Shown here one piece after another: positions 1-64,000 of a DNA stretch of 64,000 bases. Position numbers and translations under genes: made by a program. The stretch is from a virus. Where the stretch lies: positions 1 to 64,000 of the IMG/VR virus record IMGVR_UViG_3300020045_006384; one strand, given 5' to 3'. Under the pieces are notes generated by a model, which saw only the letters and a program-made list of their open reading frames with translations, did no database searches and was not told where the DNA came from. Each line of letters starts with the position of its first letter. The stretch's first letter is position 1.

Positions 1-265
1 TGTTTTCAATCTCTTTATTTTTTTCAGCTTCTCTAATTGCTTTTAAACAATCTTTACTATCTGAAAGATTTAATGCTTTTTGGATTGATAATTCTCTTTT
101 TATTTCATTTTCTCTTTCTTCTGCTTTATTAGCTCTTGAATAAAAAAAGAAATTACCTGCAGCCATTATTACCATTAATATTAAAGATAGAACCCAAGAT
201 CTATTTTTAGGTTCTGTATCAATAACTTTAATTGCGATATCTTTAGCATCTCCGCTATCTATCAT
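1..265 (-). CDS. Partial membrane-anchored protein (runs off the window edge; possibly lysis-related)
   Basis: Not in the ORF track. ATG at 265, frame open to position 1: MIDSGDAK...SWVLSLILMVIMAAGNFFF (one TM segment) then a charged coiled-coil. Confidence 0.6.
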   Translation of the reverse strand, partial: MIDSGDAKDIAIKVIDTEPKNRSWVLSLILMVIMAAGNFFFYSRANKAEERENEIKRELSIQKALNLSDSKDCLKAIREAEKNKEIEN

Positions 266-295
266 ATTTATTGTTTTAGTTAGTTTATTAATTAT

Positions 296-706
296 TTATA
301 ATATTGTTCCTTGAGCTAATACATTTATTGTACAAGGTTCACCAATAGATACTAAATTATTATTATCTATTATTTCAACCCATAAAGTCCAAGCACCTCC
401 TCGTGATTTATATAAAACACATCCTCTAGCTGTAATTGTAGCTGTAGTAAGGTTTATAGGGTCAACAGTAAAAACTCCTCTATCTGTAGTGTTATTAACT
501 GTAACAGTTTTATTTGTTAATGTAACTCCACCTGCAGTATAACCAGTTCCAATTACTTCATTTGTAATATCACTTCTTTTTGTATGTGTATCAATATTTG
601 GAACATATGTTGATGTTACTAACATTAATTTTATAGTATCAGTATCTAAATCAATACTACCATTCATTATATCTCTTTTAAAAGAGTTGTAAATTGCATT
701 TGCCAT
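296..706 (-). CDS. Phage virion/tail-associated protein
   Basis: Thr/Gly-rich beta-type sequence (GTGYTAGGVTL) typical of small tail proteins; adjacent to the tail spike. Confidence 0.5.
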   Translation of the reverse strand: MANAIYNSFKRDIMNGSIDLDTDTIKLMLVTSTYVPNIDTHTKRSDITNEVIGTGYTAGGVTLTNKTVTVNNTTDRGVFTVDPINLTTATITARGCVLYKSRGGAWTLWVEIIDNNNLVSIGEPCTINVLAQGTIL

Positions 707-715
707 TTTTTATAT

Positions 716-3253
716 TTAAATTTTTACTCTAATACTAACAGTATTACCTTTTAAAATATCATCTGCTAATACTCCTGATGTGTTATATGTTTTAATTCTA
801 ATAATATTATCACTTTGTCGAAGTATGCTTATAAAACCTAATGAAGGGCTTATATTTAAAGCAACAGTTCCATCTACAAATGCACCTGTTAAAGTTCCAT
901 CATATTCACCAACTGAATTTCTTACCCAAGTTATAGCACCAGATAATTTATTATTTATAATTGTTGGTGTTGGATTTGATGTTGTATTTTGTTCTAAAGT
1001 AGCAACATATTCATTAAATATACCATAAAATACTTTCCAATTTGTCCCGTCAGAACCAATAAAATCATTAATAGTAGTATCATACATTATTGCTCCAGCA
1101 CCCATTGTTGAAGCACTAGGTCTGTTCGCTGTTGTGGTTCTACCAACTCTTAGAGAATCTCCATCATCAACACCTAAAGTGTTTGGAGCTTTTCTATCTA
1201 AATAAACATCAATATTAAAATTACCGTTGTCTGGATTGAAACTTCTTGTAGGATCTCCCCATCCTTGCCTTCCATTAGCATATTTTATGTACATACTACC
1301 ATAACGAGCATCATCTGGATTACTACCTACTTTTTTAGTGTACTCTAAAATCTTATTAGAATCAACTTCATCTTTTACGATAACTCCAGTTCTAGTAAAA
1401 GAAAGTGTATTTGTAAGACTATCAATTCCGCCTATATAATCTAAATTAATACCGCTTTGTGGTCTAGGAATGAAGTTTATTTCTTTTGCAACAATAATAT
1501 CTCCAGTAGAACCGTAACCTATTTCTAAAAATTTGTTTGCATTATAAACTCCAGAATTAATGAAAATTTTTCCATCATCACCTGTAGTTGCAGAAATAGC
1601 TGAAGCTTGTGCAATAATATGAACATCACTAACAGTTATTACTCCAGAATTACTAAACATTTGAGCGCCAACAGTAGCACCAGTTTCATAAACACCTCCA
1701 TTAATATTTATATTACTAATATCTCCAAAACCAACTTGACCTTGTATATTTAAAGCAACACCATTTATTACTTTTACAATGTTGTTTGAAACATTTACAT
1801 TATATGCATTATTAACAACATTAATTGCATTATCTGTTGTTTCATGAACTTTATTTATAATTATATTATTACTAACATCATATCCAAAAGAAATTGAAGT
1901 TGGTGCACCATTATAATATCCACCAACAGCAACTGAATTTACTTCATAACATCTGTTGTTTTTGAATTCAATAAATGCATGTTGACCAAAACCTAATTCA
2001 GTCATTTCAGGAGTAAATGAAACTTCACCCGCTGACTCCATCATTTCACACCATTCCCAAGTATTGTTATTACATTTAATTTTATTACCATTTGCATTAA
2101 ATCCGTTGCAATAAATAATTTCATTAAATTGAAAATCACAATCTGATATAGCACAAGTTGCATATAAAAACCCTCTAGTTCCACCAAGTCTGCAATTTCT
2201 TATTGTTGATTTATTTGTAAGATAGCCACCTACTGCATCAGTTCCAATAAAAATTCCACCATCTTTAAATTCTGGTGGTTTAAAGTTTTCAAAACCAAAT
2301 TCTGTTCCTGTAACATCACCCATTATTTCAATGTCAGTACAAGTAAAGTTTTTTTGATGTGAGAAAAATATATAGTAAAAATTTCTATCCAAATCTGAAA
2401 CACCTTGAAAAGGACATTCAAAAAGTAGTTTTGATTGATTTTTACCATCTCCTTTAATAGTAACATTATCTCCTAATACATACATTGCATTAGTAACTCT
2501 GTCACCAGGTTGTGTTGCATTAAGTTCTCTACTGAATTTATAATTTCCTTTAGGAAAATATAATATTCCGCCATTTTGAGAATTTATGTATCTGATAGCA
2601 TTTCTAACTGGTGTATTAGAATAATTAACTCCTTTTTGGTCAGCGCCAAACCATTTTACATTAATTTCACTTTTTATTTGTCGTTTAAACTTTTCAGCAC
2701 CTAAATCAAAATAAATAACTCCATCTGCAGTATTAATATCTGTAGTTTTTTCTAAAGTAATTTCTTCATTTGTATATTGATCTATTATTCCATAAAGAGT
2801 ATCTCCTTTTCTTTGTGCTAAACTTAAACTCTCATTAGATTTAATATAATTATTTCTATTAGTATCATTTACTAACAAAAATAAATCTTCAGCAACAATA
2901 TTGTTAAGACTACCTTTACCTTTATTATTTAAAATATATATTTGATTACTTATTGTATTTTGTACTTTAAATATATATAATTGTATTTCATTAATTTCAA
3001 TATTTTGTAATGCTATATAATCTGCTAATAAAGTAGGCATATCATCTTCAAAAGAACTTGCTCCTATTTGAGTTAATGTATAATTTATAATTATAAATTT
3101 ATTATCTTGTTCTAAACTTCCTGAAGCATCACAATCAAGTAAAGCTTGAATTAATTCTACTAAAGTAGTTAAATCTGAGTTTGTATATTTATTACAATCA
3201 GCAAATGCAATTAATGATGCATTTATATTTTGTTGTATTTCGTTGCAATTCAT
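716..3253 (-). CDS. Tail spike/fibre with pectate-lyase-like beta-helix (putative depolymerase)
   Basis: INVKWFGAD...AIRYINSQNGGILYFPKGNY is the Pectate_lyase_3-type start; Asn/Gly/Ile parallel beta-helix repeats follow. Confidence 0.75.
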   Translation of the reverse strand: MNCNEIQQNINASLIAFADCNKYTNSDLTTLVELIQALLDCDASGSLEQDNKFIIINYTLTQIGASSFEDDMPTLLADYIALQNIEINEIQLYIFKVQNTISNQIYILNNKGKGSLNNIVAEDLFLLVNDTNRNNYIKSNESLSLAQRKGDTLYGIIDQYTNEEITLEKTTDINTADGVIYFDLGAEKFKRQIKSEINVKWFGADQKGVNYSNTPVRNAIRYINSQNGGILYFPKGNYKFSRELNATQPGDRVTNAMYVLGDNVTIKGDGKNQSKLLFECPFQGVSDLDRNFYYIFFSHQKNFTCTDIEIMGDVTGTEFGFENFKPPEFKDGGIFIGTDAVGGYLTNKSTIRNCRLGGTRGFLYATCAISDCDFQFNEIIYCNGFNANGNKIKCNNNTWEWCEMMESAGEVSFTPEMTELGFGQHAFIEFKNNRCYEVNSVAVGGYYNGAPTSISFGYDVSNNIIINKVHETTDNAINVVNNAYNVNVSNNIVKVINGVALNIQGQVGFGDISNININGGVYETGATVGAQMFSNSGVITVSDVHIIAQASAISATTGDDGKIFINSGVYNANKFLEIGYGSTGDIIVAKEINFIPRPQSGINLDYIGGIDSLTNTLSFTRTGVIVKDEVDSNKILEYTKKVGSNPDDARYGSMYIKYANGRQGWGDPTRSFNPDNGNFNIDVYLDRKAPNTLGVDDGDSLRVGRTTTANRPSASTMGAGAIMYDTTINDFIGSDGTNWKVFYGIFNEYVATLEQNTTSNPTPTIINNKLSGAITWVRNSVGEYDGTLTGAFVDGTVALNISPSLGFISILRQSDNIIRIKTYNTSGVLADDILKGNTVSIRVKI

Positions 3254-3256
3254 TTA

Positions 3257-3916
3257 TTAATTTATTTTTTTAATTTTAATATATTCTAAAGCATTTAAAT
3301 TGATTTTACCAATGTAAAGTATAGAGTTTGTTTCTTCTATATAATGATAATAAAATAAAGAGGTTATATCTTCTTCAAGTTCATTATAAAGTTTGTATTC
3401 ACTACCAGTTTGTATTTCATAAATATTAAGACACATCACTCTGGCATCACCTATTTCAAGAGGCCAGTTATAACCTGTATTAAAAAAATTATATGTTTGA
3501 AAAGTTTTAGCAAATAAAAATGTAGTATTTTTAGCTTGCTCAACAATTTGTAAATTATAATCTAAATCAATAAATGTTCTATCTTCCCAATAAAAGATTT
3601 TATCTATAATAGGATTAGTATTACAATCATTTGTTTCAGCTTGTGTAAATGTTGGTTTAGTTTGAATATGTCTTGGATATTTTAAAACAGGACATATATA
3701 TTTAGAATGAAATTGTATATTTTCATATAAATTTGATAAGGTATTAATTTCATCTACAGATAAATCTAAATAACATGTATTTAATAATTTATAAATTATA
3801 TTTAAATAATTAATATCTTCAACATTTAATTTACCATATATTTTAGATTGATTATAAATATTGTTAAGTGATTTAATAATAACAGAAATATGTGTTTTAT
3901 CATTTATATATAACAT
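3257..3916 (-). CDS. Hypothetical virion-module protein
   Basis: 219-aa ORF co-oriented and abutting the structural genes. Confidence 0.55.
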   Translation of the reverse strand: MLYINDKTHISVIIKSLNNIYNQSKIYGKLNVEDINYLNIIYKLLNTCYLDLSVDEINTLSNLYENIQFHSKYICPVLKYPRHIQTKPTFTQAETNDCNTNPIIDKIFYWEDRTFIDLDYNLQIVEQAKNTTFLFAKTFQTYNFFNTGYNWPLEIGDARVMCLNIYEIQTGSEYKLYNELEEDITSLFYYHYIEETNSILYIGKINLNALEYIKIKKIN

Positions 3917-3917
3917 A

Positions 3918-4496
3918 TTAATATTGTTTAAATTTATTACAAGAATTACATTCTAAAGTTTCACAATTTTTACATTGTTTAATTGAACATAATTTTTTTA
4001 ATTGATGAATCATTTGAATTGCTTGTGCATAATAACCAACTTCAATAGCATGCTCAATCATATCTAATAAAAGATTAATTGTAATCATAATATTTTTATT
4101 AGGATTGTCATTACAATCTTTACATATCCCTATTCCAGATTCTAAAAAATAAGCTAACAAACATTGAATATAATTACTTAAATTATAAGTAATTCCTAAT
4201 GCTGGATCTTGACAAGTGCTACAATTACCTTCTTCATCTATATAAGTACTTTCTATTTCAATAAATAATATATCTTCAAATTTAGAAACATCTACTTCTG
4301 ATGCGGATACAATAAAAACTTCTCTATTATTTATTTGTTCTAATTTATAATCTAAATTAATTTTTAAAGAATAGTCTTTAAAATCATCCATTTTCCATAA
4401 ATTAATATGAGATATTTCAAATCCTACATTTGTTTCAACATCAATTGCTAAATTTTGTCCATTATTAATTATAGAAAAATTATTTATTACGATCAT
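3918..4496 (-). CDS. Cys-rich structural protein (crAss-like virion module)
   Basis: 192 aa with several CxxC motifs; located in the structural operon. Confidence 0.55.
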   Translation of the reverse strand: MIVINNFSIINNGQNLAIDVETNVGFEISHINLWKMDDFKDYSLKINLDYKLEQINNREVFIVSASEVDVSKFEDILFIEIESTYIDEEGNCSTCQDPALGITYNLSNYIQCLLAYFLESGIGICKDCNDNPNKNIMITINLLLDMIEHAIEVGYYAQAIQMIHQLKKLCSIKQCKNCETLECNSCNKFKQY

Positions 4497-4510
4497 TTAT
4501 TTTTTAGTAT

Positions 4511-4550
4511 AAAAAAAGAGGACAAAAGGAAAAATCCTCGTCCTCTTTTG
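4511..4550 (-). terminator. Intrinsic terminator
   Basis: AAAAGAGGAC/GTCCTCTTTT stem followed on the minus strand by a T7 tract, downstream of 4569-5591. Confidence 0.6.
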
Positions 4551-4568
4551 GGTTAATTTATTATTTTA

Positions 4569-5591
4569 TTATACTACAGCTAAGTTAGCTGGAACTACTG
4601 CATTTGTACCAACAGCTGTTCTAATACTTGTTAGAATAGTGTTTGTAGCAGCATTGTTTGCTAATGTATCTGTAACTTTATTAACTGCAATAGTTAATAC
4701 TTTATATTGTCTTTCAACAGATGTTTCTTTACGTGGAGTGTAATAAACTATATTAATAATATTATAAACTCCTGCTCTATCTGTGTAATATGGAGTATTA
4801 AAATCTGCAGGATAACCTGTAGTTCTATAAACTTCATATTTATTACCTTTAACAAACCATTCATAATTAGCTACTTGTTTAGCAGTACCTGAACCTACAA
4901 AAGGTGCAATAGTTACTGTTGAAGTAAGTAATCCTAAATTTTGTTGTGGTTGTGTTAAATCTTGATAAGTTTGATATGTTTTTGGAGTAACATCAAACTC
5001 AATCATTCTACCATCAATTTTACCAGGATTAAAATTTTGAACTTTTCCAGCAATTGTAAAACCAACTGGTCCTGCAGTAGCAGTAGTTACAAATTCAAAA
5101 TCTCCTCTACGAATAAGATTTTTACGTAATGAGTTTAAAACTCCATCTCTAATTATTACATCTGTTACACCTACAACACTTGAACCTGTTGTGTAATAAC
5201 CTGTAATTGTTGCAAAATTTTCTGGTGATAATGATCCACTTTCATTATATATTCTAATACTTACTGCATAAGTAGTATTAGCAACTACATTTCCTGTAAA
5301 TCCAACAACAGCAACTGTTTTTTGAACTTCTGGAGCATATGCTTTTAATGTTACTTTATCAACATATTTTGGATCTATAACATCTGAAAATTCATAGTTT
5401 AATCCTTTAGTAGCATCACCTGCTGTTTTTTGAACTAATTTAAATGGAACATTTGCAGCAGCGGCAGTACCATCTGCACTTAATACTTTTAGTGCTTTGT
5501 CAGCAGCTGTAGCAATAAATGTTTGAATAGTTGTTTCACTAGCAGCAGTGTTACCTATAATTAATTCACCTACCTGATTTGGTCCGTACAT
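4569..5591 (-). CDS. Auxiliary capsid/head structural protein (crAss-like)
   Basis: 340 aa, Ala/Thr/Val-rich; third gene downstream of the MCP, as in crAss-like gene order. Confidence 0.6.
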   Translation of the reverse strand: MYGPNQVGELIIGNTAASETTIQTFIATAADKALKVLSADGTAAAANVPFKLVQKTAGDATKGLNYEFSDVIDPKYVDKVTLKAYAPEVQKTVAVVGFTGNVVANTTYAVSIRIYNESGSLSPENFATITGYYTTGSSVVGVTDVIIRDGVLNSLRKNLIRRGDFEFVTTATAGPVGFTIAGKVQNFNPGKIDGRMIEFDVTPKTYQTYQDLTQPQQNLGLLTSTVTIAPFVGSGTAKQVANYEWFVKGNKYEVYRTTGYPADFNTPYYTDRAGVYNIINIVYYTPRKETSVERQYKVLTIAVNKVTDTLANNAATNTILTSIRTAVGTNAVVPANLAVV

Positions 5592-5617
5592 AATTTATTT
5601 TAATTTTAATTTTTAAT

Positions 5618-6355
5618 TTATTCATTTCTATTATCTAACAGAATTTTTGATTCTAAGTTAGATGGTTTATAATCTCTTAGTGCTAATTCAACAGCTCTAT
5701 CTAATATTTCACGATGTATTTCTTGATCTAATTCACATTGAGTTAATACAGAAATACCATCTATTGTTAAACCTTCCCCAGGGAAAGTAGTTGCTAAATT
5801 TGATACAATGATTGGTTTAGGATATTTTATATATCTTATTTTATACTCTTCAATTTCATAAGGAGTAATTAATTCAACCACTTTATCAACACCTATTTTA
5901 GAAATATCTAATCTCCATACTTTAGAATCATTTGGTCTTTTGAATGGATTATCATACTGAATATTAAATTCATCGTATGTTTTAGGTATTACATTTAATT
6001 TGCTAGAATTAGTACAACTTCCAACTTTACTTGTTACAGCTTCATATATAATTAAAAATACTTCGTCTGGAATTTTATAAAATTTAGAATCATTTGTTAA
6101 TCCTAATGCTGTAGTTATTACAGTGTCGGTTTCAAAATCTTTAATTAATTCTTTTAAATCAATCCGTCTTTTTTCAGAATTTTCAAAACCTTTCTGTTTT
6201 CTATTACTAGCAGGATCATAATAATTTTTAACTATTTCTAATTGTGCTTTAGTAAGATAGACAGATAATTCATAATCATCTATATTAGGAGCACTCTGTG
6301 TTGCTATTGAATCATAGAGGATCTGAAATTCATTTCTAAATTCTTGTACGGTCAT
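5618..6355 (-). CDS. Tail ring/tubular (head-tail connector) protein, crAss-like
   Basis: MTVQEF..EF.ILYD...YE.SVYLTKAQ..IVK N-terminus and CELD..IH.EIL..AV C-terminus resemble crAss ring proteins; synteny. Confidence 0.6.
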   Translation of the reverse strand: MTVQEFRNEFQILYDSIATQSAPNIDDYELSVYLTKAQLEIVKNYYDPASNRKQKGFENSEKRRIDLKELIKDFETDTVITTALGLTNDSKFYKIPDEVFLIIYEAVTSKVGSCTNSSKLNVIPKTYDEFNIQYDNPFKRPNDSKVWRLDISKIGVDKVVELITPYEIEEYKIRYIKYPKPIIVSNLATTFPGEGLTIDGISVLTQCELDQEIHREILDRAVELALRDYKPSNLESKILLDNRNE

Positions 6356-6360
6356 TTATA

Positions 6361-7218
6361 TTATTTTAGTTTTAAAAGTTTAGCTTCAATAACATCCCTT
6401 ACATCTTGATGTTTAGGATTATCTAAGTAAGCAATTGCATTTTCAAAAGTTGGAATTTGACTGTTTTCACATAAATCTAAACCATCAACAGTAGAATATT
6501 TATTACCTTTTTTAATAACAATACCTTTATCTTCTGCATTCTTAACTAATAACTTAGTTTCAATTTGTTTATCTTTAATTAATTCAACAAATGCTTTTGG
6601 TTTACTATCAATGAATTCTTCAACTTTACCTTGTATCCAATTTAATGGAGTATCAGGTGAGATTGCTTGGTTACTTAAAAGTTTTAATATACCTAACAAT
6701 TTATCTCTATCATCTTCAATTTTACCATACAATTTAAAAGCTTCTTTCTTATCATCAAATTTAACTTTCTTATCATTAAATTCTTCATCACCTTTTACAA
6801 TAACAAAATCATAACTTTGTTTTTGACTTCTTTCATTCCAATTTAAACAAATATCATCTTTTAAACATGATAATATTTTATATGAAATGTAATCTAAAGG
6901 ATTACTAAGATCCAATTTATTATCATCTTTAAATAAAGAAACTTGATGTTCTTTCCAAAAATCTTCATAAATTGAAAGTTTTAAACCTGTTGCATTTTCA
7001 AGATAATCTTTTTCATCTTTAGTTAATACATTTGCTAAACCACCATTTCTTAAACGAGGAGTTGAATATTTCTTAACAGAACCACTTAACATACCTCCTG
7101 AAATAACGTGATCATCACCAATGTGATTACCTGAAGCCATTCCTTTTTTTCTTTTAATATATTTTACAATTACTGTTTCATTTGGTAATGTAAATTTATT
7201 TTCTAATACTTCTCCCAT
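6361..7218 (-). CDS. Conserved crAss-like protein downstream of the MCP
   Basis: 285 aa immediately after the capsid gene; LDLSNPLDYI motif. Confidence 0.55.
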   Translation of the reverse strand: MGEVLENKFTLPNETVIVKYIKRKKGMASGNHIGDDHVISGGMLSGSVKKYSTPRLRNGGLANVLTKDEKDYLENATGLKLSIYEDFWKEHQVSLFKDDNKLDLSNPLDYISYKILSCLKDDICLNWNERSQKQSYDFVIVKGDEEFNDKKVKFDDKKEAFKLYGKIEDDRDKLLGILKLLSNQAISPDTPLNWIQGKVEEFIDSKPKAFVELIKDKQIETKLLVKNAEDKGIVIKKGNKYSTVDGLDLCENSQIPTFENAIAYLDNPKHQDVRDVIEAKLLKLK

Positions 7219-7250
7219 TGTATTTTATTCTTCTTATTAGTTTATAAAAA

Positions 7251-7276
7251 TAAAGGTTGTTGTGGCACAACCTTTA
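7251..7276 (-). terminator. Hairpin/terminator after the MCP gene
   Basis: AAAGGTTGT/ACAACCTTT inverted repeat with a T-rich tail on the minus strand. Confidence 0.45.
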
Positions 7277-7291
7277 AAAGCCTTAATATAA

Positions 7292-8797
7292 TTAATCTAA
7301 CAATGCTGGTTTGAAAGTTAGTGTTCTAGAAGGATCTTTAACCATCGCTCCTGTACCACACATAGCTGTCATAGTAGCACTATCTTCCATTAATTGCATG
7401 ATTCCACCTCTACGTCCAGAGAATGGATCTCTAATACCTGCCATGTAACCTCTTAATTCATCATCGCCTTTAACTTTGATTTTTTGGATGTTAGGCTCTT
7501 CCATTGAACCAATGTAAAGAATATCATATCTGTAAGATTCAGCAACTCCACCATCTGGATGTAAAATTTTGTTACGAACTTTATCATCATAAGCTGGATC
7601 TACCTCTAACATAATATGAATGTTATTAGGTGCTAACCATTCAGTGAATTGGAATCCACCTTTAAATGCATTTTCATGGAATTTAGATTGTACTTTGTTG
7701 ATTGCATTTTGATTGGTATTATCAAATAATGATTTCCAACCAGAAGCAGCAGCAGTAGCAGCTCTATTAAATTGAGCAGCTCCTCTTTCACCTGTACGTA
7801 ACATAAATTTACGTTCAGAGAAATCTAATTTACCTTCTGATAATTCTGAAAGAGCATCTTCTAGTAAACGCATTGAGAAGAAGTTATACGTAATTGTATT
7901 TGAAACTTCCATTTGCTCTCTAATACCAGAACCTGCTTTAATTTTGATACCTGATGCACCAACGTTTAAGTATCCACCATTTTCATCACGGTTTGTTTTA
8001 CCAAACATGATTGTACGAGATTTAATTCGTGAGAATGATTTCTCAAACTGCCAGTAAACTTCTTGCATCCAAGTTGTAGACTTATGTACTTTACCTGTGT
8101 TAGGATCTCTTGTTTCAATACCAGCAAAATAAACTGGTTCTACTTTACAATCAATCATTGCACCAGAAACTTTATGTTCCATACGTAATGTAGAAACTGA
8201 GTTTCTCATTAAGTAAGGTGAAGTAAATTGAATTCCAGCACCTTGAATAGAAAGTTCATCTTCAGCGTATGCAGATTCAATACTGAATCTATTTCCACCT
8301 ACAAGTTCATCTCCAGGAATACCAGCAAGTGATTCTTGACCACCCCATACTTCACAGTTGTAAACATACAATGATCCTTCTTCAAAAGCATCTTCTAAAA
8401 TTCTGATTTGATATACATCTGGTCTAGGACCTGCAATAACATGCATTTTAGTAAACCATTTTTCTCCAAATACTAATTGGAATTGTGTTCTAGCTTGACC
8501 AACACCAGTTGTACCTGAAGTAACTACTGCGCCTTGAAATCTTGCTTCAACAAGTGGTATATTTCTTTCATCACTACCTACTACTTTCCATACAAAATCA
8601 TCTGCAGTGTTTAAAACTTTTTCTGGGAACATAGATAATGTTGTATCTAAATTTTTCATTCCAGAGCTTTGTAACAACACAGTTGTTAATGGTGAAACTA
8701 ATTGTGGTTGTAATCCAAAAATTGCACCAATGTGATTTTTTAGTGTTAAACCTGACCATGCTTTACCTTTGGTCATTACATACTTTCCTAAACTCAT
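7292..8797 (-). CDS. Major capsid protein (crAss-like)
   Basis: 501 aa; crAss-type features (WSGLT..NH.GA, GSGIREQ, TGERG..QF); order terminase-portal-scaffold-MCP. Confidence 0.85.
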   Translation of the reverse strand: MSLGKYVMTKGKAWSGLTLKNHIGAIFGLQPQLVSPLTTVLLQSSGMKNLDTTLSMFPEKVLNTADDFVWKVVGSDERNIPLVEARFQGAVVTSGTTGVGQARTQFQLVFGEKWFTKMHVIAGPRPDVYQIRILEDAFEEGSLYVYNCEVWGGQESLAGIPGDELVGGNRFSIESAYAEDELSIQGAGIQFTSPYLMRNSVSTLRMEHKVSGAMIDCKVEPVYFAGIETRDPNTGKVHKSTTWMQEVYWQFEKSFSRIKSRTIMFGKTNRDENGGYLNVGASGIKIKAGSGIREQMEVSNTITYNFFSMRLLEDALSELSEGKLDFSERKFMLRTGERGAAQFNRAATAAASGWKSLFDNTNQNAINKVQSKFHENAFKGGFQFTEWLAPNNIHIMLEVDPAYDDKVRNKILHPDGGVAESYRYDILYIGSMEEPNIQKIKVKGDDELRGYMAGIRDPFSGRRGGIMQLMEDSATMTAMCGTGAMVKDPSRTLTFKPALLD

Positions 8798-8838
8798 TTA
8801 ATTTAATTTTTAATTGTTTTTATTTGTCATTCATTTAT

Positions 8839-9915
8839 TTAAACCAATTCACTTCCAAATCCACCTGAGTAACTATTAGGATCTGTTAGATAATTTGGTT
8901 GTCCATTATCTTCAAACTTAGTTTTTCTTAATGCTTTTTCTAAATCTTTAGTGGCACTTGATTTAACTGTTGTTTTTATTTTACTTAAATCTGTAAAACC
9001 ATTTGTTAATTCATATAAATAATACATTTTTGTATCAAATTGAATTGGGTCTTTAGATCTTTCGTTCATGAATTTGTTTTCTAATTCACCCGTTTGAGGA
9101 TTCTTACCAACAACTTCAGTCATAGTTTTAAATACTTTATCACTAATTGCTTTAGTGTTAGGTATTCCTTTAATCACTTCTTTAGATTCAAAAATAAATT
9201 GTTTAATTGAATTATCAATTTTTTCTTGTTCTTTAGCTTGATTAATTTTTTCTTGTTCTACTCTTTGTAGTTCATTAGCTATTTGTTTATTTTCAAATAC
9301 CTTTAAACTCTCTTTAGATTCTAAAGCATCTTCTAATAAAATGTCTTCACCTAAATCAATAGTTTTTCTTAACATTTTTTTAGCTCTATCTTCAGATAGT
9401 CCTTGATTTACATAATCTCTAAAAATAATATCTTTTGCAACTTCAAGATTATTCTTTAAATAATCTTCATCCATTTTATCTAAATCTAAAATTTGTTTTT
9501 TAGAAGTAGCAATTGTTTCTAAATCTAGATTATTTAAATGCTCTTCAATTTTTAGTTTAGCTTGAGTGTCAATTTCAACTTTTAAAGCATTTGTAAAATC
9601 ATCTACTGTTTTAATATTTTCAGAAGACTCTAATGAAGGTAATAGACCTTGTTCAAAAAGAACGTTAGAGATGGAAGAATATAAGTTGGGAGAAGATTCA
9701 TCATCTGAATCATCACCTTCATTATTATCGTCTTCTTCACCATCTACGTCCTCTGGATCTTCACCCTCGATGATTTTATTTTTTTCTGGATCTTCATCCA
9801 CATTATCATTGTTGTCTTCATCATTTTGATCTTCATCAGATTCAAAATATGAACTATCAAAATTTAAATCCATTGCTGAACTAAAGATTGATGTTAAATC
9901 TTCATTTTCTTCCAT
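8839..9915 (-). CDS. Acidic putative scaffolding protein
   Basis: D/E-rich N-terminus plus coiled coil, between portal and MCP. Start moved to ATG 9915 (MEENED) because the track's start at 9945 lies inside the promoter -7 element. Confidence 0.65.
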   Translation of the reverse strand: MEENEDLTSIFSSAMDLNFDSSYFESDEDQNDEDNNDNVDEDPEKNKIIEGEDPEDVDGEEDDNNEGDDSDDESSPNLYSSISNVLFEQGLLPSLESSENIKTVDDFTNALKVEIDTQAKLKIEEHLNNLDLETIATSKKQILDLDKMDEDYLKNNLEVAKDIIFRDYVNQGLSEDRAKKMLRKTIDLGEDILLEDALESKESLKVFENKQIANELQRVEQEKINQAKEQEKIDNSIKQFIFESKEVIKGIPNTKAISDKVFKTMTEVVGKNPQTGELENKFMNERSKDPIQFDTKMYYLYELTNGFTDLSKIKTTVKSSATKDLEKALRKTKFEDNGQPNYLTDPNSYSGGFGSELV

Positions 9916-9942
9916 AATTTCTCCCGTGTTATATAAAGTTTG

Positions 9943-10019
9943 CAAATATAAACTATTTTATAAATAATTCCAAATAAATATTAAAAAATATTCAATTTTT
10001 TTTTATTTGCTAATAGCTA
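9943..10019 (-). promoter_or_regulatory. Bacteroidota-type promoter with upstream 16-bp box
   Basis: Minus strand TTTGGAA (9974-9968) and TATATTTG (9950-9943); box TAGCTATTAGCAAATA at 10019-10004. Confidence 0.7.
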
Positions 10020-12419
10020 ATTCGTACTTTTCTTTTTTATTCTATTTATACTTTGATCCACTTTTTTAGCTTCCATTTGATCTTTATGTTTAATCATGTC
10101 TTGATCTAAAGCTTTTATTTTTAATAAATAATCATCTTTTCTTTTCTGAGTATCTAATTCAAACTTAGCTTCATCTAAAGGATTAACAATACCATCTTCT
10201 GATATTTCATCACCATCTAATGATTTAGATAGTTCAGCAACATAACGTTTAGTTTCATTATCTCTTTGATTTTTTATATCTTCAAGTTCTAATTTTCTAT
10301 TTTCAAGATCTGCAGCTTGTGCCATTGCAGCTTGTGCATCTTTAGATTGTTGTTGTGAAGCTTCTGAGTTTCTTTGATGTGTTTGTTCTTCTGCTTCTTC
10401 TAGTCTTCTTCTCATATCTGATAAAGATGGACTAAAATATATATCCATAATAGTAGACATACTTCCACCATTCTGTAAGAAAGCTTGAGCATTTTGTTTA
10501 ATCATAGATTCTAATTCTTGTGTTTTAGAACTAGAAGTTATAACTAATCCATAATCATTTTCACAAAATTCATCAGCATCTAAATTTAAAATTTCAATAG
10601 ATTGGTCATCTAATATATACTGTACTTTTTTATTATTACCTTTTAATGCAATCTTAGCTGTTTCTAAAAAACATTCTAATACTCTAATTTTACATTGTTC
10701 ATGTAACATAAACCAATACTCTGTAATATGACTAGATTGATTAACAGAACGTTCTACACCACCAACAGTTTCTCTATTAGAGATTTGACCTTGACGTTGT
10801 GCAGATACTCCTGCAATCTCACCCATTTCCATTTTAATGAATTCAAGTAACTGGATATGTTGTTGAATGTATGAACCTGTTTCCATATCCATAACTCTAC
10901 CACCTTGTCCAGAAAAACCACCAGCTAATTTACCAGTCGCTGCACCTTGATTACCTTCTTTAAATGAATCTATTACTGCAATCTTATTTACTACTGCAAA
11001 GTGTAACCATTTTTCTATTTCCCAATTTTCAGGAACTTTAGCTAAATCTAATTCAAATATTTTACCATAATTAGTAGATATAGCTTTATTAAGTCTATCC
11101 CAAATTACATCATACATATATTGATAGTTTTTACATCTATCAACCAATGATACTGCTTTAGATTGGTTAGTGTTATATATTTGTCCAATAATACCTGGAT
11201 GACATAATGATGGGTTACTAATTTTATTATATTGTATTTTTCTAGGTTTAATATTTAAATAAACATCTTTACCTATTTTAACACCTTCCCACCATTCATT
11301 AACCCACATAGGAGTTAATTCTTCACCTAAATCTTTATTAGCAATATATTCTTCAGAAGCAATTTTATATTGTTCTTCTCCGTATTCATCATAGTATTTA
11401 ACTTTAACTACTTGCTTCAATGATTTCCAAAATACTTTTAACACACGTATGTTACCTGTAGCATCTGTAAAGTTAGAACCAAAGAAATGACCATTAATTT
11501 CAGCTAAATTAAATATAGTATCGTACATTCCTTCAACCCCAGTATTCAAAGCATCACGTAAAAGAACGTGATTATTTTGATCATCGGAGTAAGAGCCCCT
11601 AGATGATGTTTGAGTATATTCCATAATATAATCAATATCTTCAGGTTTTAATTCATCGTGATAAATATCAACAATTTTATTAGGACTCCAGTGGTCTTGT
11701 ATAATAATAATAGATGAATCTTCAATTCTATCTGAATTACCACTTCTAATACTATGTACTTTTAGTGGATTTAATTTAGTTAAATATGGTTCATCATGTA
11801 CTATATCACATTGATAGATTTCTTCAGCCATAATTAAAGCTTCTTTAAAACCATCATTAAATAATCTATCAAATCTTTGTTCTTGACTATAATGTTTTAG
11901 AATTTGATTAGCCATTTTCTCACGAATGTCTTGCCAACTATATTTCATATGTTTAGCAAGTTCATCCATTTTAGCTTTTAATTCATCTTCTTTATAATTA
12001 GCTTCTAAAAATTCAGTAAGTTTTTGTTGAAGAAAAGCTTTTTTATCTTCTTCTTTTTTACTAATAGCATCAGCATTAGTAACAATTACAGACCAATCAA
12101 ATCTACGTTTAATTTCCTCTCCTACCAACAAATCAATTTTTGGAACCATTATAGGATGATGTGGAATATTGCTAGGTACAAATGAAGCATCTATTTGATG
12201 TGGATTTACTACATTTGTTAAATCTCTAATATCTACAATACCATTATATAAATTTAAATTTACAACTTTGTTTTGAAGACTTTTCCTAACATGCTCATTA
12301 TTATAGAATGAATGTTTATCTGCATGATCCACATTATCTTTTCGCCATTCTTTATTTTTCTGGCTGTATTTTAAACGCTGTCTAGGCATTATAATACTAT
12401 TTATTCTTGGTGCTGGCAT
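10017..12419 (-). CDS. Portal protein
   Basis: 800 aa directly after the large terminase; KIDLLVGEE, EWWEG and AGVS.QRQG motifs and a coiled-coil C-terminus as in crAss portals. Confidence 0.85.
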   Translation of the reverse strand: MPAPRINSIIMPRQRLKYSQKNKEWRKDNVDHADKHSFYNNEHVRKSLQNKVVNLNLYNGIVDIRDLTNVVNPHQIDASFVPSNIPHHPIMVPKIDLLVGEEIKRRFDWSVIVTNADAISKKEEDKKAFLQQKLTEFLEANYKEDELKAKMDELAKHMKYSWQDIREKMANQILKHYSQEQRFDRLFNDGFKEALIMAEEIYQCDIVHDEPYLTKLNPLKVHSIRSGNSDRIEDSSIIIIQDHWSPNKIVDIYHDELKPEDIDYIMEYTQTSSRGSYSDDQNNHVLLRDALNTGVEGMYDTIFNLAEINGHFFGSNFTDATGNIRVLKVFWKSLKQVVKVKYYDEYGEEQYKIASEEYIANKDLGEELTPMWVNEWWEGVKIGKDVYLNIKPRKIQYNKISNPSLCHPGIIGQIYNTNQSKAVSLVDRCKNYQYMYDVIWDRLNKAISTNYGKIFELDLAKVPENWEIEKWLHFAVVNKIAVIDSFKEGNQGAATGKLAGGFSGQGGRVMDMETGSYIQQHIQLLEFIKMEMGEIAGVSAQRQGQISNRETVGGVERSVNQSSHITEYWFMLHEQCKIRVLECFLETAKIALKGNNKKVQYILDDQSIEILNLDADEFCENDYGLVITSSSKTQELESMIKQNAQAFLQNGGSMSTIMDIYFSPSLSDMRRRLEEAEEQTHQRNSEASQQQSKDAQAAMAQAADLENRKLELEDIKNQRDNETKRYVAELSKSLDGDEISEDGIVNPLDEAKFELDTQKRKDDYLLKIKALDQDMIKHKDQMEAKKVDQSINRIKKKSTN

Positions 12420-12451
12420 ATATAATTTATATTAAATTTATTAATAACCCA

Positions 12452-12528
12452 CTAATATACAAAATAAATTGTGTTATTCCAAATTATTTATAAGAAATAA
12501 CACAATTTTTTTTATTTACTAATAGCTA
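12452..12528 (-). promoter_or_regulatory. Bacteroidota-type promoter with upstream 16-bp box (portal)
   Basis: TTTGGAA (12483-12477), TATATTAG (12459-12452), box TAGCTATTAGTAAATA (12528-12513). Confidence 0.7.
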
Positions 12529-12536
12529 ATTTAGCT

Positions 12537-14771
12537 TTATTGATTATTTTTAAGTTGGGCATTACTCCAATTTTTTTCAAAAAAAGAATCCTGTGAAGCT
12601 TGTTTAACTTTATTATTTTGATTAGCTATCATAGAATTAGTTCTTTTAACTCTATCTTCTCTTAATAGAAACAACATACCTGCGGCAGACACCCTATCAA
12701 AGTTACCATCACTATTCCAAGCTATACATTCTTCTAAATAAGGAATACTTCTAATATGATGAAGTTTTAAACTATTATCTTCTTGGTCATCTTCATTATA
12801 TTGAGTTAACATATATTGTGCTTGCAATAATCTACCCCATTTATTTATTTCTTTATTAGCATGAGTACCTTTAGCTTTATTACCATATAGATTAGTTGCT
12901 TTAACTAATTCCATATCTTTTAGTATTTGTGGTACATCACATAAATAATGTAAACAATTTCTAGCATCAAAATAACTAAACAATCCTTTTAAGTTAGATT
13001 CATAATTAGCTTCACCATTATAAAATTTTAGTATACGCAATGCAGTTTCATAAGCATCATTAGCTAATCTAGGTCTACCTGTATATTCACAAACTATTCT
13101 ATCTGTAAAAGTATCCATACCAATTATACTAAATAAGGATTGTCCAGTATCAGCATCAATAGGGTCAATACCAAATATGTATCTTCCTCTAGCAATCTCA
13201 CCATTAGCATTCTTTTTAGGCATTTCAAATATTTCTAAACAACCTGTTCTATCTGTATCAGAACTATCATAAGCTCTAAGTGGATATTTATCAGTTGTCA
13301 TTTCCCATTTAGTATTACCAGCATTGTCATAAACTATTTCTCCAACATAATGTTCAGCAAGAAATGATTCTTTTTTAGGACCAATACTTTCTAAGTAATC
13401 TTTTATATCAGCTACAGGAAATACTGTACCCTCAGTACGCATAATAGCTTCTTGAGGTGTAATAGGTTCTTCAGCTTTCTTTTGAGTAATAGCTCTTGCA
13501 TCAGATGAATTATATTTTACAACATGTCTATCTGATAAAATTTCAACTAATGCTTTAATAACATCAGGCTCTCCACATGATTCATCATAGCATTCATTTC
13601 TATTTAAATATGCTCCCCAAAAGAAACCACATTCTAAATCACCATTAGCTCCTTTATCAAATACATTAGGAATACCTAATATATTATACGCTCCAGGTTT
13701 ATAGAATAATTTTTCAGAACCTGCAAATGAAGCTCCTTCAACACCACCTGTTCCACCTGCTAACATAAATCCAAATCCTACACCACCATCTTCTACGGCT
13801 TTTCTATTAACATTCCATGCTTTCTCAAGATTAGGAAACAAACCATCTTCTTCATAGTGGATATAAGGTCCTCTAATACCCCTGGCTTTATCAGGATTAT
13901 CTTTTAATGATATACATTTAACTGATGATAATAATCCTTTACGTGAACCGTATTCATCTTTATAACCAAGTTGAACATACATTTCTTTATTTGCATCAAT
14001 TGTTCTCATACGAGGTAACGGTGTATGTTCAGCTATCCAGTCTAAACAATCTAATATTTTACCCCAGATACCACTATCTCCAGATAAGAAAGTTTTCTCA
14101 GAAGCTAAATGGTGATTAATATTACCAGATCCTGTAAATACATACATATTTCTTGGTGACTCAGATGCATTTTTAAAACTGAATCCAATACCACGAGTTT
14201 TTAATACTTTACCATGTTTACCTATTCTTTTAGCATTAGAAGTATAATGAAAATATAAGTAATCTCCTAACCAAGGTTTTGGAAATTTTCTTACACGTTC
14301 ACCTTGAGCACCATCTTTATTTCTAGCAACTGTTTTAACAATCCATATAGGACTATAGTTCCAATAAAAATATAATTCTCCAGGTATCCATTCACCATCT
14401 GATTCACGTACTAAACCATGTTTCCATTTACGTAGTTCTTCTTTCCAATATTCAGCATATTCAGATTTAGGATTACTGTTTGGTGGTATATTAGTATACC
14501 TACCATTCTTTTCAAAGAATATAGCAGGTTGTCTAAAATAATCCATATCCTCTAATATATGAGGATTGGTTATATCTACATGAATTCTACCATCATCATA
14601 TAAATCTGATTTAGGTCTATCTTTAGCAAACCCTCTTATATGTTCAGGTGCTATTAAATTTTTAATAAACTTAATAGTTGAGGTATATTCAATTAAATTT
14701 TCATATACTTCTTTTGGTAATGTTTCTTTTAACTCTTGTGTAATTGGACTTTGGTACTTATTTAGTTCCAT
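12537..14771 (-). CDS. terL: Terminase large subunit
   Basis: Walker A-like LKTRGIGFS, Walker B HYEEDG, GGTGG coupling motif, RNase H-like GIDPID and NFDRVSA. Confidence 0.9.
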   Translation of the reverse strand: MELNKYQSPITQELKETLPKEVYENLIEYTSTIKFIKNLIAPEHIRGFAKDRPKSDLYDDGRIHVDITNPHILEDMDYFRQPAIFFEKNGRYTNIPPNSNPKSEYAEYWKEELRKWKHGLVRESDGEWIPGELYFYWNYSPIWIVKTVARNKDGAQGERVRKFPKPWLGDYLYFHYTSNAKRIGKHGKVLKTRGIGFSFKNASESPRNMYVFTGSGNINHHLASEKTFLSGDSGIWGKILDCLDWIAEHTPLPRMRTIDANKEMYVQLGYKDEYGSRKGLLSSVKCISLKDNPDKARGIRGPYIHYEEDGLFPNLEKAWNVNRKAVEDGGVGFGFMLAGGTGGVEGASFAGSEKLFYKPGAYNILGIPNVFDKGANGDLECGFFWGAYLNRNECYDESCGEPDVIKALVEILSDRHVVKYNSSDARAITQKKAEEPITPQEAIMRTEGTVFPVADIKDYLESIGPKKESFLAEHYVGEIVYDNAGNTKWEMTTDKYPLRAYDSSDTDRTGCLEIFEMPKKNANGEIARGRYIFGIDPIDADTGQSLFSIIGMDTFTDRIVCEYTGRPRLANDAYETALRILKFYNGEANYESNLKGLFSYFDARNCLHYLCDVPQILKDMELVKATNLYGNKAKGTHANKEINKWGRLLQAQYMLTQYNEDDQEDNSLKLHHIRSIPYLEECIAWNSDGNFDRVSAAGMLFLLREDRVKRTNSMIANQNNKVKQASQDSFFEKNWSNAQLKNNQ

Positions 14772-16219
14772 TGTCTTTCATTGAGTATAATTGTTTCAGT
14801 TGATAATACTGTTTTAGCTATAGACACTGCATTTAATAATGCACATCTAGTTACTTTAAGTGGATCTATAATATTTTCATCAAACATATTATCAGAATTT
14901 TTAAATACTGCACCATTTGCAATAATTCTATTAACAGGAGCTGTTAAAGATATTCTAATACTATTATTAAGATCACTTTTAAAAATTGAAATATTATTTA
15001 CAATAGATCTTAGTGCTTCACCACCACCTTGTACAATTCCTTCTTCTAATGCACAAGCAACAGCTAACACAGCATCATCATATCTATCTTTACGTTCTTT
15101 CATTTCTATTTCAGAACCACCACCTACTTTAATAACAGATGCTTTAGCTGTAAGATTAGCAATACGTTTGTTAAGTATTTCTACATCATAATCAGTTAGT
15201 TCTTTATTTTTAGAAAGCTCTGTTAAACTACTTACAATATCTTCAACATTAACATCTTCATGTTTTATTAGTAAACTATTGTTTTTATTAATAACACATG
15301 AACCAAGCTTACCTAAACATGATGGTAAATATGATTTGTTTGACTGTACAGCAACAATATCAGCTCCAGTAAAGTCAGATAAATCTCTAAGATAATCTTT
15401 TCTTACAGGACCAAATCCTGGTGCTTTAATAACACAAGCGTTAATGTTTTTATTAAGAACTAATGTTTCTAACTTACGTAATTCTTTAGGAGCAATATAC
15501 TCTGTAATGATAAGTAAGTTTTCTTTTTCAGAACTAATCTTTTCAAGTATTTGTCTAAATAATAAAAGGTCTTCTAGTTTTCCATCTAATAAAAGAACAT
15601 ATGGGTTTGTAAACTCGCAGGTTTCTTTGTTAGTATTACTAAATAGTTTAGACATATATGATACATCTAATTTCATTCCTTCTATTGTTTCTAGAGTATC
15701 TTCTAAATTATTAGATTCTTCAGCTTTAACTATATTAGAAAAGTTATAAGCCTGTTGTATAATGTCACCAATCTGTACGTCATTATTAGCAGATATAGTA
15801 GCAACATGTTTAATATCTTCACGTTTTAATTCTTTTGAATTAAGTTTTAATTGTTCAATAACTTTTGGAATAATTTCATCAAAAGCTTTATTAATATCTT
15901 TAGATTCAAAACCTTTTAAATTTTGAATAAAAGCATTAGCTAATACAATAGCTGTAGTTGTTCCATCACCTGCTTGTTTAACTTGTAATTCACAAACTTC
16001 TTTTACAAGTTGTGCTCCAATATTTTCAACAGCATTCTTAAATGATATTTCTCTTGCTACTGATACACCATCTTTAGTAACTTTAGGTTTACCAAATTCA
16101 TCAGTTATAATAACTGTTTTACCATTAGGTCCTAAAGTACATGCTATAGCATCTGTAAATTTCTGTATTCCACCAAATAATAATTCTCCAGCTTCATCTT
16201 TAAAATATATTTCTTTCAT
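14762..16219 (-). CDS. groEL: Phage chaperonin GroEL-like
   Basis: TLGPNGK, VTKDGVSVA, AGDGTTT, KAPGFG, IKVGG, EEGIVQGGG, IIDP.KV. Likely start MKEIY at 16219; no GGM tail. Confidence 0.9.
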   Translation of the reverse strand: MKEIYFKDEAGELLFGGIQKFTDAIACTLGPNGKTVIITDEFGKPKVTKDGVSVAREISFKNAVENIGAQLVKEVCELQVKQAGDGTTTAIVLANAFIQNLKGFESKDINKAFDEIIPKVIEQLKLNSKELKREDIKHVATISANNDVQIGDIIQQAYNFSNIVKAEESNNLEDTLETIEGMKLDVSYMSKLFSNTNKETCEFTNPYVLLLDGKLEDLLLFRQILEKISSEKENLLIITEYIAPKELRKLETLVLNKNINACVIKAPGFGPVRKDYLRDLSDFTGADIVAVQSNKSYLPSCLGKLGSCVINKNNSLLIKHEDVNVEDIVSSLTELSKNKELTDYDVEILNKRIANLTAKASVIKVGGGSEIEMKERKDRYDDAVLAVACALEEGIVQGGGEALRSIVNNISIFKSDLNNSIRISLTAPVNRIIANGAVFKNSDNMFDENIIDPLKVTRCALLNAVSIAKTVLSTETIILNERQWN

Positions 16220-16220
16220 A

Positions 16221-16787
16221 TTATTCAATTGCGAAACCATCTTCAAATAGTCCCATTGTTCTACTCCCTTTTGTTCTTCCTTCTAATTCTTTTTGTTCAG
16301 CTAATACTTCTTTATAAGCAGCTTTTAAATCTTTCATAATAATAGGAACTGATTTAAGTGATCCTGTAATAACAGCTAGTGTAGTTACTGTAGCACCTTT
16401 ATCTGTTCTTTCAGCTAATAAAACATCTGTCATTTCTAAATACTTAGATATATCATCAGCAGCTTTTAAAGACGATTTATATAACTTAGCAATAGGACTT
16501 AATGATCTTGAGTTATAAAAAGCAATAGCATCTTTTATTACTTGGTCTATTTTCCAATCTGATGGTAAACCAATATCTTTAATAATTTCTCTAGTCCTTT
16601 CAGCATCGTTTACTAAATAAACATAATCAGATCTAATATCTGTAAAGTAATAAATAAATAACATTTCTTTAAATGCTGTTTCTTTATTTCTATTTTTATC
16701 TCTTTTTAGTATTGCTTTAAAAGGTAACAATCCCCACGCTTCTTCAGTAACAACTAAATTAAATTCACGCATTTCAAATAATTTCAT
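16221..16787 (-). CDS. Conserved crAss-like protein (terminase small subunit candidate)
   Basis: 188-aa helical protein upstream of terL/groEL; the function is inferred from position only. Confidence 0.45.
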   Translation of the reverse strand: MKLFEMREFNLVVTEEAWGLLPFKAILKRDKNRNKETAFKEMLFIYYFTDIRSDYVYLVNDAERTREIIKDIGLPSDWKIDQVIKDAIAFYNSRSLSPIAKLYKSSLKAADDISKYLEMTDVLLAERTDKGATVTTLAVITGSLKSVPIIMKDLKAAYKEVLAEQKELEGRTKGSRTMGLFEDGFAIE

Positions 16788-17274
16788 AATCTTGTGTTTT
16801 ACTTTTATAATTAATATTTAGTTGTTGCTTTAATGTGCTATAATTAATATTATTTAATTTTGCACAATTTTTTATACTTGGATATATAGTACCTGTTTTT
16901 AAACATTTTATTTTAATACTATTTACAGTATGTTTATTTCTAAAACTTGATCCTAATTTAAATCTTGTTTCTTCACTTAATTCAACTTTAACTTTACCAA
17001 AAGAATCAATTCTAGAATTCAACCCTTTATTTAATACATCATAATAAATTTGCCAATAATGTTCTCGTTCATTAAGTTTATCTATTGTACAATTTTCAAT
17101 AATTTCAAAGTTATGATTTATATATCCATATTTACATAATGATTTAAATAATTTAGGTTGTTCCGTACATCTTTGTGTATGATATTTTTCAAATCTTTTT
17201 TTTATATTACAACTTTGCCCAACATAGATTTTTCCAGTTGGGCTAGTTATTTTATAAATTCCAATAATATTCAT
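16774..17274 (-). mobile_element. Free-standing GIY-YIG homing endonuclease
   Basis: GIYKITSPTGKIYVGQS..R...Y, LNERE, NUMOD-like C-terminus (YPSIKNCAK); overlaps its neighbours. Confidence 0.85.
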
Positions 17275-17397
17275 TATTTTTTTAAAGTTTTATAAAGTTT
17301 TTTATAACAATAAACTACATCTTTAGTATACCAATTATCATCAGCTGCTTTAGCTAAAATAATATTTAATAGCTTTAATTTATTTTTTGTTTTCATA

Positions 17398-17757
17398 TTA
17401 TCTATTATCTTTAGCTTTAACTACTCTATCTGTTACAAGAGCAAATATATTATCATTAACTTCAACTAAATCAATTTTAACTTCTTTAACTGCTTCATAA
17501 GCATTAGTTTGTTCAGCTCTTGAATTAACCATTAACTTTTCAATATCAATTAATACTTTCTGTCCTGCTGGAACTTGCGCAGTAGAACCAGCTGATACTA
17601 CATATTGAACATCTGATAATACTGAATCACTTAGATCCAATCCATCTTCTTCAATTCTATTAGTTGTAATATAGATACCATTAAACATTGGTTCTAAAGG
17701 AAAATTCAATATTAAGTCTAATACGTCATCTTGATTTAAATTTCTTCTTTCTTCCAT
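17398..17757 (-). CDS. GroES-like co-chaperonin candidate
   Basis: 119 aa; LEPMFNGIYI, VVSAGS...VPAGQKVLI and ALVTDRVV follow the GroES pattern; close to groEL. Confidence 0.55.
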   Translation of the reverse strand: MEERRNLNQDDVLDLILNFPLEPMFNGIYITTNRIEEDGLDLSDSVLSDVQYVVSAGSTAQVPAGQKVLIDIEKLMVNSRAEQTNAYEAVKEVKIDLVEVNDNIFALVTDRVVKAKDNR

Positions 17758-18020
17758 CTTTCTTTTCTTATTTTATAAAATTTAGTGCATATATCATATG
17801 TGGTATATAATTTACCTATATATAGATATATAAAATTTGTTTTTAATTTATTATATTCTTCTTCTGTCATGTCATCATTAACTGACAACTCAACCATTTT
17901 ATCTCTTGTAAACTTATAAGGTGATCCTATTATCTTTTTAATAACATCATCTTGTAGATTATATTTTAAACCTATACTGTGTATAAGCGCTTTAACTTTA
18001 TCATCATCTGGCTTACTCAT
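17736..18020 (-). CDS. HU/IHF-like small DNA-binding protein
   Basis: LIHSIGLKYNL..DVIKKII helices and an FIYLYIGKLY strand; IHF-like genes occur at this position in crAss-like phages. Confidence 0.45.
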   Translation of the reverse strand: MSKPDDDKVKALIHSIGLKYNLQDDVIKKIIGSPYKFTRDKMVELSVNDDMTEEEYNKLKTNFIYLYIGKLYTTYDICTKFYKIRKERWKKEEI

Positions 18021-18471
18021 TATCAACAATATTAAAATTGAATAATACTTTAAAGTTTTTACTGTTTATTTCAAGTTCAGGAATATAGACACTTGCTACT
18101 TGGTTATCTACAATAACACCTTTCTTTCTTAATATAGTAAATATATTATTTAGAGTGTTTGTAGTCATACCTTTTTCAAAAACTTTATCTTCTACAATTT
18201 TTAATCTTGTATCATAATCAAATACAATTTTCCAAAGTATTTTATTATTAGTTGTATCTTTTTTATATAAATAATGATAATACAATAAAAGAGCTAATAC
18301 TTGTTGTTGTTGATTATTTAATGAATGCCAAGGCTTTAATAATTCTAACCATTTAAAAAATAAAGTTTTAAGTTTAACATTAATATTAGCAACTTTACTA
18401 TTAGTCATTATTCTTATTTTTTTGCCATTCAAAAATTGTTTTGTATTCTTGTAGTTCATTAATAGATCCAC
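18013..18471 (-). CDS. Hypothetical protein (possible winged HTH)
   Basis: TLNNIFTILRKKGVI C-terminal pattern; the true start may be near 18409. Confidence 0.45.
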   Translation of the reverse strand: MDLLMNYKNTKQFLNGKKIRIMTNSKVANINVKLKTLFFKWLELLKPWHSLNNQQQQVLALLLYYHYLYKKDTTNNKILWKIVFDYDTRLKIVEDKVFEKGMTTNTLNNIFTILRKKGVIVDNQVASVYIPELEINSKNFKVLFNFNIVDNE

Positions 18472-18712
18472 ATATCATACAAACATCATTACCTACTTCA
18501 TCTGATTCAATGTGTAATTTTTTACAAAATCTACATGCCCACACTGGTTCTTCATCGTATTCTTTTATTTTGTCATTCATTATTTCTTTAATTTTATTTT
18601 CTACATCATTTACATAATCTGTATCATATACTGGGAATGGTGCTAGATTATTGTAATATTTCATATGCTTAAGAAGCTCTCTATAGTTTCTAAGCGTTTT
18701 CTTGCTTTTCAT
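18401..18712 (-). CDS. Zn-ribbon protein
   Basis: CRFC...CMICGS. Confidence 0.55.
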   Translation of the reverse strand: MKSKKTLRNYRELLKHMKYYNNLAPFPVYDTDYVNDVENKIKEIMNDKIKEYDEEPVWACRFCKKLHIESDEVGNDVCMICGSINELQEYKTIFEWQKNKNND

Positions 18713-18896
18713 ACATTATATTTATTTCAGCATCAAAATAGTCACTATCTTGTGCATTATTCATAATTTTTATGTCATAATTATATCCTTTGTGTTTTTC
18801 TTTAAATACTTCTATATTAGAACTTATCTTATCAATATTATCAAGCAACTCCTTAAGAGGTTTATTTTCTATAACATATGTGTTAACTAATTCCAT
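18690..18896 (-). CDS. Hypothetical protein
   Basis: 68-aa ORF overlapping its neighbours in the operon. Confidence 0.5.
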   Translation of the reverse strand: MELVNTYVIENKPLKELLDNIDKISSNIEVFKEKHKGYNYDIKIMNNAQDSDYFDAEINIMYEKQENA

Positions 18897-19173
18897 TTGC
18901 GTTTTTATATTTATCCCATTCTATTTTACTCATTAAATCAGGAAATCTTTCAGGATTACAAGATTGTTGTACTGAAGTTTTACCTTTAAAGTCACATCCG
19001 CATTTAATACATTTGTTTTGAACAGCACAATCATCTTTACATAGTAATCTACGATATGCTATTTGTTCTTGTACATGTAATGGTTGTAACTTTAATTGTT
19101 CTAACCCAAGTTGAAGATTTCCTTCTAAAAAAGATTTTATATTATGAAGATTGATCTGTGGCTTCTTTTCCAT
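18883..19173 (-). CDS. Cys-rich hypothetical protein
   Basis: C..DC....CIKCGC......SC metal-binding pattern. Confidence 0.55.
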   Translation of the reverse strand: MEKKPQINLHNIKSFLEGNLQLGLEQLKLQPLHVQEQIAYRRLLCKDDCAVQNKCIKCGCDFKGKTSVQQSCNPERFPDLMSKIEWDKYKNANGIS

Positions 19174-19405
19174 GATGTAACTTACCTAATACTAAAAACT
19201 TCTCCATAGAGTCTAAATCTCTACCTAAGATAGGTTTTACGTAATCATTAATATTATCTTCTGTATATTCTATAGTTTGATCTAATTCTTTAGATATAGT
19301 TTCCATTTGAGCTAATATACTATAAAACTTCTTAACATGTAACTTAGTTTGTTTCTTATTATTAACAACTAGTTGTCTTTTACCATTCTTTTTATATGTA
19401 CTCAT
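19142..19405 (-). CDS. Hypothetical protein
   Basis: 87-aa ORF, translationally coupled. Confidence 0.5.
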   Translation of the reverse strand: MSTYKKNGKRQLVVNNKKQTKLHVKKFYSILAQMETISKELDQTIEYTEDNINDYVKPILGRDLDSMEKFLVLGKLHHGKEATDQSS

Positions 19406-19707
19406 TATACGTTTAATTTAGGAAAGTTTAATAATTCTTTAATCTTATTTTCTTCTGGTAACTCAGGGATAAGCTTTAACATCTTATTATAGTTATCTCT
19501 AGTCATTATAACACAATCAATAGTCATATCTACATCAGAGATATCATTATGAGGATAATGTTGTTTAGTTTTAACAAGATCTGTATAATCTCTAATTACA
19601 TCAAATAACATTGTTCTTTTAGCAAACTGTAAGTTGCTTTCATTTAAAATACCATTTAAGGTATTAATACTATGGGTTTGTTTTTTATATAAAAAATAAT
19701 CTTTCAT
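19405..19707 (-). CDS. Hypothetical protein
   Basis: 100 aa, TAATG overlap with neighbour. Confidence 0.5.
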   Translation of the reverse strand: MKDYFLYKKQTHSINTLNGILNESNLQFAKRTMLFDVIRDYTDLVKTKQHYPHNDISDVDMTIDCVIMTRDNYNKMLKLIPELPEENKIKELLNFPKLNV

Positions 19708-19973
19708 TAGTTTAATCTTTTAATTATTATATCACTATCAATTATATTAAAGTTTTCATCTAAAAATAATTGTTCTCTTATTTTAGTATTTTTATCAGCT
19801 ACATATATCTGAGCTGTTAATACTTGTTGGTCATTTCTAAATAACCCTACATTAACATCTAATAATCTATCATTACTTCTATGTTTATGTGTATAGTAAT
19901 GACGCATATTAAATAAATCTTTTTGGTTGACAATTAAATCTTGTCTAATCTTTTCGTGTATATATTCTATCAT
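19707..19973 (-). CDS. Hypothetical protein
   Basis: 88 aa, TAATG overlap. Confidence 0.5.
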   Translation of the reverse strand: MIEYIHEKIRQDLIVNQKDLFNMRHYYTHKHRSNDRLLDVNVGLFRNDQQVLTAQIYVADKNTKIREQLFLDENFNIIDSDIIIKRLN

Positions 19974-20164
19974 TATATTTTATCTGTTTGTTTTTTATAA
20001 AAATCTTCTATAAAATGGATATATTCTTCCATTGTAATTTGACCCATAAATAATTGTTCATATTTAAACTGTCTTATTTTCACCCATTCATTCCACCCAT
20101 ATTCTTCAGTAATCATATTTTCTGGTAGTCTTTTACCATTACTTTTTATATCTTCTTCCATCAC
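19973..20164 (-). CDS. Hypothetical protein
   Basis: 63 aa, coupled. Confidence 0.45.
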   Translation of the reverse strand: MMEEDIKSNGKRLPENMITEEYGWNEWVKIRQFKYEQLFMGQITMEEYIHFIEDFYKKQTDKI

Positions 20165-20360
20165 TTACTGGGTGTAATATGTTATATGTTTTAAACAACA
20201 TTGTATTAAATCCATTTATATCAAAACCATCTTTAGTTATATATTCAGCTTTAGATATTGTTTGACTATTAGGTAAAATTATATTATCTTTATGCCATAT
20301 AATTTTTTTAAACCATTCTTGATATGTTTCTTTCATTTTATTATAATTATTTTTTTTCAT
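20139..20360 (-). CDS. Hypothetical protein
   Basis: 73 aa in the same operon. Confidence 0.45.
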   Translation of the reverse strand: MKKNNYNKMKETYQEWFKKIIWHKDNIILPNSQTISKAEYITKDGFDINGFNTMLFKTYNILHPVSDGRRYKK

Positions 20361-20475
20361 TTAAATTTTTAATAGCGTCACATATTTCTTTTAATCTGTA
20401 ACTTATGTTTAATAAATTTAAACATATTAATATATTAATAAATGCTTCCATGATTCTTCTTTTTTTAATTATAGT

Positions 20476-20512
20476 ACAAAGATACAAAATAAAATTGACA
20501 TATCCTAATAAA
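20476..20512 (-). promoter_or_regulatory. Bacteroidota-type promoter
   Basis: Minus strand TTTTATTAGGATATGTC...TTTTGTATCTTTGT (TAnnTTTG); near-identical to the plus-strand copy at 63347-63384. Confidence 0.6.
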
Positions 20513-20519
20513 ATTGCAA

Positions 20520-20894
20520 TTATTTTTCATATTTTTTTAAATATTTTATTGCTTCTTTTAAAAGATCTATATTATCTCTAAATTTTCCTAAAGCTGTATT
20601 ACAAGTATCACATAATAAACCTCTAACATTACCTGTAGTATGACAGTGGTCTACTGATAGTCTTCTATCACTTTTATTAGTTAATTTACATATAGAACAA
20701 ACACTATTTTGTTTTTCTAACATATTACTGTAATCATCTAATGTTATTCCATATTTACTCATTAAATGTTTTTCTCTATAATTTTCAACTGCACATGTAT
20801 TACAAACAGAAGCTAAATATTTTCTTTTACCACTTTTTCTAAAATTAGAAAGTTCTAAATCATTTTTACAACTACTACATTTCTTTTTTTTCAT
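20520..20894 (-). CDS. Endonuclease VII-family (HNH-like) endonuclease, probably a free-standing homing endonuclease
   Basis: YGIT..DY..ML..Q...CSIC, VDHCH.TG.VRGLLC..CN.ALG; N-terminal CxxC pairs. Confidence 0.85.
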   Translation of the reverse strand: MKKKKCSSCKNDLELSNFRKSGKRKYLASVCNTCAVENYREKHLMSKYGITLDDYSNMLEKQNSVCSICKLTNKSDRRLSVDHCHTTGNVRGLLCDTCNTALGKFRDNIDLLKEAIKYLKKYEK

Positions 20895-20979
20895 AATACA
20901 AATATAATAAATTTATTTTAAATATGCAAGTTTTTTACCAATTATTTTCATAAATATCCTAAAATAAATTATTAAGCAT

Positions 20980-21240
20980 AAAAAAACCCACTAAATCATA
21001 AGAAATAGTGGGTAAAGTATATAAGTTTCCTATAACTATAACGTATATTATAGTTTATATATTATTTAATTAATAGATACAACGAGGTTTCCACGATTTT
21101 GTTAAATCATGTCCTCTTGGCTAGCCAGTGTTACAGAAGTTGTCATACCTCGCAAAACCCATCCTCTTAAAACTATACGTTGGTGCCGTGTCCACCATTA
21201 ATTAAGACAACTGTATCCTAAACTAGTTGCTGTTTATTTT
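20980..21240 (-). ncRNA. Candidate structured ncRNA (own promoter and terminator)
   Basis: Locally GC-richer and largely non-coding; promoter at 21249-21280; terminator ACCCACTA/TAGTGGGT+T7 at about 20980-21013; several internal helices. Confidence 0.45.
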
Positions 21241-21248
21241 AATAAGTG

Positions 21249-21325
21249 CAAATATACAACATTTATTTGTAAATTCCAAATGTTTTTGCAATTATTTTTA
21301 AAAAATTCTTATTTACTAATAGCTA
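21249..21325 (-). promoter_or_regulatory. Bacteroidota-type promoter with upstream 16-bp box
   Basis: TATATTTG (21256-21249), TTTGGAA (21280-21274), box TAGCTATTAGTAAATA (21325-21310). Confidence 0.7.
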
Positions 21326-21327
21326 TT

Positions 21328-21501
21328 TCAATCATTTATCATATATAAATCTGGTGCACCATAAGAACTTGTTTCCATATATGCAATTTTATTACCATCC
21401 AAATCTATATAATATACTGAATGTGTAATATCTCCAGGAACTCTTTCATAAAGTTTACCAGTTAAAAATTCTCTAAATTCTTTTTCATCAACTTGTGTCA
21501 T
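21328..21501 (-). CDS. Small hypothetical protein (57 aa)
   Basis: Not in the track: MTQVDEKEFREFLTGKLYERVPGD...; preceded by a TTTGGAA..TATATTTG promoter (21550-21519). Confidence 0.55.
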   Translation of the reverse strand: MTQVDEKEFREFLTGKLYERVPGDITHSVYYIDLDGNKIAYMETSSYGAPDLYMIND

Positions 21502-21765
21502 AATATTTAATTTTTATACAAATATACAACAAATAATTGACAATTCCAAATTTTTTACTAATTTTTTTTAAAATTTTTTTTTGAAAATGTTTTTTAAAAT
21601 TTTATTTATCAATGTAAATGCGGACTAAGCCAACATCATACCCCGACTTCAACAAAATTTTGGGTTATACCCGTACTGTTGTTACGGATATGCCAAAATA
21701 TATTACTAATCGTGTTAGTACTGTCTTAAATGATGTCAGACTAACACATAATACCACAAGACGCC

Positions 21766-22215
21766 ATGAATGCAATTAAATTCGTTAAAGATGACCAATC
21801 AGTATGGTCTAAAGACTTAGAAGACGGTAGAACTATCACTTCTGTTTGTGTTGAAGTTACTGATGAAGTGCTTAACATGAACACACTATTCACACAAGTT
21901 GAGAAATCAATGGTGTGGTTGAAAGGTTCTGATGAGGCTGTTGTATTGAAACAACAAGATGCTGTAATCAAATCAATCAACAAAGGTCAAATCAAGCCTT
22001 ACAGAGCTTTCTCTGAAACTCCATTCTATGAGGGTCAAGAAGAAGACATTAATCCAACTACTGAACAACCATTAGGTCGTTACAGCCAAGTAAGATTATG
22101 TCCTGCTGACAAACATGCAGATTTACATAGACAATATGTAGTTCCAACTGTTGCTTCAGCTAAACCTGCTGTTGATGAGAAAGAAGAGGCTAACCAACCT
22201 AAGATTGGTGCTTAA
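21766..22215 (+). CDS. Hypothetical protein, first gene after the strand switch
   Basis: 149 aa with good codon bias and its own terminator. Confidence 0.7.
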   Translation: MNAIKFVKDDQSVWSKDLEDGRTITSVCVEVTDEVLNMNTLFTQVEKSMVWLKGSDEAVVLKQQDAVIKSINKGQIKPYRAFSETPFYEGQEEDINPTTEQPLGRYSQVRLCPADKHADLHRQYVVPTVASAKPAVDEKEEANQPKIGA

Positions 22216-22223
22216 ACCTAACT

Positions 22224-22252
22224 AAAGGACACTTCGGTGTCCTTTCTTTTTA
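22224..22252 (+). terminator. Intrinsic terminator
   Basis: AAAGGACAC-TTCG-GTGTCCTTT followed by a T tract. Confidence 0.85.
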
Positions 22253-22608
22253 TTTTTATTGTGGTTAACTTTGCGTGTAGTCAATATGTCTACATCTCAG
22301 TGGTTCAATCACACCTATATATAATAAGGTATAAATATACCTTTTAGTTAATAAACTTCAATTCAATACAACACAATTTATTGTGAAGTGGTAATACACT
22401 TAATTGGAGTTTATTTTATAATATCATTTGGTAAATGATTTAAATTGTTGATTGTGAGAGAGTTATACTATTTTTTAGATGTATTTAGTAGTGTAAATGT
22501 GACCTTATTCAAGCTTAATACCTTTTAGTAGCATCACACACCTCTCACATCATCAATTTATTTATTATCAATAGCTTTTTCATCACTAATAACTAACAAA
22601 TAATCATT

Positions 22609-22791
22609 ATGTTTTACTACATTATATCGTTATATTTTTGCACATTTATATACTTTAGTATAATATTTTATGCAATAATCAAATCAAACTATAATAAATT
22701 AATCAAAAATATAGTTTTATTCACAGGTATTTATCTAGGAATTGGATTATTAATTGGATTAATTGTTGGAATATTACAAAAATTAAACTAA
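22609..22791 (+). CDS. Small membrane protein
   Basis: Two hydrophobic segments; TAACTAACAA leader. Confidence 0.5.
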   Translation: MFYYIISLYFCTFIYFSIIFYAIIKSNYNKLIKNIVLFTGIYLGIGLLIGLIVGILQKLN

Positions 22792-22809
22792 CTGACTAAA
22801 ATTAATATT

Positions 22810-23100
22810 ATGAAAACATTTCAAATCATTTTATCACTACTAATAGGTTTTATTATTGGTGGTATTTCATTTACATTAAATCAAAATAAAGTTGATTTAC
22901 CTGAAGAATATAAACTAATTGACAAATCAACACCTATTACAGGTTATTTTGATAAAGATTCTATTCTCCATATTGAATTTGATAATTCAATTCAATTTAA
23001 ATGGGAAAGTTCTGAATCAGATGTACCACAAGATGGTATAAGACAACTACAATTATCTACAAATGAAAATACAGTGTATTTAAATCCTGTAGATGAATAA
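22810..23100 (+). CDS. Membrane-anchored hypothetical protein
   Basis: N-terminal signal/TM segment. Confidence 0.55.
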   Translation: MKTFQIILSLLIGFIIGGISFTLNQNKVDLPEEYKLIDKSTPITGYFDKDSILHIEFDNSIQFKWESSESDVPQDGIRQLQLSTNENTVYLNPVDE

Positions 23101-23130
23101 AAAAATATTAACTGAATAAATAACAAAATT

Positions 23131-23343
23131 ATGATATTAAATATTGCTTTTACAATTCTTATTGTACTATTAATTTTTTATATAACACTTAGTGTGTTTA
23201 CAATAATTCATTATATATTCTTTAAAAATACAAGAATAATAGAATTATTTTTTACAAGTTCTTTTATAGCAGTATGTAGTGTTGTAATTATAATGATATT
23301 TTTTATTATGTTTCCAAGACTCAATATTGAATTTAAAATATAA
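23131..23343 (+). CDS. Small membrane protein
   Basis: Two TM segments. Confidence 0.5.
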   Translation: MILNIAFTILIVLLIFYITLSVFTIIHYIFFKNTRIIELFFTSSFIAVCSVVIIMIFFIMFPRLNIEFKI

Positions 23344-23351
23344 CAATACTT

Positions 23352-23561
23352 TAGTCAGTCAATTACAGGTAATGCTGGGTTGACTGACTATATTAAATTA
23401 AACTATTAGGTCAATACTATGTTGAAAAGAAATTAAACAATATTGAGTCATGACAATACTTACTTCACCTGTAATTTAATAGCATCTATTGGTAACAGTA
23501 GCTCTGTGGATATTAAAAGGTATGCTGGTGCTTATACACACTATATTGAACCTAATAGTTT
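23352..23561 (+). ncRNA. Candidate structured RNA (hairpin plus large domain with pseudoknot potential)
   Basis: TAGTCAGTCAA/TTGACTGACTA; AAACTATTAGGTCAATA/TATTGAACCTAATAGTTT; loop TTACAGGT is complementary to ACCTGTAA (23467); CTATTG-GTAA-CAGTAG GNRA hairpin. Confidence 0.45.
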
Positions 23562-23721
23562 TATTAACTAACTAAAAAATAATATTATGATAACTAACTT
23601 ACAAATTGAACAATTTTACAATAAAGATAGAGAACGTGATGTTAAATATTTAAAATTTATACATATATGTCCTACATTAGTTGAAATTATTAGAGAAATA
23701 CTAACTAACAAATAACAAATT

Positions 23722-23943
23722 ATGAAACACTTATTAAAAAAACTATTATTTGCTTTAGTAGTATTACTAAGCATTTTTATTTTAGGTATATTTGTACCTA
23801 TGATTATATCATTATTTATAATAATAACAACTGAAGCTACATTAATAGATTGTATTCAAACAGTACCATTTATATTATTTAGTGTAATTGGTTGTATAAT
23901 ATCAGGACTATATATTAGTCATGAATTAGAAAATTTACCTTAA
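23722..23943 (+). CDS. Small membrane protein
   Basis: Two TM segments. Confidence 0.5.
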   Translation: MKHLLKKLLFALVVLLSIFILGIFVPMIISLFIIITTEATLIDCIQTVPFILFSVIGCIISGLYISHELENLP

Positions 23944-24274
23944 AATATTAAACACATTAGCAGATAGATCACGTTCAAAACTAATGTGTTTTATAATAAA
24001 TATTATGAGTGAAAATTATACTGATAATGTGTGTTACAACCTATTACATATAATTTTCTAAAACTTTGAAAAACATTCGTGTGAAGTAAATCTTATAATA
24101 TGTGAAATTCAAACTTATATAAATCAAGGGCTATTCCCTATTTATATAAACAGTTATAGTCTGTTATTTTTATAATCAAGTGTTAAGTAAAATGTAAGCT
24201 ACAATATTGATAAACCGTAATATCTTACATAATCAATGTATTAATAATAAACAACATAAAACAAAAAATTATAT

Positions 24275-24994
24275 ATGGAAAAAAAGTGTAAAATAATATA
24301 TTTGAATAATTTCATATATATTTTAAGTGATGATGAAATAAAAGGAGGTGATTGGTGTTATGATAAATCTAATAATAGAATAGTACAAGTTATTTATAAA
24401 CATAAAGATACTAAAAGTCACTATTTTGTATCAGCTAATGTAAATACTAAAAATGAAATTTTAAAAAAAGGTTATTCTATAGAATTAGAAGAATTAAAAA
24501 AAATCATAGCTACAACAGATACTTCATTAACAAAAGATATTAAAATGCTTTGTAAATCATGTAAAGGTAGTGGTGGTGGTTTTTCACCTAAATGTACTAC
24601 TTGTAAAGGTTCAGGTATAAAAATTGAAAAAGATTTCTTACCTCAACCATCACAACAATTCATTGAAAAGTATATCGAATCTTATAATAAAGGTAAAATT
24701 ATTACTGATGTATTAGTTGAGTATAATAGTGAATATATACAAACATATCCTCGTTCAGGTAGAGATTGTGGTGGTAATGAAAAATATGAGTTTATTGAAA
24801 CTTTAAAAATAAATTCTAAAGACAATACTATTACAATTAAGGAATTAAAAAATAGTTGGAATAGAGAAGAACATATATCTAATCTTATTAAATATAGAGT
24901 TGATTATGTAGAATTTGTAAAAAGTTCTTATTTTCAACCTAATGAAAAAGAAATAAATATATGGAGTACTAAATGGATTGAAGAAAACTTATAA
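24275..24994 (+). CDS. Hypothetical protein with DnaJ-like CxxCxGxG zinc finger
   Basis: CKSCKGSG and CTTCKGSG. Confidence 0.65.
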   Translation: MEKKCKIIYLNNFIYILSDDEIKGGDWCYDKSNNRIVQVIYKHKDTKSHYFVSANVNTKNEILKKGYSIELEELKKIIATTDTSLTKDIKMLCKSCKGSGGGFSPKCTTCKGSGIKIEKDFLPQPSQQFIEKYIESYNKGKIITDVLVEYNSEYIQTYPRSGRDCGGNEKYEFIETLKINSKDNTITIKELKNSWNREEHISNLIKYRVDYVEFVKSSYFQPNEKEINIWSTKWIEENL

Positions 24995-25014
24995 ATAACT
25001 AAAACAAATAAATT

Positions 25015-25221
25015 ATGACAGGTCAAATCTTATTAAACGTAATATTAATAGCAATAATATTACTAACAGCTTTTTTAACATACAATAAAACTATTACATT
25101 TTGTGATGATGATGATTTTTTAGATGTATTGTTATCAATTTCAACAGTAGCTTCAATATTAATATTATTAGTTCAAATTGGATGTATAATATATAAATAT
25201 TGGGATATACCTATATTTTAA
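25015..25221 (+). CDS. Small membrane protein
   Basis: Two TM segments. Confidence 0.5.
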   Translation: MTGQILLNVILIAIILLTAFLTYNKTITFCDDDDFLDVLLSISTVASILILLVQIGCIIYKYWDIPIF

Positions 25222-25508
25222 ACATATATTAAATTTAAATAAAACAATTATAAAATTACTTTATTTTGAATTTCAATTACTAACAGGAATATTAGTAATT
25301 GATAACAATAATCCTAGCTTACCTCAAATTTATGATAATCATAAATTATTAAGTATGTCTACAAATTTTGATGATTTTAAATCAATGAAAGATGCTGAAC
25401 CAGTTTCAGATATTAATCATTTAATTAAAGAAGAACCTTTAAGTGCTCAAGAAAAAATAGTAGTTAAAATAGGTGCGTAAAATAAATATTAACAAATAAA
25501 ATTTAAAA

Positions 25509-25568
25509 AGATGTTTAACAGCAAACAAAAACAATTATTTAGCGGAAATAAAGTAACACAAACATCTG
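25509..25568 (+). promoter_or_regulatory. Stem-ACAGCAA RNA unit covering the start codon (putative autoregulatory operator)
   Basis: AGATGTTT (25509-16, contains the ATG) + A + ACAGCAA ... AAACATCT (25560-67) + G; same architecture as the array units. Confidence 0.65.
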
Positions 25569-27172
25569 CTTTTGTTAGTGCAGGATTAAAAAATTCTGCA
25601 GAAACTGTATCAGGAAATGGTGCAAAAAAATATTCAACAACGGGTAATCCATTTGTTGATCAATTTGGTAAAATAGGTTCATATAAAGCACCAAGATCAT
25701 TTAATGATATATCTGCTGATTGTGAAATATTATGGACTAAAAATAAATTATTGACAGTAATGTTTATTATTTATTTAAGAGTTATAAATAGAATTGTTAG
25801 ATTCTGGGATAATACTTCTACAACAGTACCTCAAAAAGGTGGTGAAATGAAACATGAATCAATTATGAGAATGATTTGGTTACATATGAAATCTGAAGAA
25901 TCATTTTGGAAAAATATTCAATTATTTATTTTAGCTGGATCTTGGAAAGATATTATAACTATGTTACAATATGATTTAGTATATAATGGTTGGGATGATC
26001 GTAAACTTAATTGGAATAAATTTGGTGATTTAATATTGTCAGGTTTAAAAAATGAGAATACATCTGAATTACTTAAAAAGTATTTACCTCAAATTAAATC
26101 TAATAATCAATGTAAAACAGTTGAATCTCAAGCTGATAATTTAATTAGTAAATGGATTTGTTCATTATTATTTGATAATAAAAAAGAAAATTCTGGTTGG
26201 ACATATAAAAAATATAGACAACTTAAAACTTCTGGAACAGCACATCAATGGCAACAATTAATATCTCAACGTAAATTTGAAGAAATTGATTTTAGTAAAA
26301 TACATGGTAGAGCTTTAAATTTATTAGTAAGAAGTAAATTCTTATTTAATCAAAGTTTAAGTGAAAAATATGCTGAATGGGCTGTAAAACCTGAAACAGT
26401 AATTAAATACACTGGGTTTGTACACGAATTATTTGATAAATTACCTAAAACACTAGTTGGTTTAAATCAAGGTGAACAAGCTACTATTAATAAACAATTT
26501 GAAACATTGGTTAAAAAAGGTGGTGAACAATCTCAAACATCATTAATTGTTGTAAGAGATACTTCAGGTTCAATGAGTTCTGCAGCAACTGGTACAACAA
26601 TGTCTTGTTTTAATGTAGCAAAAGCATTAGCATTATATTTTAGTGAATTCTTAACAGGAAGATTTAAAGATGCTTTTATTGAATTTAATTCAGTTGCTCA
26701 AATGCATACATGGAAAGGTAATACTGTATTAGAAAAATGGTATAACGATCATTGTAGTTTTGTTGGTTCTACTAATTTTCAATCTGTTATAGATTTAATT
26801 TGTAGATTGAGATCTGAAGGTATAGAAGAATCTGAATTTCCAACAGGTATATTATGTATATCTGATAGTGAATTTAATCCTGCACAATTAGGTCAAACTA
26901 ATGTTGATGCAGCATTAATTAAACTAAGAAAAGTTGGATTTAGTGAAGATTATGTAGATAATTTTGTAATAGTTCTTTGGAACTTACAATCTAATGCATA
27001 TGGACGCGGTACTGGAGAAAAATTTGAAACATATGGTAATGTACCAAATGTATTTTATTTTAGTGGATATTCAGCATCAGTAGTGTCATTTCTTACAAAT
27101 AAGATAAACAATGCAGAAGAATTATTTAATTCTGCAATGAATCAAGAACTATTAAATCAAGTAGAGATTTAA
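25511..27172 (+). CDS. DUF2828-family Ro60/TROVE-like protein with C-terminal vWA domain
   Basis: SGNGAKKYSTTGNP.VD.F, R...KGGE, GSWKD, KYLP, MIDAS motif DTSGSMS, STNFQSV, ISDSEFN, VLWNL, SGYS. Confidence 0.8.
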   Translation: MFNSKQKQLFSGNKVTQTSAFVSAGLKNSAETVSGNGAKKYSTTGNPFVDQFGKIGSYKAPRSFNDISADCEILWTKNKLLTVMFIIYLRVINRIVRFWDNTSTTVPQKGGEMKHESIMRMIWLHMKSEESFWKNIQLFILAGSWKDIITMLQYDLVYNGWDDRKLNWNKFGDLILSGLKNENTSELLKKYLPQIKSNNQCKTVESQADNLISKWICSLLFDNKKENSGWTYKKYRQLKTSGTAHQWQQLISQRKFEEIDFSKIHGRALNLLVRSKFLFNQSLSEKYAEWAVKPETVIKYTGFVHELFDKLPKTLVGLNQGEQATINKQFETLVKKGGEQSQTSLIVVRDTSGSMSSAATGTTMSCFNVAKALALYFSEFLTGRFKDAFIEFNSVAQMHTWKGNTVLEKWYNDHCSFVGSTNFQSVIDLICRLRSEGIEESEFPTGILCISDSEFNPAQLGQTNVDAALIKLRKVGFSEDYVDNFVIVLWNLQSNAYGRGTGEKFETYGNVPNVFYFSGYSASVVSFLTNKINNAEELFNSAMNQELLNQVEI

Positions 27173-27182
27173 TAATAATATA

Positions 27183-27774
27183 AGGTGTAGAAACTGCAAA
27201 TCATATACATAAAACTATATAATTAGCAAACAAGCATCATCAGTTATAATAAAAATATAATAATTTTAAATCTTAACACTACACCTGTTAATCTCAAGAT
27301 TTAATTGTAAAAGTATAATAAAATTAACAACGATGATGCTTTTATAAGAATACTTACAGCAATTTATAAAGATCAATTTTGTAACTTGAAACCTTAATGT
27401 ATTCTGATAAAATGACTAACAGCAATTAACTTTGTAAAATCAACTTGTTGTCATCAGTTCGATTCTGATATTTCAATATGTCGTAAGACCAGATATTGAG
27501 ATTAGCTCAGTTGGTAGAGCGTAAGTCCACAAAACAAATAGTCATTTGACAAGATTAGTAACAGCAATATATATAAACACCAAACTTTTAATTTGACACG
27601 TTATATACTAATCTGATAAGTTTTCATACAGCAATATATAAATGCTTCTGGTGCCGTAATTGAGGTTCGAGTCCTACTAGTAGTGTAATGGATAACACGA
27701 CGTAAAAATGAAAACTGATAAATTCTCATACAGCAATTAAACTTTTTTATGGAAAAAAAACAAATTGAGAATTG
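27183..27774 (+). ncRNA. Tandem array of six Y-RNA-like stem-closed RNAs
   Basis: Units 27183-27287, 27347-27406, 27410-27548, 27552-27615, 27619-27717, 27721-27774. Each has a 7-9 bp terminal stem, then AC(A/T)GCAA, a variable cargo, the 3' strand and a G. Confidence 0.8.
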
Positions 27775-27811
27775 TGAATAAAATAAATATTAACAAATAA
27801 AATAAATAATT

Positions 27812-28123
27812 ATGATAGCATTAGGAATAATAGCAATTTTAGTAATATTAATTGGTTTTGCATTAGCATCTTCCACAATAGATACTGAAAAAACAATCAA
27901 TAATGTAGAAGTGGAACCAACTTCTCAAATAATTGATGAAGAATCTACAGAAAAAGTAGTAGTAGAAGATTTTAAAGATACATTATCTAATGAAGATTTT
28001 GTAAAAAAAGAACCTCAAACTGAAAGAGTTATTACAGAACATATTAAATCTGTAATTGATACTGCGTCAAAACCTGCTAAAAAAGGAACAAAAAGACAAC
28101 GGACACGAGCTGTTAAAAAGTAA
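27812..28123 (+). CDS. Membrane-anchored hypothetical protein
   Basis: N-terminal TM, acidic middle, basic tail. Confidence 0.6.
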   Translation: MIALGIIAILVILIGFALASSTIDTEKTINNVEVEPTSQIIDEESTEKVVVEDFKDTLSNEDFVKKEPQTERVITEHIKSVIDTASKPAKKGTKRQRTRAVKK

Positions 28124-28199
28124 GTTACTCGTCTTCGAACGACAGTTTTAATACTTTCTGTAAAAAAGTATTATTTTATTAACTAACAATAAATAAATT

Positions 28200-28478
28200 A
28201 TGGAAACAATAACAATAGATGTGTCATCTATATTATATTATGTATTACCTTATTATATAATATTTAATATATTTACTTTAATACTTAGTGATTCAGTAAC
28301 ATATAATATATCTAATATATTATGTATATTAAATCCTTTTAGAGAATTTAGTATTAAAGGTAAAAATAATAGCGTTGGTACTTATTTACTTGTAATACTT
28401 TTTACATTAATACCATATACTTTGATAATGTTAGTATTACATTTAATATCAAAATATAACTATAATATAATCTGGTAA
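28200..28478 (+). CDS. Membrane protein
   Basis: Two hydrophobic segments. Confidence 0.5.
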   Translation: METITIDVSSILYYVLPYYIIFNIFTLILSDSVTYNISNILCILNPFREFSIKGKNNSVGTYLLVILFTLIPYTLIMLVLHLISKYNYNIIW

Positions 28479-28827
28479 AAAATGGGGGCGACTGGCTTTG
28501 ACTAATAGTTTAGTAAATTTAATAATCAGCACAGAGAGATAACTGTTCAAACTAAGGTGAATTTAATTAAACGGCAAAAATCAAATTAAAGCCAATATGG
28601 CTAAAGTAGTATCTTTAATCAACAGCAATGTTGAAGAAGATTTATTAATTGCAGCATAATTTTTCGAGGTTTATCTAGTACCTTAAACTAGAGCTATAAA
28701 AGTTCTTCAACTTAAATGAAGTGGTGGAGTCATTCTGATTTATCAGTTGACCTAGTGTATCTAAACACATAAAACTATAGTAAAGCTGTATACATTATTA
28801 TATTGAATTATTATTAACACCCGAGTT

Positions 28828-29595
28828 CAAGAGCGGACTCACTATATAGGGATATATAGTTAAAAATTGGAAGAATTGCTGGAACACTAAAGCCATTAAG
28901 GTATGTACAAAATTATAGTACACTAAGTAGTCAATCAGCAGCCGAGCTTACTAGAAGAAGTAAGAAGGTTCAACGACTAGGGAATCTACGGATAGCCCAC
29001 AGCCTCCAACATCTAGAACAGATGATGATATAGTCTAATCATTAGTGAAAACTAGTGCAGAAAAATAGTCTTTCATAAGCTAATTTTCTATTAATTTCAT
29101 TTTCTTTATATTTACCATTTTTAATTGTTACTAGATCATGATACTTTAAAATAGTATTTATTCTATGTAATTTTTTAGGATGATGTGATTGTAATAATTT
29201 ACAAAGTTTTATACATTTTTGATTACCTGTACAACTTAAAGAATAACCTATTGAATGATTTTCTTTTTTAGAAGGTTTTGTAGAAATATAAAGCATTAAT
29301 TGATGATTATCAAGTAAAAAGCTTTGCATTTTTTTCAATAGTTCTAATTCAGTATTTGTAAAATCAATTTTAATACTTTTATATTTATCAGTTTTATTGT
29401 TTTTACATAAACTAATAGAACCATCAGCATCAAAAAATCCAGAAATGTAATTTAAATTCATTGTTTTTAATTTTTAATTAATATTTAAGACAAGGGTTAG
29501 ATATAACCCTATTGCAAATATACAAAATATATTATTAAAAAACAAGTAAATTAAAAGAAATTTTATATAAATTTTATATATGAAATTAAAAAATG
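28828..29595 (+). mobile_element. Group I intron in the tmRNA T-loop
   Basis: P1 GAGTT/GACTC with U.G at the splice site; core GAATTGCTGGAA, AATCAGCAG, GTTCAACGACTA, ATGATATAGTCT; terminal omega-G at 29595. Confidence 0.9.
29042..29461 (-). CDS. LAGLIDADG homing endonuclease (single motif), antisense within the intron
   Basis: YISGFFDADGSI motif; own TATATTTG promoter at about 29516-29547 on the minus strand. Confidence 0.85.
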   Translation of the reverse strand: MNLNYISGFFDADGSISLCKNNKTDKYKSIKIDFTNTELELLKKMQSFLLDNHQLMLYISTKPSKKENHSIGYSLSCTGNQKCIKLCKLLQSHHPKKLHRINTILKYHDLVTIKNGKYKENEINRKLAYERLFFCTSFH

Positions 29596-29639
29596 CGACT
29601 CTCGGCGCCTCCACAAATAATTAACTAACAATTAACATT

Positions 29640-29969
29640 ATGAAAAATTTAGAATCACCAACAGCAATCCAAAAAGCTGGTTACACTGGCATTAAAGTTA
29701 CATCTATGCTACAAGCATGTTTATGTAATGAAATGAAACCACATTTAAGACTTGTTCAATTAGATAATTTATCAAAAATTAATAATAAGTATTTTAAAAC
29801 AAGATTAATAAACCAACAAGAAATGACTCTTCTTTGGAATATTTATTGGAATTTTGTTTTAAATGATTATAGATTTGAAGATAAATCTAAAAAATTAACT
29901 AAAGTTGAAGTATCAACAAAAGAAGTAAAACCTAAACATATTGGTTTAATTCTATTACATTCATTATAA
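29640..29969 (+). CDS. Hypothetical protein
   Basis: 109 aa; TAACTAACAA leader. Confidence 0.6.
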   Translation: MKNLESPTAIQKAGYTGIKVTSMLQACLCNEMKPHLRLVQLDNLSKINNKYFKTRLINQQEMTLLWNIYWNFVLNDYRFEDKSKKLTKVEVSTKEVKPKHIGLILLHSL

Positions 29970-30073
29970 TGAAAAATTATACATTATTTGCAATATATTT
30001 TTATAATGGTGAAATAGCATATACTAATATATTTAATGGAAATGAATTAAATAAATGTTTAAAATCTAATTAA

Positions 30074-30418
30074 ATGGAAAATATAGAATTAACAAAAGAA
30101 CACAAAACTAAATTATTAGAAATGTGTAAAAAATTATTTCCTAAAGATACTATTTATAAATTTGATAATTATGATAATATTGTATTTTTAATTAATCATA
30201 TAATTACAAAATATAATGATAAATTATCAGGTGAAAGATGGGACAAAAAATTATATATTCATTGGTTTGAATTTTGTATGACACATTTATTTACAAAATT
30301 AATTGTTAATAAATATGGATATGAATCTATTTCAGATGCAATGTCAAATGGATACTATGTAATATATTCAGTAAATCCAATAGATTATCTTTACGAAAAA
30401 TTTAAAAATTTAAAATAA
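30074..30418 (+). CDS. Hypothetical protein
   Basis: 114 aa; KLLEMCKKLFP and IHWFEFC motifs. Confidence 0.6.
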   Translation: MENIELTKEHKTKLLEMCKKLFPKDTIYKFDNYDNIVFLINHIITKYNDKLSGERWDKKLYIHWFEFCMTHLFTKLIVNKYGYESISDAMSNGYYVIYSVNPIDYLYEKFKNLK

Positions 30419-30439
30419 CTAACAAAATTAATAAACATT

Positions 30440-30634
30440 ATGGAAATTAAAGCACCTAAAATTGTAGCAAGTAGTAAAAATAATACTGTACCTGCTAAAA
30501 AGAAACTATTTGTTAAACGTGAAAGAAAATTTGACACTAAAGAACAATTACAAGCTTATCTTGCAGATTCTGTAGTTAAAAATAAATCTAACAGATTCAA
30601 TATGAAAATTTCTATTGGATCAAGTAAAAGTTAA
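30440..30634 (+). CDS. Small basic protein
   Basis: 64 aa, Lys-rich. Confidence 0.55.
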   Translation: MEIKAPKIVASSKNNTVPAKKKLFVKRERKFDTKEQLQAYLADSVVKNKSNRFNMKISIGSSKS

Positions 30635-30639
30635 ACATT

Positions 30640-30909
30640 ATGAAACGAATAAAACGTTGGATCAATTATCTATTAGTTAGATTTGTTCCTGGTACTAGTA
30701 AATTAGCTGTTATGGAAGCTAAAAGACTATCTGAACATATATTTGATAATTATGATGAACATCAACAATTAATTATTTTAGATGAATTAAAATCTAATTT
30801 AATTGAGATGCGTCAAAATCAAATAAAAAATAAAGAACTTCAAATCATTACATCAAATAGTGAATTGAAAGTTTTACAATCTAATTTAGAAAAGTTATTA
30901 GTTAAGTAA
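30640..30909 (+). CDS. Hypothetical coiled-coil protein
   Basis: 89 aa. Confidence 0.55.
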   Translation: MKRIKRWINYLLVRFVPGTSKLAVMEAKRLSEHIFDNYDEHQQLIILDELKSNLIEMRQNQIKNKELQIITSNSELKVLQSNLEKLLVK

Positions 30910-31303
30910 AATGGTCACATGAGAGTATAATAAAATTCATCTAGACATAGTCAGGAAGTTTAAATAAAAATTATTTAGTTTTATTTAAACGAAACTGTAG
31001 ACGCTCTTATAATCTTTTATTATATAATTATACCAGCACTAGCCACTGGATAACTAATAATATAGGTAGAATATATTAAATAATTTACAATTCTTGGAAA
31101 GAATTACTGGTTATCATTATGTTCTACCTTTTTCTAAATTTAAAAATACTACCTTTTTGGAAATTACTCGAGTTAGGTCCCAATTCTGTAGCATAGCTTT
31201 ATATAGAGGCTCAATTATCTATTGTTTGGCAGTAAATATAAGGTGAGATGTGATGTATCTTTCCTCACCTTATTACTGTTAATATTAACTAAAATTTAAA
31301 ATT

Positions 31304-31528
31304 ATGAAAATAAAACATTTAATAATCTTACCAATAGTAATTTATTTAATTTATTTAAATATATATACTATAACTCATTTTGATTTATTTTATAGAAATC
31401 CTACTAATTTTGAAACATTTGCAGGAGTAATATTTTTTATGACATGTGCTTCAACTGTTGTTGTTATTTTATTTGTTATTATTCATTATTCAAAACATAT
31501 TAATAAATTTCTAAATCAAAAATTATGA
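31304..31528 (+). CDS. Small membrane protein
   Basis: Two TM segments; ATGA-coupled to the next gene. Confidence 0.5.
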   Translation: MKIKHLIILPIVIYLIYLNIYTITHFDLFYRNPTNFETFAGVIFFMTCASTVVVILFVIIHYSKHINKFLNQKL

Positions 31529-31755
31529 AAATAACAGGTTATACAGTTTTATATTCTATATTAATAATATCATTAATAATTGGAATATATCATCTTGAAA
31601 TATATTTATATGATAGATGGATAACAAATAAAATAAACGGTCATGATGATTTTATTGCTATAAATACAGTTCTTGGTATAGTTATTTTTGCAATATTAGG
31701 ATTTACTGGTGCTTTTAATAAATTAGATAAATTACTTAAAAAAAGAATATTATGA
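31525..31755 (+). CDS. Small membrane protein
   Basis: Two TM segments; same architecture as the upstream gene. Confidence 0.5.
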   Translation: MKITGYTVLYSILIISLIIGIYHLEIYLYDRWITNKINGHDDFIAINTVLGIVIFAILGFTGAFNKLDKLLKKRIL

Positions 31756-32093
31756 AATATATATTAGGTCCATTTTTTAAATATTTAGTTATTATTATTG
31801 TATTTTTATTACAATTTATAATAGCTGTAATATATACAATTGTATGGGGAGTTCCAACATTATTATTTTATATTATATATATGATATTAATGACAATATG
31901 GAATTTTAAAATAATGTTATATAAATTTAAACAACCATATATTAAAAGTTATGAAGATTCTATATCTTGTAATTTATTATGGTCAGAAAAATCAAAAACA
32001 TATTATTCTTATTTTCATTTAATATGGAATTTATCAATTAGAAAACCAATAATGGTTCAAATTATAAACAAAATTAATAAACAATTAAATTAA
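31752..32093 (+). CDS. Membrane protein
   Basis: Long hydrophobic N-terminus. Confidence 0.5.
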   Translation: MKYILGPFFKYLVIIIVFLLQFIIAVIYTIVWGVPTLLFYIIYMILMTIWNFKIMLYKFKQPYIKSYEDSISCNLLWSEKSKTYYSYFHLIWNLSIRKPIMVQIINKINKQLN

Positions 32094-32098
32094 ACATT

Positions 32099-32716
32099 AT
32101 GAAACAATTCATTTTAATGGCACTTATGTTAGTGTCAACATTATTAGTTACTGGAACAGAAACAACTAATAAAATTACTCAACCTATTGAAAGTGCTTTA
32201 ACTAAAACACAAAATAGTTTAAATGCTGCCACAGCTTCTGTTAAAGAAACAAATAAAACTTTCTTAGGTCAAACATCAAATGGTGTAAGTACAGTCTATG
32301 GTGATACTAAAAATGGTATTTCTACTATGTATAATGATGTAAAATCTGTTGCACCCGATGCTAAAGCAGCCATGAAAGAAATCTATAATGTAATTAAAGA
32401 TGTTTCTGTATATAGCTGGAATCTATTAGTTAAACAACAAAAAATTTGGTCATTATGTTATTTATTTTGTGAATTATTATTTTTTTATTCAGTATATAGA
32501 TTTTGGCAAGCTTATGCTAAATATTCTGATAAAGATTTAGATGAATCAGGTGTTACAAAAGGTAAGAATATTATACCATGTATTATATTAGGAGCCAGCT
32601 CATTAGTATTAGGATATTTTAGTTTCATACATTTTGAAGCTATGATAACTGGATTTTTCAATCCTGAATTTGGAGCTTTAAGACAATTAGTAGAATTAGG
32701 TAAAACAATTAAGTAG
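32099..32716 (+). CDS. Membrane protein with signal peptide
   Basis: Signal peptide, two TM segments, C-terminal FFNPEFGAL. Confidence 0.6.
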   Translation: MKQFILMALMLVSTLLVTGTETTNKITQPIESALTKTQNSLNAATASVKETNKTFLGQTSNGVSTVYGDTKNGISTMYNDVKSVAPDAKAAMKEIYNVIKDVSVYSWNLLVKQQKIWSLCYLFCELLFFYSVYRFWQAYAKYSDKDLDESGVTKGKNIIPCIILGASSLVLGYFSFIHFEAMITGFFNPEFGALRQLVELGKTIK

Positions 32717-32718
32717 TT

Positions 32719-33654
32719 ATGTTACAAAATAGAAACAGTTCTTTATTAAGCAAATATGCTGGTAAAGAAGACCTTATTTTTAAATCAAAAAATGATAAGG
32801 ATACATTGTTATTATTAGATAAACCAAAAGAAAACTTAGAAATTTTAAGAACAATTGGTTTAAACGAACATATTGATAAAGTTTCACACGAAGTTAATAT
32901 TAAAAATTCTAAAAAACAATTTGCTAATATTTTTAATAGACCATCTTTTTTAGGATCTGATATTAAACAATTATGTAATGAGTATGATTTAGTTATTTCT
33001 AGAGCTGCCAATTATCATGGATCTCCTTTTGAAGGATTACCTGAAATAATTCAAAATTTTATTGCAGATCATAATTATGAAACTGTTATTCCTGCTAAAA
33101 TGGGAACAAAAAAAGTTTATAAAAAAGATGAAAATAAAAATTATATTAGAGATGTTGAAGGTAATTTAATTGAAATTGAAGAAGAATATGAAATTACACC
33201 TTCAAAAACTGTAATTAAATCTAAAATTAAAACAGGACATTCTAATTGGTTTATTATGGCTCCAAGAGAATCTTTTAGTGGTAAAACTAAAAATAACTGT
33301 TGTACTTTATTTTATAGAGATGATGAAGATTCTAGAAATATTTCAGAATCTGATGTATTTTTAGAAATACATTCTTGGGGTAAAGCTTATTCTGATTTAA
33401 GAAAATATAATTATTTTACTAAGAATATAGATTATTCAACAGAGTGTAAAATAAGAAGTATTTCATATGATGATGAAGAAATTACAAATAAAAATATAAC
33501 TTTTTATTTTTTAATGTTTTCAATATTATTAACATCTTGGTTTTATACATTAAATTTTGTAAATACAGTAATACTTCAAGGATTATTATTTGGTATTTTA
33601 TATCTTTGTGTTAGAAAACAAGCAGAATGTTATAAAAAATTATGGAAAATTTAA
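32719..33654 (+). CDS. Hypothetical protein with C-terminal TM helices
   Basis: 311 aa. Confidence 0.6.
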   Translation: MLQNRNSSLLSKYAGKEDLIFKSKNDKDTLLLLDKPKENLEILRTIGLNEHIDKVSHEVNIKNSKKQFANIFNRPSFLGSDIKQLCNEYDLVISRAANYHGSPFEGLPEIIQNFIADHNYETVIPAKMGTKKVYKKDENKNYIRDVEGNLIEIEEEYEITPSKTVIKSKIKTGHSNWFIMAPRESFSGKTKNNCCTLFYRDDEDSRNISESDVFLEIHSWGKAYSDLRKYNYFTKNIDYSTECKIRSISYDDEEITNKNITFYFLMFSILLTSWFYTLNFVNTVILQGLLFGILYLCVRKQAECYKKLWKI

Positions 33655-33929
33655 AATATTTTTTAGCTAGTTTATTTTTAGTATTAGTATTATTTGGTTG
33701 GTATTTTGAATCTGAATATGTTTATACATATTATAAAAGACATAATTTATTAACTAATGAACAAAAAAGTAATTTATTAATTAATGCTGATTTAAACAAA
33801 TGGTATGTAAAAAAATCAACATATCAAGTTACTGTAATTAAAAGTAATATACCTTTTATATATTCTAAAAAAGATACAATTCGTTTATACACAAAATATT
33901 ACGAAACTACATGTCCTGAATGTGAATAA
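33642..33929 (+). CDS. Membrane-anchored hypothetical protein
   Basis: N-terminal TM. Confidence 0.5.
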   Translation: MENLKYFLASLFLVLVLFGWYFESEYVYTYYKRHNLLTNEQKSNLLINADLNKWYVKKSTYQVTVIKSNIPFIYSKKDTIRLYTKYYETTCPECE

Positions 33930-33965
33930 ATTTATGGAAGCACAACCATCAATAGTGCAAACCCT

Positions 33966-34091
33966 TAATAATAAGTTCACTTAAATGTAAAGTCCACGCA
34001 TGTGAAGTTTGATTCCTCACACTTATTATTACATATTTAAATATTAGCAAGGTGCATTTGTTCGTACAGGGTTGAAATCCTATATTTAAAT
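33966..34091 (+). ncRNA. Two degenerate tRNA-like elements (33966-34031, 34034-34091)
   Basis: Long AT-rich closing stems (TAATAATAAGT/ACTTATTATTA; TATTTAAATAT/ATATTTAAATA) with T-arm-like hairpins; no anticodon arm. Confidence 0.35.
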
Positions 34092-34097
34092 AACCCA

Positions 34098-34172
34098 CGT
34101 GAGTTCATCTAATAGGTAAGACCACAATACGTTCTGTATTAGGGAATGTGGGTTCAACTCCCATACTCACAA
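34098..34172 (+). tRNA. Aberrant tRNA-Glu-like gene/pseudo-tRNA
   Basis: GTGAGT/ACTCAC acceptor, TCT-AATAGGTA-AGA D arm, GTGGG-TTCAACT-CCCAT T arm; anticodon arm AATAC-GTTCT-GTATT with a non-canonical 5-nt loop. Confidence 0.5.
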
Positions 34173-34190
34173 CTATTAAAATACTCTTTA

Positions 34191-34265
34191 GAGTGACTGG
34201 TACAATGAGAATGTTCTGAATGCTTTCATTAGTATTGAGTGGGGTTCGACTCCCTCTACCAGCTC
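34191..34265 (+). ncRNA. tRNA-like element lacking a D arm
   Basis: CTGGTA/TACCAG acceptor, GGG-TTCGACT-CCC T arm, one central hairpin. Confidence 0.45.
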
Positions 34266-34470
34266 AAATAGACTTTCATAATAGTTTATTTTAGTTAGTT
34301 AGGAAAAATATGAGTGAAATCTAGCGTCCAGTCTGTGGAATAGAAAGTAACTCATATTTTTTATTTATAAATCAATAATATTAATTATGAAACAAAAAGA
34401 AACAGATTATTTAGATCAAATGGAAGAAGATGGATGGTTTTTAGGTCATACAATTTCTTCTTAATAATAC

Positions 34471-34577
34471 CGACCAAAGGTATGAGCAACCTCTCTGGGT
34501 TAGACGTGTATACTGTCCAAATTTATATACTCTATTAGAATGGAACGGAAGTGCAGTTCGAGTCTGCATTGGTCACA
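34471..34577 (+). ncRNA. tRNA-like element with enlarged central domain
   Basis: GACCAA/TTGGTC acceptor, perfect TGCAG-TTCGAGT-CTGCA T arm, about 70-nt non-canonical middle. Confidence 0.5.
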
Positions 34578-34602
34578 AACTAACAATTAAAAATAAAAAA
34601 TT

Positions 34603-34809
34603 ATGATATACAAATTAGATACAGAGTTCTTAGTAGCTCTAACAATAGTATTTGTTTTTGCAAAATTAACAAATATAATTGAATGGAATTGGTTCTGGGT
34701 ATTATGCCCAATATTATTACCAATAGGAATTCTATTATTTTGGTTAATATTTATATTATTTATATGGGTGAATTATGGACATAACAAAAAACAAAATGAG
34801 AAAATTTAA
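34603..34809 (+). CDS. Small membrane protein
   Basis: F.FAKLT.II.W.W.WVL.PI motif, typical of small phage membrane proteins. Confidence 0.6.
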   Translation: MIYKLDTEFLVALTIVFVFAKLTNIIEWNWFWVLCPILLPIGILLFWLIFILFIWVNYGHNKKQNEKI

Positions 34810-35542
34810 ACTTTTAAAAGTGTTTCCAAGATATGATAATATTGGTAAAATATATTCATTTGGAGATAAAAATATAATGCACCCAGAAAAGTATCCAGAA
34901 TTTTGGCAAGAAGTTGTTGAAAAAGATTATGAAATATTAAGTTTTAAAAGTATTGGTTATAATTTTACATGGAGTATTACTAATGATAAATTATATTGTT
35001 CAGAAGTAATAAATGATAAAACTTGGACACAAGATGAACTTTTAAAACCTTTTCATAAAATGTATATTCATTCAGTTAAAAGATTGTCTGATGGTGAAAT
35101 ATTTACTATTGGTGATAAAATTCAAACATCAAAAGTTTTAACAATAAACAGTTTTATAATTATTGATAATGAATTATTAATATCTCCTTTTGAAATTATT
35201 GGTACAATAGGTTTAAATAATTTTCAAAAAGTTAAACAACCATTATTCACAACTGAAGATGATGTTGATATTTTTGAAGGTGACGAGTATTGTACTATTG
35301 AAAAAGATACTTTAAGATATAGAATTAAAGAAATCGCTAAAAAGAATTCAGCAGGAAAAAATCAAGATTTACTTTATTATTTCTCAACAAAAGAAAAAGC
35401 TGAAGAATATATTATTATGAATAAACCTTGTTTGAGTTTAAATGATTTTAATTCATTAAACGAAACAAATGAAAAAGCTTTAATTGGTATTACTTTAAAA
35501 AAATTAAAAGAATTAGTTAAAACAAAATTAAAACAAAAATAA
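34775..35542 (+). CDS. Hypothetical protein
   Basis: 255 aa; IHSVKRLSDGEIFTIGD and LFTTEDDVDIFEGD motifs. Confidence 0.65.
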   Translation: MDITKNKMRKFKLLKVFPRYDNIGKIYSFGDKNIMHPEKYPEFWQEVVEKDYEILSFKSIGYNFTWSITNDKLYCSEVINDKTWTQDELLKPFHKMYIHSVKRLSDGEIFTIGDKIQTSKVLTINSFIIIDNELLISPFEIIGTIGLNNFQKVKQPLFTTEDDVDIFEGDEYCTIEKDTLRYRIKEIAKKNSAGKNQDLLYYFSTKEKAEEYIIMNKPCLSLNDFNSLNETNEKALIGITLKKLKELVKTKLKQK

Positions 35543-35577
35543 AATAAAATAAAAAACAACAATTAAAATTAATTATT

Positions 35578-35904
35578 ATGAATTTAGGTGGATTATCAGT
35601 TCGTTGGAGCTACAAAAACAATGCTACAACATGTCACATTAATAATGGTGACCAAGAAATTATCTCAAGAACTACAAAAGTTCGTCATGGAGATACAAAA
35701 GAAAAACAAATTGGAAGATTTCTTTCATTTAGAAAATCTATGATGCATTTACGTGCTGTAGATGAAAATAATGAAATTATTAATCTTGTATCAAGAGAAC
35801 AAAGAACTGCAATGTGGAATGATTTTAAACAACAAATTAAATCTCCATTGCGTGTTAATGCAATTACTGCAAACAATGCAGTTAGAGTAGCTGTAAACGC
35901 ATAA
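35578..35904 (+). CDS. Hypothetical protein
   Basis: 108 aa with good codon bias. Confidence 0.6.
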   Translation: MNLGGLSVRWSYKNNATTCHINNGDQEIISRTTKVRHGDTKEKQIGRFLSFRKSMMHLRAVDENNEIINLVSREQRTAMWNDFKQQIKSPLRVNAITANNAVRVAVNA

Positions 35905-36230
35905 AACATATATAGAGAACAAGGGTTTGAAGTATCTATATAAATTTAACCTCTCTCAGAAACCCTGAAGCATGCCTGCTAACAGACCATTGGGTAATTC
36001 CATAGGAGCGCTGTAAGAGAGGTTTTTTAACTATTAAAATAAATTTAATTTATGAATGAATTAAACACTGTAACTTATCACTTTGCTGATGGTACAAAAC
36101 AAGTAAGTGCTATTAATAATCAAGTACTTGTAAATGAAAAAGGTCGTGCAAGATCTGAAGAACAGATTAACGAAGTATTTAAAGATACTATGCATGATTT
36201 AGGTGCAATATCTTTTGAATTGTAAAAATT

Positions 36231-36683
36231 ATGGAACAAAATGTTTCATTCGACAAAAGTAACTATCAGTTTATTGTCGAAAATACTATATTAGAAGTTA
36301 ATAAAGTATTAAACAATTGGAAAATAAATAATAAAAAAGATGACTATGATGATAGATTATCTTTATTTAGAACATATTTTTCAAAATTTTTTAAACAAAA
36401 ATATGGATGGATAATGTATAATGAATACATTAGAAAAAACTATCCAGTATGTACTGTTTATGATCATAAATTAATTAATATTGATTTAAATTTAGATCCT
36501 CACCAACTTCTTAGAAGTAAAATATCTAAAGATTTAGATGATTATATTAAAAATTACGATTTTATAAAATTTAATGACTTAAATCCATTAAAAGATATAA
36601 CATTGCAATTTAAAGATTTTACAAATGTTAAAAATCTTAATAATGTAGTAGATTACAAAAAAATAGAACAAATAAAATTTTAA
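36231..36683 (+). CDS. Hypothetical protein
   Basis: 150 aa. Confidence 0.55.
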   Translation: MEQNVSFDKSNYQFIVENTILEVNKVLNNWKINNKKDDYDDRLSLFRTYFSKFFKQKYGWIMYNEYIRKNYPVCTVYDHKLINIDLNLDPHQLLRSKISKDLDDYIKNYDFIKFNDLNPLKDITLQFKDFTNVKNLNNVVDYKKIEQIKF

Positions 36684-36694
36684 AAAAAACTAAA

Positions 36695-37150
36695 ATGAGC
36701 ACACAAGAACAAAACACAGAACAAGGTAAAGAAGCTAAAAAAGTATTAGAAGGATTTAACCAAACTGTAAAAAAATTAACAGCTATTGTTAAAGGAGAAG
36801 ACAATTTAAAACCTGTTAAAAAAGTAGCATTATCAGGAACAGATGGTGATGAAACTTATGATTTAGTAAAAGAACTTTTTGCTGAAGAAAGTGCTGCAAC
36901 TAAACAAGAAGTTAAAGAAGGTTTAAAAAATCTTTTAAAAGGTTATGTTACTCTTAATAATTCATTATCTGAAGAAAGAAAAAAACTTGATGCTTTAGAA
37001 GTTGCTAAGAAAAAAGAATTCAATCAAACTGCTGCAAAATTATTTGCTAAAATTGAAGGTGTTGATTCTTTAACTAAAGAATACTTTGGTGCATTTCAAG
37101 AAGCTGGTAAAGTTATTGTTGAAACTCCAGAAGAAGAAACTGAAGAATAG
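36695..37150 (+). CDS. Coiled-coil hypothetical protein
   Basis: 151 aa, K/E-rich. Confidence 0.6.
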   Translation: MSTQEQNTEQGKEAKKVLEGFNQTVKKLTAIVKGEDNLKPVKKVALSGTDGDETYDLVKELFAEESAATKQEVKEGLKNLLKGYVTLNNSLSEERKKLDALEVAKKKEFNQTAAKLFAKIEGVDSLTKEYFGAFQEAGKVIVETPEEETEE

Positions 37151-37366
37151 TGAAAACTTTCTTTGATATATTATTATATAGTTTATTAGTATTTGCAATA
37201 GTTTTATTACTTGGTCAAATATTACAAATTATATATATAATATTTACACCGTCTTCTAACTTATCAACAGAAGATTGTAAACGAAAAAATTATTGGGAAA
37301 AATTGTTTAAAAAAGATTAATTATATTATTCATTAGTTAAAGTATGAATCACTTTAAACTAAATAT

Positions 37367-39376
37367 ATGGATAAACAAAATTTTGTTTATGACCTAGAAA
37401 CATATCCTAATATGTTTCTAGGCGTATTCAAATCATTAAAAACAAAAGAATATAAGTATTTTGAAATAAGTGATAGAAAAAATGATATTAATGAACTAAG
37501 ATTATTTCTAAAAAATAATGTAAATGGTCTTATAGGTTTTAATAATATTAATTTTGATTATCCTGTATTACATAATACTATATTAAGCAACAATAAAAAT
37601 TGGACTTCTTATGAAATTTATGAAGAAGTTAAAAAAATTATTTCTAATAAATATTCTAGTATTTGGGAAAATCTAGTTAAAATACCACAATTAGATTTAT
37701 ATAAAATTTGGCATTATGATAATAAAAACAAATCTACATCATTAAAATGGTTAGAATTTGCAATGAGATTACCTAATGTTGAAGATTTACCATATGAAGT
37801 AGGTACTATACTTACTTCAGAACAAATGGATGATATAATTTCTTATTGTAATAATGATATTGATGCTACTGAAAAATTTTATAATAAATCTATAAAACAT
37901 ATTCAAATTAGACAATTCTATACAGAACATGAAGATATTAATCTTATAAATGATTCTGAAATTGGAATGTCTAAAAAGATATTTGGTAAGTACTTATCTA
38001 AAGAAATGAAAATTCCTTTTAAAGATTTAAAAACTTTAAGAACCTACAGAAAAAAAATTCATATTAATGATATTATATTTGATTATATTAAATTTAATGA
38101 TCAAATTAATAATGATACTTTAAAAAAATTTAAAGATTCTGTATGGGAATATAACTTAGATGAAGAAAAAGCTTTAAGTAGTATTAGTTTTTCTGTTCCT
38201 TATAAAAATGTTGTAAGAGAATATGCTGAAGGTGGTTTACATAGTTTTGGTAAAGCTGGTATATATGAATCTGATGATGAATATGTATTAGTTGATGTAG
38301 ATTTTGCTTCATATTATCCTCATATTTCTTTTAGAAATAAATTACATCCACAACACATTCCAGAACCAATTTTTAATAAAATATATGAAGGTTTTTATAC
38401 TGATAGAAAAAAATATAGTAAAAAAGATCCTCGTAATTATGTGTTAAAAATTATTCTTAATGGTAGTTATGGTTTATCTAAAGATAAGCATGCTTACTTG
38501 TATGACCCTAAATGGCAATTAGCAATTTGTATTAATGGTCAATTAATGTTAACTTTATTAACTGAAAGAATATTTGAAAAATGTAAAATAGAACCTAAAA
38601 TTATTTTTGAAAATACTGATGGTGCTATGTACAAAATTTATCGTTCTGATATGGAATTACTTAATCAAGCTTGTAAAGAAATTGAAGAAGTTGTTAATAT
38701 ACCTTTAGAAACACAAATATGTGAAAAAATAATTATTAGAGATGTTAACAATTATATAAATGTTGTTGATAAAAATAATATTAAATTTAAAGGTGTATTT
38801 GAAATTGATCGTGACTATCATAAAAATCATTCTAAAAGAATAGTTTCAATTGCTTTAGCAGAATATTTCATTAATGGATTAGATGTTGATAAATATATTA
38901 AAACATATTTAAAATCTAATTCAGTTGCAATAGTTAAAGAATGGAATTATAATGCTGAAGAACCTGATTTTTACGAACACAATGGCATCTATGATTTCTG
39001 CTTAGGAGCTAAAATGAAAGGTTCTAATAGATTAATTAGTAAAGAGTGGATAGATAACACATCTGTGCATAAAAAGTTGCCTAAAATGACACGTTATTAC
39101 GTATCTAATAAAGGTGTAGAACTTATTAAAACATTAGCACCATTAGAAAAAAACTTTTTAACTGAAACTGATAAATATAAACTTAAAGTTGATGCAAATC
39201 AAATGAATATATTTGATGTAGTTGAAGATATAAAAGTTGATCCAACAGATAGAGAAGAAAATCTAGAATCTGGATATAAATGTACAGTTTTTAATAAATA
39301 TATTGACGATAATTATGATTTAAATTATGATTATTATATTAATGAATGTAATAAAATTATTAACTTAATAAAATAA
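37367..39376 (+). CDS. polB: Family B DNA polymerase
   Basis: Exonuclease motifs YDLET, FNNINFD, YCNND; polymerase motifs DVDFASYYP, KIILNGSYG, NTDG, DVNNY. Confidence 0.9.
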   Translation: MDKQNFVYDLETYPNMFLGVFKSLKTKEYKYFEISDRKNDINELRLFLKNNVNGLIGFNNINFDYPVLHNTILSNNKNWTSYEIYEEVKKIISNKYSSIWENLVKIPQLDLYKIWHYDNKNKSTSLKWLEFAMRLPNVEDLPYEVGTILTSEQMDDIISYCNNDIDATEKFYNKSIKHIQIRQFYTEHEDINLINDSEIGMSKKIFGKYLSKEMKIPFKDLKTLRTYRKKIHINDIIFDYIKFNDQINNDTLKKFKDSVWEYNLDEEKALSSISFSVPYKNVVREYAEGGLHSFGKAGIYESDDEYVLVDVDFASYYPHISFRNKLHPQHIPEPIFNKIYEGFYTDRKKYSKKDPRNYVLKIILNGSYGLSKDKHAYLYDPKWQLAICINGQLMLTLLTERIFEKCKIEPKIIFENTDGAMYKIYRSDMELLNQACKEIEEVVNIPLETQICEKIIIRDVNNYINVVDKNNIKFKGVFEIDRDYHKNHSKRIVSIALAEYFINGLDVDKYIKTYLKSNSVAIVKEWNYNAEEPDFYEHNGIYDFCLGAKMKGSNRLISKEWIDNTSVHKKLPKMTRYYVSNKGVELIKTLAPLEKNFLTETDKYKLKVDANQMNIFDVVEDIKVDPTDREENLESGYKCTVFNKYIDDNYDLNYDYYINECNKIINLIK

Positions 39377-39377
39377 A

Positions 39378-39617
39378 ATGTCAAAACCATATTCTGAATT
39401 AGCAATGGCTGTAGATCTAATTAAAAATGAATATAATGTAGATAATCCTATTATCATATCAGAATTGATATATAATGATTTAGGAATATGTACAAGTATT
39501 CATGCAATTAGTGATTATTTAGAAATTAAAGAACAAGAACTTAAAAAAAATAAAAATTATGAATCCAATGTTAAAAGTGGATTTCTACAAACCACATCAT
39601 CAGGACATGTATCCTGA
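39378..39617 (+). CDS. Hypothetical protein
   Basis: 79 aa between polB and NAMPT. Confidence 0.45.
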   Translation: MSKPYSELAMAVDLIKNEYNVDNPIIISELIYNDLGICTSIHAISDYLEIKEQELKKNKNYESNVKSGFLQTTSSGHVS

Positions 39618-41238
39618 GAATATGACTAAATTATATTCAAATGGTACTTGTAGAAAAAGTAGATTATCTGGAATTGACAACGTTGTTGTATTTGGTATGC
39701 AACATTTTATATTAGAATATCTTATTAAAGATTTTAATGAAAATTTCTTTGGAAATCAATATAGACTGAATTATGACGGAACTGTTCTTAATTTTAGTAA
39801 AGGTCATCCTTTTGTAAAAATACAATCTGATTTTAAATCTAAAATTATTAATGAATATAAACGTCATATTCCAATTAATACAAAACGCATTGAAGCTTTA
39901 TGGGATTTAGGTTATTTACCTATTAAAATTAAATCTTTAGATGAAGGTACTTTATGTCCAATTGGTGTACCAATGTTTACAATAACTAATACACATCCAG
40001 ATTTTGCTTGGTTGGTTAATTATTTAGAAACTTTAATTAGCACATGTTTATGGCAACCTTATACATCTGCAACAATTGCTTATGAATTTAAAAAAATACT
40101 TAACAAATATGCTATTGAAACTACAGGTTCAACTGAAGGAGTTCAATGGCAAGGACATGATTTTAGTATGCGTGGAATGTCTTCTGTGGAGTCTGCTATT
40201 TTATCAGGTATGGGACATCTTACGAGTTTTACTGGTACTGATGTTATCCCTGCTATTTATCAGTTGGAAACTTCTTATAGAGCAGAGGGACTTATTGGAG
40301 CAAGCGTTCCTGCTACTGAACATTCTGTTATGTGTATGGGTCAAAAAGAAGCTGAAATAGATACGTTTAAAAGATTACTAAAATCATATCCAACTGGTAT
40401 ATTATCTGTTGTATCTGATACTTGGGATTTATGGAAAGTTTGTACTGAATATTTACCTCAACTAAAAGAAGAAATTCTTGCAAGAAATGGTAAATTAGTT
40501 ATTAGACCTGATTCAGGTGATCCTGTTGATATTATTTGTGGAGAATTAGATATTCAAACTCCTAAACCTAATGAAATTACAATAGAATTTGTAAATAAAT
40601 TTAGAAATAATCATATTAAAGAAATTGAAAAAAATGGATATTGTGATACAGCTTTTGGATGGAGAATAACTAAAGATAGTTATTTAAAAAAACCAAAAGA
40701 TGCTGGAGTAATTGAACTTCTTTGGGATGTATTTGGTGGTACTGTAAATGAACAAGGTTATAAAGTGTTAGATTCTCATATTGGAGCAATCTATGGTGAT
40801 TCAATTACTATGGAAAAAGCTACTCAAATTTGTGAAAGACTTAAAGCTAAAGGATTTGCAAGTACTAATGTAGTATTTGGTATTGGTTCTTTTACTTATC
40901 AGTATAATACTAGAGATACATTTGGTTTTGCTATGAAAGCTACTTATGGTGAGATTACTCATAAAAACATAGGTAGAGGATTACATGATAAAACTACTGT
41001 AGAAGCTAGAGAAATCTTTAAAGATCCTATAACTGATGACGGTACTAAACGTTCTAAAAAAGGTTTATTATCTGTTGGTTCAGCAGGTGGAGATGCAGGT
41101 TCTGAAATTGTTTGTGAAGATCAACAAACTTGGAAACAAGAATCTGAAGGTTTACTTACAACTGTATTTAAAAATGGTAAACTTGTAAAAGAAACTACTT
41201 TAGAACAAATTCGTGAACGTATAAATTCTACATTATGA
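39559..41238 (+). CDS. nadV: Nicotinamide phosphoribosyltransferase-like (NAMPT/Namat)
   Basis: DFYKPHH, HDFSMRG, ATEHSVM, SVVSDTWD, VIRPDSGDP, IYGDSIT, FGIGS, RDT.GFA.K, KRSKKG. Confidence 0.9.
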   Translation: MNPMLKVDFYKPHHQDMYPENMTKLYSNGTCRKSRLSGIDNVVVFGMQHFILEYLIKDFNENFFGNQYRLNYDGTVLNFSKGHPFVKIQSDFKSKIINEYKRHIPINTKRIEALWDLGYLPIKIKSLDEGTLCPIGVPMFTITNTHPDFAWLVNYLETLISTCLWQPYTSATIAYEFKKILNKYAIETTGSTEGVQWQGHDFSMRGMSSVESAILSGMGHLTSFTGTDVIPAIYQLETSYRAEGLIGASVPATEHSVMCMGQKEAEIDTFKRLLKSYPTGILSVVSDTWDLWKVCTEYLPQLKEEILARNGKLVIRPDSGDPVDIICGELDIQTPKPNEITIEFVNKFRNNHIKEIEKNGYCDTAFGWRITKDSYLKKPKDAGVIELLWDVFGGTVNEQGYKVLDSHIGAIYGDSITMEKATQICERLKAKGFASTNVVFGIGSFTYQYNTRDTFGFAMKATYGEITHKNIGRGLHDKTTVEAREIFKDPITDDGTKRSKKGLLSVGSAGGDAGSEIVCEDQQTWKQESEGLLTTVFKNGKLVKETTLEQIRERINSTL

Positions 41239-42170
41239 AAATATTAAATTTAGTAGATTTAGAAAAATCTGAAATTAAATATGAAATTTCTAGATTTCCA
41301 GATGGTCAACAACAAGTTAAAATATTAGGTGAAACTTCAGTCAGTTATAAACCTGTAATTTCACATGGTACATTTTTAAAAGGTGTACAAATTAAAGCAC
41401 GTTTAAATAATTTTAAAGATCTAGAATTAATTATTTGTGCAACTAAATCATTACGTGAATTAGGAGTTAAACAAATTCATCTTTATACACCATTCTTTTT
41501 AGGAAGTAGAAGTGATAGAAAATTTGAAGAAGGTTCTAATAATTATCTTAAAGATATTATTTGTCCTATTATTAATTCATTAAATTTTGAATCTATAACA
41601 GTTTTAGACCCACATTCTAATGTATTAGAAGCTTGTTTAAATAATTTTAAAAAAGTTGACAATTTAAAATTAGTAGATTTTTTTATAAAAGATTATACTA
41701 AATTATCAAGATTTAGTGATTATTTTAATAAAGAAGATTTAAACAAATTTATTATCATTTCTCCAGATGCAGGTGCAAATAAAAAAATCTTTAAAATAGC
41801 TGAACAAATTAGTTATAAAGGAGATATTATTACTTGTACTAAATCTAGAGATGAAAATGGTAAATTAAGTCATATTAAAGTACCTTATGATGAATCATTA
41901 GGAACTACAAATAAAGATTTAATTATTATAGATGATATTTGTGATGGTGGAGCAACATTTATTAATATTGTTAAAGCCATTCAAGAATCTGAAATGTTCT
42001 ATGGTAAAATATATCTTATTGTAACTCACGGAATCTTTTCTAAAGGTTTTAATGAATTATCTAAATATTTTGATGGTGTTTATTGTACTAATAGTTATCA
42101 ATCTATAATAGTTGATTTAGATAAAGATAAATGGATATCAAATAATGTAAAACAATTAAATGTATTCTAA
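41235..42170 (+). CDS. prs: Ribose-phosphate pyrophosphokinase-like (Prs/Adps)
   Basis: FPDGQ, RSDRKF, LDPHS, SPDAGA, IIDDICDGGATF, VTHGIFS. Confidence 0.9.
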   Translation: MKILNLVDLEKSEIKYEISRFPDGQQQVKILGETSVSYKPVISHGTFLKGVQIKARLNNFKDLELIICATKSLRELGVKQIHLYTPFFLGSRSDRKFEEGSNNYLKDIICPIINSLNFESITVLDPHSNVLEACLNNFKKVDNLKLVDFFIKDYTKLSRFSDYFNKEDLNKFIIISPDAGANKKIFKIAEQISYKGDIITCTKSRDENGKLSHIKVPYDESLGTTNKDLIIIDDICDGGATFINIVKAIQESEMFYGKIYLIVTHGIFSKGFNELSKYFDGVYCTNSYQSIIVDLDKDKWISNNVKQLNVF

Positions 42171-42583
42171 TGGATGAATATTTAATAGAAAACTCCTCAT
42201 ATAAAAGATTGTATGAGGAGTATAAAAAATATGGTAGTTTAGTTGTTGGATTTGATTTTGATAATACTGTTTATGATTATCACAAAACTGGTAAATCATA
42301 TGAAATGGTTAGACAATTACTTCGAGATTTAGTATCAATTGGTTGTAAAACAATTTGTTGGACAGCTCAAAAAGATATTGATTTTGTTGCTAATTTCTTA
42401 GATAAAAATGATATACCATATAATGGTATTAATTCAAATGGTATTAAATTAGATTGGGAATCCCGTAAACCATTTTTTAGTGCTTTACTAGATGATAGAG
42501 CTGGTTTATTACAAGTGTATAAAGATTTAAATTATTTAGTAAAAATAATAAAAAATGAAAATAAAACAAACGTGGTTGTATAA
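42170..42583 (+). CDS. HAD-superfamily phosphatase-like protein
   Basis: DFDNTV motif I, WT motif II, LLDDRAG motif IV. Confidence 0.7.
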   Translation: MDEYLIENSSYKRLYEEYKKYGSLVVGFDFDNTVYDYHKTGKSYEMVRQLLRDLVSIGCKTICWTAQKDIDFVANFLDKNDIPYNGINSNGIKLDWESRKPFFSALLDDRAGLLQVYKDLNYLVKIIKNENKTNVVV

Positions 42584-43277
42584 AAAATTACAAAAATTTC
42601 AAAACCAACCAATAATAGCTATTGATGATTTAAATCACTGCGGTACAATATTAGTATTATTAAATATGATATTAGTACCTATTATTGCAATGGGTGTAAC
42701 AATACTTGTAATTTTATTAGGTACAGTATCATTACCTTTTTATATTATAAAAGATTTATATGATTGGTATATTCGTGCAAATTATGAAAAAATTGCACTT
42801 AAAAAATTTTTAAAAGAACAAAAAGAAAAAGAAACCATATTAAATAATGTTGAATTAGCATTAAATAAATACGGTGATTCTTTATTAAAAAAACATGGAA
42901 CATATCATCTATTAGTGCATAATAATGATATTGCATTATATGGATTTTTATTAAAATTTTTTAAAGAATATAATGATGTGTATAAAACATATAATAAAAG
43001 TAATAAAATTGTATGTAATACAGGTAAAAGACGTAGTTTAGGTGATTTATATTTGATATGTAAAAATTATTTTCCTAATTGTACTACTTATCAAGTATTT
43101 AAAGAATTAATTAAATTATCTAACAATAATAAAATTAGTTATTCTAGATGTTCTACTATTAATAAATATGTATTCTATGAAAATATATATAATCATAATG
43201 ATAGTAGTTCAAATTCTCATGTTGAATATTTTGATTCTAAAATTATGTTTTATGAATTATTAAAAAATTTAAAATAA
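42555..43277 (+). CDS. Membrane-anchored hypothetical protein (paralog of 45745-46161)
   Basis: TM segment; C-terminal C...KRRSLGDL...CSTINKYV domain. Confidence 0.55.
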   Translation: MKIKQTWLYKKLQKFQNQPIIAIDDLNHCGTILVLLNMILVPIIAMGVTILVILLGTVSLPFYIIKDLYDWYIRANYEKIALKKFLKEQKEKETILNNVELALNKYGDSLLKKHGTYHLLVHNNDIALYGFLLKFFKEYNDVYKTYNKSNKIVCNTGKRRSLGDLYLICKNYFPNCTTYQVFKELIKLSNNNKISYSRCSTINKYVFYENIYNHNDSSSNSHVEYFDSKIMFYELLKNLK

Positions 43278-43462
43278 TGATTGAAGAAGAATGTCCAAAA
43301 TGTTTAGGTCAAATTAAAACAATGGAAGCAAATGAATCTGTTGGTTTTAAATATAAAACTTGTACATTATGTAGAGGTAAAGGTACTGTTCCAAAAGAAT
43401 TAGCTGATGATTATATATTTTCATTAAATGAAAATAATTTTGAAACTAATGATGATTGGTAA
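43277..43462 (+). CDS. Small zinc-finger protein
   Basis: CPKCLG and CTLCRGKG. Confidence 0.55.
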   Translation: MIEEECPKCLGQIKTMEANESVGFKYKTCTLCRGKGTVPKELADDYIFSLNENNFETNDDW

Positions 43463-43947
43463 TGAGTTTAGTTAGATATTATTCAGATCCACATTTTCAT
43501 CATCATAATATGGCTGTTAAACGTGGTTTTAATAATGCTGATGAAATGAATGAACATATTATATTAGAATGGAATAAAATTGTATCTAAAAAAGATGTAA
43601 CTTGGTTACTAGGTGATATAACTATGGAAAAAAATAATTATGAAATACTTAATAGACTTAATGGAATTAAAAAAGTTATATTAGGAAATCATGATGAACC
43701 TCAACATGTACCATATTTATTACAATATGTTAATAAAGTTTGTGCTGTACAATATGTTAAAAACAAAGAATTTGGTAATTTAATATTTACACATATTCCA
43801 ATACATCCACAAGAACTTGAGTATAGATTTAATATTAATATTCATGGTCATGTGCATGAAAATACTTTACCAGACAAACGTTATATTAATGTATCTGCAG
43901 AAGTAATAGATTATAAACCAAAATTATTAAGTGAATTAATTAAATAA
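43462..43947 (+). CDS. Calcineurin-like metallophosphoesterase
   Basis: SDPHF.H, LGD, GNHD, H.P, HGHVH; ATG at 43462. Confidence 0.85.
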   Translation: MSLVRYYSDPHFHHHNMAVKRGFNNADEMNEHIILEWNKIVSKKDVTWLLGDITMEKNNYEILNRLNGIKKVILGNHDEPQHVPYLLQYVNKVCAVQYVKNKEFGNLIFTHIPIHPQELEYRFNINIHGHVHENTLPDKRYINVSAEVIDYKPKLLSELIK

Positions 43948-43950
43948 AAA

Positions 43951-44346
43951 ATGGAAAAAAGAAATATTTTAATAGCAGTGTATGGTACACTTCGTAAAGA
44001 AAATGGTAATCATAGATTAATTGAAAACGCAGATTATAAAGGTACTTATACAACAGAGCCAATTTATAATTTGTATTCATTAGGTGGCTTCCCTGGACTT
44101 AAAGAAGGTGGTAAAACAGCTGTTGTATTAGAAGTATACGCTGTTAATAAAGAAGAAGCTCGTAGAGTAGATGGTTTAGAAGGATACTATCCTGGAGAAA
44201 CTCCTACATTCTATGATAAAATTCAAATTGAAACTCCTTGGGGTAAAGCAGATGTTTATACTTATGTTCGTCAACCTCATGAATCAAGTTTGATTGAATC
44301 TGGTGATTGGATGAATCGTACTAAAAAAATTGTAGAAGAAGTATAA
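43951..44346 (+). CDS. Gamma-glutamylcyclotransferase (AIG2-like)
   Basis: VYGTLR...NH, FPGL, EVY.V, D.LEG, IESGDW. Confidence 0.85.
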   Translation: MEKRNILIAVYGTLRKENGNHRLIENADYKGTYTTEPIYNLYSLGGFPGLKEGGKTAVVLEVYAVNKEEARRVDGLEGYYPGETPTFYDKIQIETPWGKADVYTYVRQPHESSLIESGDWMNRTKKIVEEV

Positions 44347-44348
44347 TT

Positions 44349-44555
44349 ATGGAAAAAATATTTTTAGAATTTTTAAATATATATTTCTGGGTTTTTATAT
44401 CTGTAATGGCATCTAAAATGATTGGAATTAATACTACTATGAAAGAGTTTAAAGAAAATAAAAAAAATGCTCTTAAAAATGGAACATATAATTTTAGTTC
44501 GAGTGGTGCAATTATTATGATTAGTTTATTTGTTTTATCAATTATATTAACGTAA
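44349..44555 (+). CDS. Small membrane protein
   Basis: Two hydrophobic segments. Confidence 0.45.
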   Translation: MEKIFLEFLNIYFWVFISVMASKMIGINTTMKEFKENKKNALKNGTYNFSSSGAIIMISLFVLSIILT

Positions 44556-44556
44556 T

Positions 44557-45141
44557 ATGAAAAATCAAGCTTTTATATTAGATTTTAATTTATTAAAAGA
44601 ACATGATATATCTGCTGAAGAATTTTTAGCTTTAATTTATCTAAATAATAATGGTGGTACAACTAAAGAAATGCTAATTGATTTAGAAGAAAAACAACTT
44701 ATTAAATTAGAAAATTTAGATTTTATAATTAGAGAAAAAGGTAAATTATTATTAGAACTTACTTCAGTAGAAAGTATTGGTTCAATAAAGAATAAAACTA
44801 AAATTAAAAAGTCATCGAGAGCTATACAATTAGAACTCGATGATTTTATTAAAGAATTTAGACAATTATGGAAAGGTTTAAAACCTGGAAGTATGGGTTC
44901 AGAAAAAGCTTGTAGTGATAAAATGTATAAATGGATGCAAGATAATCCTTCTTATAATAAAGAAGATATATTAAAAGCAGCTAAATTATATATTAGATCT
45001 TTAGATAATTTAAATTATTTACAACAAGCTGATTATTTTATTTATAAAAAAGATGCACATGGAGAATCTAGTAGATTATCTGCATTTATAGATGAAATTG
45101 ATAATAAACCAGTTGATGACTGGACTACAAAATTAAACTAA
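44557..45141 (+). CDS. Hypothetical replication-region protein (possible wHTH)
   Basis: 194 aa; wHTH-like N-terminus, ADYFIYK motif. Confidence 0.5.
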   Translation: MKNQAFILDFNLLKEHDISAEEFLALIYLNNNGGTTKEMLIDLEEKQLIKLENLDFIIREKGKLLLELTSVESIGSIKNKTKIKKSSRAIQLELDDFIKEFRQLWKGLKPGSMGSEKACSDKMYKWMQDNPSYNKEDILKAAKLYIRSLDNLNYLQQADYFIYKKDAHGESSRLSAFIDEIDNKPVDDWTTKLN

Positions 45142-45145
45142 AAAA

Positions 45146-45748
45146 ATGAATACATTTGAAGTAAAAGATATAATAGAAGGTAAAAAATCATTAGGTGATT
45201 GTTGTAAAATTAATATGGAACGATATTCTACAATATATTATTACAGTAATGCAACTAATTGTAAATTATGTACATTTGAATATTTAGGTCAAATTTTTAG
45301 AACTTCTAATGAAGGAGTAATTAAAAATTTTCATAAAATATTAATGAGAACAGGTAATAAAATGTTTTTTACGCATGTTACTGATGAAAATACTGTAAAA
45401 AATATTAGTAAACATTATAAATTAATATATTGTCAACAAGTGCCATTAGGTTATGGTTCAGGAATGCAATATCATTGTGCTTTTTTAATTAATCCAAAAG
45501 ATCCTGTTTATGGTAAAAGAGTAGATGATAAAAATAAATATGATGATATTACAAAATCATTTAGTTCTATATATAATCAAAATGTTGATTTATTAAAACA
45601 AAACGTTCAAAAAGTAATTGTAGAAGATACTAATGTAATTGAACAATTTATTATAAAAGCTTCAAATGAAGAAATTAATAAATTACGTTCATACAAACAA
45701 CCTAAAAGAAAAAAAGATTTAATTACAAAAATAAATAATAAAGTATGA
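45146..45748 (+). CDS. Hypothetical protein
   Basis: 200 aa. Confidence 0.55.
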   Translation: MNTFEVKDIIEGKKSLGDCCKINMERYSTIYYYSNATNCKLCTFEYLGQIFRTSNEGVIKNFHKILMRTGNKMFFTHVTDENTVKNISKHYKLIYCQQVPLGYGSGMQYHCAFLINPKDPVYGKRVDDKNKYDDITKSFSSIYNQNVDLLKQNVQKVIVEDTNVIEQFIIKASNEEINKLRSYKQPKRKKDLITKINNKV

Positions 45749-46161
45749 ATTTGATTTATGTAAAAGAAACTGATATTCCTGTATATAAAACACGTAAACC
45801 TTTTATAAGATCTATTTTAAAAGCAAAAGGTGTTATTACATACAGTAATAAAGAATGTACAATTGTTCAATGTGATAGAAAATCAGCTTATAGAAGTATA
45901 AGTGAATTACATTTAATGGTTAAAGCAAGATATAAATTTACATCACTACAAGCTATTCTAAAAATATTAAAAGAAATTGTAGATGAAGATAAATGTATAT
46001 CTATTGTTTGGTGTACACAAATTAATAAAGTAGTAGTTAAATATATGGAAGGAGTTCCAGGTAAATATATCACTACATATAGTAGAGATAGATACTACAG
46101 ATCAAAAGGTGTTGACGGATATAGTCTAGAAGACTATGAAAAAATTATGAATACTATTTAA
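45745..46161 (+). CDS. Hypothetical protein (paralog of the 42555 C-terminal domain)
   Basis: QC...AYRSISEL...CTQINKVV. Confidence 0.55.
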   Translation: MNLIYVKETDIPVYKTRKPFIRSILKAKGVITYSNKECTIVQCDRKSAYRSISELHLMVKARYKFTSLQAILKILKEIVDEDKCISIVWCTQINKVVVKYMEGVPGKYITTYSRDRYYRSKGVDGYSLEDYEKIMNTI

Positions 46162-46169
46162 TATAAAGT

Positions 46170-46856
46170 ATGAATATAACAAAAAAAGAAATTAAAAAAG
46201 AACCTTACATTTTAGATAATAATAGATTAACTATTGGTGAACAACATTATTTTACAAATGATATTGTTTATGGATTTATTTTTGATAAATATTTTGAAGG
46301 AAGAATTGTTTTACAACCTATGAGTATAACAATATTCCAAAACGAAATTAATACAGGTAATACTGTTAATAATAATTTAGGATTTAAATATGCGTATTCG
46401 TTTAGTGTATTTGGTGGTCAAATATCAAATAGTTTATTAATTTATAATTATAAAAAAGATAATAATAACGAATATATTAAACTTTTAAATGAAAAATATC
46501 CTTTACCAAATTTACATATTAATAAATATGGTGGATTAATAAATTTAAAACATAATACTGTTTTATTTAAAACTAAAGAAATTGAAAAATGTTGTGGTGC
46601 AGTATTATTATATGATTTTCCAAGAAAATATAGAGATACTGAGTCAAACTATTCTGAATTTACAAAAGAAGATATTGATGAACTTGATGATTATATGACA
46701 AAATATTTGAATACAAACAAAATATGTTATTTATTAGAAAGTACTGAAATGGATTCTATTGAGTTTTTAACAAAAAATCTTAAATTCAAAGTAGTAGATG
46801 ATTTTAAAAATAAAAACACAGGTAATAATTTAAGTATATTATCTAGAAACAACTAA
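46170..46856 (+). CDS. Hypothetical protein
   Basis: 228 aa; CCG and FKNKNTGN motifs. Confidence 0.55.
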   Translation: MNITKKEIKKEPYILDNNRLTIGEQHYFTNDIVYGFIFDKYFEGRIVLQPMSITIFQNEINTGNTVNNNLGFKYAYSFSVFGGQISNSLLIYNYKKDNNNEYIKLLNEKYPLPNLHINKYGGLINLKHNTVLFKTKEIEKCCGAVLLYDFPRKYRDTESNYSEFTKEDIDELDDYMTKYLNTNKICYLLESTEMDSIEFLTKNLKFKVVDDFKNKNTGNNLSILSRNN

Positions 46857-46889
46857 TACTTTATATTAATATTAAATAAAAATTTAATA

Positions 46890-48008
46890 TTGAGTGAAGA
46901 AAAACAAAGTTTATTTAACAGAACTTTTAAAACAATTGTTAATAAAAGACAACGATTATTAGATGGTAAAATAAATTGTATACCTACAGGCTTTCCTAGG
47001 TTTGAAAATGAATTTCCAGGATTAGAACAAGGTAAAAGTTTATTATTTACAGCTAATAGTAAAGTTGGTAAAACTCAAATTGCAGATTGGTTAGTATTAT
47101 ATAATACAATACAACAAGTAATAGATTATAATTTAGATGTAAGATTAAAAATATTTTATTTTACTCTTGAAATGACATCTGAACAAAAAATGCTATCAGC
47201 TTTTTCAAATATACTTTATGTAAAAGAAGGTTTAAGAGTAGCACCTAAAGATCTAAGATCTACAAAAGCTGATAAAATATTATCACAAGATATCTTAGAT
47301 GTGATACAAAAATACGAGCCTTATTTTAAAAAGATTGAAGAAGTAGTTGAATTTATTGATGATATAAGAAATCCTTATGGAATTTATAAAGTTGTTAGAG
47401 ATTATGCTTTATCAAATGGTAAAATTATTTACAGAGAGATTAAAAACAATACTGAAACTATAAAAGTAGAAGACCATTATGAACCAAATGATCCTGAAGA
47501 ATACGTTATAATTATTGTAGATCATATTAGTTTATTAACTCCTGAAAAAAACCAAGATAATGGTTTACCAATGACACTGCATGAAACAATAGGTAAGTTA
47601 AGTTCTGATTATTTTGTAAAACTTAGAAATAGATTTAAGTATATACCTGTTGCCATACAACAACAAATGAGTTCACAAGAAAGTTTAGAAAATAAAAAAT
47701 ATAATAAACTTAAACCTTCATTAGATGGTTTAGCAGATAATAAAACAACTCAAAGAGATTTTGATTATATTATAGGTCTGTTTAGTCCTTTTAGACATGA
47801 AATTCCTGATTATTTAGGATATGATATTCAAATATTTAAAGACAATATTAGATTTTTAGAAATTCTTGGTGGACGTGAAGGTGGTGGCGGTACTATATGC
47901 CCATTATATTTTGATGGTGCAGTAAATTATTTCAAAGAATTACCTAAGCCAGAAGATAAACAAGGTATGAACCAAGTTTATGAATTTATTAAAACAATAA
48001 GAACTTAA
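46890..48008 (+). CDS. DnaB-like replicative helicase
   Basis: IPTGF, Walker A ANSKVGKT, FTLEM, Walker B IVDHISLL, IQQ; TTG start. Confidence 0.85.
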   Translation: MSEEKQSLFNRTFKTIVNKRQRLLDGKINCIPTGFPRFENEFPGLEQGKSLLFTANSKVGKTQIADWLVLYNTIQQVIDYNLDVRLKIFYFTLEMTSEQKMLSAFSNILYVKEGLRVAPKDLRSTKADKILSQDILDVIQKYEPYFKKIEEVVEFIDDIRNPYGIYKVVRDYALSNGKIIYREIKNNTETIKVEDHYEPNDPEEYVIIIVDHISLLTPEKNQDNGLPMTLHETIGKLSSDYFVKLRNRFKYIPVAIQQQMSSQESLENKKYNKLKPSLDGLADNKTTQRDFDYIIGLFSPFRHEIPDYLGYDIQIFKDNIRFLEILGGREGGGGTICPLYFDGAVNYFKELPKPEDKQGMNQVYEFIKTIRT

Positions 48009-48041
48009 AAAAGTGGTAGGTGGTCGGATGAAAAAGATAAA

Positions 48042-48812
48042 ATGAGTATAGCACTACCAAAAGAAGTAAGTGGACCTTCTAAAAAAAACCCAAGTAAATT
48101 AATTATATTTAGTTCACCTAAGTCTGGTAAAACAGAAGCTTTAAGTAGATTAGAAAATAATTTAATTTTAGATCTTGAAAATGGATCTGGATTTGTGTCA
48201 GGATTAAAAATAAATGTTTTAGAAGAAGCCACCAAACAAGGAATAAAACCTATTATGGCATTAAAACAAATTATTGACACTATTACAGAAGCAAATAGAG
48301 AAAAAAAAGGATATGTATATAAATATATATCAATAGATACAGTTTCTGCCCTAGAAGATTTCTATGCGCCTGATTTAGCTTTAAAACTATACAGAAATAC
48401 ACCAATTGGTCGTAATTTTCAAGGAGATACAGTTTTAGAATTACCACAGGGTGCTGGATACTACTGGTTAAGACTTGCAATGAATATGATTTTAGATGAA
48501 TTAGAGGCACTTTGTGAAACTTTGATTATATCAGGTCATACTAAAGATAAACTAGCTGAATTCAACGGAAAAGAAGTTAACCAACGTGGTTTAGATTTAG
48601 TAGGAAAAATGCCTGCTATATTATGTTCTAAAAGCGATGCTATCTGTTACTTATATCGTAAAGATAATCAAACAATCGCTAATTTTAAAACAGCTGAAAC
48701 ATTGTCTGTAGGTGCAAGACCAGAACATCTAAAAAATCAAGAAATTGTATTATTAGAAATGAATGAAAAAGGAGAATTTATATCCTATTGGGATAAAATT
48801 TTCGTAGATTAA
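48042..48812 (+). CDS. AAA_24/Sak4-like P-loop ATPase
   Basis: SSPKSGKT, LDLENG, IDTVS, IISGH. Confidence 0.8.
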   Translation: MSIALPKEVSGPSKKNPSKLIIFSSPKSGKTEALSRLENNLILDLENGSGFVSGLKINVLEEATKQGIKPIMALKQIIDTITEANREKKGYVYKYISIDTVSALEDFYAPDLALKLYRNTPIGRNFQGDTVLELPQGAGYYWLRLAMNMILDELEALCETLIISGHTKDKLAEFNGKEVNQRGLDLVGKMPAILCSKSDAICYLYRKDNQTIANFKTAETLSVGARPEHLKNQEIVLLEMNEKGEFISYWDKIFVD

Positions 48813-48884
48813 TAAAAATAGTTAGAGTTCTATTCAAAAACTCATTTTTATAAGCCAAAATAATAATTTAAAATATATATAAGT

Positions 48885-49484
48885 ATGTTCGATTTAAACG
48901 GAGAAGATTTTAAAACTCAATCAAATTTGATTTTTAACAACGGTGAAGCAGGAAAAGTTGAAAATGTTTCAATTAGTGTAGAAAAGAAAACACCAGAAAT
49001 GCAAGAAATGGCACCAGATTATAAAGTAATTTTTACTGATGAAGCTGGTGGTCAAGTTAATATGGGTATTTATTACCCAAAACCAAATGAAATGTTTGAT
49101 GAAGCTAAAAATGCATCATTAGCTAAATTAAATGTTGGTAGAGTATTATCAATTGCTAAATCAGTATTAGGAAATGATTATGTTTTTCCAGCAGTAAATA
49201 CACCACAAGAAGCAATTGATGTGTTAATGAAATTAACAGCTCAAAACTGTGAAGGTAAAAAAGTTAATATTTTCGTAACTTATGGTTCAGTTAGTAAACC
49301 AAAATCTTATCTAGGTGTATACAGAAACTTTGATTTCATCGAAGCTTTTGGAACAACACCATCAAGACTAAGAGTTGTTAGAAAAGGTAATCAATATGAT
49401 GACCAAATGGAAAGAATTACAGAAGATGCTCCAATTACAGCAGATTCTTCAGAAACTCCAGTTACTAAACAATCTTGGATCTAA
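48885..49484 (+). CDS. Putative single-stranded DNA-binding protein
   Basis: Between the Sak4-like ATPase and primase; beta-rich with an acidic tail ending in an aromatic residue. Confidence 0.5.
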   Translation: MFDLNGEDFKTQSNLIFNNGEAGKVENVSISVEKKTPEMQEMAPDYKVIFTDEAGGQVNMGIYYPKPNEMFDEAKNASLAKLNVGRVLSIAKSVLGNDYVFPAVNTPQEAIDVLMKLTAQNCEGKKVNIFVTYGSVSKPKSYLGVYRNFDFIEAFGTTPSRLRVVRKGNQYDDQMERITEDAPITADSSETPVTKQSWI

Positions 49485-49491
49485 TATTAAT

Positions 49492-49522
49492 AATAAGAGG
49501 GTGTAAAAACCCTCTTTATTTT
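49492..49522 (+). terminator. Hairpin/terminator
   Basis: AAGAGGG/CCCTCTT stem followed by a T-rich tail. Confidence 0.55.
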
Positions 49523-49591
49523 GGGAGTAATTCTTTGGAGAAACCAGCTCTGTAAAAGCTCACATAGTAGGTTCGATGCCTGCTACTCCCA
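49523..49591 (+). tRNA. Atypical short tRNA with GTA (Tyr) anticodon
   Basis: GGGAGTA/TACTCCC acceptor, TTCT-TTGG-AGAA D arm, AGCT-CTGTAAA-AGCT anticodon arm, GTAGG-TTCGATG-CCTGC T arm. Confidence 0.6.
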
Positions 49592-49752
49592 CTAATAAAT
49601 TAAATAACTAAAAATATGTCAGAAGATGAAATAGAAATAAATAAAGCAATACAAGAAGAATTAAAATCATATCCAGTTATTGATTTTATAGAAACAATAT
49701 CTGTAGATTCATTTGAAATGTCAGGTAAAATACATTTTATACAATATTAACT

Positions 49753-50793
49753 ATGAATGTAATAATTAATTTAAATTTAAAACCTATAACAAAAGAATTA
49801 TTACTTACTAAAATTACTGATTTAGAAATATACAGAATGTATATGAATGAAGATGTAAGTACAAAAGGTAATATATCTTCACCATTAAGAGAAGATAAAA
49901 AAAATTCATTTGGATTCTTTAAAGGAGAATCTGGAGAAATTTGTTTTAATGATTTTGTTTTAGGTCATGGAGAATGTGTTAAATTTGTGATGCTTAAATT
50001 TGGTATAACTTGGTTTGAAGCATTAAGTAAAATTGCTTTAGATGCAGGATTAGAAAATGAATTTATAATAAAAAATACATTTAAAACAAATGTTAATGCA
50101 TCAAATTATTTAACAACAAGAGAAGAAATTTTAAAACAGTTAAATGCTAAAGCATTAGCTAAAACATCTAGAGATTGGACATTAAAAGATTTAGCATATT
50201 GGGGTCAATTTGGTATAACTTATTTAATATTAAATAAATATAGAGTTAGACCTGTTGCGTATATACATGCTGGAATAGAAAGAAAAATTATTCAAGCAGA
50301 TACATTAGCTTATTCTTATACTGAAATAAAAGATGGTAAAGAAACTTTTAAAATATATCAACCTAATAATGGTAATTATAAATGGTTGAATACTCACGAT
50401 GATTCAGTGTGGCAAGGTTGGGAACAAATGCCTGCAACAGGTAAGCAATTAATAATTACAAAATCTTTAAAAGATGTAATGTCAATTGTAAATATTACAG
50501 GAATTCCTGCAGTAAGTTTACAAACTGAATCTGCATTACCTAAAGAAAATATAATTGACGAATTAAAATCAAGATTTGAAAAAGTATATTTACTTTATGA
50601 TAATGATTTTGATAAAGAAATTAATTGGGGTAGACAATTTAGTAATAATTTAACAAGTAAGTTTAATTTATGGCAATTAGAAATACCTGATAAATATAAA
50701 TCTAAAGACTTTAGTGATTTAGTAAAAAATCATGGTCAAAAAATAGCAAAAGAATGCTTAATAGAATTAATCAACAACGCCGTGCCTTTTTAA
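49753..50793 (+). CDS. DNA primase (TOPRIM)
   Basis: SPLRED.K.SF N-terminal domain, ITKSLKDVM, LYDND, KDFSD. Confidence 0.85.
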   Translation: MNVIINLNLKPITKELLLTKITDLEIYRMYMNEDVSTKGNISSPLREDKKNSFGFFKGESGEICFNDFVLGHGECVKFVMLKFGITWFEALSKIALDAGLENEFIIKNTFKTNVNASNYLTTREEILKQLNAKALAKTSRDWTLKDLAYWGQFGITYLILNKYRVRPVAYIHAGIERKIIQADTLAYSYTEIKDGKETFKIYQPNNGNYKWLNTHDDSVWQGWEQMPATGKQLIITKSLKDVMSIVNITGIPAVSLQTESALPKENIIDELKSRFEKVYLLYDNDFDKEINWGRQFSNNLTSKFNLWQLEIPDKYKSKDFSDLVKNHGQKIAKECLIELINNAVPF

Positions 50794-50798
50794 AAAGA

Positions 50799-51218
50799 AT
50801 GAAAGAAGAAGAAAAAAAAAGATATTTGGTTGCATTATATGGTAGCTTACGCAAAGGTGGAGTTTCACATCATATAGTAGCAAATCAAATTTTTTTAGGT
50901 AGCTTTGATACAGAACCAATTTATGATATGTATGTATTTGGATTATATCCTGTACTTATAAGAGATGGTAATACTTCTATTAGAATGGAAGTATATGATG
51001 TATCAGAAGAAATTTATAAAAAATTAGAAACAATTCGTCAACATAATGATGAAACTCAAGAAACTGAATTATTTGAAAAAAGTTTAATTTATACTCCATA
51101 TGGACTTGCGACTACATTTTTTAGTTCATTAAAAGTATCAAATAAAGTAAAAGTTTCAAGTGGTGATTGGTTAGATTATCGCAAACAAATATATAAAGAA
51201 ATAAAACATAATAAATAA
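50799..51218 (+). CDS. Second gamma-glutamylcyclotransferase-like protein (possibly inactive)
   Basis: LYGSLRKG, YPVL, MEVYDV, SGDW; lacks the D.LEG glutamate seen in 43951. Confidence 0.7.
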   Translation: MKEEEKKRYLVALYGSLRKGGVSHHIVANQIFLGSFDTEPIYDMYVFGLYPVLIRDGNTSIRMEVYDVSEEIYKKLETIRQHNDETQETELFEKSLIYTPYGLATTFFSSLKVSNKVKVSSGDWLDYRKQIYKEIKHNK

Positions 51219-51219
51219 C

Positions 51220-52113
51220 ATGGGAACTGTAGTAAAAAAAGCAAATACAATTAAAAAAATAGGAGAAAAACTTGTTGGTAAATTTAAACCAATGATTAGA
51301 AGTAGACATCCATCTCATAATCCTTTTAGAACACAATTAAGATCTTTACCTTTTAGAAGTGTAATTAGATTTGGTTCTTTAACTGAACTAGATGATGCTG
51401 CAACAACATTAGGTACAAGAGTTGAATTAAATTCTGCTGAAGCAATTAAAAACAGTTCATCTAAATTATTAATGAAACAATGTTTTGAAAAATTAAATGT
51501 TCAAACAGCAAGTTGGGTTGCAAAAACTAGTTCAAATGCTCAAGCAGTTGATAATTGGTTAAAAACTGTAGAATATCCTATTGTTGCAAAGTCACATCAT
51601 GGTAGTAGAGGTAAAGGTAATACATTACTTAAATCTCGTGCTGATTATGATAATTTTATTAAAGGTAAAACACTTTCTCATTATATATTTGAAAAGTATT
51701 GTAATTATAACAAAGAATATAGATTACATGTTACAAAAGATGGTTGTTTTTACACTTGTAGAAAAATGTTAAAACAAGAATTTAAAGATCATCCAAATTC
51801 ATGGCAACGTCATGATGACAATTGTGTATGGATTCTTGAAGAAAATCCTAATTTTGATAAACCTGTAAACTGGGATACAAAAGGTGGTATTGTTGAAAAT
51901 TGTGTAAATGCATTAAAATCATGTGGTTTAGATTTTGGAGCATGTGATTTAAGAGTACAAAACAACACTGATGGAGATGGTAAAAAAAGAAAATCTTGTG
52001 AATTCATTGTTGTAGAAATTAATTCTGCTCCAAGTATGGGTACAGTTACATTAGAAAAATATAAAGAAAAATTGCCAGAACTTTTAATTGAAAAATACAA
52101 TGCTAGAAAATAA
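51220..52113 (+). CDS. ATP-grasp peptide ligase
   Basis: YPIVAK..HGSRGKG, FEKY, EYRLHV, LDFGACD, VEINSAP. Confidence 0.85.
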   Translation: MGTVVKKANTIKKIGEKLVGKFKPMIRSRHPSHNPFRTQLRSLPFRSVIRFGSLTELDDAATTLGTRVELNSAEAIKNSSSKLLMKQCFEKLNVQTASWVAKTSSNAQAVDNWLKTVEYPIVAKSHHGSRGKGNTLLKSRADYDNFIKGKTLSHYIFEKYCNYNKEYRLHVTKDGCFYTCRKMLKQEFKDHPNSWQRHDDNCVWILEENPNFDKPVNWDTKGGIVENCVNALKSCGLDFGACDLRVQNNTDGDGKKRKSCEFIVVEINSAPSMGTVTLEKYKEKLPELLIEKYNARK

Positions 52114-52483
52114 AAAATCAATACCTGCTCGTACTTTAAGTGTTTTATCAAATGATGGTAATATTCAAAAATTAAAAATTGGTCAAGAAAAATTAGTACT
52201 TGATATAAAAATAAGTCCTTCACCAACAAGTAACTGTCAATTAAGTTCTATTAATAATATTAATGATGTTATTGATATTTTAACAATTGAAGAATTAACA
52301 TATTATATAAAAAATATAATTTTACCAGGAAATTATATTAAATTAATTATTATTAGAAATAAATCAAGACTTAATAAATTTAAAAAAAGTTTTGAATTAG
52401 TTAAAAATAGAAGAATTCACATAGAACAAGAAACTAAAATTAAAGGTATTTATCAATATATAATTTTATTAAAAACAAAATAA
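52100..52483 (+). CDS. Hypothetical protein
   Basis: About 127 aa; SPTSNCQLSSI. Confidence 0.5.
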   Translation: MLENKKSIPARTLSVLSNDGNIQKLKIGQEKLVLDIKISPSPTSNCQLSSINNINDVIDILTIEELTYYIKNIILPGNYIKLIIIRNKSRLNKFKKSFELVKNRRIHIEQETKIKGIYQYIILLKTK

Positions 52484-52484
52484 A

Positions 52485-52895
52485 ATGGAAGAAAAAAAAA
52501 ATGGAATTTATCTTGTAACTTTTAAAGAAACAAATACACAAAAACATAATATTCAATATGAATGTTTATATGAAAACTATTCATATGGTAAACAAATTCA
52601 AAAAAATATAAAACATTTTATTAATTTATTTCCTACTGATAGTGGTATTTATTTATTTGGTTATTTTGCAGCAATGTTAACTTCTTTTAAAATTAATAGT
52701 AAAGAAATAGTTCTTTCTAAAATTAATAAAGTTATATTAATTGATATTAAAAAACAATATGAAAGTCTTGTAGTAGAAATGTTTAAAAATGATAAAGATG
52801 TAATTAAATTTAATAAAAATTATATGTCTTCAAATGGTTCTTCAATGACATTAATGGTATTGGATTTAACAAAAATATACAAAAAAGAAAAATAA
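52485..52895 (+). CDS. Hypothetical protein
   Basis: 136 aa; YMSSNGSSM. Confidence 0.5.
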   Translation: MEEKKNGIYLVTFKETNTQKHNIQYECLYENYSYGKQIQKNIKHFINLFPTDSGIYLFGYFAAMLTSFKINSKEIVLSKINKVILIDIKKQYESLVVEMFKNDKDVIKFNKNYMSSNGSSMTLMVLDLTKIYKKEK

Positions 52896-52905
52896 AAAAA
52901 ATAAA

Positions 52906-53622
52906 ATGAAAAAAACGATAGGTATATATGCTGATTCATATAATGGTAAAGTTGGTCAAACATTTCCATACATGCAATTTTTTAGTCAATTTGGTTTTGT
53001 TAGATTAATTTCTACTACAGATAACTTAGATAAAATTGTTGATGAAGTTGATATGTTAGTATTACCAGGTGGTGCAGATGTTGATGTTTCAACATATAAT
53101 GGTGTACCAGGAGTAATGGATACTCGTGCTAATCAACATTATGAATATTTAGATAAAATATTACTTCCTCAATTTATTAAAGCAAACAAACCAATCTTTG
53201 GTATTTGTAGAGGTATGCAACGTTTAAATACTTGGTTTGGTGGAACATTAAATCAACATATACTTGGTCATCACCAAGGTGACAAAAGAGAAGAAACTAA
53301 ACAAGAAATTCAATTTGAAGATAATAATAATAGATGGTTTGTTAATACAATGCATCATCAATCTGTTAATATTTTAGGAGAAGGATTAGAAGTTATTTGT
53401 TATTCTCAAAGATATGACAATTGTTATTCTGAAGAAAATAATGTTAGAGGTTGGAATTATTATAATAAAGCTGGTGGTGTTATTAATACTGAACCAGAAT
53501 CTATTATTATTGAAGGTTTTAAACATTCTACATTAAAAATAGCAGGATTACAATATCATCCTGAAGAAATGAATTGTGCTTATGCAAAACTTATTATTAA
53601 TGAACTTTTAAGTGAAGATTAG
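52906..53622 (+). CDS. Class I glutamine amidotransferase / peptidase C26
   Basis: LPGGADV, GICRGMQ, HHQ, QYHPE triad. Confidence 0.85.
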   Translation: MKKTIGIYADSYNGKVGQTFPYMQFFSQFGFVRLISTTDNLDKIVDEVDMLVLPGGADVDVSTYNGVPGVMDTRANQHYEYLDKILLPQFIKANKPIFGICRGMQRLNTWFGGTLNQHILGHHQGDKREETKQEIQFEDNNNRWFVNTMHHQSVNILGEGLEVICYSQRYDNCYSEENNVRGWNYYNKAGGVINTEPESIIIEGFKHSTLKIAGLQYHPEEMNCAYAKLIINELLSED

Positions 53623-53623
53623 A

Positions 53624-54301
53624 ATGATTAAAAATAAAATTACAGTATATGTAAATGGTAAAATAAATAATGATAATTATATTTCTTTTTTATCTGATTA
53701 TTATGATGTAACAGTTGTAAAATCTTCAAATTATACAGGTAAAGAAAAAATTGATTTAGTATTATTTATTGGAGGAGAGGATATTACTCCTCAATATTAT
53801 AATGAAAATATTGGTTCAAAAACTAAAACTAATATAGAACGTGATAAATATGAAAAAGAATATTTATTTAATCGTTTTAGAAATGTACCTAAATTAGGAA
53901 TTTGTAGAGGTGCTCAAGCACTTACAGTATGGTCAGGTGGTAAATTAATTCAAGACGTAGAAGGTCATGCAACAGGTAGTTTACATGAAATTGAAATGTC
54001 AACACCATATACTGATTCAATTTATAAAATAACTTCTACACATCATCAAATGATGTATCCATTTGAAATGAGCGAAGATAATTTTATTATTCTTGGTTAT
54101 TCTAAATATTTTTTAAGTAATAAATATTTAAATGGTAATGATACAAATATTGATTTACCAAAAGATTTTGTAGAACCAGAAATTGTTTTTTATCCTAAAA
54201 CAAATTCATTATGTATTCAAGGTCATCCAGAAAGTGCAAATTGTCCTCAACACACTAAAGAAATGATACATATATTAATTAATTATTATTTAAAAGTATA
54301 A
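53624..54301 (+). CDS. Class I glutamine amidotransferase / peptidase C26 (second copy)
   Basis: GGEDI.P, GICRGAQ, STHHQMM, QGHPE. Confidence 0.85.
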   Translation: MIKNKITVYVNGKINNDNYISFLSDYYDVTVVKSSNYTGKEKIDLVLFIGGEDITPQYYNENIGSKTKTNIERDKYEKEYLFNRFRNVPKLGICRGAQALTVWSGGKLIQDVEGHATGSLHEIEMSTPYTDSIYKITSTHHQMMYPFEMSEDNFIILGYSKYFLSNKYLNGNDTNIDLPKDFVEPEIVFYPKTNSLCIQGHPESANCPQHTKEMIHILINYYLKV

Positions 54302-55122
54302 TGGAAAAAACAGAAAACAAATATAACATAACATTAGGTGCAGATCCAGAAATTTTTATATGTGATGAAAATGAAATAGTATCAGCTGAAGGTTTAACAG
54401 AAGGTGGAAGTAAATATGCGCCTAGACCTATTACAGAAGAAGGTCATGCTATTCAAGAAGATGGTATAATGTTTGAATATAATATTCCACCTTGTTCAAC
54501 AGAAGAAGAATGGATAGAAAATCATCAAGTTTGTCAAGATTATTTATTAGTTTTAGCAGAAGCAAATGGTTATAAATTTAGTACAAAAGTTAGTGATGAA
54601 GTTAATGAAAAGTATTTACAAACTTTACAAGCTTCAACATTTGGTTGTGAACCTGATTATAATGTATATTTAGGTGATAACAACCCAACACCAGATTCTA
54701 ATACAAATTTAAGATGTGCTGGAGGACATGTAGCAATTGGTTATCCAAATGCTAATGAAGAACAAACTGAAAAGATAGTAAAAGTATTTGATATGTTTGT
54801 AGTATTACCAGCTCTTTTTAAAGACAATGATACGCGTCGAAGAGAGTTATATGGTAAAGCAGGAAGTTTTAGATTTAAAGACTTTGGAGTTGAATGTAGA
54901 GCATTATCTAATTTTTGGATTCATACTCCAGAAACAATGAGTTGGGTTTTTAATCAAACATTAAAAGCTGTAAACTTTGTTTTAGATAATGAATGTGATG
55001 AATTAATTAATAAATATTCTGAACAAGTTAGAACTGCAATTGATACTAATAATTTAGAATCTGCAAAAGAATTATTAACAGTACTTAATATTACTGAAAA
55101 AAAAGAAAAAATAACAATATAA
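54301..55122 (+). CDS. phiEco32-like COOH-NH2 ligase type 2
   Basis: TLGADPE, QEDG...EYN, GCEPDYN, LRCAGGHV, RRELYGKAG.FR, GVECR.LSNFW. Confidence 0.85.
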   Translation: MEKTENKYNITLGADPEIFICDENEIVSAEGLTEGGSKYAPRPITEEGHAIQEDGIMFEYNIPPCSTEEEWIENHQVCQDYLLVLAEANGYKFSTKVSDEVNEKYLQTLQASTFGCEPDYNVYLGDNNPTPDSNTNLRCAGGHVAIGYPNANEEQTEKIVKVFDMFVVLPALFKDNDTRRRELYGKAGSFRFKDFGVECRALSNFWIHTPETMSWVFNQTLKAVNFVLDNECDELINKYSEQVRTAIDTNNLESAKELLTVLNITEKKEKITI

Positions 55123-55129
55123 AAAACAA

Positions 55130-57196
55130 ATGATAAATATAATATTAATACTTTTATTATTCCAAATTCTTGGTTTAATAATATTTAAACCAAAACATAA
55201 TACATTAGGTTGTGGTATTTTTGCATGGGCTGGAAGTAGTCCAAAATCTTTTAACAAAGCAAAATTTGACATTTTAGGACTTTATAATAATTCCAGAGGT
55301 GGTGATTCATGCGGTGTTACAACAGATGGTGAAATTTATTATGGATTAGCAACCAATAAAAATTATTATGATTTTTTAATAGAAAAAGAATATTTGAAAC
55401 CAAAAGAAGTACCTGTTGTATTTGGTCATACTAGAAGACTTAGTGTTGGAGTAGCTAATGAATATAATGCACATCCTTTTGGGTTTGGTGAATTAAATGA
55501 AGGTTATTCTTTTATAGGTTGTCATAATGGTACATTAACAAATCATAGTGATTTAGCAAAAGATTATGATGTAACAGTTGATTTATGGGAATTAAATGAA
55601 CATGGTGCTAAAGGAAAATGGATCCGTAGTAAAAATGATTCAGAAATCTTATTAGAATGTATTTATAATTCTAAAGATATTAAAGTTTTAGATTCATATA
55701 TTGGTGGTGCAGCTTTAATCTTTCAAGATTTAAGTGAACCTGATACAATTTATGCATTTCATGGTGCTTCAAGAAAAGAAACTGGAGATACTAATCCTGA
55801 TAAATTTGAAGAAAGACCTTTATATTATTATAAAGAAAGTAAAAATTCTCTTTATATATCTTCTTTAGAAGAACCTTTAATAGCAATTGGTGGAAAACAA
55901 GATAAAAATATTTTTGAATTTAAACATAATATTGTTTATAAAATTAAAAATGGTGATATTGATTCTGCAATTACTTATAAAGTAAACAGAAACGAAGCTG
56001 CTCAAAAAAAATCATACTCAACAGGACATAATAAAAATTTTACTATGGCTCCTATGACGAGGAAGATACATTCGGCCACGGCCAATTGTACCTTGGACAT
56101 GGTTATGACTAAAAAAAGGAGCCCTAAACAATCAAAATTAAACTATAAAGTATTAGATAATTCTATTATTACAAATATTTATGATGAAACAGATGATAAA
56201 TATTTTAAATCAGGAATTAATTTTAGAAACTTACGTTACAGAAGAAATGGTCATTTAATTGAAGGTGTATATACTTTTATATTTGGTTATGGTTTACTTT
56301 ATATATCAGATGATCCAGTTAAAGCTATGGCATCAAGCTATGAATTTTTAGATAGATTTTTTGATATGGAAAAAGGTAGATTTTTAAATGGTACAGAAAT
56401 TCCAGATTTTAAATCAGGTAACGTAGTTAAACCTTTTACATTTAAAAAACAAATAGACCCGCCTTTATTATATTTTTATAAAGGTATAATGCTAGAAACT
56501 TTAATGGATTATGAAGCTGTTACTAATAAATTTAAAGATAAATTTACTTTTTTAGATTTATCAGAAATGGCAAAACATCCAATTATAGATATTAGTAAAA
56601 AAAGAAAACCTGATCATAATCAAGAAATTACATATAATAGATTACCATGTACTAAAAAACATTCGTTTCTTCAAAGTGGTAAAATTTATAATATTGAAAA
56701 AGGAAACTTAATTAATATTGAAATATGTGAAGATTCAATTGATTTATTAGAAAATACAACACCACCAATTCTTTTAGGAGAAAGTTCAACAATTAAATTA
56801 AATAGTAATGAGATTACTGATAAATCAGAAATACCATTTAAAATTTATCAAAATAATGAATTAAAAAAATTAGGTGATATATTTGAAGTTAATCAAATTA
56901 AAACTGAACATTTTATTGATGCTAACGATATATTTTCTGATGTTGAAATTATTAACAAAAATTCTGAAATTAATGAAGATCCTGAAATTGAAGAAGAAAT
57001 TGAATATAATTCTGAAATAAAAGATACTCTTGAATCTGAAATGATGAATGTTTATATAACAGTTCAAACTGCAAATAATAATTTAGCAAAACATTCTGCT
57101 AATTCTGATGTAGTAACAGATGTTATGGAAGTTAATAATGATTATTTAATGAATTTAGATTCTTTAATTATTGATAAAATAGGAAATAATAAATAA
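55130..57196 (+). CDS. Class II glutamine amidotransferase with N-terminal hydrophobic leader and long C-terminal extension
   Basis: CGIF at residue 28, RGGDSCG, GHTR, NAHPF, HNGTL.N, DSE. Confidence 0.85.
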   Translation: MINIILILLLFQILGLIIFKPKHNTLGCGIFAWAGSSPKSFNKAKFDILGLYNNSRGGDSCGVTTDGEIYYGLATNKNYYDFLIEKEYLKPKEVPVVFGHTRRLSVGVANEYNAHPFGFGELNEGYSFIGCHNGTLTNHSDLAKDYDVTVDLWELNEHGAKGKWIRSKNDSEILLECIYNSKDIKVLDSYIGGAALIFQDLSEPDTIYAFHGASRKETGDTNPDKFEERPLYYYKESKNSLYISSLEEPLIAIGGKQDKNIFEFKHNIVYKIKNGDIDSAITYKVNRNEAAQKKSYSTGHNKNFTMAPMTRKIHSATANCTLDMVMTKKRSPKQSKLNYKVLDNSIITNIYDETDDKYFKSGINFRNLRYRRNGHLIEGVYTFIFGYGLLYISDDPVKAMASSYEFLDRFFDMEKGRFLNGTEIPDFKSGNVVKPFTFKKQIDPPLLYFYKGIMLETLMDYEAVTNKFKDKFTFLDLSEMAKHPIIDISKKRKPDHNQEITYNRLPCTKKHSFLQSGKIYNIEKGNLINIEICEDSIDLLENTTPPILLGESSTIKLNSNEITDKSEIPFKIYQNNELKKLGDIFEVNQIKTEHFIDANDIFSDVEIINKNSEINEDPEIEEEIEYNSEIKDTLESEMMNVYITVQTANNNLAKHSANSDVVTDVMEVNNDYLMNLDSLIIDKIGNNK

Positions 57197-57197
57197 A

Positions 57198-59156
57198 ATG
57201 GAAGATAAAATTGTAAAAAATATTGAAGGAATTGAAGTTCCTGAAAGTACATGCCGATTAATAGATGGACAATATTATTCAATTGGTGATATATATAAAG
57301 AAAATTCTGGACAAATATATTTAATAAACAAAAGATATATTAGACCTGAAAATTTAGTATTTAATCACACAGTTGGTAAATATACACTTCCAAATGCAAA
57401 TTTAATTGAAGGAATAGTTAGATTTGAAGAAAACACGTTTATATATGGATTATTTGAAAGTAATCCATTATATAATATAAGATTGATTGATAGAAGTAAT
57501 AAATATCATTTATGTTTAAATAAACTTATAATTCCTTTAGATTATAGAGAAGAAAAAGCTACTGGTATATTTTATCATATTTCTATTAAAAAAGTAAAAT
57601 TATTTAATTTAATTAAAGATGTTACTAAAGAATATAAAGAATCTTTTCCTTATGATTCTAGAGGAATTACTAGTAAATTTTCTAAACAATTCCATGCTAA
57701 TTATAAACCTAATATTACTAAAAGTGTAAAAACTTATGCTCCTTTGCTAAAAGATTATACTTTTGGTTTAGAATTTGAAACAGTAAAAGGTATTTTAAGT
57801 GATGATATGTTAAAAGTATTACCTTTAATACCTTTAAGAGATGGTTCTATTAGTGGTTTAGAATATGTCACAATACCTTTATCTGGAGAAATAGGTTTAC
57901 AAGCTTTAATTGATTCTGCTTATCATTTAGAAAGTAAAACAGAATATAATACATCTTGTGCATTACATTATCATGTTGGTAATATACCTAGAACACCTGA
58001 ATTTTTATTAGCTTTTTGGAAAGTAGCTTCATTTTTTCAAGAAGAAATGTTTTCAATGTTTCCTTTATACAAAAAATATAATTTTGGTGTAAAAAGAAAA
58101 AACTATTCAAAACCATTTCCTATTAATAAAATTAATAGTTTATTAGATGCTTCAATTGATGTTAAAAACAAAGATCAAGTTAATAAAAACTTTAATGTAA
58201 TATTTAATTATTTATCAGAAGGTGTGCCATTTAGTGCATTTTCTAATAATTTAGATAATGTTAAAGAACATCCAAGAGATCCTAGTGGTAATCAAAAATG
58301 GAATATTAATACTAGATATTATGCTAATAATTTAATACCTATTATTTTTGGTAATAAACAAACTATTGAATTTAGAATTCATACTCCAACTTATGATATT
58401 GATAAAATTATTAATTTTTTATTAATTAATATTTATATTTTAGATTACACAGTAAATAATACTGAATTAATTTTAAAAAATTTTTCTAATGTTACCAGAT
58501 TAGATAATCTTAGAAATTTTATTGATGAATATCTAAAAAATGAAAAAAGATTAAAAAAAACTGAAAAAAATAATTTATTAAATTATCATATTTCTTATAT
58601 CAATACTAGAATAAGAAGATTGGAAGAATTAAATTCTCAAGGTAAAATTCAAGGTGATGAAGATTTAATATATTGTAATAAAAGTATTAGATGGAATCAT
58701 ATTGATACTAAAGAAAATACTAAAAGTCTTTCTAATTTTAATGATTATAACGATAGTTATAAACCAAATAGAAATGGTAATGGTAGAGAACCAATGCGTT
58801 ATACACCTAAATCTTTTCAATCTGCAGTAGCAAGAGATATTTCAAAATTAGTAATAGATGAAAATTTTTCTAGTCCTAATAATACATCTAGTGTTAAAAA
58901 ATCACTTCATAAACCATTAACTGTAAATAAATCACCAAATACATTTAGTGTAGATGATTCTTTAGAAAGATTTTATTTTTCAGAAAGAAAAATTGAATTA
59001 GATAGAGCTGTAGAAAGATTAAAACAAGAAACACATGAATCACAAGTTAGTTTTAATATTAAATATGGTAATTTTGGAATGGAAACGAAAACAGAAGATC
59101 CATCAATGTTTTTTGATACAGAAATTAATTTAAAATTAAAAGATGACCAGTTATAA
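57198..59156 (+). CDS. Putative amidoligase (COOH-NH2 ligase)
   Basis: FGLEFET, RDGSI.G.EY, CALHYHVG, RY...N, TIEFRIH. Confidence 0.8.
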   Translation: MEDKIVKNIEGIEVPESTCRLIDGQYYSIGDIYKENSGQIYLINKRYIRPENLVFNHTVGKYTLPNANLIEGIVRFEENTFIYGLFESNPLYNIRLIDRSNKYHLCLNKLIIPLDYREEKATGIFYHISIKKVKLFNLIKDVTKEYKESFPYDSRGITSKFSKQFHANYKPNITKSVKTYAPLLKDYTFGLEFETVKGILSDDMLKVLPLIPLRDGSISGLEYVTIPLSGEIGLQALIDSAYHLESKTEYNTSCALHYHVGNIPRTPEFLLAFWKVASFFQEEMFSMFPLYKKYNFGVKRKNYSKPFPINKINSLLDASIDVKNKDQVNKNFNVIFNYLSEGVPFSAFSNNLDNVKEHPRDPSGNQKWNINTRYYANNLIPIIFGNKQTIEFRIHTPTYDIDKIINFLLINIYILDYTVNNTELILKNFSNVTRLDNLRNFIDEYLKNEKRLKKTEKNNLLNYHISYINTRIRRLEELNSQGKIQGDEDLIYCNKSIRWNHIDTKENTKSLSNFNDYNDSYKPNRNGNGREPMRYTPKSFQSAVARDISKLVIDENFSSPNNTSSVKKSLHKPLTVNKSPNTFSVDDSLERFYFSERKIELDRAVERLKQETHESQVSFNIKYGNFGMETKTEDPSMFFDTEINLKLKDDQL

Positions 59157-59811
59157 ACTAGAAATTGATTATTCTTTATTAATGGGTCAATGGTCAAGTT
59201 TACTACCAATTCTACAAACTGAAAGTATGTATAATTTAATGTTATCATTACATGAAAATTATAAAACTAAGAAAGATTATTATCCTGCAAAAAAAGATAT
59301 TTTCAAAGCATTTAAAGATGTTAGATTAAATGATATTAGTGTAGTAATAATTAATTGTCTTCCTAGTTTTAATCATAGAAGTAATGGACTAGCTTTTGCT
59401 AATAAAGATAATTATCATGATGATTTTGATCCTACACTAGTTAATTTATTTAACGGTATAGAAAATCATATATGTGGAGGTCTTAAAATTAACCATGATT
59501 ATACTTTATCACATTGGACATCTCAAGGTGTATTTTTATTAAATACAGCTTTAACAGGTACTAGTAAAAAACCAGATGTAACAGAATGGTCAGAATTTAT
59601 TGATTATTTTATTTCATATTTAAATGATATGTTAGTTCATTCAGGTGTAGTTTTTGTTTTTATAGGTGATAATGGTACACATTATATTAATAAAATTAAT
59701 CAAAGAAAACATAATGTTTTACAATTTCAAACTCTTAATGTCGACGCGTTAGAAGATATTAACCAAGAAATTACAGAACAAAATGGTAGAGAATTTAGAA
59801 TTCAATGGTAA
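59143..59811 (+). CDS. Uracil-DNA glycosylase family protein, catalytically degenerate
   Basis: YYP.K.DIFKAF, NGLAF, W..QGVFLLNTALT, VF.FIG are present; GQDPY is replaced by NCLPS and HPSP is absent. Confidence 0.75.
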   Translation: MTSYKLEIDYSLLMGQWSSLLPILQTESMYNLMLSLHENYKTKKDYYPAKKDIFKAFKDVRLNDISVVIINCLPSFNHRSNGLAFANKDNYHDDFDPTLVNLFNGIENHICGGLKINHDYTLSHWTSQGVFLLNTALTGTSKKPDVTEWSEFIDYFISYLNDMLVHSGVVFVFIGDNGTHYINKINQRKHNVLQFQTLNVDALEDINQEITEQNGREFRIQW

Positions 59812-60238
59812 TGAATATTTATTTATAAATGGGAATGTCCCAAGTCTAAAAAATTCAAAGGTTAAAACTTCAAAAGGTATATTTAGTTCAAAAGCAGTTA
59901 ACAAATACATACGAGCATTAGGTATTCAATCCTATTCTGCTAGTAAAAAAATAGTTAAGTGTTATGTAACTAGAGAAAACGAATTTGAAAAAACTAGAGA
60001 ATTTTTTGAAAAACATTTAACAATAAAACCTTATAAAATTGGTTTTCATTTTGTACGTGGCAGTAAGCATAGATATGATTTCAATAATGCTAATCAACTT
60101 ATTGCAGATTTACTTACTGCCCACGACATTATTGAAGATGATGATACTACAATATTTTTACCATTTCCAATGGAAATTAATGGTGAATATAGTAGTTATT
60201 CTAAAGAAAAACCAGGAGTTTATATAAGAGTTTTATAA
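59783..60238 (+). CDS. RusA-like Holliday junction resolvase
   Basis: NVPSLKNSK, DFNN..Q...DLL....IIEDD. Confidence 0.7.
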   Translation: MVENLEFNGNEYLFINGNVPSLKNSKVKTSKGIFSSKAVNKYIRALGIQSYSASKKIVKCYVTRENEFEKTREFFEKHLTIKPYKIGFHFVRGSKHRYDFNNANQLIADLLTAHDIIEDDDTTIFLPFPMEINGEYSSYSKEKPGVYIRVL

Positions 60239-60248
60239 AAAAATAAAA

Positions 60249-60524
60249 ATGAAAGAAAACATTCTTATAATCGAACAATTAGCAGCTTTGCTTTTTGCTG
60301 ATAAAAATTACAATCAATTCATAAATTACATAGAAACAAATCAAATAAACGCAGCAAGATTACTTGTAGACACTGAAATAGAAAATAATTATTCTAATGA
60401 AGGTCAAGATTTTCACTTTGAAAATACAATAGCTGATAAATTGCAAGATTTATTAATGGATTTGATTATATATGAAATTGATGGAGAAGAAGAAAGTAAG
60501 CAAATTAAATCAAGTACTGGATAA
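60249..60524 (+). CDS. Hypothetical protein
   Basis: 91 aa. Confidence 0.5.
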   Translation: MKENILIIEQLAALLFADKNYNQFINYIETNQINAARLLVDTEIENNYSNEGQDFHFENTIADKLQDLLMDLIIYEIDGEEESKQIKSSTG

Positions 60525-61500
60525 TGATATTAAATTAAAAGATTTATCTTATAGTAAAGTTTCTGATTTTGATAGAAATGGTGCAGTTGCTTTAGTTAGA
60601 ACTAAAACAAATGATACTCAAGCCTTAAAAATTGGATCTTTAGTAGATAATTTAATATTTGAAGATAAAGATTATTTTAATAAACATTATTACGTATTTG
60701 ATGGAGAAAAACCAACAGCTACTCTAGGTTTGTTATGTGATATTATTATAAAAAATTATACAAGTATTCCTAATAAAGAACAAGTTTTACAAATTATTTC
60801 CCATAATAATTTATGGAAAAGACAAAAACCTGATACTTTATTAGCTAATTTTAATATTCCTGAATTTTGGGATTATTTAAAATGTATATTTGAAACATTT
60901 GATAAAATAATTGTAACAACTAAAGAGTTAGAAGATGCTAAAGAATTAGCAGAAATATTAAAAACACATAATTATTCTAAAGATATTATTACTAATGAAG
61001 AATTTGAAAATAAAAATCAATTTTATTTTGAATTTAAACATTTAGGTTTTAATTTTAGAGGAGTAATTGATAAAATTTTAATTGATCACAAAAATAAAAA
61101 AGTAAGATTTATAGATTTAAAAACAGGTACAGATAATGCTTCTGAGTTTGAAAATAGTTTTATTAAATGGAGATATTATTTCCAAGGAGCTATTTATACA
61201 TTAGCATTTAAAGCTATTTGTGAAATGTTAGATTTAAAAGGTTATACTTTACAAGATTTTGAATTTTTATACATATCTAAAAAAGAAAAAATACCTATGT
61301 TATTTAAAATGTCTAAGAACTGGTTGAATGCCAGTATTAAAGGTTTTAATATAGGTAAATATAGATATAAAGGTTTAAATGAACTATGTGAAGAAATTAA
61401 ATGGTGTTTTGATAATAATGAATATAATATACCTAAACAAATTGTTGATAACAATGGTGAAGTATATTTAAAAGATAATTTTATAGAAATAAATGAGTAA
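60481..61500 (+). CDS. PD-(D/E)XK exonuclease (RecE/RecB-like)
   Basis: LSYS.VS.F, GSLVD, RGVID, IDLKT, YYFQGAIY. Confidence 0.8.
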   Translation: MEKKKVSKLNQVLDNDIKLKDLSYSKVSDFDRNGAVALVRTKTNDTQALKIGSLVDNLIFEDKDYFNKHYYVFDGEKPTATLGLLCDIIIKNYTSIPNKEQVLQIISHNNLWKRQKPDTLLANFNIPEFWDYLKCIFETFDKIIVTTKELEDAKELAEILKTHNYSKDIITNEEFENKNQFYFEFKHLGFNFRGVIDKILIDHKNKKVRFIDLKTGTDNASEFENSFIKWRYYFQGAIYTLAFKAICEMLDLKGYTLQDFEFLYISKKEKIPMLFKMSKNWLNASIKGFNIGKYRYKGLNELCEEIKWCFDNNEYNIPKQIVDNNGEVYLKDNFIEINE

Positions 61501-62059
61501 TGTAAGATATAACTCAAGTAAAACTTATTTACTACCACTTATATCTGAAGTTATTGGAATAGAAACTAAATTCATAAATTATTTAGATAATACATATATG
61601 TTTGATGAAAACAATGAATTTCACGAATGTATATTTATTAAACATGAATTTAGTTTTAAAAATCCAGAATTTACAGCATATGAACATAGATTAATTGATA
61701 ATCAATATTTTGTTAAATTAATAGATATTGGTTCAGATGTAGTTTATGTTTTTAAATTTCCAGAAGAATATTTACCAGAATATTATGCTTTACAAAATAG
61801 CAAATATTCAGAATTTGGTGAAGATGCTAAGAAATTAATATTAAAATTCTGGACACAAATGTATGGAAAAATTCCTGCTGGAATAAATCTGATTTTAAAA
61901 ATCAAACAAATCCTTTATAAGGATGAAAAATTAAAAAAACAACTCGAAGAAAAGCTAAAAATAAAATTAGATTTACATTCAGAACTCGGAGAAAAAGTTG
62001 AAGTTAGTAACGAAACTTTAAAGTTAAAAGAGAGTGCAACAAGCACAAATGTTGAATAG
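61493..62059 (+). CDS. Conserved hypothetical protein
   Basis: 188 aa; YLLPLI and SKYSEF motifs. Confidence 0.55.
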   Translation: MSNVRYNSSKTYLLPLISEVIGIETKFINYLDNTYMFDENNEFHECIFIKHEFSFKNPEFTAYEHRLIDNQYFVKLIDIGSDVVYVFKFPEEYLPEYYALQNSKYSEFGEDAKKLILKFWTQMYGKIPAGINLILKIKQILYKDEKLKKQLEEKLKIKLDLHSELGEKVEVSNETLKLKESATSTNVE

Positions 62060-62071
62060 TAAAAATAATAA

Positions 62072-63058
62072 ATGAATTTAAGTTTAGATAAAAAAATTTT
62101 AAGCGATATTACAGTATATTCTAAATATGCTAAACATCTTCCAGAATTGGAAAGAAGAGAGAGTTGGGAAGAATTAGTTGAAAGAAATATGCAAATGCAT
62201 ATAAAAAAACATCCAGATATTAAAACACATATTGAAAATGTTTATAAAAATTTTGTTTTAACTAAAAAAATTTTACCATCAATGCGTAGTTTGCAATTTG
62301 GTGGTAGAGCAATTGAAATGAATAATAGTAGAATTTATAATTGTGCATTTTTACCAATTGATGATATTCGTAGTTTTAGTGAAACTATGTTTTTATTATT
62401 AGGTGGTACTGGTGTAGGTTATAGTATTCAAAATCATCATATTGATAAATTACCTGAAATTAGAAAACCTAATTATCAACGTAAAAAAAAATATGTAGTT
62501 CAAGATTCTATTATAGGTTGGGCAGATGCTGTAAAAGTTTTATTTAAATCTTATATATCTGGTGGTAATCATATTGAATTTGATTTATCAGATATTAGAC
62601 AAAAAGGTGCATTATTAATAACTGCAGGAGGTAAAGCTCCAGGACCAGAACCACTTAGAATTGCTTTAGTTAAAATTGAAGCAATATTAAGAGAAAAAGA
62701 AGATGGTTCAAAATTGACTGATATTGAATGTCATGATATAATGTGTCATATTGCAGATGCAGTTTTAGCTGGTGGAATTAGAAGAGCCGCAATGATTAGT
62801 TTATTTGATTTAGATAGTGATGCTATGCTAAACTGTAAGTCTGGTAATTGGTGGGAAAATAATCCACAACGTGGTAGATCAAACAATTCAGTTGTTTTAT
62901 TACGTCATAAAATTGATAAAAAAACTTTTGATAAAGTTTGGGAAAGAATTGAAGCTTCTGGATCAGGTGAACCAGGTATTTATCTTACAAATGATAGAGA
63001 TTGGGGAACTAACCCCTGCTGCGAAATAGCGTTGCGTCCGTACCAGTTTTGTAACCTT
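62072..63058 (+). CDS. nrdJ: Class II (AdoCbl-dependent) ribonucleotide reductase, exon 1
   Basis: PSMRSLQFGG, YNC, LLLGGTGVG, GGIRRAA, GEPG, TNPCCEI, QFCNL. Confidence 0.9.
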
Positions 63059-63895
63059 TAAGATTCTAGGAGGTTGTAAAAGACAGAGAATTGCTGGGAT
63101 ATCTAAGTAATATAAAATAGAACAAGGGTGTGGGTTTGATTCCCACCTGGCGTCTTTGGCGTCGGTATCATGTAGAAATTCACCTATTTTATATTATATG
63201 ACAATCAGCAGCCGAGCCCTACAAGGGAAGGTTCAGAGACTATCCGTAAGGAGTACACTCAAGTGAGTGGAAGCACTGTCCACTATTTATAGTGATGATA
63301 TAGTCCGAACTGCATAGAAATATGCAGATGGGTAAAATAAATAACATTTTATTAGGAAATGTCATATTAATTTTGTATCTTTGTATTATTACAAAATTCA
63401 AAATATATGTCAGAATTAATTAAAAATAGAGAAGGTAATTTAATATCAAAAACACATAGAGAATGTTCTAATTCAAAATGTAATATAATATTTGAAATAA
63501 CTTCAAAAACTGTAACTTTATGTCCAAAATGTAACTCAGAAAGAGTTAAAAGTTCAAATCCTATAAAAAAGATGCTTGCTAGAGCTAAATCTAGAAGTAA
63601 AACTAAAAATCATGAATTCAATATTGAATTTGAAGATATTATAGTACCAGAATACTGTCCTATTTTAAATATTAAATTAGAATATAATAGTGGAAGAGCT
63701 GGTGGTGAAAGTAATTCACCTTCTTTAGATAGAATTGATAATACAAAAGGATATATTAAAGGAAATGTTATTGTAATTAGTCAATTAGCAAATTGTATGA
63801 AAAGTAGTTCTTCACCTGAAGAATTAAAACAATTTGCAAATTGGATTAATAAAGAATTCCCTGATTAAGTTTAACGAGCTTAATTGAACAAAATG
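63059..63895 (+). mobile_element. Group I intron in nrdJ
   Basis: P1 AACCTT/GAGGTT with U.G; core GAATTGCTGGGA, AATCAGCAG, GTTCAGAGACTA, ATGATATAGTCC; omega-G at 63895; splicing restores FCNL|VEIN. Confidence 0.9.
63407..63868 (+). CDS. Intron-encoded HNH homing endonuclease
   Basis: CPIL...SPSLDRIDNTKGY.KGNV.VIS..AN..K; promoter TATCTTTG at 63376-63383. Confidence 0.85.
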   Translation: MSELIKNREGNLISKTHRECSNSKCNIIFEITSKTVTLCPKCNSERVKSSNPIKKMLARAKSRSKTKNHEFNIEFEDIIVPEYCPILNIKLEYNSGRAGGESNSPSLDRIDNTKGYIKGNVIVISQLANCMKSSSSPEELKQFANWINKEFPD

Positions 63896-64000
63896 GTAGA
63901 AATAAACATGAGTAATGTTGAATCTCAGCAAGATTTAAATGAAAGATCAAGAACTGCTTCTTTTATAGCAACTTTACAAGCTTCATATACAGATTTTCAT
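63896..64000 (+). CDS. nrdJ: Class II RNR, exon 2 (partial)
   Basis: VEINMSNVESQQDLNERSRTASFIATLQASYTDFH continues the RTPR sequence. Confidence 0.9.

What the first reader, a model, noticed from the sequence alone, without database searches (positions are those of the whole stretch)
25509..25568. The Ro-like gene's start codon lies inside a seventh copy of the RNA motif (autoregulation)
Seen: AG-ATG-TTT + A + ACAGCAA...AAACATCT-G forms an 8-bp stem with the motif and 3' G, the same grammar as the array units, and it buries the AUG. Inference: free protein binds its own mRNA and represses translation until titrated by array RNAs. This also ties the motif to this particular protein.
Basis: partly seen in the sequence, partly recalled or inferred. 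Interest (0 to 1): 0.8.

Follow-up and report, generated by a model that had tools for sequence, protein, structure and literature searches.

The report
Partner-RNA handle spanning Ro-like gene start
A phage gene for a Ro60-shaped RNA-binding protein carries, across its own start codon, a copy of the short RNA "handle" found on the small RNAs encoded just downstream. Distantly related phages keep this copy through silent-site selection, so the protein probably binds and throttles its own messenger, although no binding has been shown.

Summary
At 25509-25568, AGAUGUUU-A-ACAGCAA-35 nt-AAACAUCU-G repeats the grammar of the six downstream array units: AAG, a helix, ACAGCAA starting 9 nt in, a loop, the return strand, then CUG.

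- **Family match.** A covariance model built only from array units of this and related phages scores the start-codon copy at 42.2 bits (E about 1e-6). The next non-array hit in the complete 100-kb genome scores 19 bits.
- **Conservation.** Sixteen other loci with 47-95% identical proteins keep the element.
- **RNA-level selection.** The rare codons AAC-AGC are kept (AGC is 2.8% of Ser codons here). ACA-UCU-G is identical in every locus although synonymous sites elsewhere are saturated. The codon after UCU always starts with G but encodes five different residues. One locus keeps ACAGCAA in another reading frame.
- **Limits.** The element was lost several times while the arrays persisted, so it modulates and is not essential. 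The helix alone is weak: predicted occupancy is about 10% here and 1-93% across loci.
- **Protein.** It is predicted to fold like Ro60 (TROVE plus vWA).

The best reading is an autogenous translational operator that mimics the protein's partner RNAs (confidence about 0.6). Binding and repression are untested. This scan has noted handles at DUF2828 gene starts on other phage DNA. The handle also resembles Dictyostelium Class I RNAs.

The parts
25481..25502 (+). 22-nt AT-rich motif AATAAATATTAACAAATAAAAT, ending 8 nt before the AAG of the element. An identical copy lies at 27782-27803 before the next gene. It looks promoter- or leader-like.
   Evidence: The core TAACAAWTAAA sits 21-22 nt upstream of the ATG of at least four genes, and similar motifs precede the homologous genes. 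Its function is not tested.
25504..25573 (+). Start-codon copy of the RNA handle, with flanks as matched by the covariance model.
   Evidence: 42.2 bits, E=1.4e-6, full-length match to model R1, which was built from array units only; 27.3 bits to Rfam RF01414, below the gathering score of 41.5.
25509..25516 (+). 5' strand of the clamp helix, AGAUGUUU. It contains the start codon at 25511-25513. A25508 completes the invariant AAG.
   Evidence: A(-3)A(-2)G(-1) is present in 17 of 17 element-bearing loci and absent from homologs without the element.
25518..25524 (+). ACAGCAA motif, read as codons AAC-AGC-AAA (Asn3, Ser4, Lys5).
   Evidence: AGC is 2.8% of Ser codons and AAC 12.5% of Asn codons in this genome. 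L004 keeps the motif in another frame, ACA-GCA-A (MFTAK).
25560..25568 (+). 3' strand AAACAUCU plus the conserved G. It is read as (C)AA-ACA-UCU-G(CU), giving Thr18-Ser19 and the first base of codon 20.
   Evidence: (A)CAUCU-G is kept in 17 of 17 loci apart from two wobble variants (AUAUCU in L003, GCAUCU in L098). Codon 20 always starts with G but encodes A, G, V, E or D. Elsewhere, 0 of 13 invariant Ser/Thr columns keep a single codon.
25511..27172 (+). Gene for a 553-aa Ro60-like protein (DUF2828/DUF7788, PHROG 850). Residues 1-36, which are encoded by the element, are modelled as disordered.
   Evidence: The AlphaFold model has pLDDT 81.6. Foldseek gives full-length matches to Ro60/TROVE structures 9kop, 9nep, 1yvp and 9l5y (prob 1.0, E about 1e-5).
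27183..27287 (+). Array unit 1 (motif variant ACUGCAA, helix AGGUGUAG/CUACACCU, then G).
27347..27406 (+). Array unit 2 (short unit).
   Evidence: 64.1 bits. RF01414 at 32.5 bits.
27410..27548 (+). Array unit 3, carrying a permuted tRNA-like (YrlA-like) body: T arm, then acceptor-like stem, then D arm.
   Evidence: RF02553 YrlA at 24.2 bits (gathering score 69), a weak match.
27552..27615 (+). Array unit 4 (short unit).
   Evidence: 76.9 bits.
27619..27717 (+). Array unit 5, with a second tRNA-like body.
   Evidence: 45.6 bits.
27721..27774 (+). Array unit 6 (short unit).
   Evidence: 49.4 bits. RF01414 at 29.7 bits.

Best explanation
The element is an autogenous translational operator built by mimicking the protein's own RNA partners.

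The Ro60-like protein recognises a short 'handle': an AAG...CUG clamp helix followed at a fixed distance by single-stranded ACAGCAA. The small RNAs encoded directly downstream carry this handle and are probably co-transcribed with the gene. The gene carries one more handle whose 5' strand holds the AUG (nt -2 to +6) and whose ACAGCAA lies at +8 to +14, inside the ribosome's initiation footprint.

When protein exceeds its partner RNAs, free protein clamps this weak helix and blocks 30S binding. The phage has no Shine-Dalgarno sequences, so initiation should depend on an open start region. When partner RNAs are abundant they titrate the protein away and translation resumes, which keeps protein and RNA in balance.

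Shown here: the element exists, belongs to the handle family, is confined to this gene's start, and is kept by selection on the RNA sequence. Inferred: that this protein binds the handle, that binding represses translation, and that array RNAs relieve it.
For: 1. **Family membership.** Model R1, built from array units only, scores the site at 42.2 bits, E=1.4e-6, the best non-array hit by 23 bits. It is the only non-array hit in the complete genome.

2. **Conservation across deep divergence.** The model finds the same element at the start codon in ten other loci at 26.7-47.5 bits (L002, L003, L004, L009, L010, L012, L021, L023, L026, L043). Direct inspection adds L006. A nucleotide scan adds five more (L078, L098, L127, L144, L148). 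On the protein tree the element is scattered over lineages about 1 substitution per site apart.

3. **Selection on RNA, not on peptide.**
- Rare AAC-AGC codons are kept.
- ACA-UCU is identical in all loci, whereas 0 of 13 invariant Ser/Thr columns elsewhere keep one codon.
- The following codon always begins with G but encodes five different residues.
- AAG before the AUG is invariant in 17 of 17.
- L004 keeps ACAGCAA in another reading frame.
- 3' strand changes are wobble-compatible (C to U in L003, A to G in five loci).
- The loop is free in length (19-43 nt) and sequence.

4. **Specificity.** Of 81 IMG/VR matches to the 16-mer 5' half, all 5 at DUF2828 starts have CAUCU-G downstream, against 0 of 76 elsewhere.

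5. **Protein.** The predicted fold is Ro60/TROVE plus vWA. Handle arrays sit beside the gene in most non-gut loci and in distant phages.

6. **Independent placement.** In Synechococcus phage B23 (24% identity) a handle ends 8 nt before the DUF2828 AUG. Earlier notes of this scan report the same theme in other phages.

7. **Weak helix and no SD.** Helix occupancy is about 10%, and no gene in this phage has an SD. Both fit a switch that needs protein to close.
Against: - No binding, footprint, reporter or expression data exist for any member of this family.
- The 5' strand is fixed by AUG-UUU, so there is no true compensatory covariation in the start-codon helix. Pairs 8-9 are often mismatched.
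- The window's minimum-energy fold uses alternative pairings.
- The element was lost at least 3-5 times while arrays persisted (L001, L005, L014) and is absent from the large gut clade, so it is dispensable.
- The peptide F-x-S-K-K survives in clades without the RNA motif, so part of the conservation could act on the protein.
- The homolog search used an N-terminal peptide pattern. This inflates the apparent frequency of the element.
Confidence: 0.6

Rival explanations
1. The copy is a processing or decay signal and not a translational operator. The same nuclease or RNP machinery that cuts the co-transcribed array at its CUG/AUAAG boundaries recognises the handle in the mRNA. It would either define the mRNA 5' end at AAG-AUG or cleave and destabilise the mRNA. 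Control would then act through RNA turnover.
For: The start-codon copy keeps the unit-boundary features: (AU)AAG upstream and CUG downstream. No promoter-like motif separates the gene from the array, so a single transcript that must be processed is plausible. Bacterial and phage Ro60/Y RNA complexes work with PNPase (PMC4201824; PMC12135203).
Against: No nuclease is identified. The inter-unit GAUAAG is only partly kept at the start codon (AAAAG in the window), and the sequence after CUG is not AUAAG. Exact placement of the AUG inside the helix in 17 loci is not required by this model.
Confidence: 0.18
2. The handle recruits the protein to its own transcript for a non-repressive purpose. Examples are cis-loading of newly made protein onto the co-transcribed array RNAs, or protection of the mRNA 5' end from host RNases or defence nucleases.
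For: The handle lies at or near the probable 5' end of the transcript, because the promoter-like motif ends about 8 nt upstream. Phage phiLo Ro60 with its Y-like RNAs attenuates host PNPase (PMC12135203).
Against: A bound 60-kDa ring over nt -2 to +14 would be expected to hinder initiation whatever its other role. There is no evidence for 5' end position or for protection.
Confidence: 0.12
3. The element is a relic or coincidence. An array unit was once fused to the 5' end of the gene, or the peptide MFNSK...TS happens to encode a handle-like sequence, with no present RNA function.
For: The peptide F-S-K-K and a T/K-S-G/A motif persist in clades without the RNA motif. The helix is weak. Repeated losses are tolerated.
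Against: Synonymous and non-coding positions are conserved far beyond background. L004 shows a frame-independent motif. The model gives E about 1e-6. In the IMG/VR control, 5 of 5 starts have the 3' strand against 0 of 76 elsewhere.
Confidence: 0.05

Closest known systems
Autogenous translational operators that mimic the protein's main RNA ligand: E. coli thrS operator (mimics the tRNA-Thr anticodon arm), ribosomal-protein operators (L1, S8, L20, S15), MS2/PP7 coat-protein operator on the replicase start, and T4 RegA and gp32 (from established knowledge)
   Same: An RNA-binding protein's own mRNA carries a copy of the protein's cognate RNA element over the initiation region. Free ligand RNA would compete, which sets the stoichiometry. 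As in MS2, the hairpin contains the AUG itself.
   Different: Here the whole operator lies from -3 into codon 20, so a coding sequence hosts it and its loop encodes a disordered N-terminal tail. The protein is a Ro60-like ring, not a ribosomal protein, synthetase or coat protein. Binding and repression are untested.
Ro60/Rsr with Y RNAs, including bacterial and phage YrlA (Rfam RF02553; Chen et al. 2014, PMC4201824) and Thermus phage phiLo Ro60 with Yrl1/Yrl2 (PMC12135203; PDB 9KOP, 9L5Y)
   Same: The predicted fold is the same, TROVE HEAT-repeat ring plus vWA. The gene sits beside small RNAs whose 5' and 3' ends pair, and some of these carry permuted tRNA-like bodies.
   Different: There is no sequence-level match to TROVE or to Ro60 in the PDB; the family is DUF2828/DUF7788. 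The handle (AAG-helix-ACAGCAA...CUG) is not the Y RNA Ro-binding helix. I found no paper describing a Y-RNA-like element in a Ro60 mRNA.
Dictyostelium Class I RNAs (Rfam RF01414; Kjellin et al. 2021, PMC7919456)
   Same: They are about 60 nt long. [quoted passage not shown] A conserved motif ending in ACAGCAA lies directly after the 5' strand. The termini are AAG...CUG(U). The start-codon element and array units align end to end with the Rfam model.
   Different: Scores of 27-32 bits are below the gathering score of 41.5. The phage helix is 8-9 bp against 6 bp. Class I RNAs are separate eukaryotic genes reported as unique to dictyostelids. Their known direct binder is the RRM protein Rnp1A/CIBP, not a Ro-like protein. 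Homology against convergence is unresolved.

Membership tests
Phage 'handle' RNAs that accompany DUF2828 genes (array family modelled by R1) | Terminal helix of 7-9 bp whose sequence differs between units but stays paired | tested here: met
   In the array units 94% of cells are paired and 8 of 9 pairs change on both sides (units were selected for a stem, so this is partly circular). The start-codon copy has 8 Watson-Crick pairs in the window and 6-8 in 17 loci.
Phage 'handle' RNAs that accompany DUF2828 genes (array family modelled by R1) | ACAGCAA beginning 9 nt after the first helix base, with AAG at the 5' base and CUG at the 3' base | tested here: met
   The offset is 9 nt in 16 of 17 loci (8 in L004). 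AAG and CUG are present in 17 of 17.
Phage 'handle' RNAs that accompany DUF2828 genes (array family modelled by R1) | Significant score to a covariance model not trained on the candidate | tested here: met
   42.2 bits, E=1.4e-6 in the window. 26.7-47.5 bits in ten other loci.
Phage 'handle' RNAs that accompany DUF2828 genes (array family modelled by R1) | Exists as a free, processed small RNA | not testable with these tools
   There are no transcript data. The start-codon copy is part of an mRNA and need not be released.
Autogenous translational operator (ligand mimicry) | The mRNA element resembles the protein's cognate RNA | tested here: met
   That the array RNAs are the cognate ligands is itself inferred, from conserved adjacency.
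Autogenous translational operator (ligand mimicry) | The element overlaps the ribosome-binding region or start codon | tested here: met
   The AUG is at helix positions 3-5 and ACAGCAA at +8 to +14.
Autogenous translational operator (ligand mimicry) | The protein binds the element and represses its own translation, and free ligand relieves repression | not testable with these tools
   This needs EMSA or a footprint plus reporter fusions.
Ro60/TROVE proteins | TROVE HEAT-repeat ring plus C-terminal vWA domain | tested here: met
   Foldseek gives full-length hits to 9kop, 9nep, 1yvp and 9l5y (prob 1.0, TM 0.37-0.61) for a model with pLDDT 81.6.
Ro60/TROVE proteins | Sequence-level match to Pfam TROVE or to solved Ro60 structures | tested here: not met
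   Pfam reports only DUF7788. A profile search of PDB sequences finds no Ro60. Relatives carry PF11443 DUF2828.
Dictyostelium Class I RNA (RF01414) | Rfam gathering score of 41.5 bits | tested here: not met
   27.3 bits for the start-codon element; 32.5 and 29.7 bits for units 2 and 6.
Dictyostelium Class I RNA (RF01414) | Helix joining the ends, conserved motif after the 5' strand, termini AAG...CUGU, length about 60 nt | tested here: met
   The alignment compared with the description in PMC7919456. The final U of CUGU is not conserved here.

The most novel reading that the evidence does not exclude
The in-frame handle is evolutionary evidence that DUF2828 (Ro60-fold) proteins directly read the AAG-helix-ACAGCAA-CUG handle. 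If so, the phage, giant-virus and bacterial handle RNAs and the Dictyostelium Class I RNAs would form one undescribed Ro/Y-like ribonucleoprotein family, and the amoeba RNAs would have a DUF2828-type partner. DDB_G0281243, an uncharacterised protein pulled down with Class I RNA DdR-21, is the obvious candidate to check. The start-codon operator would then be this family's built-in dosage control.
Probability: 0.3. Interest if true: 0.85.

Novelty: new variant of a known kind. Interest (0 to 1): 0.68.

Why it matters
**Link between protein and RNA.** The pairing of a DUF2828 protein with handle RNAs appears in no RNA catalogue and in none of the papers I could search. A handle written into the protein's own start codon, and kept by silent-site selection over deep divergence, is the strongest sequence-only evidence that this protein reads this RNA signal.

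**A simple experiment.** The finding gives a clean assay: a 70-nt RNA, one protein, and a translational fusion.

**Coding and RNA structure in one sequence.** It shows a coding sequence hosting a complete RNA operator whose loop encodes a disordered tail.

**Dictyostelium Class I RNAs.** The handle matches these RNAs, whose function has been unexplained since 2004. The same assay could therefore reveal what kind of protein reads them.

Tried and rejected
- **Catalogue scans found nothing.** Rfam at gathering thresholds and ARAGORN found nothing in the window.
- **Thermodynamic support is lacking.** RNAfold z-scores for the element are not significant (z = -0.2 for the 72-nt window element). 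The minimum-energy fold uses other pairings and helix occupancy is 1-93% across loci. Folding energy neither supports nor refutes the element.
- **Covariation in the start-codon helix is not obtainable.** The 5' strand is fixed by AUG-UUU. Only wobble changes and mismatches are seen.
- **Sequence searches do not link the protein to Ro60.** PDB and Pfam gave no Ro60 or TROVE match. Only the predicted fold does.
- **The Dictyostelium protein could not be checked.** No amoeba genome is held, two literature searches gave nothing, the Avesson 2011 paper is not held, and the ESM Atlas and the homolog search returned only viral relatives.
- **The sigma-70 promoter and terminator scan was uninformative**. 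A literature search for crAss-like promoter consensus found nothing usable.
- **Chance was considered and rejected**. A DNA-level signal was also rejected, because the motif is strand-specific and the helices of array units covary.
- **Five of six sampled distant phages** (Bacillus, Enterococcus, Klebsiella, Pectobacterium) have handles nearby but none on the start region. Only Synechococcus phage B23 does.

Full report
**1. The observation**

The window is 25% GC. It is the first 64 kb of a complete 100-kb phage genome with terminal repeats. Earlier notes of this scan call the phage a marine crAss-like phage. None of 62 long + strand ORFs has a Shine-Dalgarno sequence.

ORF 25511-27172 (+) encodes 553 aa.
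- A25509 G25510
- AUG 25511-25513 inside AGAUGUUU (25509-25516)
- A25517
- ACAGCAA 25518-25524
- 35 nt of loop
- AAACAUCU 25560-25567
- G25568

The six units at 27183-27774 all follow one grammar. The helix starts with A, usually as AUAAG. AC[A/U]GCAA begins 9-10 nt later. The loop is 29-113 nt. The return strand ends in U and is followed by G, usually as CUGAUAAG. None of the other 13 AC[A/T]GCAA sites in the window fits this grammar.

**2. Is it more than chance?**

I aligned 36 short array units from this phage and 13 related loci, leaving out every start-codon copy (A3), and built covariance model R1.
- With filters off, R1 scores 25504-25573 at 42.2 bits, E=1.4e-6. This is fourth, after the window's three training units. 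The next hit scores 19.2 bits, E=0.14.
- In the whole genome, only array units and this site match.

So the 'seventh copy' is a real member of the array RNA family, and it is the only copy outside the array.

**3. Related sequences**

The protein belongs to the DUF2828/DUF7788 family, PHROG 850 'RNA-binding protein'. Protein-guided scans of IMG/VR and metagenomes gave 58 loci.

The element is present at the start codon of L002, L003, L004, L006, L009, L010, L012, L021, L023, L026 and L043, whose proteins are 47-95% identical to the window's. R1 detects ten of these at 26.7-47.5 bits.

A nucleotide scan for the 5' half (AGATGTTYRACAGCAA) returned 81 matches:
- Five lie at the start of further DUF2828 homologs (L078, L098, L127, L144, L148), and all five have ...CAUCU-G 25-43 nt downstream.
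- None of the 76 matches elsewhere has CAUCUG.

On a protein tree built without the N-terminal columns, the element is scattered over lineages separated by about one substitution per site. The tree needs at least 3-5 gains or losses. The simplest history is an old element with repeated loss.

Loss is tolerated:
- Leptolyngbya phage Lbo-JY46 (L001), L005 and L014 have 5-6-unit arrays but no start-codon copy.
- L008 and L015 show decayed versions.
- The large gut clade (N-terminus MEFSKKKK) lacks the element.

The frequency among the sampled loci is inflated, because one search pattern was the N-terminal peptide itself.

**4. What is selected: RNA or peptide?**

Several independent signs point to the RNA.
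- **Rare codons.** Codons 3-4 are AAC-AGC. In this genome AGC is 2.8% of Ser codons and AAC 12.5% of Asn codons. AGC is kept in all but one locus with Ser at that position (L043 has AGU).
- **Saturated background.** In ten element-bearing loci, only 9 of 110 invariant amino-acid columns keep a single codon, and none of the 13 invariant Ser/Thr columns elsewhere does. The element's ACA-UCU is identical in all ten.
- **The 3' G.** The codon after UCU always begins with G yet encodes Ala, Gly, Val, Glu or Asp (7, 5, 3, 1, 1). The nucleotide, which is the handle's 3' G, is conserved and the residue is not.
- **Non-coding AAG.** The AAG before the AUG is present in 17 of 17 loci and absent from homologs without the element.
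- **Frame independence.** L004 keeps ACAGCAA in another frame (AUG-UUU-ACA-GCA-AAG, MFTAK) with the same helix.
- **Pairing-compatible changes.** Changes in the 3' strand keep pairing through wobble even when they change the residue (Thr to Ile in L003, Thr to Ala in L098).
- **Free loop.** The loop varies in length (19-43 nt) and sequence. It encodes residues that AlphaFold models as disordered (pLDDT below 50 for residues 1-36).

There are limits. The 5' strand is fixed by AUG-UUU, so no true compensatory pair exists. Pairs 1-6 are essentially invariant. Pair 7 is U-A in 12 loci and U-G in 4. Pair 8 forms in 10 of 17. The peptide F-x-S-K-K also survives in clades without the motif.

**5. Structure and energetics**

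The helix is AU-rich and closes a large loop. RNAfold does not choose it in the window. Its ensemble occupancy is about 10% in the window and 1-93% across loci. Array units are only marginally more stable than shuffled sequences (z = -0.8 to -1.9). The statement that the helix 'buries the AUG' is therefore not supported for naked RNA. It fits a helix that forms only when a protein clamps it.

**6. The protein**

There is no sequence match to TROVE or to solved Ro60 structures. An AlphaFold model from a 20-sequence alignment (pLDDT 81.6, pTM 0.79) matches Ro60 structures over its full length: 9kop, 9nep, 1yvp and phage phiLo Ro60 9l5y (prob 1.0, E about 1e-5, TM 0.37-0.61). 'Ro-like' holds at the fold level.

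**7. Mechanism**

The best explanation is an autogenous translational operator that works by ligand mimicry.
- The AUG sits at helix positions 3-5. The consensus helix base of array units is AGAU..., so a start codon fits with almost no deviation.
- ACAGCAA lies at +8 to +14, inside the 30S footprint.
- In an SD-less system, an open start region is what recruits ribosomes. This is established for Bacteroidota and is cited here from general knowledge.
- The gene and array have no promoter-like motif between them, whereas the same 22-nt motif precedes both this gene and the next one. They are probably made as one transcript. A feedback loop that matches protein output to free handle RNAs is therefore plausible.

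An independent placement supports a regulatory theme. In Synechococcus phage B23 (24% identity) a handle, AAGUUGAU-ACAGCAU...AUCAACUU-G, ends 8 nt before the DUF2828 AUG. Earlier notes of this scan report handles on the leader or RBS of DUF2828 genes in four other phages. I did not check those four, so they remain leads.

Rivals are a processing or decay signal shared with the array (0.18), recruitment for protection or cis-loading (0.12), and relic or coincidence (0.05).

**8. Comparison with what is known**

- **Functionally** the closest systems are mimicry operators: thrS, ribosomal-protein operons, the MS2 coat/replicase hairpin that contains the AUG, and T4 RegA.
- **Structurally** the protein-RNA pair resembles Ro60 with Y RNAs, including YrlA and phiLo Yrl1/2 (PMC4201824, PMC12135203). 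The handle is not the Y RNA Ro-binding helix, and I found no report of a Y-like element in a Ro60 mRNA.
- **Dictyostelium Class I RNAs.** The permissive Rfam scan matched units 2 and 6 and the start-codon element to RF01414 (32.5, 29.7 and 27.3 bits; gathering score 41.5). The published description matches the phage handle point by point: about 60 nt, a covarying helix joining the ends, a conserved motif next to the 5' strand, and termini AAG...CUGU (PMC7919456). That paper regards Class I RNAs as unique to dictyostelids.
- **Candidate amoeba partner.** A preprint version lists an uncharacterised protein, DDB_G0281243, among four proteins pulled down with a Class I RNA. I could not test whether it is a DUF2828 protein.
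- **Earlier scan notes.** This scan has already noted the protein-handle pairing and the Class I resemblance on other DNA.

**9. Verdict**

I rate it a new variant of a known regulatory kind, set inside an RNP family that appears to be undescribed. Interest is 0.68.

Noticed in passing
window 25481-25502 and 27782-27803; also 34581 and 31466 (-): An exact 22-nt repeat, AATAAATATTAACAAATAAAAT, precedes both the Ro-like gene and the gene after the array. Its core TAACAAWTAAA lies 21-22 nt upstream of the ATG of at least four genes, and similar TAAC...TAAA motifs precede the homologous genes in related phages. It may be a phage promoter giving very short leaders, which would put the handle at the very 5' end of the mRNA.
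   Followed up: partly
window 27348-27406, 27722-27774, 25510-25568: Sub-threshold but end-to-end matches to Rfam RF01414, Dictyostelium Class I RNA (32.5, 29.7 and 27.3 bits; gathering score 41.5). They share the same AAG...ACAGCAA...CUG design. The literature calls that class unique to dictyostelids.
   Followed up: partly
window 27445-27524 (array unit 3): A weak match to Rfam YrlA (RF02553, 24.2 bits, gathering score 69). The order T arm, then acceptor-like stem, then D arm is that of a permuted tRNA mimic. Unit 5 (27619-27717) has a second tRNA-like body.
   Followed up: partly
L062:1344-1402 (Synechococcus phage B23, MN695335.1): A handle with motif variant ACAGCAU (AAGTTGAT ... ATCAACTT-G) ends 8 nt before the ATG of the DUF2828 gene of a T4-like cyanophage. 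This is an independent placement of a handle on the initiation region.
   Followed up: partly
whole 100-kb genome (G000): None of 62 long + strand ORFs has a Shine-Dalgarno-like sequence upstream. Leaders are A/T-rich, which fits a Bacteroidota-type host.
   Followed up: no
L008:1501 and L015:1501: These are decayed versions of the start-codon element in close relatives of the window's gene. L015 has AUAGCAA and a broken 3' strand. L008 has lost AG/CU and the motif but keeps AUGUUU...AAACAU. They look like snapshots of loss.
   Followed up: partly
L035:257-428 and L041:2279-2423 (gut-clade phages): In the gut clade, which lacks the start-codon element, one or two handle units lie upstream or downstream of the gene. 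Most gut-clade loci show none within 1.5 kb, so their partner RNAs may lie elsewhere or differ.
   Followed up: no
alignment A3 (array units of 14 loci): Many short units carry a small internal hairpin with a 7-nt loop, consensus UUUUAAUUUGA region, reminiscent of anticodon loops. The helix base has a semi-conserved AGAU/AUCU.
   Followed up: no

Follow-up and report, generated by a model that had tools for sequence, protein, structure and literature searches.

A 64-kb stretch of a crAss-like phage genome (IMG/VR record IMGVR_UViG_3300020045_006384, positions 1 to 64,000; hereafter the window) carries a gene for a protein resembling Ro60 followed by tandem elements that resemble structured RNAs, which raises the question of whether gene and array together specify a phage ribonucleoprotein (RNP) and, if so, what its RNAs display. 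The phage genome is 100 kb in length.

Fold and family of the Ro60-like protein

25511..27172, plus strand: Ro60-like protein gene, 553 aa; predicted TROVE-like helical ring and MIDAS vWA domain; DUF2828/DUF7788 family

The AF2 model of the window protein (pLDDT 89.5, pTM 0.88) shows a ring of helical repeats and, after it, a vWA domain, and a Foldseek search with this predicted model placed Ro60/TROVE at ranks 1–12 in all 11 matches listed. Ro60 was also the top match when PDB sequences were compared with the family HMM (E 0.003), the alignment extending across the MIDAS region. The DxSxS motif is invariant among 69 family sequences, with D350, S352 and S354 of the MIDAS invariant and T421 and D452 at least 90% conserved. 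The sole Pfam match to the window protein at E≤1 is PF25043 (DUF7788; 46.7 bits against a cut-off of 27.1); in this search neither PF11443 (DUF2828) nor the TROVE sequence model (PF05731) matched at E up to 1, and TROVE was likewise unmatched in eight cultured-phage homologues at E up to 0.01. The original prediction of a Ro60/TROVE-like vWA protein is borne out at the level of the predicted fold, but the Pfam family identified is DUF7788 and not TROVE.

PF11443 is present in relatives of 63–74% identity, and DUF2828 and DUF7788 occur together in seven of the eight cultured-phage proteins, the protein of Lbo-JY46 having DUF7788 only. The family is large (>2,000 clusters at 50% identity) and includes members from phages of E. 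coli, Salmonella, Staphylococcus, Campylobacter, Bacillus, Enterococcus and Mycobacterium. One homologue is a fusion with a 2H phosphoesterase, and no fused or longer forms were recovered in a profile search of proteins of 1039–2965 aa. The literature searched on DUF2828, DUF7788 and Ro-like RNA binding, drawn from non-subscription journals, reports that mycobacteriophage LeBron gp53 was toxic in an overexpression screen and otherwise consists of genome notes and plant lists.

An array of six units with a common frame

27183..27287, plus strand: unit 1; 8-bp terminal stem 27183-27190 / 27279-27286, G at 27287
27347..27406, plus strand: unit 2, short (59 nt); stem 27347-27353 / 27399-27405
27410..27548, plus strand: unit 3, long; stem 27410-27418 / 27539-27547
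27552..27615, plus strand: unit 4, short; stem 27552-27560 / 27606-27614
27619..27717, plus strand: unit 5, long; stem 27619-27627 / 27708-27716
27721..27774, plus strand: unit 6, short; stem 27721-27728 / 27766-27773
27232..27341, plus strand: long-range helix between the unit 1 interior and the spacer, AAGCATCATC (27232-27241) with GATGATGCTT (27332-27341)

All six terminal stems pair as had been proposed, and a G lies directly 3' of every 3' strand (6/6), also in agreement with the earlier claim. The motif said to follow each 5' strand is present, but ACAGCAAT begins 0–2 nt past the strand and hence is not invariably adjacent to it. Units 2 to 6 are separated by the G plus 3 nt, and 60 nt lie between units 1 and 2. 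The consensus of alignment A3 reads UAAG...ACAGCAAAU...CUGAU, with no variation in ACAGCAA or in the A before it. While the set of six frames is real, unit 1 is atypical: it has the variant motif ACTGCAA (RNA ACUGCAA) at 27193 and an AU-rich interior, and is missed by the model R1, which scores units 2, 4 and 6 at 59.8, 59.2 and 43.6 bits. Unit 1 has a z of -3.8 and is conserved in the related loci L002 and L003; in the L003 counterpart of the long-range helix (AAGCACTACT / AGTAGTGCTT) both sides are altered and pairing is retained.

The array contains a single ORF (42 aa, minus strand), and no terminator-like sites were found on the plus strand between gene and array. A Sigma-70 promoter scan returned 36 sites against 36.4 expected. 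Two other identities for the units were rejected, namely real tRNA genes, of which ARAGORN finds none in the window, and a CRISPR or type III toxin-antitoxin repeat array, since the units vary in sequence and length.

In DNA of 25% GC single stems are weak evidence, each being matched in 2 to 58 of 300 shuffles; the set as a whole is not a product of chance. The 100-kb genome has seven copies of ACAGCAAT on the plus strand, five of them in the array, and none on the minus strand. Across 49 related loci, a stem of 7 bp or more accompanies 163 of the 193 plus-strand ACAGCAA sites, and in 126 of these a G comes after it, compared with 41 and 5 after shuffling of the downstream sequence, and with 5/29 and 2/29 for minus-strand sites. 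R1 gave four matches in the 64-kb window, every one at the array/gene locus, and 95 matches in the 49 loci (351 kb), all on the gene strand and none on the opposite strand. Covariation counts from A3 are circular because its stems had been selected for pairing.

Distribution across phages

At least one unit is present at 45 of the 49 viral loci, and in seven of eight cultured phages (Lbo-JY46, SUSP1, Skywalker, 6ec, CP30A, Porthos and Tourach) units either sit right next to the gene or belong to an adjoining tRNA cluster. Examined flanks without a unit were those of L026, L028, L031 and L037 among the 49 loci, of phage GAP32, whose protein has both domains, and of one MAG locus. Recurrence beside homologous genes had been set beforehand as a test of the prediction, and units occur beside homologues whose protein identity falls as low as 22%, the motif being constant and the stems differing in sequence, in line with the proposal that structure is kept while stem sequence varies. 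In the clade L024–L049, from one sample series, the units lie 1.9–4.5 kb upstream of the gene and no G follows them. A scan of the genomes of 185,579 cellular species yielded a single locus, a truncated match without units on a 115-kb MAG contig, and a protein atlas search for the family returned only viral clusters. Family gene neighbourhoods include tRNA clusters, a tmRNA and an RNA ligase.

tRNA-like contents of the units

Long and short units differ in content, T-arm modules being identified by a strict test in 40/54 long units vs 3/80 short units. The minimum free energy (MFE) fold of unit 3 places the terminal frame around a permuted tRNA-like module consisting of a T-arm, a closed acceptor-like hairpin and a D-arm, in which the T-arm is canonical (ATCAG-TTCGATT-CTGAT). 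Unit 5 has a degenerate T-loop (GGTTCGAGTCC), failing the strict T-arm test, and a D-arm-like GTGT-AATGGATA-ACAC.

Hairpins of 4–6 bp are found in many short units of the family; their 7-nt loops resemble an anticodon loop in having U as second and a purine as sixth nucleotide, and UUU is the commonest 'anticodon'. Of 30 seven-nt loops, 25 combine these two features, against a shuffle mean of 0.37 (maximum 2). In unit 4 a 7-nt loop, CUUUUAA, closed by a CAAA / UUUG helix and resembling the anticodon loop of tRNA-Lys UUU, was recognized by eye. Being too weak, this helix is missing from the MFE fold of the near-identical L002 copy; predictions for orthologous units at other loci contain the loop as well. 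The anticodon-like hairpins are weak in general (MFE about -1 to -3 kcal/mol), and the MFE folds of the L002 copy of unit 4 and of window units 2 and 6 show a different structure or none. Unit 6 forms a hairpin of a U-run, AUGG and an A-run, a type shared with other loci and with E. coli phage SUSP1. In two metagenomic contigs the unit 3 frame is retained and its interior swapped, which together with the tRNA-like and anticodon-loop-like inserts fits the suggestion of interchangeable cargo. No run listed as carrying the sequence is registered as RNA, and the four sequencing runs searched (three labelled RNA-Seq but probably DNA, and one DNA) contained only diverged relatives as contigs.

A start-codon hairpin and flanking repeats

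25509..25568, plus strand: handle-like hairpin over the gene start codon, AGATGTTT-A-ACAGCAA ... AAACATCT-G
25473..25502, plus strand: 30-nt direct repeat copy A, GTGCGTAAAATAAATATTAACAAATAAAAT, 8 nt 5' of the start codon
27774..27803, plus strand: 30-nt direct repeat copy B, 8 nt 5' of the next ORF (27812)

The frame recurs over the start codon of the gene itself, where R1, whose training set contained no sites of this kind, gives 38.2 bits (E 1.8e-6). The motif occupies codons 3–5 in 9/44 related loci, and a stem of at least 7 bp is present in all nine; across loci this is a correlation of presence and absence, with no compensatory change. The 23-nt core of the direct repeat has just two plus-strand copies in the 100-kb genome, at 25480 and 27781. 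The start-codon frame, a seventh, the tRNA-like contents and the peculiarities of unit 1 were absent from the original prediction.

Comparison with known RNAs

No unit was named by Rfam at gathering thresholds. The non-subscription literature searched on tRNA decoys and anticodon mimics contained no such phage array, and a search with the motif string returned primers only. The unit RNA family is without a description in Rfam or the literature searched.

Ro60 (Rsr) and its Y RNAs, in particular the YrlA of bacteria and phages (RF02553; Chen et al. 2014, PMC4201824), share several features with the phage system described here: a ring-shaped TROVE domain joined to a MIDAS-vWA, genes for partner-like RNAs adjoining the protein gene, a terminal helix uniting the 5' and 3' ends, RNA-repair genes nearby, and a permuted tRNA-like cargo (T-arm, closed acceptor and D-arm) as in unit 3. 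A partial YrlA match falls in unit 3 (27445-27524, model positions 23-85); it scores 24.2 bits against a gathering score of 69, the top relative, Porthos, reaching 47.8. In contrast to Ro60, the phage protein belongs to another sequence family (DUF2828/DUF7788) without a Pfam TROVE match. The phage handle (stem plus ACAGCAA) is unlike that of the Rfam YrlA consensus. Phage arrays also reach 7–9 units, many of ~55–65 nt with an anticodon-loop-like hairpin alone, and the locus has a handle copy at the mRNA start.

A second resemblance is to the Class I RNAs of Dictyostelium (RF01414), which Kjellin et al. 2021 (PMC7919456) describe as exclusive to social amoebae and link with multicellularity. 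According to that study these RNAs of ~60 nt begin with 5'-(A)AG, have a short terminal stem whose sequence varies through compensatory changes, carry the motif (CCU)UACAGCAA beside the 5' strand, end in ...CUG(U) and are otherwise variable; when alignment A3 is compared with this description, the phage units have the same frame (5' AAG, terminal stem, ...UACAGCAA, 3' CUG). The top RF01414 matches are units in five of six phage genomes searched, and the sixth, CP30A, gave one weak match on the gene strand just upstream of the gene, where units sit. In the window RF01414 scores 32.5 bits for unit 2 (E 6e-4), 29.7 for unit 6, 17.5 for unit 5 and 27.3 for the start-codon hairpin; these, and the 39.3 bits of Lbo-JY46, lie below the gathering cut-off of 41.5, and 7/14 control genomes likewise give matches to the model at E≤1, none above cut-off. 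Differences from the Class I RNAs are stems of 7–9 bp vs 6, tandem arrays and long tRNA-like members. Class I RNAs are further delimited by occurrence in dictyostelids and a DUSE promoter about 60 nt upstream, neither of which applies to the phage units; these abut in tandem and therefore leave no space for a promoter per unit. In Dictyostelium, direct binding to a Class I RNA has been shown only for the RRM protein Rnp1A, and DDB_G0281243 is a protein from the DdR-21 pull-down.

Phage tRNA clusters and operator mimics resemble the units in that these lie in or beside such clusters and contain hairpins with anticodon-loop signatures, whereas the units lack an acceptor CCA end and carry their cargo on a common non-tRNA handle. 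The thrS operator is one example of an mRNA operator that contains an anticodon-arm mimic.

A candidate phage RNP and alternative explanations

We consider it likely that gene and array constitute a phage RNP like Ro60/Y RNA, displaying mimics of tRNA parts. The handle comprises 5'-AAG, a 7–9 bp terminal helix of any sequence, a single-stranded (U)ACAGCAA(U) by the 5' strand and a G just past the 3' strand; the Ro-like protein would recognise this constant element, to which each RNA adds a variable cargo of tRNA-like parts. The cargo of long units is a T-arm, to which a closed acceptor-like hairpin and D-arm may be added, equivalent to the tRNA 'elbow' as in bacterial YrlA, and that of many short units an anticodon-loop-like hairpin. 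The array is probably co-transcribed with the gene and then cut to abutting units (...CUG-AU-AAG...). Its tRNA look-alikes may act as decoys or adaptors for tRNA-acting enzymes (anticodon nucleases, repair and modification enzymes), and the hairpin on the start codon could let the protein repress its own translation.

The handle might instead be bound by another host or phage protein, such as a chaperone, nuclease or modification enzyme, with the Ro-like gene a neighbour in an RNA-gene region along with tRNAs and tmRNA. The position of units among or beside tRNA genes in SUSP1, Skywalker and Porthos, their distance of kilobases from the gene in the L024–L049 clade and the binding of a Class I RNA by Rnp1A are compatible with this, but we regard it as unlikely given that units follow the gene across 22–27% protein identity and unrelated genome types, often 20–100 nt apart, that the crAss-like window has an array yet no tRNA genes, and that the gene's own start codon bears a handle copy. 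It is similarly improbable that the frames are processing or punctuation signals (cleavage sites or stability hairpins) of a polycistronic RNA-gene transcript, the protein acting on other RNAs: the fixed CUG-AU-AAG junctions between abutting units and the units between tRNA genes in some phages would suit such a role, but a 7-nt single-stranded motif that does not change over a range from actinophages to crAss-like phages, along with conserved cargos of distinct types, exceeds the needs of a cleavage signal, and the window frames surround tRNA-like modules rather than flanking real tRNAs. Selfish or structural DNA repeats (REP/MITE-like elements or recombination sites) without RNA function might be suspected from the tandem arrangement and the 30-nt direct repeat on both sides of gene and array; the absolute strand bias relative to the gene (95 to 0), the maintenance of pairing between differing stem sequences and the T-arm and anticodon-loop signatures, which are RNA features, make this explanation very improbable.

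A wider extension of the Ro60-like RNP reading is tentative, and we think it rather less probable than otherwise. Here the handle (AAG, stem, UACAGCAA ... CUG) would be what all Ro-like proteins of the DUF2828/DUF7788 branch recognise, with the Class I RNAs as eukaryotic members of the RNA class. Dictyostelids, and perhaps plants, might possess a DUF2828-type protein binding the 11-nt motif, in an RNP also present in, or taken over from, the phages of their bacterial prey. The arrays might then be panels of anticodon-loop and tRNA-elbow decoys against tRNA-cleaving defences, or might steer tRNA repair.

With the RNP proposed here, the large DUF2828/DUF7788 family gains a candidate RNA partner and a testable recognition motif, and phage Ro/Y-like RNPs are predicted to include multi-RNA arrays showing separate tRNA parts. 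The array is relevant to bacterial defences in the conflict between phages and bacteria over tRNAs, and for the Class I RNAs it offers a first lead outside dictyostelids as to their nature. The presence of the system in cultured model phages makes experiments easy.

A split tmRNA gene downstream

28484..29614, plus strand: tmRNA gene, tag ...ANMAKVVSLINSNVEEDLLIAA*, T-loop interrupted by a group I intron of ~770 nt
29042..29461, minus strand: LAGLIDADG homing-endonuclease ORF in the intron (PF14528 and PF00961)

The array is followed by a tmRNA gene that ARAGORN calls only with the insert removed in silico (20/784 junction pairs), the unspliced sequence giving no call. The group I intron (RF00028; 28818-29057, 79.8 bits) was seen in a narrower Rfam scan and was absent from the scan at gathering thresholds. 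The PHROGs label for the intron ORF is HNH endonuclease.

The Ro60-like protein and its family

The phage encodes head, portal and terminase genes on a 100,000 bp IMG/VR record with direct terminal repeats and a GC content of 23-29%, the window being its first 64 kb, and ORFs of 1364-2226 aa lie in the genome outside the window. The phage also has genes for nicotinamide phosphoribosyltransferase and ribose-phosphate pyrophosphokinase (NAD salvage; 39559-42170) and for a GroEL-like chaperonin (14762-16246).

The 553-aa ORF at 25511-27172 (+) encodes a protein with DUF7788 as its sole Pfam match, placed by PHROGs in phrog_850 ('RNA-binding protein'). Its family is large, with >2,400 homologues among 8,000 candidates scored and 2,012 clusters at 50% identity; DUF2828 proteins are also named in plant papers. 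The comparison with Ro60 suggested in the original prediction yielded a confident AF2 model (pLDDT 89.5, pTM 0.88; input of 69 diverse sequences), for which Foldseek ranks 1-12 (11 matches listed) were all Ro60/TROVE structures aligned over the full length. The best PDB sequence for the family HMM was likewise Ro60 (E 0.003, spanning the MIDAS region), and the MIDAS residues D350, S352 and S354 are invariant and T421 and D452 at least 90% conserved in the 69 sequences. Combined with the Pfam assignment, these modelling results point to a Ro60-like fold in a sequence family other than that of Ro60.

The RNA array and its conserved frame

Directly after the gene lie 640 nt without a plausible ORF, holding the six-unit array (27183..27774), with no terminator-like site on the + strand between gene and array. 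Each unit has a handle (AAG, a terminal stem, ACAGCAA by the 5' strand, and G after the 3' strand) enclosing a variable cargo. Further features of the locus are:

25473-25502 and 27774-27803, +: 30-nt direct repeat with 2 mismatches, flanking gene plus array on both sides
25509-25568: handle-like hairpin spanning the start codon AUG, AGAUGUUU-A-ACAGCAA...AAACAUCU-G
28484-29614, +: tmRNA gene 3' of the array, tag ...ANMAKVVSLINSNVEEDLLIAA*, G3-U70 acceptor
about 28826/28832 to 29594/29600: group I intron in the tmRNA T-loop
29042-29461, -: LAGLIDADG ORF within the group I intron, on the strand opposite to the tmRNA

The six terminal stems, the motif and the G after the 3' strand are all where the original prediction placed them, and the array does comprise six units; however, ACAGCAAT is spaced from the 5' strand by 0-2 nt and not always adjacent, and unit 1 is atypical, carrying ACUGCAA and lying 60 nt away from unit 2. 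A single stem is weak evidence in such AT-rich DNA, each being reached by 2-58 of 300 shuffles, whereas the ensemble of units is strong evidence. ACAGCAAT occurs in seven copies on the + strand of the genome, five of them in the array, and in none on the - strand. R1, a covariance model trained on 59 short units from the window and other loci with start-codon sites excluded, gave four matches in the 64-kb window at E up to 1, every one at the gene/array locus. A long-range 10-bp helix joins 27232-27241 in the interior of unit 1 with 27332-27341 in the spacer before unit 2, crossing the terminal stem of unit 1 like a pseudoknot; it covaries in the related locus L003, and a conserved TTAATTGTAAAAGTATAAT lies between its strands.

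Units were also expected beside homologous genes, and among 49 viral loci encoding homologues at 44-95% identity, 45 carry one or more units (stem plus ACAGCAA) in the same orientation as the gene, in tandems of up to 7-9 that are mostly 3' of it. R1 found 95 matches at E up to 0.01 over the 351 kb of these loci, all 95 on the gene's strand. When + strand motif sites were taken without preselection for pairing, 163/193 had a stem of 7 bp or more, with G following in 126 of those, compared with 41 and 5 in the shuffle control; on the - strand, 5 of 29 sites had stems. In the alignment, the units run from UAAG through a stem strand, (Y)ACAGCAAAU, an A-rich cargo and the second stem strand to CUGAU, with ACAGCAA and its preceding A invariant and all stem positions variable, although pair counts from this alignment are circular because the units had been selected for pairing.

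The strand bias and RNA signatures of the units contradict an origin as DNA repeats. It is possible that the handle is bound by a protein other than the Ro-like one, or that the frames are mere processing signals; both fit the linkage to the gene and the invariant single-stranded motif more poorly than the proposed binding by the Ro-like protein does.

The protein family was detected by tblastn in 251 phage records, and eight cultured-phage loci were examined. Their proteins match both DUF2828 and DUF7788 in 7/8 cases (Lbo-JY46 DUF7788 only), and units lie beside the gene in 7/8 loci:

Leptolyngbya phage Lbo-JY46: five units
E. coli phage SUSP1: three units, interspersed with tRNA genes on the 3' side of the gene
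Bacillus phage Skywalker: units present
Staphylococcus phage 6ec: three units
Campylobacter phage CP30A: two units
Enterococcus phage Porthos: units present
Mycobacterium phage Tourach: three units, 3' of the gene annotated 'Ro-like RNA binding protein'

The motif is thus retained between phages whose proteins share 22-27% identity and whose hosts range from about 25% to >60% GC, while the stems vary. GAP32 has no unit within 4 kb of the gene, and an RNA ligase gene before it.

Comparison with known RNA families

The handle of the bacterial Y RNA YrlA (RF02553), as given in the Rfam consensus, is unlike that of the phage units. In contrast, Dictyostelium Class I RNAs (RF01414) share the frame according to their published description: AAG at the 5' end, then a covarying stem of 6 bp, a motif of 11 nt and a variable region, with CUGU at the 3' end, in RNAs of about 60 nt said to be unique to dictyostelids (Kjellin et al. 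2021, PMC7919456). The core of the 11-nt motif in the Rfam consensus is UACAGCAA. The Class I model matches units 2, 6 and 5 at 32.5, 29.7 and 17.5 bits, and its best score across five cultured phages is 39.3 bits, all under the cut-off of 41.5 bits. Over whole genomes, phage units were its best matches in 5/6 phage genomes searched, and 5/7 of its matches in this genome are units, although at E up to 1 it also matches 7/14 control genomes. Supplemental Table S4 of the same study contains outgroup candidates with the motif that its authors rejected, among them Arabidopsis (A. thaliana) sequences with a stem, TTACAGCAAT and a ...CTG end, one with a CM score of 40. Proteins known from pull-downs with DdR-21, a Class I RNA, are Rnp1A/CIBP, GuaB, NdkC and DDB_G0281243.

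Ro60/Y RNA systems are already reported in bacteria and phages (PMC4201824; PMC7824862), and a Ro-like annotation of this protein family exists in phage records. The putative RNA partner of the family, the arrays, the anticodon-loop cargos and the Class I resemblance are apparently new, as we found no description of them in Rfam 15 or the literature searched.

tRNA-like cargo

In the fold of unit 3, the handle encloses a T-arm, a closed acceptor-like hairpin of 7 bp and a D-arm, and the unit partially matches YrlA. Among units followed by G (134/169), 40/54 long ones (85 nt or more) contain a canonical T-arm (TTCRANY with a 5-bp stem) compared with 3/80 shorter ones, and the Rfam tRNA model matches two long units of relatives. 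In two contigs from different public runs the flanks and frame of unit 3 are kept around 82 and 70 other letters (window 27424-27532); the cargo has been exchanged while the frame stayed constant.

The 69 distinct short units include 61 predicted hairpins, 30 with 7-nt loops, and 25 of these 30 combine U at the second loop position with a purine at the sixth; in 100 shuffles the means were 2.7 and 0.37 and the maxima 8 and 2, respectively. The 'anticodon' triplets are UUU (8), UUG (3), UGU (3), CGU (2), GCA (2) and others. These anticodon-loop-like helices are weak: minimum free energy folding gives another structure or none for window units 2 and 6 and the copy of unit 4 in relative L002, and CAAA-CUUUUAA-UUUG in unit 4 was recognised by eye.

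A hairpin at the start codon

The hairpin around the start codon scores 38.2 bits with R1. The motif falls within codons 3-5 in 9/44 related loci, all nine with a stem of 7 bp or longer. A helix of that length forms in 19/19 distinct start regions reading AAGATG (1/13 without AAGATG), many of them from close relatives and with no compensatory change among the helices. We hypothesise, with the chances about evenly balanced, that the protein represses its own translation through this hairpin.

Genomic neighbourhood

Each copy of the 30-nt repeat lies 8 nt upstream of an ATG, and the + strand of the 100-kb genome holds no copies other than these two. ARAGORN detected no tRNA or tmRNA in the unspliced 64-kb window; the split tmRNA gene is missed by ARAGORN and Rfam unless the insert is taken out. 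In other phages the family gene adjoins tRNA clusters, tmRNAs and an RNA ligase: a tmRNA (5806-6208) is immediately 3' of the array in L003, a tmRNA and tRNA cluster is upstream of the gene in Porthos (L057:94-444), and tRNA genes are right behind the array in several crAss-like relatives (L006, L010, L014). Two homologues are fusions (P0235 and P0124): in one, DUF2828-DUF7788 is followed at the C-terminus by a 2H phosphoesterase domain (PF13563, '2'-5' RNA ligase' superfamily), and the other has an N-terminal DUF3037. At L038:1514-1599 there is a Hatchet ribozyme (RF02678; 68.6 bits against a cut-off of 51), roughly 1 kb 5' of an array of four units that is itself upstream of the homologous gene.
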